In this document: positions 1 through 32,186 of the stretch, piece after piece
Layout: every line of letters begins with the position of its first letter
Numbering within the stretch: the stretch's first letter is position 1
Assembly: GCA_043803945.1 (NCBI GenBank)
Contig: JAZDJN010000106.1
Location: forward strand, 1-32,186
DNA length: 32,186 bases
Direction: 5' to 3'
Origin: a bacterium
GTDB lineage: Bacteria; Bacteroidota; Ignavibacteria; UBA10030
Position numbers and translations under genes: made by a program
The notes under the pieces: generated by a model
Seen by the model: only the letters and a program-made list of their open reading frames with translations
What the model was told of the DNA's origin: nothing
Databases searched by the model: none

Positions 1-46
1 TACTCAGAAGACCATCAACATATAATTGAAGGAGTTTCTTGTCCAT
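1..46 (-). CDS. Partial IS701-like DDE transposase (first 15 codons only)
   Basis: Translated by hand: MDKKLLQLYVDGLLS, similar to the recalled IS701-family N-terminus pattern MxKxLLxLYxDYLLSS. RBS-like GAAGGA upstream. Too short for certainty. Confidence 0.5.
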   Translation of the reverse strand, partial: MDKKLLQLYVDGLLS

Positions 47-137
47 GGGCTATCCTTCGATTAATTTCACCAGTTACATAGTTTCACTCTTTGGGCTGTG
101 TTCAAATATACGATTATTTCAATTTTGCGTAACATCA
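1..137 (-). mobile_element. Left end of an IS701-like insertion sequence (terminal IR plus transposase start), running off the window
   Basis: The minus strand reads TGATGTTACGCAAAATT at 137-121, resembling IS701-family termini as I recall them. It is followed by GAAGGA-N6-ATG and a transposase-like N-terminus. The IR supplies the TGA stop of the upstream glycoside hydrolase. Confidence 0.6.
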
Positions 138-1658
138 CTTACTCACTTCCACAATAGTCCGATTTCCCTGTTCCAGGAATGCGTCAGCGAGTTTTATCCA
201 TCCCATGGTCGAAGCGTTCGATTGGTCAAGAGTAATCCTTTCACTCCCTCTTGCCGTTCTAAGAAGATAGGGTGCACGGTCTGTCATTTTCGTAAGCAAC
301 AATGGAAATTGATAGGCATAAACCTCATAGTAGGCACTCCCCGGAATCGAGAATTGGTACTGGATGCTTTGGCCAGCAACAGAATCCTCTACATAGGATA
401 CACTCCCCTCCCAGGCAGAGTTGAACGGAAGAGTTTTCCATCCCAACGTTCGTGTTGCTTTTATTTCGTCAAGTATCAATCCTTCGTTTCGCCACGATTC
501 TTTTCTATGAGGAAGTGTTGCTTTCAAGGGAAAAGCCTGATTCTTCAATGGTGAAAAATAATTCAAGTCAAAGAGATCGTTATAATACCAGATTGACACT
601 CCCTTTAATCCCGCATTTCTGGCAGTGGTAATTAATTGAACAACCTGACTTGCAGAAAATGCAGTTCCTCCTGGTTTTATTGCGACCCCGGCAAATACTT
701 TCGTCTTCGCTTCAGAAGTGAGCCCATTCAGTGCGGAAGGGATGTAGGCCGAAAGCGAACCGGGGTCGGCATACATTTGCACCTGTGCTGCATCGAGCTT
801 GCCTGCATTGAGCCATTCTTTCCAGTCCTGCAGAAACGATTGATAGGCAGGGTATGAGGAGCCCGATCCATAGTGGCTTGGCGCATTGGAAACAATAAGA
901 TACTTATTGATCGCTTTGATTGAATCATAGATTTGAGCGTGGAACGAATTCAATTTATCCGCACGCCAACGCATCCATTGCGGATCAGCAGTATTTGCCG
1001 GCGGTTCTGATCCATTATTCTCCTGTTTGTACAATGCAATACTAACTGAGTCATAGCCGCAATCCAGATTTGGATAGCGGATGCGATCCAACTCGATACC
1101 ATCAAGGTCATACTTCCCTGCCAACTCCTGATGAAGGGTGATCAAGAACATTCTTGCCGCTGGATGATTATGGCTCATCCAAAAAAAGGTGCCTTGATCG
1201 ATAGGAAATTGATCACTGCCGCTTGAAGAGCGGGCGAGCCAATCGGGGTGTTTATTGAATAGTGGGCCTTTCGGAAATCCAGGGAGAGGATATCCGGAAT
1301 ACCATCCTACAAATCCATATTCCATCCATGCTTCAAGTTCCAGTCCCCGTCGGTGCGCTTCTGTTATCGCCTCCTGGAGCAAGTCACGCTCTCCTGCAGC
1401 AGGATCCGTATAATATCCAGCCTCCTGAAAAAAGTATGTGCTCCGCCATAGAGGCCAGCCCCTGCTCCACGCATTGAAGTAGACAACATTAAAGTTATTA
1501 GCAGCCACACTGTCCATTGCCCGTGCGATTTGTTCTTTTGTCCAAAAATTGTTCCCCGATCTCGGAGTCATCCAAACACCGCGGAGTTCAACCGCCTGGG
1601 CGTTCAATTGCTCATGGAAGCAGCCAGCAAGGAGTACCATCAACACAATTCTTTTCAT
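135..1658 (-). CDS. Secreted DUF187/GHL10 (YddW/DigH-like) glycoside hydrolase with C-terminal golvesin/CBM-like beta-sandwich, 3'-truncated by an IS
   Basis: Signal peptide; ELRGVW; DLLQEAITEAHRRGLELEAWMEYG; YDLDGIELDRIRYP; QDWKEWLNAGKLD..QMY. The C-terminal YYEVYAY..TLDQS...GWIKL domain stops at VEVSK, before the usual ADAV strand. Confidence 0.8.
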   Translation of the reverse strand: MKRIVLMVLLAGCFHEQLNAQAVELRGVWMTPRSGNNFWTKEQIARAMDSVAANNFNVVYFNAWSRGWPLWRSTYFFQEAGYYTDPAAGERDLLQEAITEAHRRGLELEAWMEYGFVGWYSGYPLPGFPKGPLFNKHPDWLARSSSGSDQFPIDQGTFFWMSHNHPAARMFLITLHQELAGKYDLDGIELDRIRYPNLDCGYDSVSIALYKQENNGSEPPANTADPQWMRWRADKLNSFHAQIYDSIKAINKYLIVSNAPSHYGSGSSYPAYQSFLQDWKEWLNAGKLDAAQVQMYADPGSLSAYIPSALNGLTSEAKTKVFAGVAIKPGGTAFSASQVVQLITTARNAGLKGVSIWYYNDLFDLNYFSPLKNQAFPLKATLPHRKESWRNEGLILDEIKATRTLGWKTLPFNSAWEGSVSYVEDSVAGQSIQYQFSIPGSAYYEVYAYQFPLLLTKMTDRAPYLLRTARGSERITLDQSNASTMGWIKLADAFLEQGNRTIVEVSK

Positions 1659-1685
1659 TCGCTACGGTCCTGAGTTCTGATTATT

Positions 1686-2729
1686 TCATTGAATCCATAT
1701 TTTAGCATCTTCCCGAATGATGAGAAGTTTTGCTCGCCCATTATTCGATTTCACTTTTAGCATTGCCTGGAATCCAGTCGAGGTCTTTCGTAGAATAGGC
1801 GGGAATGCTCCATCCGAACGCATATCGAGTGCCTCAAGCGAGTCGGCGTATGACTTGTTCTTTTCGTAATAACTCTTCTGCGCGTAATAAATTTTATGGA
1901 GAATTTTTCTCTCCTCAAGATACGGATAGGGCTTAGCAACTGACTTACCGATTGGATCTGTTGAAAATTGTACAATCCCCCACTCCTCCGGACGATGCAT
2001 ATCCACAACACCCTGCGGCGACCAGACCCAGTTATCCTCGGGGGTTTTGGGAATTTTCTGATAGCTTTGGCCGATGGTCATCGTTTTCCACTCTACCCGT
2101 GAGAAGTTGACTCTCCATTGGTTTCCATGAAGCGGTGGTTGAACTGTGTGCCGCAGTTTGCTCAGCGCTTTCCATGGGATGGCAATTTCGACCGTCCATC
2201 CGCTATCCTGATCGGCAGCATTATTGAGAGTCCCGAAGATTTTCACACCTGTCTTCAAGCCATTGATATTCCATCCATCGTCAGCTTTACCGCCATCCTT
2301 ATACGGAATCGGCAGGAAGAGGTCCCAACCGGTATTGAAAGCATTCATCTCAAACTCGCCATAGTCATGCGAGTCGCCGTTTGGATCGATGAATACTTCA
2401 AAATCATTGTCATTGAAAATGACCGTATCACGTTGGGTCAGTGTTGCCCACACATTTGGCTCTTGCAGAGCAGCCCCGATGTAGAGGTAGTTCTTATCCC
2501 AGAGCATTTTCATACAGGTGAGCAATCGCGGAGGTGGTTTCCGCGATCCTTCGATATCCATAAACGGATCACTCCATGGTACTTTCTTCCACCCCGATTC
2601 ATCGAGATTCCCATCCACCATAATCGGTTTATCCGTTCGATAGCAGAGATAGGATTTATACAGAGGTTGTGCCAGTACGAGCGAGCAATGACATAGTAAG
2701 AGCAGTGGGAAGAACAATCGAATCTTCAT
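1686..2729 (-). CDS. Carbohydrate-binding family 9-like (DOMON/CBM9-like) secreted protein
   Basis: PIMVDGNLDESGWKKVPWSDPFMDIEG; KMLWDKNYLYIGA; DNDFEVFIDPNGD; WTVEIAIPW; WRVNFSRVEW; EDNWVWSPQGVVDMHRPEEWG. Start moved to MKIRLFF (2729), which begins a signal peptide. Confidence 0.8.
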   Translation of the reverse strand: MKIRLFFPLLLLCHCSLVLAQPLYKSYLCYRTDKPIMVDGNLDESGWKKVPWSDPFMDIEGSRKPPPRLLTCMKMLWDKNYLYIGAALQEPNVWATLTQRDTVIFNDNDFEVFIDPNGDSHDYGEFEMNAFNTGWDLFLPIPYKDGGKADDGWNINGLKTGVKIFGTLNNAADQDSGWTVEIAIPWKALSKLRHTVQPPLHGNQWRVNFSRVEWKTMTIGQSYQKIPKTPEDNWVWSPQGVVDMHRPEEWGIVQFSTDPIGKSVAKPYPYLEERKILHKIYYAQKSYYEKNKSYADSLEALDMRSDGAFPPILRKTSTGFQAMLKVKSNNGRAKLLIIREDAKIWIQ

Positions 2730-2811
2730 GGTGCACCGACAATACAAAATGGTAGATTATTTGTATTTACCCAGCATGTTTAAAAGTCCAATGAGTGCCT
2801 TCTGTTCTATC

Positions 2812-2969
2812 TCCCCCTTTGCCAAAAGGGGGATTGGCCCGCTCCGCCGAAGCGGGAGCGAGGCTGGAGGGGGATTTCTCGGGAATCTGCAAATAATTCT
2901 CGATCATAATTTTCTGCCTATGGACAGCGTGAAAATCAAATCCCCCGTACCCCCTTTACGAAAGGGGGA
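2812..2969. repeat. Inverted pair of REP-like palindromes (TCCCCCTTT-N3/4-AAAGGGGG...GGGGGATTT), the left copy carrying a nested hairpin
   Basis: 2812-2877 and 2938-2969 are near reverse complements once the ~30-nt segment at about 2837-2866 is removed. Confidence 0.75.
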
Positions 2970-3189
2970 ATTTACTCCGTACACGAACTACAATTCATTA
3001 ATCAAGTTCTACGGCATTCTGCTATAAATGCAACTTGCCTTGAAGCTGTGAATATCACACTGAGTAATTACGATTATTTTTTGTAATACTATTCTCTGAT
3101 CGGAAGCAGTCTACAAAGAATTACCAGAAATCGCAATGTGCTGTACTCTAAGAATTGCATCCTACAGAACATCTTTCTATCATTGGAAA

Positions 3190-3464
3190 GAAATGCAATC
3201 ATCATAGGACGAACAATGGTCATAAGATCTTTCTCTATAACAATGTCACCCGTGAAAACGATTCTTCGGAAATTGTGAATGGCGAATTTAAAATTATCCT
3301 GGCCGCAGGTCACAGATGATGAGGGTGAGAAAGGTATTGCACTGAAGGATTTCGCTGTGACCTCCATTCCGAGGACGTTTCTCATCGATCCAAAGGGCAT
3401 CATCATCGCTAAGAATCTGCGTGGAGAAGAATTATCAAAGAAATTAACTGAACTCTTTCAGTAA
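3190..3464 (+). pseudogene. Remnant of a DUF4369-TlpA/AhpC-TSA thiol-disulfide oxidoreductase with a large internal deletion
   Basis: 3279-3464 encodes a TlpA C-terminus (LSWPQVTD..FAVTSIPRTFLIDPKGIIIAKNLRGEELSKKLTELF) with no CxxC. An overlapping frame just upstream reads NNGHKIFLYNNVTRENDSSEIVNGEFKI, like a DUF4369 N-terminus. Left boundary approximate. Confidence 0.65.
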
Positions 3465-3480
3465 CCGAGGAGTAGAACTT

Positions 3481-3819
3481 ATGGCAAGCAAACCGCCAAA
3501 ACATTATCAAAAGTTCGCCGATACCTATCGGGATATCGCGAAGGCTTATGAAGAACTGGGTGCAGCGACACAAGCGGCTGGCCCACTTGATAAAAAAACC
3601 CGGGCTCTGATAAAAGTCGCAATCTCCATCGCCACCCATCAGGAAGGCGGTGCCCATTCTCATGTTCGGAAGGCAATCGATGCTGGTGCGACCAAGGAGG
3701 AATTATATCACGTTGCTCTCCTCGCAATACCAACAGTGGGATTCCCGACTGCCATGGCAGGACTGAGTTTCATCGACGATGTCCTGCAGGAGAAAACTCC
3801 AAAGCATAAGAACAAGTGA
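3481..3819 (+). CDS. Carboxymuconolactone decarboxylase / AhpD-like family protein
   Basis: GPLDKKTRALIKVAISIAT..GAHSHVRKAIDAGATKEELYHVALLAIPTVGFP; strong RBS GAGGAG upstream. Confidence 0.85.
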   Translation: MASKPPKHYQKFADTYRDIAKAYEELGAATQAAGPLDKKTRALIKVAISIATHQEGGAHSHVRKAIDAGATKEELYHVALLAIPTVGFPTAMAGLSFIDDVLQEKTPKHKNK

Positions 3820-4391
3820 TTTCTTCCGCTCAGACAACAGGCGTCATACTGGCCGGGGGAAAAAGCACCAGAATAGGAAGAGAGAAATCTCTACTCTCCC
3901 TCAAAGGGAAACCGCTGATTCAGTATGCTCTCGATGAATTGAGCCTCATATTTCAGGAATGCGTTATTATTTCGAATCAACCTGAACTCCATCAGTTCCT
4001 CAATCGACCAATGTACCAGGATCTCTATCAAGATTGCGGACCCTTAGGAGGCATGCATTCCGCCTTTGTTCATACAACATCGCCGGCTCTCTTCTTTTCA
4101 ACCTGCGATAGTCCCTTTATTACGAAGGAGCTCATAGAGCATCTCCTTCACTATCAAACCGACGCTCTAGTTCGGGTTCCCAGGACAGTTGACGGTATCC
4201 ATCCATTATTTGGCCTGTATTCCCGCTCATGTGCTGTAGTAATTGAACGCCAGCTAAAGGAACGCAATTTCAGAGTTCAGGATTTATTCAATGAAGTCTC
4301 CATTGAATATATTCCCATCGGACCTCAACTTCCTTTTTACAATCCTCAACTGTTGATGAATGTCAATCTCTTGAGTGACCTTGAATTGTAA
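3816..4391 (+). CDS. mobA: Molybdenum cofactor guanylyltransferase MobA
   Basis: GVILAGGKSTRIGREK; DLYQDCGPLGGMHSA; CDSPF; HPLFGLYS; LMNVN; GTGA overlap with the upstream gene. Confidence 0.85.
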   Translation: MISSAQTTGVILAGGKSTRIGREKSLLSLKGKPLIQYALDELSLIFQECVIISNQPELHQFLNRPMYQDLYQDCGPLGGMHSAFVHTTSPALFFSTCDSPFITKELIEHLLHYQTDALVRVPRTVDGIHPLFGLYSRSCAVVIERQLKERNFRVQDLFNEVSIEYIPIGPQLPFYNPQLLMNVNLLSDLEL

Positions 4392-4435
4392 CAGGTGAAG
4401 GAAATTATTGAATTTGAATCTGAAAGGCGCTACAA

Positions 4436-5377
4436 ATGTTTCGCATTAATAAAACAAAAATTGGATCCATCGTGGAATATCAACTCTTCAATGGAACAAC
4501 GGGTGAGTATGGATCAATCATTCCCTCCCAGGGGGCATTGGTACGCGAGCTCAGCCTTGCACATGATGGAGTTCTCCATCAGATCCTCGATGGACCACAG
4601 AGTGACACGGAAATCTTAAACAATCTCTCCTGGAAGGGAGCCAAGCTTATCCCTTATCAGGGCAGGATTCCCGGAGGGAAATATCTCTTTCATCAAACCG
4701 AATACCAACTTCAGGAAAATACTCACCCTTCATGGATCCATGGCTTTATTCATAATAAACCATTCCGTGTATTGCATCTTGCTGCCACCCAACAAAAAGC
4801 ATCGTTCATCCTGAGCTATCTTCACGCGGGCGATACACCCGGTTATCCATTCAAATTCGAAGTTCAGGTTGAATATACGCTGACTGCCAAGGAATTTCTT
4901 TGCAAGACAATCATCTCCAATAAGGATCAAATTCCACTTCCCATTGGCGACGGCTGGCATCCCTACTTTACATTTGGAGCAGGAATTGACACCCTCACAT
5001 TAGAGCTTCCCGCACATTCCCATCTGGAACTGAATGAGGAAAAGATTCCTACAGGACGCATCCTTTCGTTCCCGAAAGGGCAAGCGAAATGGCGGTTGGA
5101 AGGTAAGGATCTGGACTCAGTTATTGTGCTGCCTGTAAAGAGCGGAATCAGCAAGACAAAGCTTATGAATGAATCGAATGGTCGGAGCATAACTCTTTGG
5201 CAGGATACAGGAACAGGGAAATATAATTATGTAGCAGTCTATACTCCAAAGCATCGTCAAAGCATTGCGGTAGAACCATGGAGTTCTGCACCCAATGCGT
5301 TGAACAACGGGATGGGTTTAGTTGTATTGAAACCGGAGAGAACCTTTCACGCTCGGTACGGAGTTACTCTTGAGTGA
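4436..5377 (+). CDS. Aldose 1-epimerase (galactose mutarotase-like) family protein
   Basis: LIPYQGRIPGGKY; IHGFI; GYPFKFEVQVEYTL; GDGWHPYF; VYTP..SIAVEPWS.APNALNNG. Confidence 0.85.
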   Translation: MFRINKTKIGSIVEYQLFNGTTGEYGSIIPSQGALVRELSLAHDGVLHQILDGPQSDTEILNNLSWKGAKLIPYQGRIPGGKYLFHQTEYQLQENTHPSWIHGFIHNKPFRVLHLAATQQKASFILSYLHAGDTPGYPFKFEVQVEYTLTAKEFLCKTIISNKDQIPLPIGDGWHPYFTFGAGIDTLTLELPAHSHLELNEEKIPTGRILSFPKGQAKWRLEGKDLDSVIVLPVKSGISKTKLMNESNGRSITLWQDTGTGKYNYVAVYTPKHRQSIAVEPWSSAPNALNNGMGLVVLKPERTFHARYGVTLE

Positions 5378-5391
5378 CGAGTTGGCGGCAG

Positions 5392-6051
5392 TTATTGCCT
5401 GCCGAGTTTTTCTTTGGCTTCGAGGAAGTTTTTAACCATTCTCGATGCCCGCTCCGTCAGAACCTCATACCGTTCCTCATCGATTGCTTTCTTATCAAGC
5501 AGGTCGCTGCCAACACCAACGGCAACTGCTCCTGCAGCAATCCAATCGCCGACATTATCGATACTGACACCGCCGGTTGGCATTAACCGAAGCTCGGGAA
5601 ATGGAGCACGCACTTCACGAAAATAGCGCGGCCCCAGCACAGTCGCCGGAAAGACTTTCACAATATCCGCTCCTGCTTTCCAGGCGGTAAATATTTCTGT
5701 GGGTGAAAAACAGCCAGGCATAACAGCGATATCCCGATCATGACAATACTGAAGAACTTCAAGATTCAGGATTGGACCAACGACAAACGCCGCACCGGCA
5801 TCAATAACAGCCTTCGCAGTATCCTTGTCAACTACCGTTCCGGCACCGATGAGTACATCTGTGGAGATCGACTTTGAGATTTCCCGGATTATTTCAACTG
5901 CACCGGGCACTGTCATGGTAATCTCGATGGATTTAATCCCTCCGGCACTGACTGCCTCAATGACTTTTTTGAGTTTCTGCGCGTCTTTCATTCTGATAAC
6001 AGCAACCACGCCAGTAGACACGATGCGGGAAAGTGTTTGTTCGCGGTTCAT
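5392..6051 (-). CDS. eda: KDPG/KHG aldolase
   Basis: GVVAVIR; GGIKSIEITMTVP; IGAGTV; PGCFSPTEI; VKVFPA; LMPTGGVS. Start moved to ATG of MNREQ (6051). Confidence 0.92.
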   Translation of the reverse strand: MNREQTLSRIVSTGVVAVIRMKDAQKLKKVIEAVSAGGIKSIEITMTVPGAVEIIREISKSISTDVLIGAGTVVDKDTAKAVIDAGAAFVVGPILNLEVLQYCHDRDIAVMPGCFSPTEIFTAWKAGADIVKVFPATVLGPRYFREVRAPFPELRLMPTGGVSIDNVGDWIAAGAVAVGVGSDLLDKKAIDEERYEVLTERASRMVKNFLEAKEKLGRQ

Positions 6052-6069
6052 AGTGATAGCCACCAAACA

Positions 6070-7446
6070 TTAGGAGATGAAGAAGCGTAAGTAAGGTTCG
6101 TTAGATGCCAGGCGCTTAATTAAGAGAGCAAGTTCGCGCACATGGTAATCACCCCACATTGAAGATTCACCGCAAGGGATATTCTTCCCAGGGGGGATAT
6201 AGTCCCATCCATTCGGTCGATGATAGACTGAGTGCAATAATAATCCTTGATGATTCACATTCGTCGAGAGGTAGGGCTCCGCAAAGAGATTGGCTGCAAC
6301 TGTGAGACCCGCTTGGATAAATGTATTCCCTTTCTCGATGTTCTGCTTCTGAAGAAAATTCCCAAGACGCACTAATCCCTGAGCTGCTATGGCAGCCGCA
6401 GAACTATCGACCGGTTCGTGGGAGTTGTAGGGATCAGCTCGCCGGTCAAGATAATTTCCTAGATACTGTAATCCGGGTGCTCCCGTATCCCAATACGGGA
6501 TACCATCAACGGGAGTATTATTAAGGTAGAACTCCGCAACTGCTTCGGCGACCGCCTGAAATGCTGACAGAATCTTGTCCTTTCCGCCAAAAGGCTGCAG
6601 TTCCTCCTTGGATAATGAATACAAGAACTCCAACTGTTCGGCATAGCCACAGAGAATCCATGCATGACCTCGCGTCCAGGTAGAAAAGGGTGAGTATCCC
6701 TGCTGAGTGCTGGGACACCGATAGGAGCCATCATTCACGTTAAAGATCGCTTCATGAACTACTCTTCCTCGTACGTCATAGGAATCCCGCTTGTTGCCGT
6801 AATAGATTATGTATTGAGCTGTCGTCTCAGCGTGTTGAAGCAATCGTTGCAGTAAATTGATCTTACGATCCTTCTCTCCCATGAGCACATGGCCCAGTTG
6901 ATGGGCAAGCGCCAGTGCACGAAGCGAACGAATGGTATCGGCAAAGAGTGATTGCGGACCATTGAAAGAATAAATATAACCCTGGTCTTCACTCAATGCG
7001 GTCCACCGCGCTGCCTGGACCGCACCACTTACTTTGAGTGCGAGCTCATAGAAATTCTTTTCCCAGTCGTTCACCGGAATTTTTCCTTCTCTCATCATCC
7101 GATGGAGGTTCCCATAAGTACTTACATTATTGAAGCCATGATCATGCACACCAACATGACTGACGTGGGGAGCCATGAGGCGCAGTGTAGCAGATCTGCC
7201 GATCTCGAGAAATTGCTGATTCCCTGTCGCATCAAATTGCAGCAAGGCCGATCCAAATTGAAATCCCTGTGTCCACTCGGTCCAACCGCGGGAGGTGTAG
7301 ACACCCTTTTCGGTAAAGACAGGAGCACCTTTGCTGTTATCATACTGCTTTTCAATGAGAAGGATTTTCTCGCCCGACAATGAAAAAAGCGTATCGATTT
7401 GTTGGAGTAGATCCGTTGAATTCAGGTTTTGATTAATATTTATCAT
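6070..7446 (-). CDS. GH88/GH105-like unsaturated glucuronyl hydrolase
   Basis: WTEWTQGFQFG; HDHGFNNVSTYG; STWTRGHAWILCG; DGIPYWD; DSSAAAIAAQGL; SMWGDY. No signal peptide, so probably cytoplasmic. Confidence 0.8.
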   Translation of the reverse strand: MININQNLNSTDLLQQIDTLFSLSGEKILLIEKQYDNSKGAPVFTEKGVYTSRGWTEWTQGFQFGSALLQFDATGNQQFLEIGRSATLRLMAPHVSHVGVHDHGFNNVSTYGNLHRMMREGKIPVNDWEKNFYELALKVSGAVQAARWTALSEDQGYIYSFNGPQSLFADTIRSLRALALAHQLGHVLMGEKDRKINLLQRLLQHAETTAQYIIYYGNKRDSYDVRGRVVHEAIFNVNDGSYRCPSTQQGYSPFSTWTRGHAWILCGYAEQLEFLYSLSKEELQPFGGKDKILSAFQAVAEAVAEFYLNNTPVDGIPYWDTGAPGLQYLGNYLDRRADPYNSHEPVDSSAAAIAAQGLVRLGNFLQKQNIEKGNTFIQAGLTVAANLFAEPYLSTNVNHQGLLLHSVYHRPNGWDYIPPGKNIPCGESSMWGDYHVRELALLIKRLASNEPYLRFFIS

Positions 7447-7472
7447 AGTGTAGTAACGCTATAGTAAAAGAA

Positions 7473-7788
7473 TGCCACAGAGTCTCAGAGGTCACAGAGT
7501 ATACTTAAAGTATAAAACGTCTGATTCCATTCTTTAACAACCTGGAATTGAAGTTGATAAGAAGCCCTATTTTATAACCACCTAACTTCATATAACTGAG
7601 AATCTGGGCTTCGAAAAGAGGATCAAAACGCTCAACGCTTTTTAATTCTACAATAACCTGTTCTTCAACAAGAATATCAACTCTGAAATCTCCAATAATT
7701 ATTTCGGTGAGTGCATTCAGTTCCCTCCCATTCCTCCCTAGATCATTACATTTACTCTGTCCTTTGTGTCCTCCGTGTCTCTGTGGCA
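7473..7788. mobile_element. Inverted-repeat-bounded GxxExxY cassette inserted between the SDR and GH88 genes
   Basis: Left arm TGCCACAGAGTCTCAGAGGTCACAGAGTA (7473-7501). Right arm 7753-7788 reverse-complements to TGCCACAGAGACACGGAGGACACAAAGGACAGAGTA. Both are built of ~9-nt units. Mobility is inferred. Confidence 0.55.
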
Positions 7789-7789
7789 G
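7505..7789 (-). pseudogene. GxxExxY-family (PD-(D/E)XK-like) protein, internally deleted; absent from the ORF track
   Basis: Translated by hand: ...RELNALTEIIIG|DFRVDILVEEQVIVELKSVERFDPLFEAQILSYMKLGGYKIGLLINFNSRLLKNGIRRFIL*. The segment carrying the eponymous GxxExxY motif is missing, and there is no ATG/GTG/TTG start upstream of the conserved region. Confidence 0.85.
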
Positions 7790-7795
7790 TTTTTG

Positions 7796-8590
7796 TTACC
7801 AGATATGGAGGTGTAATCCACCATCGAGATAAATCACTTCGCCAGTGGAAAATGGAAAATGTCCGGCAAGGATTGAGCCAACAGCTGCACCGACATCCTC
7901 TGGTGTACCCCATCGCCTCATAGGCACCAGTCCTTCAGCGATAAGTTTATCGTACTTTTCTTTCACACCGCTGGTCATATCGCTTGCCATGATGCCGGGT
8001 CGCAATTCATACACCTGAATGCCATACACTGCGAGGCGTGCGGCGAAGAGTTGACTTGCCATAGCAAGACCCGCTTTTGATATACAATATTCTCCTCGAT
8101 TGACAGAAAGAGTACCAGCTGACACGGAGGAGTTGAATATCATTTTATAACCTCCTGGTAAGAGAGGCTTCATTTTATGTGAGAGCCAGTACCGGGCAAT
8201 TCGTTGAGCGAGAAAGAAGGCACCTTGCAGATTCACACTCAGCACTTCCTCGAATGATTCTTCGGTCATTTCGAGTAAATCTGCTCTGACACGCGGTGCG
8301 ATCCCTGCATTACTGACAAATGCATCGATACGACCCATTTGTTCAATTGTCATCTTAATGAGCTGATCCCTGTTTTCTTTCTGAGCAATATCAGCCTGAA
8401 TTGGAATAAATTGTTGAAATCGCGAGGCTCTATTTTCCTTGCAGAGTTTTGCAGTTTCTTCTGCAGCATCGGCATTGCCGGCATAGTTAATTACAACTGA
8501 AAATCCCTGCTCTGCTGCTTTTAGGGCAATTCCACGGCCAAGCCCGCGGCTCGCACCGGTGATCAGAATAACGGGAGTATCTTTCGACAT
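7796..8590 (-). CDS. Short-chain dehydrogenase/reductase (FabG-like, probably acting on a sugar acid)
   Basis: TGASRGLGRGIA; SNAGI; YCISK (YxxxK); RPGIMASDMT; IYLDGG. Start chosen at MSKDTP (8590); the ORF extends to 8617. Confidence 0.85.
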   Translation of the reverse strand: MSKDTPVILITGASRGLGRGIALKAAEQGFSVVINYAGNADAAEETAKLCKENRASRFQQFIPIQADIAQKENRDQLIKMTIEQMGRIDAFVSNAGIAPRVRADLLEMTEESFEEVLSVNLQGAFFLAQRIARYWLSHKMKPLLPGGYKMIFNSSVSAGTLSVNRGEYCISKAGLAMASQLFAARLAVYGIQVYELRPGIMASDMTSGVKEKYDKLIAEGLVPMRRWGTPEDVGAAVGSILAGHFPFSTGEVIYLDGGLHLHIW

Positions 8591-8726
8591 ATCAGAGATC
8601 CGATTGAGTGTGCTCAATGTACATTGTGAGTAGAAAATAGGGGTAAAGTTGGTGAAGTGAAAGGAGTTTTTTTATGAAAGACGAGGGAAAAGGGAGATGG
8701 TAGATGGAAATCAAGAATAGATCGGC

Positions 8727-8772
8727 GGCCCGGCACCTCATCATAGATCCATCAGTGTGCAGGTGACGGTCA
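8727..8772. repeat. Degenerate hairpin repeat related to unit D of the 20.5-kb array
   Basis: GGCCCGGCACCT-N22-AGGTGACGGTCA; the right arm matches AGATGACGGTCA (20737-20748) at 11/12. It lies just downstream of the S37 peptidase stop. Confidence 0.55.
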
Positions 8773-8788
8773 GCTTTGCATGAAGTGG

Positions 8789-9784
8789 CTATCGATCAAT
8801 CTTAAGATTCAGCCAATGTTCTAGTGTTGTCAGAACGAGTTCTTTCTGCTCAGGTGGAAGGCTTCCGATGGTTGTCCCATGAAATCCGCCGGGCTTCACA
8901 ATTTTAATAGCATTCGTCTTGCCGGAGAGCTCCATTGCTGTTGCGCTCCAGGTATCATTCCCGCCATAAATATAGATGATGTTATTTCCGTAATCTCGCA
9001 ACCAGGAATAAACATTCTGCATCGTGGAGGGATTATAAACGTAGTGTACCTTTGGGGCCAGGATAATATTTGTTGGATCCTTCACTGCAGTTAGTAATCC
9101 TCTAAACTCAGTGATATCGTATCCATAATATCCAATTTCAGTATAAGCCTGATAAAAGAATGGGTGATAGAAAGTAACTGATTGATCGGAATACATACTG
9201 AATCCGACCACTTTTTCAAGATGCATCAGCAGAGAATCAGCAGGAGCTTGAGGTGAAGGGATGTCACTGTACTTAGCTCCCCCATACTGCCAGAAGGTAA
9301 AGGGGTACTCAAGCACCGCATACTCATACACCAGAGCTTTTCCTATTGCGAATTGATAACCTTTCTGTTGTGCAAGTTTATCGAGCAGCGGGAGAATCTC
9401 GGTTTTCCGCTGGAGCAATGCAAATTGATACTTCTTGATTTTCTCCCGCCATTCGGGGTCACCAACAGAACGTAACCATGTAAATATCCGTGGATCTTCC
9501 TGCGCAAGATTCACAGGTGCTACATACGGCACACTGACATCGACATCATTCGGAAAATAATAACGATAGAGAAGAGTAGTGTGCCCGCCTTTGCTGACTC
9601 CCTTTGAATGATCAAGCAACTGCCGGATGCGAATCTCATACCCCGCTTTGAACATCGAATCGGTTTTTATCAATGTTACTCCAACGATGTCTGGTATTGC
9701 CCTCAACTTTTGCAGGAGCTCATCACTTTGCCCATACGCCAGGAACGAGATCAGCAACAGCAGAAGGAGTAATCTTCGTATCAT
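8789..9784 (-). CDS. S37/S28-family prolyl tripeptidyl aminopeptidase-like protein with an apparent in-frame internal deletion (probable pseudogene)
   Basis: Signal peptide; QLLDH is followed within 2 residues by the nucleophile motif GVSKGG..YRYYFPNDVDVSVPYVAP; later EYPFTFWQYG, PFFYQAYTEIGYYGY, IYIYGGNDTWSAT. The usual FxQR..TEGY..VEHRYFG segment is absent. Confidence 0.75.
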   Translation of the reverse strand: MIRRLLLLLLLISFLAYGQSDELLQKLRAIPDIVGVTLIKTDSMFKAGYEIRIRQLLDHSKGVSKGGHTTLLYRYYFPNDVDVSVPYVAPVNLAQEDPRIFTWLRSVGDPEWREKIKKYQFALLQRKTEILPLLDKLAQQKGYQFAIGKALVYEYAVLEYPFTFWQYGGAKYSDIPSPQAPADSLLMHLEKVVGFSMYSDQSVTFYHPFFYQAYTEIGYYGYDITEFRGLLTAVKDPTNIILAPKVHYVYNPSTMQNVYSWLRDYGNNIIYIYGGNDTWSATAMELSGKTNAIKIVKPGGFHGTTIGSLPPEQKELVLTTLEHWLNLKIDR

Positions 9785-9924
9785 ACTTTTTCCCTCGTAA
9801 AGAAATCAGGGAGATACTATCATCGATTGTATGCAATGACCTTTAGTGTGGTCGCTAAATGAAAAAGCCTTTGAACTACTCAGTGAAATCCTTTTCCACA
9901 AGGACTCTCGAAACAACCATTCCA

Positions 9925-11112
9925 TTACTCCGGAGAGATCAGTATGAGATCAGTTTGGGGAGCCGAGAGAAATTCTGCACCATCATCTGTGACAACAACC
10001 ATTTCCTCAATTGTTGCTACTCCGCGGCCAGGGACAGTCAATCGCGGTTCGATCGTGAAAACCATATTCTTCTCGAGGGGGATGAAGGGCTTCTTCGCAT
10101 ACTTCTCCCAGGCAGGTCCGAGTAATGCCGTTCCATCATGAGCAAACCGGCCAACCTGATGTCCAAGGGCATGGGGAAATTCTTCGTAGCCTTCCGATAC
10201 GATCAGATTTCTGGCGATGGCATCGATTTCTTTTCCGAGAATTCCCGGCCTCATCGCGCTTCGAGAGTCTTCAATGGATCTCACAATTGTGGTGAATCCT
10301 TTGAGGACATCGGGCGGAGCCTGTGTCTCGCCTTTTTTGAGAAGATAGAATGTGCGCTGTATGTCTGAACAGTACTGTTCGTATTTCACCCCGAAATCAA
10401 TATTTAGTATATGTCCTTCCTGCGCGACCCGTTCCGTCGGACTGTAATGGGCTCCCGCAGTGTCAGGTCCGGTGAAGACTGCAGGGCAGACCTTCGGCTC
10501 CCAGGCAAGCGGAACTCCGCGTTCTTTCACTCGCTCTTTCATGAATTCCGCAATTTCTACTTCGGTTTTTCCAGGTTTGATAAATCTTGCCACCTCCGCA
10601 TAGACCTCGAGTGTGATATCGATCGCTTTTCTAATGAACCCTAGTTCTGCGGGAGTCTTCCGCTGACGCAGCGCAGAAATAATTGTCTCTGCAGAGACTA
10701 AACGTTCCTGATAGTCAATTTCTGCAAGGAAATCATATAGCGTGAGATACATCCCATGAGTCAGACCATCGCAGATTTCACTGTCTTTTGAATAGTTAAT
10801 AGCAATTGTTTTGGGATCCAATTTGGTGAGATATTCCTGAAAAGGTTTTTTAATTCCCTCAACAAATGTTGTCACTTCATCATAGACCTGGAGATCTTCA
10901 ATCATCTGCTTGTCGTACTTCCCAACGATGGCGCAAGTCTTGCCGGTTGATGAGATGATCAGCGCTGAGTGCCAGGTGAGATCGGCAGGTACAAGGTAAG
11001 GCAGCGTCGGGTCGCCATTGAGCGCTGACTCTCGAGTAAAGGTTATCCAACAATCGATTTGATATTCCTGCAAGATTCCAACGGCCTGTTTCACTTTCTC
11101 TTTGATCAGCAT
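9925..11112 (-). CDS. M24 family Xaa-Pro aminopeptidase/prolidase
   Basis: Metal ligands IDFGVKYEQYCSDIQRT, HALGHQVGRFAHD, FTIEPR, TIEEMVVVT; RBS AAAGGAG. Confidence 0.9.
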   Translation of the reverse strand: MLIKEKVKQAVGILQEYQIDCWITFTRESALNGDPTLPYLVPADLTWHSALIISSTGKTCAIVGKYDKQMIEDLQVYDEVTTFVEGIKKPFQEYLTKLDPKTIAINYSKDSEICDGLTHGMYLTLYDFLAEIDYQERLVSAETIISALRQRKTPAELGFIRKAIDITLEVYAEVARFIKPGKTEVEIAEFMKERVKERGVPLAWEPKVCPAVFTGPDTAGAHYSPTERVAQEGHILNIDFGVKYEQYCSDIQRTFYLLKKGETQAPPDVLKGFTTIVRSIEDSRSAMRPGILGKEIDAIARNLIVSEGYEEFPHALGHQVGRFAHDGTALLGPAWEKYAKKPFIPLEKNMVFTIEPRLTVPGRGVATIEEMVVVTDDGAEFLSAPQTDLILISPE

Positions 11113-11127
11113 AGGAACACTCCTTTC

Positions 11128-12402
11128 TTAAGCTGAGAAACGATTCAATTGTTTGCGGAACACTATAACAAGGATAGAGGAGAAAAATAATAATCCCGCA
11201 ATGATCATATAGTAGTGGTGATGGAAAAAGGAACTATAGAAACGCCCCAAGAGACCCGAACCATAACTCCCGATGGCGGTGGCACAGAACCATAATCCCA
11301 TCATTACTCCCTGAATCCGCCGCGGAGCGACCTTCGAGACAAATGACTGTCCCATAGGAGAAACCATAATTTCTGAAACACTGATAATGAAATAGGCACC
11401 AACGAGCCAAAGCGGCGACATAATTTTCTCATCCAGATTGCCTCCGGCCATCGAGGCAAACACCATCGTGACCATCGAGAATCCGGAGATAAACATCCCC
11501 CAAAAGATTTTTGTCGCGCTTGAGGGCTCCTTCCCTTTTCGACGAAGCGAAGCAAAGAAGGAAACCAGAAGAGGGGTAAGCAGAAGAATGAAAAAGGGAT
11601 TGAAAAACTGATACGTCTCAGGTCGAAGGACTTCAGAAACAATGGTCGACCGCTTCGCAAACAGCGTAAGAGCAAAACCATTTTGATAAAACGCAATCCA
11701 GAAGAAGATGACGATAGTAAAGAGGATCAGGCAGGTTATGATTCGCTGGCTATCTTCCTGATTTTTTTCATTCTCTGTTTGCCGGTTATTCTCAAATGAT
11801 GATCCCTGTTTCTGCGCCAGGGCTGAGATCTGCTTTTTTCCAAGGCCGAAGATCAGCAGGGACAATAACATTCCTATCGAGGCGGCAGCAAAGGAAAGTT
11901 GATAACTGCCGAATGCTACACTGATTGCCGTAGCGACGAGCGGTGCTATGGTAGCTCCAAGGTTGACACCCATATAGTAAATGTTGTACCCTGCATCTTT
12001 CAGAGGATCGCTCGTCTCATAGAGTTCACCAATTGAGACTGAAATGTTGACTTTAAAAATTCCAGTACCGAGGGCAATGAGAAAGAGGCCGATGTAGAAA
12101 AACTCTAATCGGGTTGATGAGGAAGCCGCCAACGCCGCGAAGCCGATTGCCATCAAACTGCCGCCGAGGCGAATAGAATTCATCCTGCCGATGACTCTAT
12201 CGCCAAGCCAGCCTCCGAGCAAGGGAAGAAAATAGACCAGACCAAGAAAGATCCCGTACAGATCTCCCTTCTGTTCGTCATTCCAGTCAAATTCTTTTTC
12301 CATATACAACACGAACACCGCCATTAACGTGTAGAAGCCAAATCGTTCCCACATCTCTGTGAAAAAGAGTACCGCGAGACCTTTAGGATGTTTCTTGAAC
12401 AT
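11128..12402 (-). CDS. POT/PTR family proton-coupled di/tripeptide MFS transporter
   Basis: ExxER motif HPKGLAVLFFTEMWERFGFY; LGGWLGDRVIG; GTGIFKVNIS; YYMGVNLGA; SEIMVSPMGQSFVSKVAP. Confidence 0.92.
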   Translation of the reverse strand: MFKKHPKGLAVLFFTEMWERFGFYTLMAVFVLYMEKEFDWNDEQKGDLYGIFLGLVYFLPLLGGWLGDRVIGRMNSIRLGGSLMAIGFAALAASSSTRLEFFYIGLFLIALGTGIFKVNISVSIGELYETSDPLKDAGYNIYYMGVNLGATIAPLVATAISVAFGSYQLSFAAASIGMLLSLLIFGLGKKQISALAQKQGSSFENNRQTENEKNQEDSQRIITCLILFTIVIFFWIAFYQNGFALTLFAKRSTIVSEVLRPETYQFFNPFFILLLTPLLVSFFASLRRKGKEPSSATKIFWGMFISGFSMVTMVFASMAGGNLDEKIMSPLWLVGAYFIISVSEIMVSPMGQSFVSKVAPRRIQGVMMGLWFCATAIGSYGSGLLGRFYSSFFHHHYYMIIAGLLFFSSILVIVFRKQLNRFSA

Positions 12403-12471
12403 GATTGTTCCTTCAAACCATATATGTATGTATTGGATGGATAATAAAGCAGTTACTGCAATAAACGAGAA

Positions 12472-12505
12472 ACCGAGTTAAAGTACTTATTTCCTTCAAC
12501 TCGGT
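12472..12505. terminator. Stem-loop downstream of hypD (terminator or REP-like stabiliser)
   Basis: ACCGAGTTAAAG-N10-CTTCAACTCGGT, 11/12 paired, 40 nt after the hypD stop. Only a short TTCT tail follows on the minus strand. Confidence 0.45.
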
Positions 12506-12545
12506 CTCCTCAAGGAAACTGTGGTACTAGATCGATGACGATCAA

Positions 12546-14906
12546 TCAGTATGACTTATGTTCAGTACGAGCGATAATCTCATCCTGCAAAGCCCGGCCT
12601 AAATCGCAGAAGTAGTCGCTATATCCTGCAACGCGAACGATCAGGTCTCGATGCTGATCAGGATTCGCCTGAGCATCGCGAAGCATCTCGGCATCGACAA
12701 CATTAAATTGAATATGATGTCCGCCGAGGGTAAAATACGATCTGACAAGATGGGAAAGATTATCGATCCCTTTTTCACTTTCAAGAAGTTGAGGCGTAAA
12801 CTTTTGGTTCAATAAGGTGCCGCCCGTTTTGGAGTGATCCATTTTGGACGCCGATTTTAGGACTGCAGTTGGTCCATTCCGATCGGCCCCTTGCACCGGA
12901 GAAATTCCCTCCGATAAGGGAACGCCGGCTTTACGTCCATCCGGTGTTGCACCAATAACCGATCCAAAATAAACATGGCATGTTGTCGGTAACATGTTAA
13001 TACGATAATATCCACCTTTCGTATTTTTCCGGCCATTCACTTCATTGTAGAATGAATTGAAAAGATCACGCATGATGTCATCGGCGTATTCATCATCATT
13101 GCCGTACTTCGGAGATTTATTCGTGAACAATAATTGGGTCTTCTCATACTCCTCATAATTTTTGTCAATGACCTTCAAAAGATCAGCCATCGTCATGGTC
13201 TTTTCATCGAACACATGCTTCTTAATGGATGCAAAACTATCCGTCAAGGTGCCGATACCCACTCCCTGGATATAGTTTGTATTATATCGGGCTCCGCCGC
13301 AATTATAATCCTTGCCAGTCTTACTACAATCGTCGATCAGGACGGAGAGAAATGGTACAGGCAGATAGGTTGCGTATAACTGTTCGATGAGGAGATTGCC
13401 GCGCATCTTTATATCGATGAAATGCCTGAGTTGTTTCTTGTACGCCTCCATCAATTCATCGAATGAGGCGAACGTCGTAGAATCGCCGGTTTCGATGCCA
13501 AGTCTTTTCCCTGTCCGGGGGTCAATCCCATTATGTAACGTGATTTCAAAGACCTTGGTAAGGTTGAAATATCCGGTTAAAATGTAACTCTCTTTTCCAA
13601 AGGCTCCGGTTTCAACACAGCCGCTGGTCCCGCCATTTCGTGCATCCTCTATCGATTTTCCTTGTCGCAGCATTTCTTCAATGACTGTATCGGCATTAAA
13701 GATAGAGGGTTGCCCGGTTCCTTTCCGGATAACTTTACATGCCTTTTTCAGGAACTCATCAGGATTCTTCTTGCTGAGTTGGATGTTCGAACTTGGCTGG
13801 ACCAATCGCATCTCGTCGATCACTTCGAGAACCAGGTACGTCACCTCGTTGACTCCATCGCTCCCATCAGAGCGGAGTCCGCCGCTATTGATATTCGCAA
13901 AGTCGGTGTAGGTCGAACTCTCCGCCGCAGTGACTCCCACTTTGGGTGGAGCCGGTTGGTTGTTGAATTTCACCCAGAAACACTGCAGGAGCTCCCTTGC
14001 CTCCTCCTTGGTGAGAGTTTCTTCCCGAAGGCCTTTACTATAAAAGGGATAAAGATGCTGATCCAACCTGCCCGGATTGAACGCATCCCACGGATTCAAT
14101 TCTGTGATAACTCCAAGGTGAACAAACCAATAGTACTGAAGTGCTTCCCAGAAGGTACGGGGGGCGTGAGCGGGAACGTAACGACAGATCTGCTCAATCG
14201 CTTCCAGTTCTTTCTTTCGTTCAGGATTTTGCTCGTGAGCAGCAAGCTCTTTGACCTTGTCCGCGTAGCGTTGTGCGAAAGCCATGATCGCATCAACGCA
14301 AATCAGCATTGCCTTCAACTCCTCTTGCTTATCATAAGCCTGAGGATCATTGAAGTAGTCCAATGCTTTGAGACTGTTCTGAATATCAGATTTAAAATCC
14401 AGCATTCCCTTCCGATAAATTTTATCGTCCAGTACAGTATGACCGGGCGCCCGCTGTTCCATAAATTCGGTGAACAAGCCGGCAGCATACGATTCTTTCC
14501 ACTCATCGGTCATCTCATCGAAAATCTTTTCACGGATCGTCTTGCCGCGCCAGAATGGAATTATCTGTTCCTTATAGATCGTACGTGTCTCGGAATTCAC
14601 CCGAAACCAAATCTTCTCGCGGCTGTTCAGGATATCCAGGTCCTGTAAACTGTGACAGCAGAGCTCCGGGTAGGTATATGTCGATTTCGGTGCAGGGCCC
14701 CGCTCTCCAACGATGAGTTCGCCATCATTAATACAAATCTCTTTATTCTCAAAGATGGTTTTAAAGACCACTGCCCTCTTCACCGGTGTGGAGACAAATC
14801 CAGCTTCCTGATATGCCTTTGTAAGCAAGAGCGCTCGTTCGGGGGAAATATGGGGAATAGCATTCAGGCTTTGTTCCCGCAGCCGTTTCACTCGATCCGT
14901 CATCAC
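12546..14906 (-). CDS. hypD: Glycyl radical enzyme trans-4-hydroxy-L-proline dehydratase
   Basis: HypD-diagnostic motifs EFMEQRAPGH, NPWDAF, PPKVGVTAAESSTYTDFANI, GGTSGCVE (single Cys plus Glu), YILTGY, MLPTTCHVYFG; glycyl loop VRVAGYS. Confidence 0.93.
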   Translation of the reverse strand: MMTDRVKRLREQSLNAIPHISPERALLLTKAYQEAGFVSTPVKRAVVFKTIFENKEICINDGELIVGERGPAPKSTYTYPELCCHSLQDLDILNSREKIWFRVNSETRTIYKEQIIPFWRGKTIREKIFDEMTDEWKESYAAGLFTEFMEQRAPGHTVLDDKIYRKGMLDFKSDIQNSLKALDYFNDPQAYDKQEELKAMLICVDAIMAFAQRYADKVKELAAHEQNPERKKELEAIEQICRYVPAHAPRTFWEALQYYWFVHLGVITELNPWDAFNPGRLDQHLYPFYSKGLREETLTKEEARELLQCFWVKFNNQPAPPKVGVTAAESSTYTDFANINSGGLRSDGSDGVNEVTYLVLEVIDEMRLVQPSSNIQLSKKNPDEFLKKACKVIRKGTGQPSIFNADTVIEEMLRQGKSIEDARNGGTSGCVETGAFGKESYILTGYFNLTKVFEITLHNGIDPRTGKRLGIETGDSTTFASFDELMEAYKKQLRHFIDIKMRGNLLIEQLYATYLPVPFLSVLIDDCSKTGKDYNCGGARYNTNYIQGVGIGTLTDSFASIKKHVFDEKTMTMADLLKVIDKNYEEYEKTQLLFTNKSPKYGNDDEYADDIMRDLFNSFYNEVNGRKNTKGGYYRINMLPTTCHVYFGSVIGATPDGRKAGVPLSEGISPVQGADRNGPTAVLKSASKMDHSKTGGTLLNQKFTPQLLESEKGIDNLSHLVRSYFTLGGHHIQFNVVDAEMLRDAQANPDQHRDLIVRVAGYSDYFCDLGRALQDEIIARTEHKSY

Positions 14907-15809
14907 TTACCCTCCTATTGATACTTTTTCAACATACGCTTGCAAGAGGCTCGCGACTCCCTCAACCGAAAGTTTGGTCGGGGAAAGTAAATCACCGACA
15001 ACATAATTCATCCCAAGCCTTTGGTACTTCTCCACTCCTGCATGATGGAACGGAAGCACTTGAATTTCCTTAATATTTTTGAGTGATGCAAGGTATCGAC
15101 CGGCATCATGGAGATGCTGGGCGTTATCATTAATTCCCGGAATGAGCGGAATCCGAATGATGACTTCCTTCTGCCATTCAATGAGGCGCTCAAGATTCTC
15201 TTTGATCAATGTATTTGAGACACCGGTGAATTCCTTATGCTTCGCTTCATCCTGGATCTTGAAGTCATAGAGGAAAAGATCAGTGTACCGGCTCACACTA
15301 TCAAGAATTTCCGGAGAGGTAAGGCCCGTTGTGTCTATTGCAGTATGGAGGTCGTGCCTCTTACACAATTCCAGTATCGACAAGAGGAATTCATATTGTA
15401 AAAGAGGTTCTCCGCCAGAGAAGGTGACGCCTCCACCGGAACGGTCAAAGAACACCCGATCTTTGACAATCTCCTGGAATAATTCTTCAGTGCTGATCTC
15501 TCTCCCCACCACGACACGGGCATCTGCTGCACAAGCATCGACACATTTCCCGCACTGAATACACTTGTTTCGGTCTGTGATAAACCCATGCTCTAGTTCG
15601 ACAATAGCTTCATGGTCACATCGCTCCACACAATCGCCGCAGCGAATGCACCGATCGGGGCGCAGCATAATCTCCATCTTCGGGGATATTGATTCAGGAT
15701 TATGACACCACTGGCATTTGAGCGGACAGCCTTTCAGAAAAACAGTGGTCCGTACTCCCGGGCCATCACTCACCGAATACCGCATGATATTGAATATCAT
15801 CCCCTTCAT
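14907..15809 (-). CDS. Glycyl-radical enzyme activating protein (radical SAM with 2x[4Fe-4S] ferredoxin insert), HypD activase
   Basis: DGPGVRTTVFLKGCPLKCQWCHNPES; CIRCGDCVERC and CIQCGKCVDAC; GGVTFSGGEPLLQ; abuts hypD. Confidence 0.93.
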   Translation of the reverse strand: MKGMIFNIMRYSVSDGPGVRTTVFLKGCPLKCQWCHNPESISPKMEIMLRPDRCIRCGDCVERCDHEAIVELEHGFITDRNKCIQCGKCVDACAADARVVVGREISTEELFQEIVKDRVFFDRSGGGVTFSGGEPLLQYEFLLSILELCKRHDLHTAIDTTGLTSPEILDSVSRYTDLFLYDFKIQDEAKHKEFTGVSNTLIKENLERLIEWQKEVIIRIPLIPGINDNAQHLHDAGRYLASLKNIKEIQVLPFHHAGVEKYQRLGMNYVVGDLLSPTKLSVEGVASLLQAYVEKVSIGG

Positions 15810-15823
15810 CTGTCAGTTGCCAC

Positions 15824-16879
15824 TCAAATTAAAAAACCGTTTCTGAATGGATCGTCCGGGTCAATCCAGAATTCATTTCTTCCGGTCATGAATGCAGTTC
15901 CTTCAACTTCCGGGATGATCGCATCATAATGCTCAAATGTTGTCTTCCGTACGACTCGGCCGATAAAACGGCTGCCGATGATACTTTCGATGGTAAGCGG
16001 CTGGCCGACCACGATTTGCTTCCGGGCAAAGTGGATTGCCATACGCGCACTCACTCCCGTACCGGTCGGGGATCGATCGACTTCGCCATCGGCGAAGATA
16101 CAGACATTTCTGCTATCGGCACCCGGGCCGATTGGAGGAGCGATAAAAATGGTGCCATAGAGAAAACTCAGATCGTTTTCAAAGGGATGAATAATCGGCC
16201 GTGCGTTCATTACTGCGCGCTTGATCGCCATGCCTTTCTCGACAAGCTCGGCATATTCTTCAGGTCTGCAGGAAAGGCCAACCTGATCTGCCTGCACAAA
16301 CGCATAGAACGCTCCTCCGAACGCAAGATCGTAACGGATCGTTCCCAGTCCTGGCACCTGAATCGTTTCATCCAGCGCCATTACGAACGAAGGCACATTG
16401 CGGAATGCGACACTCTGAACTCTCCCCTCCGATACTTTGGCATGAGCAGTGATTAAACCGGCAGGAGCATCGATACGAATAATGGTCTCAGGTTCTTTGA
16501 CTTTTACGAGGCCTGTTTCAGCAGCGACCATGGAGACAGCAATAATGCCATGGCCGCACATCGTACTATATCCTTCATTGTGAAGAAAGAGGATCCCAAA
16601 ATCCGCTTCAGTGCTCACTGGTGAGGTGATGATACATCCGTACATCTCATGGTGGCCGCGGGGTTCCCACATCAGCGCTGTGCGGAGAAAATCCAATTTT
16701 TCTTTTGCAAATCTCCGCTGCTCGAGGATGGTCCCACCGGGAAGTTCCGGATAGCCATCAATAATAATTCTCAAGGGCTCTCCGCCGGAGTGCGCATCTA
16801 CTGTAACGATCTTCACCCATTGGTCCGGAGGTCTCCAGTTGATCATTGGTTTTCGAAGAGTACTGCTGTCTGTCTTCAT
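15824..16879 (-). CDS. Proline racemase superfamily, Cys/Thr type: probable trans-3-hydroxy-L-proline dehydratase
   Basis: DAHSGGEPLR; EPRGH; STMCGH; and DRSPTGTG with Thr where racemases/epimerases have Cys. Confidence 0.8.
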   Translation of the reverse strand: MKTDSSTLRKPMINWRPPDQWVKIVTVDAHSGGEPLRIIIDGYPELPGGTILEQRRFAKEKLDFLRTALMWEPRGHHEMYGCIITSPVSTEADFGILFLHNEGYSTMCGHGIIAVSMVAAETGLVKVKEPETIIRIDAPAGLITAHAKVSEGRVQSVAFRNVPSFVMALDETIQVPGLGTIRYDLAFGGAFYAFVQADQVGLSCRPEEYAELVEKGMAIKRAVMNARPIIHPFENDLSFLYGTIFIAPPIGPGADSRNVCIFADGEVDRSPTGTGVSARMAIHFARKQIVVGQPLTIESIIGSRFIGRVVRKTTFEHYDAIIPEVEGTAFMTGRNEFWIDPDDPFRNGFLI

Positions 16880-16911
16880 TGTTGATGTCCCGAGTTCGTC
16901 CAGTTGGTTCG

Positions 16912-16928
16912 TTCAAATATCATGCCAA
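16912..16928 (-). promoter_or_regulatory. Candidate sigma54 -24/-12 promoter of the hydroxyproline operon
   Basis: Minus strand TTGGCATGATATTTGAA = TGGCA-N6-TTGA, correct GG-N10-G spacing but GA instead of GC at -12; 32 nt upstream of the ATG. Confidence 0.55.
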
Positions 16929-16966
16929 ACCTTTTTCCATCTTTTTCTCTTAATGTTCACGGATAC

Positions 16967-16982
16967 TTCTCAACAATGAGAA
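16967..16982. promoter_or_regulatory. Palindromic candidate regulator (enhancer-binding protein) site
   Basis: Perfect inverted repeat TTCTCA-ACAA-TGAGAA, about 40 nt upstream of the -24 element. Confidence 0.4.
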
Positions 16983-17041
16983 ATAATCGGCGAAAATGGA
17001 AGAGGTGATAAAAGAAGCTGCTATAAGAGTTAATATTTTTT

Positions 17042-18091
17042 TTAAGAATTCCTCAGCCATTTGCGGAGATAGATGAATAACAATAGGAGAAGCAGTAGCA
17101 GCAGAGCAAGAGGAATCTTTGACACTCGGTGTTCGTAATAGAGTTGTTCCATCGGTGAGTAATGAACGAATTCCAGCGGCATGCCGTACTTCGCTGCAAG
17201 ACCACGAAGGTTCAGCATGTGGATGAATGGGATCCCTTTTTCATTGACGCGTACTATGAGTCCTCGATCTTCATGAGTACAGAATTCCATCGTGCGGTTG
17301 AAACCATTTGGAATAACAGAACCATGCGAACAGTTACCCAGGGCATAATGACTGCCTCCGATATTTATGAGGAGGGCAATCTTGCTCTCTAAAAGAATTT
17401 GGAGGCGCTGGTCTGTTGATTCTTTCAATGTGGATGGAATGGTGAGTGAAACAGAATTCCTTGCAGCAGCCTCCTTCAAGAGTTGAATCCCTTCTTCCGA
17501 GAGGCCACCCCCTGAGTCGTCGGTGGCACCAAGGCTGACAATTTCAGATGTGCATTGTAAACCACCTTCTTTTCGTAATGTATGCTCTATATCGATCCAT
17601 GTCATTCCTGGTTGGTTTGCTCCATAGGAAGATGCACCGAGTGAACTGAAGAGAACAGCGTTTACCTTGATCGTTTGGAGTGCAGCAAGAGTAGCGATGC
17701 CGAGTGCAGGAAATGATCCGGAGAGTGTTACTGCGACAACAGCATTGGTATCGATTCCCGCATCGTGCACAAGGCGAAGGATGAGAGCTGCAAAGTCCGG
17801 ATTCAATGTGAGCCGTTTTGCGTCCAGGGAACCCAACGTTGTGGTAATTTCTGTATACTCAATTCCCAGCATTCCCGAATGGGCCGACGCCGAATCGATC
17901 TCCGGTTTAATTCCTCTCCTCAACTTCTCTTGTTCGATCAAAGAAAACCATCGCTCAGTTAGTTGAACTGCACGATGCATTTGTTCCGCATCGTGTCGTT
18001 CCACTTCGAGAATGCAGTAGGTTCTTGCTGCATATAGTACAATGAGTGAAACAACGAGGAGGATTATATAGAGAATTACTTTATTGCTCAT
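17042..18091 (-). CDS. pgsW: Poly-gamma-glutamate system protein (PgsW-like)
   Basis: GMLGIEYTEITTTLGSLDAKRLTLNPDFAA; SGSFPAL; SSLGASSYGANQP; LINIGG; IPFIHMLNLRGLA; N- and C-terminal TM segments; downstream of pgsBC. Start chosen at ATG 18091. Confidence 0.85.
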   Translation of the reverse strand: MSNKVILYIILLVVSLIVLYAARTYCILEVERHDAEQMHRAVQLTERWFSLIEQEKLRRGIKPEIDSASAHSGMLGIEYTEITTTLGSLDAKRLTLNPDFAALILRLVHDAGIDTNAVVAVTLSGSFPALGIATLAALQTIKVNAVLFSSLGASSYGANQPGMTWIDIEHTLRKEGGLQCTSEIVSLGATDDSGGGLSEEGIQLLKEAAARNSVSLTIPSTLKESTDQRLQILLESKIALLINIGGSHYALGNCSHGSVIPNGFNRTMEFCTHEDRGLIVRVNEKGIPFIHMLNLRGLAAKYGMPLEFVHYSPMEQLYYEHRVSKIPLALLLLLLLLLFIYLRKWLRNS

Positions 18092-18133
18092 CGATATCAA
18101 TACTTTGAAATCATTCCGATTTTAAAAATCTCT

Positions 18134-18227
18134 TAGTGTTCCCCGAATGCTTCTATCGGGGATCTACTATATGATGAACTTTAATTCCGCATAGTAGATC
18201 CCAAACTAAGTCATTTTGGGAACACTA
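18134..18227. repeat. 94-nt cruciform REPIN/MITE-like element, copy 1
   Basis: TAGTGTTCCCCGA..TCGGGGATCTACTAT-N20-ATAGTAGATCCCAAA..TTTGGGAACACTA; terminal IR TAGTGTTCCC/GGGAACACTA. Confidence 0.85.
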
Positions 18228-18245
18228 TTATTTTCCTCTCATTTC

Positions 18246-18331
18246 TTCTCGTTCCCAGGCTCCGCTTGGGATCGTGTCCCTTGAAGCTCTTCTTCCATCA
18301 GGCGTTCCCAAAGAGAGTTTGGGAATGAGAA
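18246..18331. repeat. Inverted REP-like doublet of a different family (CTCGTTCCCA..TTGGGA)
   Basis: TTCTCGTTCCCAGGCTCCGCTTGGGA ... GCGTTCCCAAAGAGAGTTTGGGAATGAGAA; terminal arms complementary. Confidence 0.65.
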
Positions 18332-18379
18332 GATTTTGTACTTAACGCTCCATTCTCCTGGCGTCTTGGCGGCTCATCT

Positions 18380-18805
18380 TTATAACAGGAGCAGGATGAG
18401 ATACACACACACGGTCACAAATCCCAGGCTCGAAAGTGTCGGAAGAACACGCTGCCGTGATAATTCATTGGCGATGAGACCGGGGATGATATATCCGATC
18501 GATTGCAGATCGATGCCAATAACCGGCATCGGTTGAATTACGGACTCAACAATGATCTTCAGACAGAATCCTATTAGTAACGCAACGAGCAATCTTCTCC
18601 TTCCATAGATAATTAAATGCCTTGCAAGGAATTCGAGGATTGCCCAGGTAATCATCGCGATTATTACCGTAATCAGAATTTTCCCCGGCTGTTGGATATA
18701 CAGTGCAAAATACCCCGGTGCAATCACTCCACCCGGAGAGACACCCGCCAACTCATAGAATAGAAAACCAACCACCAATCCAATAAAGAGCGATTCAATG
18801 ATCAT
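18380..18805 (-). CDS. pgsC: Poly-gamma-glutamate biosynthesis protein PgsC/CapC
   Basis: GVSPGGVIAPGYFAL; IYGRRR; LQSIGYIIPGLIANE; hydrophobic 141 aa; RBS AAAGGAG. Confidence 0.93.
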   Translation of the reverse strand: MIIESLFIGLVVGFLFYELAGVSPGGVIAPGYFALYIQQPGKILITVIIAMITWAILEFLARHLIIYGRRRLLVALLIGFCLKIIVESVIQPMPVIGIDLQSIGYIIPGLIANELSRQRVLPTLSSLGFVTVCVYLILLLL

Positions 18806-18835
18806 GGGTGTAGCTCCTTTTTCCTTTTTACCACT

Positions 18836-19196
18836 TAGTGTTCCCCGAGTGCTTCTGTCGGGGATCTACCATACGGAGCATTTCTATTCCGGATAGTAGA
18901 TCCCAAATAAAGTCATTTTGGGATCACTATTGTTTCTATTTATTATTTCCCAAGCCCCATCAGTGTTCCCCGAGTGCTTCTGTCGGGGATCTAATTAGCG
19001 TAGTAGTGTAGCTCCGCTGGGTAGATCCCAAACTGAAGCCCACCTTCGCGGTTCGTGCTACGGTGGGTAAACATTTTGGGAACACTAAGTTTTTCTACTC
19101 ACTAGTGTTCCTTGAATGACTTCGTCGAGGATCTACCATACGGAAAAGCATTGTTCCTCATAGCAGATCCCAATCTGAAGCACATTGGGAACACTG
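18836..19196. repeat. Three tandem copies of the 94-nt cruciform element (18836-18929, 18961-19087 with nested insert, 19103-19196)
   Basis: Same ends and internal stems as copy 1. Copies 2 and 4 are 94 nt; copy 3 is 127 nt, mainly because of a ~31-nt inserted hairpin. Confidence 0.85.
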
Positions 19197-19211
19197 ATAT
19201 TTTCTATTTTT

Positions 19212-19239
19212 GTGATTCTATGCGGGAGCGTAGAATCAG
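19212..19239. repeat. 28-nt palindrome immediately after the pgsB stop; second copy at 30909-30936
   Basis: GTGATTCTATGCGGGAGCGTAGAATCAG matches the reverse complement of 30909-30936 at 25/28. Confidence 0.7.
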
Positions 19240-19240
19240 T

Positions 19241-20401
19241 TCAGAACTTTTCCTTCGTGACTGATTCATTAAGTGTGTTGAGCATCAGGAATCCATCCCC
19301 TGCAATATTGCCGATACCAATGACCGTTGCACCTGACCCTTGCCAGTGCTGTACACAATTTCGAATAGCATTCTTATTCCAGATTTCAACCTTCTCACTT
19401 AAACATCCACCCGACAGTAGAATTCTTTTTGCCACTGAGCGATGAGTCCCAATAAGTATAATTTTCGAGAGATCAGTTCTGGTTGCGCACCAGCGGGCAA
19501 ATTGCACTGTCCGCAAGGGCCGGTCTGCACGCGTATTGAGGACAAGGATGAGCTTCTGTTCCTGAGGGAAGCCCTGACGATAGTAGCTCAGGAATTTTTC
19601 CGCCGATAGAAAATCATTCACCGCAAAGCCATTGATGAATCGAAATCCCTTTTGAACAGGAACCATAAGCTGAGAGGTCTCGGCATTCGTTCGGGCATAA
19701 TTCAGCATTCCATTCCAGACTTGTTCGCCTTCCATCCCGGCAAGCTTGCAGACTGTTCGAGCGAGTAGAAGATTCTCCGAGAATACTCCGGATGGCAGGT
19801 TCTCGATGTTATCTTGCTCTGGAGTAACAACAATCAGGGCGGACTCCCTTTTCTTAGCCTCATCTTCTATGATCTGACGATGTTGTGTATCGATGGTCAC
19901 AACGTTCGATCCAAGTGGAATAGCGGAACAGATTAACCGCACCCGCTCTTCATCAGTCGCTCCCATCTCCTCACGATGATCATCGAGGATGTTGGTAATG
20001 ACATAGATTGTCGGTTTGAGAACATTACTTTCGAGCCGCTGATATTCAGGTTTGAGGGACATATTTTCCATCACCACAGCATTGACCTGTAGTTTGGAAG
20101 CTTTCTGCAGCATGTTCACCTGTTCCTGAACGCGTGCAGGTCCTCTTCGTCTCAAGGCCTTATTCTGTCCATCAGGTAAGAAGATGGTGGGAATCACTCC
20201 GGTAATTTTGGCAAACGTAGGAATACCTCCAGCACGCAATCCCGCAGCGATGTATTCAACAACGCTCGATTTGCCCCGGGTACCGTTGACGAGAATCCGG
20301 ATTAGAATGCGTTCACGACTTCTCTTCACAAGTACAATCTCGAGGAGTAACAAGATTATTACGATAGAAAGAAGAATGAATGGTAGAACGGGATGTATCA
20401 C
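19241..20401 (-). CDS. pgsB: Poly-gamma-glutamate synthase PgsB/CapB (Mur-ligase-like)
   Basis: N-terminal TM; RILVNGTRGKSSV P-loop; AKITG; EQVNML; VITNILDDHREEMG; FINGFAVND; LNTRADRPLRT; GIGNIAGDG. Start is uncertain: in-frame GTG at 20401 preferred over 20479, which lies inside a repeat. Confidence 0.9.
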   Translation of the reverse strand: MIHPVLPFILLSIVIILLLLEIVLVKRSRERILIRILVNGTRGKSSVVEYIAAGLRAGGIPTFAKITGVIPTIFLPDGQNKALRRRGPARVQEQVNMLQKASKLQVNAVVMENMSLKPEYQRLESNVLKPTIYVITNILDDHREEMGATDEERVRLICSAIPLGSNVVTIDTQHRQIIEDEAKKRESALIVVTPEQDNIENLPSGVFSENLLLARTVCKLAGMEGEQVWNGMLNYARTNAETSQLMVPVQKGFRFINGFAVNDFLSAEKFLSYYRQGFPQEQKLILVLNTRADRPLRTVQFARWCATRTDLSKIILIGTHRSVAKRILLSGGCLSEKVEIWNKNAIRNCVQHWQGSGATVIGIGNIAGDGFLMLNTLNESVTKEKF

Positions 20402-20460
20402 ATTTTTCTCGAAACGTTTGAGTTCGAACTTGGCTGGAAGATAATAAAAAATAACTTGTA

Positions 20461-20810
20461 GACCTTTCGAAGGTTTCAAGGAGATAACTCAGCGACCTTC
20501 GGAGGGTTTCGCGCGTGTATCGAACCGTTCCCTGCCATATCGAAATCGAGTGAGAGGGAACGGTTCGGTCTCGCAGGAAGGTGGCATCGAACCGTTCGCT
20601 GCGATACCGATTACAAGTGTGAGCGAACGGTTCGGTACAAATGCAGAAGTCCGTCTTTTATCTCTGATTGACCTCAGGAAAAAGACGGACTTCTAATAAA
20701 AAATGACCGTCATCTCTCTAAGGGTTACCTCAGATCAGATGACGGTCAATTAGAAACATTTGAACCTTCCGAAGGTTCCAAAGAGATAACTCAGAGATCT
20801 TCGGAAGGCT
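20461..20810. repeat. Array of six hairpins (A-B-B'-C-D-A'), 12-15 bp stems, 20-21 nt loops, ~57-67 nt period
   Basis: Units at 20461-20508, 20521-20567, 20588-20634, 20645-20694, 20704-20748, 20763-20810. B, B', C and D stems are perfect. Confidence 0.85.
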
Positions 20811-20816
20811 ACAATC

Positions 20817-20891
20817 AGATCCCGTTTAGAAGAATAGCGGGATGATCACAAAAAGCGTGATAGATCCCCGCTAAATGCATGCGGGGATGAT
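20817..20891. repeat. Two tandem half-elements (AGATCCC(C)G..CGGG(G)ATGAT) related to the right half of the 94-nt element
   Basis: AGATCCCGTTTAGAAGAATAGCGGGATGAT and AGATCCCCGCTAAATGCATGCGGGGATGAT, directly downstream of the 20906 stop. Confidence 0.6.
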
Positions 20892-20905
20892 TGCACAAAA
20901 CGCAA

Positions 20906-22387
20906 TCACTTCATCAGGATCATCTTGCCAGTGAGGCGTTGACTACCCGATGTCATGACATACATATAGGTCCCTGATGTTAGATTCTTGGCATCAAAGA
21001 TCTTTGAGAATGTTCCCGCTTCCAGGAATTCATTCAGCAATGTTGTTACTTCCCGACCCATGACATCATACACTTTCAAGGTTGTCATACCCCTCTGCGG
21101 GATAGAGAACCTGATGGTGGTTGATGGATTGAATGGGTTTGGATAGTTCTGTGATAAGGCATATCCTTCCGGAATGGCTTTATCCAGTACTTCGACATTC
21201 ACAGCCTTGTCGCTGAAAATATAATAGCGGACACCCGGCATAGAACCGCCACCAAAAACACAAACATAAGCTGTGTCACCAGTTGGACTGAATGCGATTC
21301 CACGTGGCCGCTCATTTCCCTTATCAGCAGTTGTAACATAGCCAAATGCCCAATTGATACTGTCTTTAATGGTCATTGTTTTTGTATCAATTCCGTACCA
21401 GGTACCTGGTGTATAATTTTGCACAACCTTAGTATCCCACCAGCCATTCGGCATACCAGCATACGATCCTGCGCTTGCCCATAAGTAGCCGGTTTTCGGA
21501 TGCCAGGCAAATGATTCGCATACGAATCCTTTAAGCAGCGTATCAATCTTCGAATATGGTCCAAGAACTCCGTTATCACTATGGTACCTCATAACCGCAT
21601 TTTGGGTATATCCGCCATAATAGACATCATTGCCATCGGCAGAAACTATCGCCGCACGTGAATAACCCTTGACGCTATCAACAGCATTTCCGATAAAATT
21701 AAAATCTTTATCGAAGATTTTTATTGGGCCATTCGGAAGGACACCATTGATAAAGATATTTCCATCTTTATCGATTCCAGGATAACCCGCACAAGCAGAA
21801 AATGCTGTAAGACCAGCAGCACCTCCTGCCATGCCTTGTCCGGTTTTATAATTTATCCTGTACATGTAGTCCCAATACATCGCAAGAATATTGCCCGAAG
21901 GATCCTTTCGAAGCCCCCTTCCACTATTCACACTCCAATAGTATAATGGATTAGTGGCACTCGTACTTTTTGAAATCTCTCCTCCCATTGTGTCGACCTT
22001 CGTTCCACGAACTCCCGTTAACATGGGTGAGAACGATGCTGGGGTTCCATCAGGAAGATAACAATACAATTTGCGAACTGTTGTCCACTGTGCCCGAAGA
22101 CTATCAGGATTTGATTTATATCGATAATTCGTGACATAGATTGTATCCCTTGCATATGCTGTATAATTCTGGATCCAGACTTTACCGTCAGGGCTAACCT
22201 CTATTCCATGGACATAGGACCAGTGAAGAGTGTCTTTTAATCTTCCACCTGCCCCGATATCCTTCTCACCCTTGCCTAAGGGTGGAAACATCCCTTTATG
22301 GACCCACCCGGGTTTGTATACCTGCGATAAGGCAGTACATGAAACTAATAGAGCGAGAATTACGAGAGCTGGTACAATACGTTTCAT
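20906..22387 (-). CDS. Secreted beta-propeller-like protein with type-A T9SS C-terminal sorting domain
   Basis: Signal peptide; repeats HGIEVSPDGKVW, AIVSADGNDVYYG, RGIAFSPTGDTAYV; CTD YALSQNYPNPFNPSTTIRFSIP..LKVYDVMGREV..LTSGTY..KMILMK. Start moved to MKRIVP. Confidence 0.8.
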   Translation of the reverse strand: MKRIVPALVILALLVSCTALSQVYKPGWVHKGMFPPLGKGEKDIGAGGRLKDTLHWSYVHGIEVSPDGKVWIQNYTAYARDTIYVTNYRYKSNPDSLRAQWTTVRKLYCYLPDGTPASFSPMLTGVRGTKVDTMGGEISKSTSATNPLYYWSVNSGRGLRKDPSGNILAMYWDYMYRINYKTGQGMAGGAAGLTAFSACAGYPGIDKDGNIFINGVLPNGPIKIFDKDFNFIGNAVDSVKGYSRAAIVSADGNDVYYGGYTQNAVMRYHSDNGVLGPYSKIDTLLKGFVCESFAWHPKTGYLWASAGSYAGMPNGWWDTKVVQNYTPGTWYGIDTKTMTIKDSINWAFGYVTTADKGNERPRGIAFSPTGDTAYVCVFGGGSMPGVRYYIFSDKAVNVEVLDKAIPEGYALSQNYPNPFNPSTTIRFSIPQRGMTTLKVYDVMGREVTTLLNEFLEAGTFSKIFDAKNLTSGTYMYVMTSGSQRLTGKMILMK

Positions 22388-22449
22388 TGTGACCCCCAAT
22401 AATTTATTGAATGAATAAGTTAATTAATATTGTAGATTGATAATTAAAG

Positions 22450-23685
22450 TTACTGACCGAAATATGGTGCGATAGTTTTTAAAATATTGATCTTATAAAT
22501 CTTCCCCGATGTACTTACTGCTCCACTTGATGCCGTCCCATTAATTGCGACTAAATAATTCGACTTTGATATTGATGAAAAGATATGCATGGCCGGTTTC
22601 AGAAGTCCCGGATGCAGGGGTTCGGTAGATTTATCAGCGTGCACTATAATGATCGGTTCCGATGCGTCTGTCCCAACATACATATCTCCGTCTGTGGCGA
22701 AGCTAATTGCATAAAGAGTTTTTCCGACACCGCCATTAGGAGATGTAGTTAAATTAAAGATATCTTCCTGAGTCCCAAGATCCGCTGTTGATGGATCGAT
22801 CCGGAAACGGATTATGCGTTCTGATCCATCTGAATTTAATTTACCTCCACAATATACATATCCATTAAACACACGGATCGAACGGACGTTCATATCGAGA
22901 GGATATGCTGCCACGCTTTTATCCTGTTTCACACGATACACAGAGGTGTTATTTCCACCTGCCCATATATTTTGATTTTGGTCGAAATCCAGATCAAAAA
23001 CTGTCCCGAGACTGCCAAATGCAACCCATGCTACAGGATTTCCCCCACCGGCGGGAATTTTATAGATAGCTCGAAGAATTCGTGCACAATAAAGCTCACC
23101 TCCCGGACCAAACTTAATGGCCGACCATTTTGTAACACCTCCCGTTGGAGCGTAATCACTCCTCTTACCCTCAGGTGTTATCTTTTTTACTCCAACTCCA
23201 GATCCATAGCTAAGCAGTGAGACATAGAAGTTGCCGGTAGCATCAACGGTCGTACCCCATGCTTCATCTGTTGCTGCTAATTGTCCAAACTCGATAACCG
23301 CTGCCTCAAGCTTCACTATTGCTGTATTGCTGAACAGCGTTGAGTTTGCCACACCAATTTTGATTTTAATCGTATCTTTCACCAGATCAGGGGCTTTAAC
23401 CTTCAATTGGGTGGAACTCGCAGATTGAACGACCGCTTGCTTGGTGTCAAAGTAGACAATATTTTCCGCGGGCACTGAAGAGAAGTTGGATCCGTTGATC
23501 GTAATAACGGTGACTCCACCCAATCCATTTGTAGGGGTGATATTTGTGATCACCGCTGCAGGCTTTGGGCTCTGGAAATTGGGATCATAAATACTACCCG
23601 TCTCTTCATTTTCGCAGCTCATCATGATGAGGGAGAGTAAGAGAAGGGCCGGGAGTAAACCATTTTTCAAAATTGTCGAAACCAT
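22450..23685 (-). CDS. Lipoprotein with IPT/TIG domain and NHL/SMP-30-like beta-propeller
   Basis: Lipobox-like IMMSC followed by acidic ENEE; ITNITP..VITINGSNFS..NIVYFD..SASSTQLKVKAP (IPT); repeats VDATGNFYV, FDQNQNIWAG, FATDGDMYVG. Start moved to MVSTIL. Confidence 0.8.
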   Translation of the reverse strand: MVSTILKNGLLPALLLLSLIMMSCENEETGSIYDPNFQSPKPAAVITNITPTNGLGGVTVITINGSNFSSVPAENIVYFDTKQAVVQSASSTQLKVKAPDLVKDTIKIKIGVANSTLFSNTAIVKLEAAVIEFGQLAATDEAWGTTVDATGNFYVSLLSYGSGVGVKKITPEGKRSDYAPTGGVTKWSAIKFGPGGELYCARILRAIYKIPAGGGNPVAWVAFGSLGTVFDLDFDQNQNIWAGGNNTSVYRVKQDKSVAAYPLDMNVRSIRVFNGYVYCGGKLNSDGSERIIRFRIDPSTADLGTQEDIFNLTTSPNGGVGKTLYAISFATDGDMYVGTDASEPIIIVHADKSTEPLHPGLLKPAMHIFSSISKSNYLVAINGTASSGAVSTSGKIYKINILKTIAPYFGQ

Positions 23686-23735
23686 AAGAATACCTGTTAG
23701 ATGTTTTCTGAGTTCGTTCACACTAGTATTAATTC

Positions 23736-24803
23736 TTAGAATCCGAAACTCAATGAGATCCGTTGAACATTATTAAATACTCCAAATGGCGTATAGGCGT
23801 AATCAATCCCAAAATTAACACCACTGAGCGATTGTTGAACTCCTACGCCATAGCAAATTGAGTATTCATCTGCAGGGCTGACATAACCAACGCGCAGGGC
23901 GACGGTTTTCATAAACATATACTCCATGCCAATACGGAGTTGCTCAGGATAGTCACGCGGGTGCTCGGCATCAACCGCAACGAAGAGTGATTGTTCTTTA
24001 GGATCGACCTCGAAGAGATCGAGCACATTCATCGACATACCAATCTTAAAGGTTAAGGGGAGTTGGAATCCTTCCTTCTGATATTTTACTTCCCGTGCGA
24101 AATTTCTGATGGTCATCCCCAAAGTCAGGCTTTTAAAGCCGGTTTGGTACATCAATCCAAAATCAAACGCCACAACATTGAGCTTGTTCTCAGCCTCAAC
24201 CTTTCCTGAGTCTGCTAATCCTATTGGCGTTGTTCCGTCAGGAGCATAGGTATAATTGGCATTGATAATTCCCGTGCCAAGGTCCTGGCGTACCATTTTT
24301 GCAGTTGCACCAATGGAAAACTTATTCGTTAAAGCACGTGCATAGCTTAATCCGAACATGAGTGCGTTCGGTTCAAACGTTCCCAGGTCGAGAAATCCCT
24401 GCTTGTTGTTCGCAAGCACCGTCGCCTCTATTTCACCGTAGGTAACATATTGCATGCTGAGGCCGATAACACCATAGTCACCGTCCGCGGGGCTTAATGC
24501 GACGGCCCCATAGAGGTGCTTGATATCGGCAATCCAGTTCACCTGCCCGAAGGAGGCTTCACCCAGCCTGCCAAGCTTTGCCATACCTGAAGGATTGTAG
24601 AACATGGATGATGAGCCGGCTTCGACGGAAGTAAAAGCATCTGCAAGTGATGCCTGCCGTGCACTCATGCCGACATTGAGGAATTTCATTCCTGTCTGAG
24701 CAAGCTTTTTATTTTCTTGCTGAGCAAATCCTGTACTTACTACAATGGCCAGGAGAATGAACAGAGCGAGAATTTGTCTAACAACCGTATTCAGTATCTT
24801 CAT
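23736..24803 (-). CDS. PorV/PorQ-family (FadL-like) outer-membrane beta-barrel
   Basis: KLAQTGMKFLNVGMSARQASLADA..SMFYNPSG hatch motif; WIADIKH; LPLTFKIG; IDYAY..RISLSFGF with terminal Phe. Confidence 0.85.
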   Translation of the reverse strand: MKILNTVVRQILALFILLAIVVSTGFAQQENKKLAQTGMKFLNVGMSARQASLADAFTSVEAGSSSMFYNPSGMAKLGRLGEASFGQVNWIADIKHLYGAVALSPADGDYGVIGLSMQYVTYGEIEATVLANNKQGFLDLGTFEPNALMFGLSYARALTNKFSIGATAKMVRQDLGTGIINANYTYAPDGTTPIGLADSGKVEAENKLNVVAFDFGLMYQTGFKSLTLGMTIRNFAREVKYQKEGFQLPLTFKIGMSMNVLDLFEVDPKEQSLFVAVDAEHPRDYPEQLRIGMEYMFMKTVALRVGYVSPADEYSICYGVGVQQSLSGVNFGIDYAYTPFGVFNNVQRISLSFGF

Positions 24804-24834
24804 AGTATTTACCTATTCAGTAAGTTCAAACCTG

Positions 24835-27351
24835 TCAACGAATAACAACAAGCTTCTTCATGATCTTTTCGCCGGTATCCTTATCTTCAATCACGACGAT
24901 GTAGACACCGCTGACGACCACCTGGTTGGAGGAGGTGATGGAGTTCCAGTACGCATCACCCGTTCCATCATTGTGCACAATTTCTTTAATCAGCTCACCG
25001 AGTTCCGTATAGATCTTGATGAGACAATTTGCCGGAACATTGAAGAAGGCGATCTTATCTCCTTCGCTGGGGAACCGGAAGCGGTTTTCATTTGAAGAGA
25101 TGATGTACGGATTTGGTGCAATGCGGATTGCATCGCTTGCCTTTCCCTTCTTCACGATATCGGCAGGAAGGTCTACACGCTGTCCACCGACATACATCTT
25201 GACAGAATTCTCCGAGCTGACATCGAGCATCCAAACCTGATAGAAGACACTATCGACACTCGTTGTATCAACCGGGAGTGTAAACGATTTCTTTGTCCCT
25301 GCTGTGACATTTTTGAAATCTAATGGGACCTGTCCGGCTGCCGGTACGATGACGGTCCGTACTCCCTTCGTAAAGGTGATCAGTTTAAAGTCTGCGACAG
25401 AAAAGTTTTCACCGCTGACTGACTCAAACTCTATCTTCGTCGAGTCTTTCACATAGGCACGGGTGACCTTTGCATAGGCCATCTGTGCTGCGGGACCAGC
25501 GGGCCGCTTCAATGTAGTGGCATCGTAAGTTTGAGTATAGAACCGGCTGCTTTCAAGTTCTCCGGCCGGAGTCTTTGTCGCTGCATCCGCAGCAATCGGA
25601 TTGGTAAAGGAGACAACATAGTAGTAGTAGGAAATACCACGGATCGCAGTTTCATCGTCAAACGAATAGATCTTGCTCGAAGAGTAATTGGTGTATGAAG
25701 TCGCGGGTTTATTGCCACCGCACTGGAACATGAGGTAGTATGTGCTATCGACACGTCCGGTGGCGCGGTAGACGCGATACCCGACAAAGCCATTGGCGGA
25801 TTCCTTCGCATTCGGTTCCCAGGTAACAGCAATTTTATTTCCGCCGCCATTCACCTTAACAACCGAAGGTGGATATGGGGGCTCAGGAATTTTGAATCCA
25901 GAATTGTAGTTTGCCATTGCACGGCGGAACGTTTCGAGCAGGCGGGGCATTCCCAGAAAAACAGAATCGTTCTTTGCCTTGGTATTGATGATACCCTCTT
26001 TATACTTCTTTCCGAGCCGAACAGCCTCATCACGTGTTAATCCGTTGACAGCTTCAACGAACACAATTTTGATACTCTGCCCCGGTGCCAGTGTATAGGG
26101 GCCGTATCCCATACCGGATGAAAAACCGCCCGGAGCACCAACACCAATATTCGACTGCACCGTTTGCTGCGTAAACTTACCCTGCGGTTCGACTAGCCAT
26201 GCATGCCGGGGTTGATGACCTTCCGTCATCTTTGCATATTCCTGATCCATCATCACACTGTTGTATTGGCTGTTATTGCGCGTCAATGGCTCATCGGAAC
26301 CGATGAAGTTTGTCGTTGTCGGCTGGTTCGGATCGCTGACTTTTTCCGTCGGCGATTTGTCTGCATAGATATGGGCATTCCCTACAAACTGTGCACCACC
26401 CAATCTCCAGTTCGTATCTGATGACGCAACATAGCCTGCCGATGCACTTGGATTCCAGATGGGCGCTCCAATATTGTCGTATGTAGCAGCATTGGGAGAG
26501 CTTCCAGCGGGCGGACGGTTTGCGGTTTTGTGGAATCCATGCCAGGTGAACATTGCTTTGACATCATTCTGATTCGGGAATAATGTCTGGAGTGTCGTAT
26601 TAGCGATATCAGGAGGGAATCCACGCGCATCATTCATCGCATTGATCCCCCATCCTGCGTCATTGCTCACACAGTAACGAATTTCAGCACAAACAGAATA
26701 TCGATACTGCCAGTAGAAAGAGAGGCCCGTCAACGTTTTCGATGCCAAACCGATCTTCGAATTGCCGGTGTTCGTAAATGTAAACTCAAAGATGTGATAA
26801 TTGTCATGGTGCTGCTGGCTGAAGGCAAATATTCTTCGCTCAACTTTCAATCCGATCGAGGTATTGACCACCGTCAGCAGCATACGGTCTGCTTTCATTG
26901 TTTCATCCACACCTTTGAGATCCTCCGGACTTTTGAATGTCGGATTACCGTCGACAAACACACGGGGCGGATCGAACTTAGCAAAAAGGTCGAAGGTTTC
27001 CGGGAAGAATTCATTATCGCCGTTTACACGGGGACCAACATGGACAACCTTCGCACCGGTGTATTTTACTCCACGCTCATCGGTGAAATTGGTGGTGCCG
27101 ATCCACATTCCCTTAGCGGCCTGATTGGATTGATAGGCGTATTGAGCGGGCCACATTAAGCCGTATTGCTGCTGTCGAACATTCCCTTCCTCAATTTCCC
27201 AACCCTTCTCAGAAAACCAGTTCTGCAATGAGCCAACCTGGATCCATTTGGTTTGACCCTGCGTAAATGCCCGCTCCGTTGGAATCGCAAGGAGGAGCAA
27301 GATTGGCAGGAGAATAAGGGCTGAAATATTTTTAATAAACGATCTTGTCAT
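24835..27351 (-). CDS. Large secreted protein with FN3-like domain and an atypical T9SS/FlgD-like C-terminal domain
   Basis: Signal peptide from MTRSFIK (RBS AGAGGA); PEPPYPP..IAVTWE..FVGYRVYRA..YYYYVVSF (FN3); CTD IRIAPNPY..IAFFNVPANCLIKIYTELGELIKEI..W..VVSGVYIVVI..KKLVVIR. Confidence 0.75.
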   Translation of the reverse strand: MTRSFIKNISALILLPILLLLAIPTERAFTQGQTKWIQVGSLQNWFSEKGWEIEEGNVRQQQYGLMWPAQYAYQSNQAAKGMWIGTTNFTDERGVKYTGAKVVHVGPRVNGDNEFFPETFDLFAKFDPPRVFVDGNPTFKSPEDLKGVDETMKADRMLLTVVNTSIGLKVERRIFAFSQQHHDNYHIFEFTFTNTGNSKIGLASKTLTGLSFYWQYRYSVCAEIRYCVSNDAGWGINAMNDARGFPPDIANTTLQTLFPNQNDVKAMFTWHGFHKTANRPPAGSSPNAATYDNIGAPIWNPSASAGYVASSDTNWRLGGAQFVGNAHIYADKSPTEKVSDPNQPTTTNFIGSDEPLTRNNSQYNSVMMDQEYAKMTEGHQPRHAWLVEPQGKFTQQTVQSNIGVGAPGGFSSGMGYGPYTLAPGQSIKIVFVEAVNGLTRDEAVRLGKKYKEGIINTKAKNDSVFLGMPRLLETFRRAMANYNSGFKIPEPPYPPSVVKVNGGGNKIAVTWEPNAKESANGFVGYRVYRATGRVDSTYYLMFQCGGNKPATSYTNYSSSKIYSFDDETAIRGISYYYYVVSFTNPIAADAATKTPAGELESSRFYTQTYDATTLKRPAGPAAQMAYAKVTRAYVKDSTKIEFESVSGENFSVADFKLITFTKGVRTVIVPAAGQVPLDFKNVTAGTKKSFTLPVDTTSVDSVFYQVWMLDVSSENSVKMYVGGQRVDLPADIVKKGKASDAIRIAPNPYIISSNENRFRFPSEGDKIAFFNVPANCLIKIYTELGELIKEIVHNDGTGDAYWNSITSSNQVVVSGVYIVVIEDKDTGEKIMKKLVVIR

Positions 27352-27397
27352 AGTATCCTCTTTATCTCTATGCTTCATTCTCTGATTGATTGTCATG

Positions 27398-30300
27398 CTA
27401 GAATAAATCAAACGAGAGCCTGACACCTAAATAAATGTCTCGCGGATTAAGGAAGTTAAACCAGTCCTGGTTTGGCATGTCAATGTAAGCCTTATCCGCA
27501 AGAACACGATCGACCTCTGCCTGATCAGCAAGCTGCCAGGCATTATTGATCCAACGATAATATTGCTGTGCCGTGTAATCATAATAGATCGGCCGTGTGT
27601 AAGGAGCGGCAATTGATTTGACATCTTTTGAGAAGACCATAGGCTGATACTCTACGCCTGACTTCCGGTAGTCCATTGGCCGATCATCACCGGGGATATT
27701 GCCGTAGTACTTATTAAACTCCTCGGGCAGATGCAACGATTTCATATATGTGTCGAAGTCCGTTGCATCGACAAAGCCGTAGCTGGTCATCTGTTTCAGG
27801 TTCAACACGTTATTAATATCGCAGAAGAATTGAAGGTTCAGTCCTCCAATCTGGAAACTCTTGCTCACACGGAGATCGACACCGTAGGTATCGCGATACT
27901 GCAGGTTATAGATGACGCCGGGAACTGAACCGCCGCCAACCCAAGTCGTGTATCCACCGGCACTCCATGAGGCAAGGATGTTCATTCTCCAATCGCCGAG
28001 CGGTTTGATGCCCGCGAAATCAGGACCAAAATCGTACGGTATGAAGAAATCGATATTGGCTCTGGCAAACGGTTGTGCTAACGGCTTAAATTGAGTTGGA
28101 TTTGTCCGTTCATCAATTCGCTGGTCAACAGGATTCTGGTAGTAGCGCGGACGGCCGAACTCACCGCTTGTTGAAACCATATACGTATAATTCAGGAATC
28201 CCTGGATCCAGTTACCCCGATTCTTTGTCAATGTAAATTCAAATCCACGGATATCCTCGTAGGAGGTATTTGTGGTTACGGTGTAGTTCGGAACGTTATT
28301 ATACCCGATATAATTCACGAGCCGTGATTGGTCGCTGATGTCTTTATAATAAGAGGCTATGCGCAGAAGGAACATATCGAACAAATTATGTTCGTAGCCG
28401 AGTTCGTATGCGACTGTCTTCTCCAGCGGAAGATCCGGGTCTGCAACACGAATTACATCTCCAGAGGCGGTTTCGTGCCGTATCAGGAAGAGCTGCTCCG
28501 GCAAAGGCATCGAACGGAAATGACCGTAATTGAAATAAAGCTTTGCATTTTCTGTAATCGGGAAGGCAATATTCAACCGCGGCATCCAGTGCGTTACTCT
28601 CTTAGTCGGCGATTTCGGCAATAAGGTATCGAGGCCGTACGAGATTGCGCCGCGGAAATAGCGTGTATACACATCATAATCGTACCACTCACCGCCAGCA
28701 TGCGACATAGCAAAACGGACACCGGCATCCACAATCATACCTTCAAATTCTAACTTATCCTTAATGTAGGCTTCGAGGCGTGTCGGGTACGTTGTCCATT
28801 TCGACCATGATCGTCCGGAGGGAAGGACCACATCGATCGAGCCATAGTTCACAGCACTTTTCGTATAGTTAAACTCAACTCCGCCTTTCAACTCATTGTA
28901 TTTGTCGAGCTGACTGACTATATCAAATTTTACCTGATACGCCTCCGTCTTGCTGCTGTCACGTGCATTGCTCATACCAATCGCCATGCGCATTCCATCA
29001 AGACCTGTTGTGGAATAATTCCCCGGATTGCCGAAGAATCCGAACGGTGCTTCGTCGACGTAGTAGCTGTTGCCAAACTTATAGATACGAGATGTATCAC
29101 GCTCTCGTCCAGGGTTTGTGCTGTAGGAGGTTGCTACCCGTTGTGCAATGACTTCATAGAATGTCATTGGACTTAGAAAATGGGTGAACTTTGCACCGAC
29201 TGAGAATAGTTCACGGCTGTTTGGAGCCCAATAGTCTGTTGTAAATAATCGCGTATCGATGTAGCTCACTCGATTCATCGACGATCCAATGGTACCGGCA
29301 GTAGTAAAGCGGCTATAAGTACCTGTTTGATTCGGGTCAACCGCTTCTAATCGTCCGAAGGTGGAATTCACCATAAGTTTCATTCCTTTACCGATATCGG
29401 ACGTGACTTTTAATGTTGTGCTGTAATCGTTATACCCTTCACGGGAAAGCGGGATTGCGTAGATTGCATTCGAAGAACGGAATGAGGCATAGAAGCGAAG
29501 ATTGCCGAGCTCTTCCGAGAATACAGGCGATGGTCCGCCAAAACCGAGATCGATATCATAGTCAGGCTTGGTGATGTCAAAGCTTTTCCTGTGCTGCCAG
29601 AGGAAGAGTTGACGAGCAGCTTCTGGAGTGAGGTCATTTGTCAGATCGTCATCGGTTACAAGTTTTTGTGAGACTGAGTTCCATCCTTCAAATGGTTTGT
29701 ACTGGGCCTGGGTCCAGGGATCCCATACGCCATTCGTCGTTCCTGTCCAACACACTGTCGGGTCGAGGAATGGACGGATCCAGTAGGAATCGAATTCGTT
29801 CGGTTTCATACCGAAGTACTTCTTTGTGGCAGGGCTATAACGAATGACTGCGCCCACGTTGTATCTCTTTATGCTGCCCTCTTTCGTGACGACGTTAATC
29901 AGACCTGATCGGATGTTTCCATACTCTGCGCTGAAGCCGCCTGTCTGGATCTGAATATCTTCAACCGCCAGCAAACTGACCGATGTGTATGGTGTATTAT
30001 CGCGTTCATCTCGCAGTGTGATACCATCCAGCACGAAGGCCGTCTGGTTCGTTGCACCGCCGCGAACGGAGAGGCCGGAAACGCCAGCCTGCAAACCGAT
30101 GACGCTTGCGACCTGAACGATGGGCAGATTTTGCACGTCACGTGCTGTAATATTGGCTCTGCTTGCTGCCACATCCTTATCTACGATCGGCCTCGTTGCG
30201 GTAATCACCACCTCCTGTGTCGTAACAGATTGTTCAAACAATTTGAAATCCGTAGATGTCGTCTGATTGATAGAGACACGGAGATCAGAGATTGTTGATG

Positions 30301-30541
30301 GTGTATAGCCGACAATAGATGAGCGAAGCCGATAGGAGCCGGGAGGAACGCTGAGGATGACATAATAACCCTCAAGATTCGTGACAGCTCCCAGGGTTGT
30401 TCCTTCAAGCATGACGTTCGCGCCGATGAGAGCTTCGCCGGTTCTCGCATCAGTTACTTTACCCGTGATTTTTCCTGTTTGAGCCAGGAGGATGGAAACG
30501 GAGCAAAGCATGATGACCAGAAAGAAGTATACAGACTTCAT
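27398..30541 (-). CDS. TonB-dependent receptor with N-terminal carboxypeptidase-regulatory-like domain
   Basis: TGKITGKVTDARTGEALIGANV..VPPGSY; plug SVRGG..DG..IQTGGFSAEYGNIRSGLINVVTKEG; PRLNIAFPI; EKTVAYELGYE; C-terminal PRDIYLGVRLSFDLF. Start moved to MKSVYF (RBS AGGAG). Confidence 0.92.
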   Translation of the reverse strand: MKSVYFFLVIMLCSVSILLAQTGKITGKVTDARTGEALIGANVMLEGTTLGAVTNLEGYYVILSVPPGSYRLRSSIVGYTPSTISDLRVSINQTTSTDFKLFEQSVTTQEVVITATRPIVDKDVAASRANITARDVQNLPIVQVASVIGLQAGVSGLSVRGGATNQTAFVLDGITLRDERDNTPYTSVSLLAVEDIQIQTGGFSAEYGNIRSGLINVVTKEGSIKRYNVGAVIRYSPATKKYFGMKPNEFDSYWIRPFLDPTVCWTGTTNGVWDPWTQAQYKPFEGWNSVSQKLVTDDDLTNDLTPEAARQLFLWQHRKSFDITKPDYDIDLGFGGPSPVFSEELGNLRFYASFRSSNAIYAIPLSREGYNDYSTTLKVTSDIGKGMKLMVNSTFGRLEAVDPNQTGTYSRFTTAGTIGSSMNRVSYIDTRLFTTDYWAPNSRELFSVGAKFTHFLSPMTFYEVIAQRVATSYSTNPGRERDTSRIYKFGNSYYVDEAPFGFFGNPGNYSTTGLDGMRMAIGMSNARDSSKTEAYQVKFDIVSQLDKYNELKGGVEFNYTKSAVNYGSIDVVLPSGRSWSKWTTYPTRLEAYIKDKLEFEGMIVDAGVRFAMSHAGGEWYDYDVYTRYFRGAISYGLDTLLPKSPTKRVTHWMPRLNIAFPITENAKLYFNYGHFRSMPLPEQLFLIRHETASGDVIRVADPDLPLEKTVAYELGYEHNLFDMFLLRIASYYKDISDQSRLVNYIGYNNVPNYTVTTNTSYEDIRGFEFTLTKNRGNWIQGFLNYTYMVSTSGEFGRPRYYQNPVDQRIDERTNPTQFKPLAQPFARANIDFFIPYDFGPDFAGIKPLGDWRMNILASWSAGGYTTWVGGGSVPGVIYNLQYRDTYGVDLRVSKSFQIGGLNLQFFCDINNVLNLKQMTSYGFVDATDFDTYMKSLHLPEEFNKYYGNIPGDDRPMDYRKSGVEYQPMVFSKDVKSIAAPYTRPIYYDYTAQQYYRWINNAWQLADQAEVDRVLADKAYIDMPNQDWFNFLNPRDIYLGVRLSFDLF

Positions 30542-30653
30542 AGAAAGTCTCCTGATAGGATAGAAATATCTTACTCGAATAGCCATTAGAGAGGAGGGTC
30601 TCGTTGTTGATTTGAATCATTTGTGTAATGATTGCAGACCGATTGCCAGAATG

Positions 30654-30682
30654 AATATTGAAAATCTTAGCCTCGATGTCAA
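30654..30682 (-). promoter_or_regulatory. Candidate sigma70-type promoter of the TonB receptor operon
   Basis: Minus strand TTGACA (30682-30677), 17-nt spacer, AATATT (30659-30654). The -10 is only 4/6. Confidence 0.4.
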
Positions 30683-30702
30683 GTAAAATGAGGTCGGTTA
30701 GT

Positions 30703-30715
30703 AAAAAAAAAAAAA
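30703..30715. repeat. A13 homopolymer
   Basis: 13 consecutive A, 20 nt upstream of the candidate -35. Confidence 0.9.
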
Positions 30716-30908
30716 CAAACCATTTTTAGGAATTTTCAGAGGGAAAAGGATTCCTCTCGTTTTTTCGTTTACCGAAAGAATTGGGGATTTTTACCCTGGG
30801 GGAGCAATTAGAGTTTTTTAGATGCTCTCGTTTACATTTTTCTGCCATCTCCCTGTATCACAGATAACTGAGATATACTGATAACCATGATGCCTTTTGA
30901 CGTTGTCT

Positions 30909-30936
30909 CTGATTCTATGCTCCTGCGTAGAATCAC
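30909..30936. repeat. Second copy (inverted) of the 28-nt palindrome at 19212
   Basis: CTGATTCTATGCTCCTGCGTAGAATCAC, 25 nt after the PL6 stop. Confidence 0.7.
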
Positions 30937-30961
30937 TGAGAAGCTATGTGTTCAACAGAAT

Positions 30962-32045
30962 TTACTTTTGGTAAAGTAGTTTTTGGGTTTGCAGTGTTGA
31001 GCCGCATGAAAGCCGCGCAAAATAAATACCTGAAGGCAAAGCTTCAGCACCAAAGAGGAATTCATAGCTTCCCGTAGAAAATACCACATTATCAAACAAG
31101 GTCTGCACTTTCTCACCCAGAAGATTGTAAACATTTAATACGGCTCGTCCCGACTTTGGCAGCCACACCCTGATTCGTGTCATACCATTAAACGGATTCG
31201 GATATGCTGCTTCTATTCTTGATTTGAATTGATCCGGATTACTGGTTGTATTCTGCTCCACGGATGTCCAGACCTGCGGCGGAGGGCCAACATCTTTCGG
31301 TGTGAGGGGTCGACGGGTCATCGAAGCATTGGATAACTCATCGGCACCGATGTCTAAACTGTCAACTCTCGCCTGACCGTCCATATCGTTGAGCACGAAT
31401 GGGTATGATCCTTTCGCCGCATTAATCACTGGGCTTGAGAGTTGGGGCCTCCAAAGGCCATCACTCCCCTTAACTATTTTCGGATCAACCATTGATATTC
31501 CCGCAGGTTGTGGACTAATGCCGAGTGTAGCACCATTGAAGATGTTCCCCTCCCAAGTCAGGTTGATTGGTGTATCGGTCAGAGTGATCAACGGATTAGT
31601 TGAGGAATACACCACATTATTTGCAATCACACAATCGAGCGGCTGGAGCGATAGTTCACTGCTCCTCCCTCCACCCAAATTTATGGGATACTTATTATCC
31701 ACCAGCGTATTGAAAACAACAATTGCACGTTTGACTTGATAATAACGATCGAGCGGTGAATTAGGGACACCATTCATAAGCGTTAATGCTGATTTCAAAC
31801 TATTCCCCACCGTCCCAGTGATATAGTTGTTATAGACTTTGTGATCTTCGCCAATGATCCGAATACCACCAGAATTCGGCACCTTGTTGCCAAAGAAGAA
31901 ATTCCCTTCAACAGTACACCGGTTCCCATGACGCAATGTCAGCGTCCCCTGACAGCTCACAAAGGTGTTATTCCGGTAGACATTCCCGCATGACTTGTTC
32001 GAGACCGTTTCTATCTCACCGTTACACTCTTCAAAATAATTGTAC
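30962..32045 (-). pseudogene. 3' portion of a PL6 polysaccharide lyase (chondroitinase B/alginate lyase fold) with T9SS CTD, interrupted by an IS
   Basis: The frame extends upstream of the called start: YNYFEECNGEIETVSNKSCGNVYRNNTFVSCQGTLTLRHGN..GGIRIIGEDHKVYNNY (PL6 catalytic Lys/Arg region). CTD AYPNPFN..LPSGIYFARL. Similarity stops at the IS end at 32046. Confidence 0.85.
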
Positions 32046-32186
32046 GGAGGTGTACCCCGTTGACTGGACAGTTTTCAGTGAAAGTTAAGGTGGACAATAT
32101 ATCGTTGTGTTCTTCTGTTGTCAAGGTCGTTCTTTGAAATAAGTTCTGTATAAAATATTCTTTCATATACCCGATCGTTCAGAGGG
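32046..32186 (-). mobile_element. Right end of an IS3-family element, running off the window
   Basis: GGAGGTGTACCCCGTTGACTGGACAG resembles IS3/IS600-type terminal IRs (TGAGGTGTAC..GGACA) but begins GG rather than TG. It coincides exactly with the loss of PL6 coding signal, and an open minus frame ends (..VHLNFH*) just inside it. Confidence 0.6.

Follow-up and report, generated by a model that had tools for sequence, protein, structure and literature searches.

A probable cluster of six REPIN-type elements upstream of a pgsB-like gene in an Ignavibacteria-like genome

Between two genes in the stretch of DNA that we analysed (32,186 nucleotides, hereafter the window), a run of hairpins lies in a gap of about 500 nt. 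What are these hairpins for, if they are for anything? They might regulate the adjacent genes, they might be sites that a protein recognizes by their loops, or they might be remnants of mobile DNA. The original prediction, which was made from the sequence of the window alone, emphasized that the stems vary while the loops share a motif. We compared the hairpins to the rest of the genome (5.54 Mb in 118 contigs, 46.5% G+C; some of the contigs end inside repeat arrays), to related genomes, and to RAYT loci from all phyla. We think it very likely that the six hairpins are clustered REPIN-type elements from four families, which were probably spread by family-specific RAYTs (REP-associated HUH/Y1 tyrosine transposases) that are encoded elsewhere in the genome.

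Six hairpins between two minus-strand genes

The six hairpins are as claimed: we found six inverted repeats within 20462-20815, with arms of 13-17 nt that are 82-100% complementary (Table 1). The core arms are separated by 20-21 nt in all six hairpins, or by 24 nt for the longer arms of A'. By stem family (described below), the order of the array is F1-F3-F3-F2-F4-F1. Over 54 nt, A' matches A at 81% identity; the corresponding value for B and B' is 82% over 51 nt. Another F1 copy, with a loop that is close to that of A', lies at G000:C104:118384.

Both genes that flank the array are on the minus strand. The array was originally placed between the end of an operon for the type IX secretion system (T9SS) and the start of pgsB, and this context is right: the flanking genes match Por_Secre_tail and Mur_ligase_M. 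The PgsB-like gene probably starts with the GTG at 20401, and not with a TTG that overlaps hairpin A. PorV and CapC/PgsC genes are also near the array.

Table 1. Positions of the hairpins, their flanking genes, and the RAYT genes that adjoin elements of the same families. Positions with no contig are in the window.
Feature	Position	Strand	Assignment	Details
Hairpin A	20462-20507 (arms 20462-20474 and 20495-20507)	.	Putative F1-family REP doublet	20-nt loop; arms have 1 mismatch each to ACCTTCCGAAGGT / ACCTTCGGAAGGT
Hairpin B	20521-20567	.	Putative F3-family REP doublet	Arm CGAACCGTTCCCT; 21-nt loop
Hairpin B'	20588-20634	.	Putative F3-family REP doublet	Arm CGAACCGTTCGCT; 21-nt loop
Hairpin C	20645-20694	.	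Putative F2-family REP doublet	Arm AGAAGTCCGTCTTTT; 20-nt loop
Hairpin D	20701-20751	.	Putative F4-family REP doublet	Arm AAATGACCGTCATCT; 21-nt loop
Hairpin A'	20763-20810 (longer arms within about 20758-20815)	.	Putative F1-family REP doublet	
PgsB-like gene	19241-20401	-	Mur ligase (Mur_ligase_M, E = 1.3e-8)	Downstream of the array
Gene with T9SS C-terminal sorting domain	20906-22399	-	Por_Secre_tail, E = 2.1e-9	Upstream of the array; stop codon at 20906
RAYT gene	C65:26953-27516 (G000)		RAYT	F1 on both sides
RAYT gene	C62:8207-8857		RAYT	F5 on both sides
RAYT gene	C18:83031-83702		RAYT	F7 on both sides
RAYT gene	C16:24951-25352		RAYT, frameshifted	F2 variant on both sides
RAYT gene	C62:20005-20595		RAYT	F2 variant on both sides
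RAYT gene	C66:7339-7950 (G000)		RAYT	F2 on the 3' side; two F3 hairpins on the 5' side

Stem families across the genome and the RAYT genes beside them

Hairpins of this geometry are common in this genome. When the whole genome was scanned for perfect stems (10 bp or longer) around loops of 14-28 nt, 283 hairpins were found, and the most frequent loop lengths were 20 nt (52 hairpins) and 21 nt (49 hairpins), with 4-27 hairpins at every other length. In a more tolerant catalogue of 245 hairpins with loops of 17-23 nt, at least 144 hairpins sort into seven stem families, each with a stem of 12-16 bp and a loop of about 20 nt. These families are F1 (arm ACCTTCCGAAGGT, 49 copies), F2 (AGAAGTCYGTCTTYT, 41 copies), F3 (CKAACCGTTCSCT, 25 copies), F4 (AKATGACCGKCAYCT, 12 copies), F5 (GAAGGTWWCCTTC, 8 copies), F6 (AAAAGTCYGACWTYT, 7 copies), and F7 (TAGATTCCCGAAATCT, 2 copies). 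Single arms outnumber their scrambled controls by about 2-fold (F1, F3, and F5) up to more than 9-fold (F2, F4, and F6).

Within each family, the arms have about 1-2 bits of information per column and the loops have 0.1-1.6 bits. Conservation drops sharply at the outer ends of the arms, so the element is a discrete unit of 45-51 bp. No base past the outer arm end is conserved, neither a GTAG nor a CGTC tag is conserved beyond the arms, and we found no conserved insertion target outside of them; such conserved positions as there are fall within the spacer. In each family, the arm on its own is nearly palindromic around an odd central base (as in ACCTTC-C-GAAGGT, AGATGAC-C-GTCATCT, and GAAGGT-T-ACCTTC), which is the look of a single REP unit.

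These results change how the stems of the window should be viewed. The stems of A, C, and D had been described as unrelated, but 10 of 15 positions agree in register between the arms of C and D, and F2, F4, and F6 visibly make up a single stem superfamily. A constant loop with a variable stem had been called the reverse of REP/REPIN logic, but genome-wide it is the arms that are conserved, which is ordinary REP/REPIN logic. The original prediction had named one outcome that would speak against it, namely that each stem is an independent, known REP family. This is essentially what we see, except that these stem families were not previously described.

The locations of the elements were compared to crude calls of ORFs, which span 87% of the genome, and all of the following location statistics rest on those calls. 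Most of the elements (131/144) are outside of the called ORFs. Among the 113 elements with a called gene on both sides, 32 are in convergent gaps and 7 are in divergent gaps, while 379 and 388 of all 3914 intergenic gaps are convergent and divergent, respectively. The elements form 98 clusters across the genome. The cluster in the window is the largest one of mixed families; two clusters are larger, and both consist solely of F1 elements repeated in tandem every 62 nt at the ends of contigs. Where neighboring elements are from different families, 11 of the 19 pairs are spaced by 9-17 nt. These short gaps, together with the unrelated sequences within them, suggest that insertion beside an existing element is favored. 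Close packing of elements of uniform size also accounts for the apparent periodicity of 57-67 nt in the array.

Which proteins might move these elements? In this genome, 12 matches reach the curated cut-off of Y1_Tnp (PF01797). One of these is a typical IS200 transposase and the others are RAYT-like. Elements from F1, F2, F5, and F7 lie on both sides of a RAYT gene, which is the layout of a REPtron, and F3 elements lie on one side of one RAYT only (Table 1). By chance, we would expect 0.003-0.034 arms per 1.8-kb interval. In this assembly, we found no RAYT adjoining F4 or F6 elements.

In the RAYT-like proteins, both the HUH motif (PNHYH) and the tyrosine motif (YIHLNP) are retained. Their best or only match in NCBIfam is NF047646 (REP-associated tyrosine transposase): two of seven proteins score above the curated cut-off, and five, including the frameshifted protein from C16, score below it (38-70 bits, versus a cut-off of 80). 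In a profile search of solved structures, the best relative was TnpA-REP from E. coli (PDB 4ER8, E = 1.5e-8); a single-sequence search of solved structures with the RAYT from C65 gave no hits. The paralogues are just 33-38% identical to each other, so they are old, diverged paralogues rather than copies of an insertion sequence. Among the roles that were originally suggested for the hairpins, a target of a HUH/RAYT-like nuclease is the one that these gene neighborhoods point to, as the same stem families flank the RAYT genes.

We propose that each element is a doublet that pairs two REP units in inverted orientation, as in enterobacterial BIMEs. Each would consist of a near-palindromic arm of 13-15 nt, a spacer of 20-21 nt, and the inverted arm, or about 45-51 bp in total. 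The elements would be non-autonomous DNA that is mobilized in trans, as single-stranded hairpins, by family-specific RAYT paralogues of the HUH/Y1 type. The arms would carry the specificity for each paralogue. The elements probably accumulate where intergenic DNA tolerates them, and often do so 9-17 nt from an element that is already there. Any effect on transcription between the gene for the T9SS cargo and pgsB would be a by-product.

Two other types of repeat array do not fit. A CRISPR array, with identical direct repeats around unique spacers of about 30-40 nt, is at odds with the four arm types, with the 20-21-nt loops that are related to each other, and with the dispersal of the copies across the genome. 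Integron attC sites were dropped on similar grounds, given the different arm types of the units and the dispersal of the families.

The shared loop positions and other explanations for the array

Direct reading confirms that G7, A12, and CTCAG at positions 14-18 occur in each of the four loops in question (hairpins A, C, D, and A'), as originally reported. Whether CTCAG is a general feature is another matter. Outside of the window, 6 of the 119 elements with loops of 19-22 nt have CTCAG at loop position 13 or 14, versus about 0.5 expected by chance. This is an enrichment of about 10-fold, and the six loops are spread over five families (F1, F2, F3, F4, and F5), but CTCAG is a minority variant.

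A broader pattern is visible in F2. Its oriented loop consensus is ACCAGTGATTAATCTTTGTA, with the highest information at G7, C14, G18, and A20, and the loop of hairpin C is typical of this consensus. The combination of G7, C14, and G18 is present in 28 of the 29 F2 loops of 20 nt (about 3% would be expected by chance). It is also present in 11 of 18 loops from F1 (3/6), F4 (2/3), F5 (4/6), and F6 (2/3), and in none of six loops from F3. Similarly, when a matrix built from F2 loops was used to score the loops of F1, F4, F5, and F6, the z scores were 5.3-6.8 and none of 1000 shuffles scored as well, while F3 loops scored at chance level (z = 1.2; 114 of 1000 shuffles were as good). So there really is a weak register-conserved motif (C3, G7, C14, and G18) that is common to F1, F2, F4, F5, and F6, but not to F3.

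The conserved positions of the spacer are mirror-symmetric (C3 with G18, G7 with C14, and T9 with A12), so the spacer fits two inverted REP tails better than it fits a site for loop recognition. The simplest reading is that the spacer is two inverted tails of 10 nt, roughly nnCAnnGATT in F2, with each tail belonging to the adjacent arm. As the text of Di Nocera et al. 2013 (PMC3733652) uses the terms, this layout is a tail-to-tail REP dimer. Among the positions that were first noticed, G7, A12, and the C and G of CTCAG are tail positions, and the TCA in the middle is on variable columns. Positions that are common to several families may reflect shared descent of the REP units, a feature of the tail that all of the RAYTs read, or both.

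If instead a single protein, whether a host factor or a nuclease, reads the conserved core of the loop, then the stems would be interchangeable scaffolds. The sharing of G7, C14, and G18 by F1, F2, F4, F5, and F6, which is far above chance, is what this reading would lead us to expect. However, the loops are much less conserved than the arms, F3 lacks the motif by both measures, and mirror symmetry is expected of two inverted half-elements. The stem families also have their own adjacent RAYT paralogues (although we found none for F4 or F6). Nor does this reading gain from covariation between the mirror-paired positions of F2 loops: seven variable pairs showed none (permutation P >= 0.08), and the three best-conserved pairs are invariant and hence uninformative. 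We consider it very improbable that one protein reads these loops: the stems, which were first taken to be interchangeable supports for a constant loop, are dispersed REP-like families, and their loops are variable. The lack of covariation in F2 loops also led us to drop the idea that the loop is an extension of the stem that is under selection.

The hairpins could instead be primarily host RNA elements, such as terminators, attenuators, mRNA-stabilizing stem-loops, or a platform for RNA-binding proteins, that set the level of read-through between the T9SS-cargo gene and pgsB. Both neighboring genes are on one strand, so the region between them would be transcribed, and the minus-strand RNA of the array folds much better than shuffled sequences do (z = -10.3; 0 of 100 shuffles were as good). 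The enrichment downstream of genes, as seen in the convergent gaps, would fit as well, and the text of PMC3733652 reports that REPs elsewhere affect termination and mRNA stability. Yet the same families occur in at least 98 separate clusters, beside unrelated genes, and they flank transposase genes. The orientation of the elements, as judged from the asymmetric loop, is random with respect to transcription (27 same, 20 opposite), which argues against a strand-specific RNA platform, including the multivalent one that was originally suggested. The whole window has no matches to Rfam 15 at the gathering thresholds. The best match below threshold has 26 bits (versus a threshold of 50), and the matches to tp2 and to microRNA precursors in 19800-21400 are at chance level. 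We found one terminator-like site within 20300-21000, where 0.7 are expected from shuffled sequences, and it sits inside one arm of A'; by this count, the hairpins do not qualify as intrinsic terminators, which are G+C-rich hairpins with a short loop and then a run of T. A primary role in host RNA is therefore very unlikely, but a secondary, co-opted effect of the array on RNA is possible.

Small single-strand nucleases of the GIY-YIG type (Ssn-like), rather than RAYTs, might also target such hairpins. This genome has 18 GIY-YIG matches, of which about 11 are small stand-alone ORFs of 93-123 amino acids, and the published text on Ssn nucleases (PMC11893778) describes hairpin repeats that accompany them. 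We did find one family, F8 (GGGATCTACTAT, about 20 nt, ATAGTAGATCCC), that has the same geometry and flanks a GIY-YIG gene (C101:46017-46241), and F8 hairpins are also present in the window. But none of the 15 GIY-YIG hits that we examined, of the 18, has an F1-F6 arm within 700 nt, even allowing up to 1 mismatch, while F1, F2, F3, F5, and F7 directly adjoin RAYT genes. Thus, among the types of neighbor that had been proposed, RAYTs were borne out for those five families and GIY-YIG genes were not for F1-F6. We give almost no credence to the array as a target of GIY-YIG nucleases. Mobilization by RAYTs would account for these neighborhoods, and the array would then be the debris of mobile elements, as would at least 140 hairpins like it elsewhere in the genome, and not a new regulatory array or something CRISPR-like.

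Parallels in known systems and in other genomes

Many aspects of this system have precedents. REP doublets (BIMEs or REPINs) that flank single-copy RAYTs, with several families per genome, are described in PMC6006769, PMC3733652, PMC3116915, and PMC3337134, as are clusters and REP dimers with spacers of 20-100 bp. The REPINs, BIMEs, and RAYTs (TnpA-REP) of Pseudomonas and Enterobacteriaceae, as presented by Bertels & Rainey 2011 (PMC3116915) and Quentin et al. 2018 (PMC6006769), are similar to our elements in several ways. They are short extragenic palindromes with tens of copies; two inverted REP units make one hairpin; they occur singly, as dimers, or in clusters; and each of several families in a genome lies beside its own diverged, single-copy HUH/Y1 gene. 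Compared to those accounts, our elements are much smaller (45-51 bp), their spacer is fixed at 20-21 nt, they lack a GTAG or CGTC tag outside of the arms, their arms are odd-center palindromes of 13-15 nt, and their host is Ignavibacteria-like. The motifs of the RAYTs are different as well: NHYH / FQ / YIHLNP, versus DHLH / WE / YIHYNP for the E. coli type in Table 1 of PMC6006769.

The closest specific parallel, going by the text of Di Nocera et al. 2013 (PMC3733652), is the TIRtron. TIRtrons have RAYT-like genes (TIRYTs) with inverted repeats that lack GTAG, and some of those repeats can pair with themselves in part or in full, belong to families of moderate abundance, and occur as dimers or clusters. 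Unlike many of the TIRs described there, the arm consensus and flanks of F1-F6 do not contain the motif GGGGWSAS, and here a single genome has seven families of one geometry. A more distant parallel is Ssn (GIY-YIG) with its NTS/SRM repeats, which the text of Chenal et al. 2025 (PMC11893778) describes as dispersed hairpins that flank a small ssDNA-nuclease gene. F8 resembles these, while F1-F6 are not near GIY-YIG genes and have Y1 transposases as neighbors instead.

Judging by motifs alone, the RAYT clade looks like subclass 2.1 (PMC6006769), or Group 1 (PMC5581495), as this is the only match in Table 1 of the former. For subclass 2.1, Quentin et al. 2018 state in the text (PMC6006769) that no REP-like sequences were found near the gene. 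Either that survey missed the REPs, or our motif-based assignment to subclass 2.1 is wrong. We found no paper that joins REPINs or RAYTs with Ignavibacteria, and the string "Ignavibacteri" does not occur in PMC6006769 or PMC3733652, supplementary RAYT lists and alignments aside.

The closest public relatives of these RAYTs are from Ignavibacteria and from metagenome-assembled genomes of Ignavibacteriales. Of 11 RAYT loci from relatives, 7 are flanked on each side by hairpins with an arm type of their own. The F2 pattern, which has 26 exact copies in this genome, is absent from 30 relatives, from 300 genomes sampled from the class, and from metagenome contigs. For the F1 pattern, we counted 29 copies here, while 6 of 18 other genera of the same family carry 1-14 copies. 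All 6 of the genera with F1 have a strong match to the RAYT, and F1 is in none of the 7 genomes of the same family that lack a strong match, but because these genomes are related to each other, they do not test the link independently. As for the locus of the array, an exact 26-nt stretch of pgsB has no matches in metagenome contigs and we found no second copy of the locus. A PgsB-like gene is present in 2 of 20 relatives; among the hairpins listed at the PgsB-like locus of one relative (L096), none has an F1-F7 arm.

REPIN/RAYT systems have been studied mostly in Proteobacteria, and the phylum of this genome has received little study. Here, seven families reside together in one Ignavibacteria-like genome, and RAYT paralogues adjoin at least five of them. 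We think that the system is of some interest for its very small and fixed geometry, for its many co-resident families and RAYT paralogues, for the tail positions that are shared across families, and for its hint of REPs in a subclass that was thought to be free of them. Small elements with a fixed geometry, differing arms, and shared tails are well suited to studying how recognition by a Y1 enzyme is split between the hairpin and the flanking bases. The findings also suggest that the RAYT subclass that was reported to be without REPs deserves to be re-examined.

A wider conjecture, which we put forward tentatively and with considerable doubt, is that the RAYT clade with NHYH / FQ / YIHLNP (approximately subclass 2.1, or Group 1) mobilizes REPs across Ignavibacteriota, Chloroflexota, Cyanobacteria, Planctomycetota, and other phyla. 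Its REPs would be palindromes of palindromes, with the self-palindromic arm giving specificity for a paralogue and the shared C+3/G+7 of the tail acting as a common guide or cleavage site. In a survey of all phyla, which also speaks for our main reading of the array, we considered the 80 best RAYT loci, of which 70 have at least 200 nt on each side. At 45 of these 70 loci, both flanks carry perfect hairpins with a common arm; another 16 have one or more hairpins without a shared arm, and the other 9 lack hairpins. The shared arms at these loci are again odd-center palindromes of 13-16 nt (for example, AACCTTGCGAAGGTT and AGAAACCGGGTTTCT), with spacer lengths from 1-4 nt up to about 35 nt.

Hairpins beside small GIY-YIG genes

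The window holds copies of an eighth hairpin family, F8, with the layout TTTGGGATCTRCTAT, about 20 nt, then ATAGTAGATCCCCGAC; GTAG is present within it. F8 copies bracket the CapC/PgsC gene (window 18380-18805). Elsewhere in the source genome, a small GIY-YIG gene (contig C101, 46017-46241) is surrounded by F8, with copies at 45664, 45877, 46334, 46458 and 46681, and together these look like a system of the Ssn type (GIY-YIG single-strand nucleases with hairpin repeats). Another small GIY-YIG gene (contig C112, 9366-9587) has two hairpins about 200 nt upstream (9014-9160), which are of the form CCCGCGTTCGCGGG, 20 nt, CCCGCGAAAGCGGG and again show the same stem and loop geometry.

Hairpin copies and tandem arrays in the window and the source genome
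Feature	Sequence	Position	Period
F8 hairpin copy	window	18159-18202	
F8 hairpin copy	window	18861-18904	
F8 hairpin copy	window	~18986-19030	
F8 half-copy	window	~20857-20880	
Tandem F1 array	C18	8-238	62 nt
Tandem F1 array	C64	97203-97495	62 nt

Tandem F1 arrays and an A-rich repeat

In both tandem arrays of F1 (a REPIN-type stem family), the linkers between arms alternate between 21 nt and 17 nt, a BIME-2-like layout. Because both lie at contig ends, they are probably a single array at which the assembly broke apart.

The first (F1) and fifth (F4) hairpins of the six-hairpin array are each directly abutted on their low-coordinate side by a copy of an A-rich direct repeat of 14 nt, TAATAAAAAATRAC (window 20442-20455 and 20694-20707), which reads as a U run after each hairpin in transcripts of the minus strand, the transcribed one. 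No such A-rich flank is conserved beside the hairpins genome-wide.

RAYT genes and genome size

One RAYT transposase gene (contig C16, 24761-25304), which is flanked by F2-variant hairpins, matches profile positions 10-116 in one frame and 116-187 in another, which makes it frameshifted and probably dead. The core RAYT profile has 12 matches in this genome versus 0-7 in its relatives, and at 5.5 Mb the genome is larger than every one of the 30 relatives sampled (1.7-4.4 Mb).
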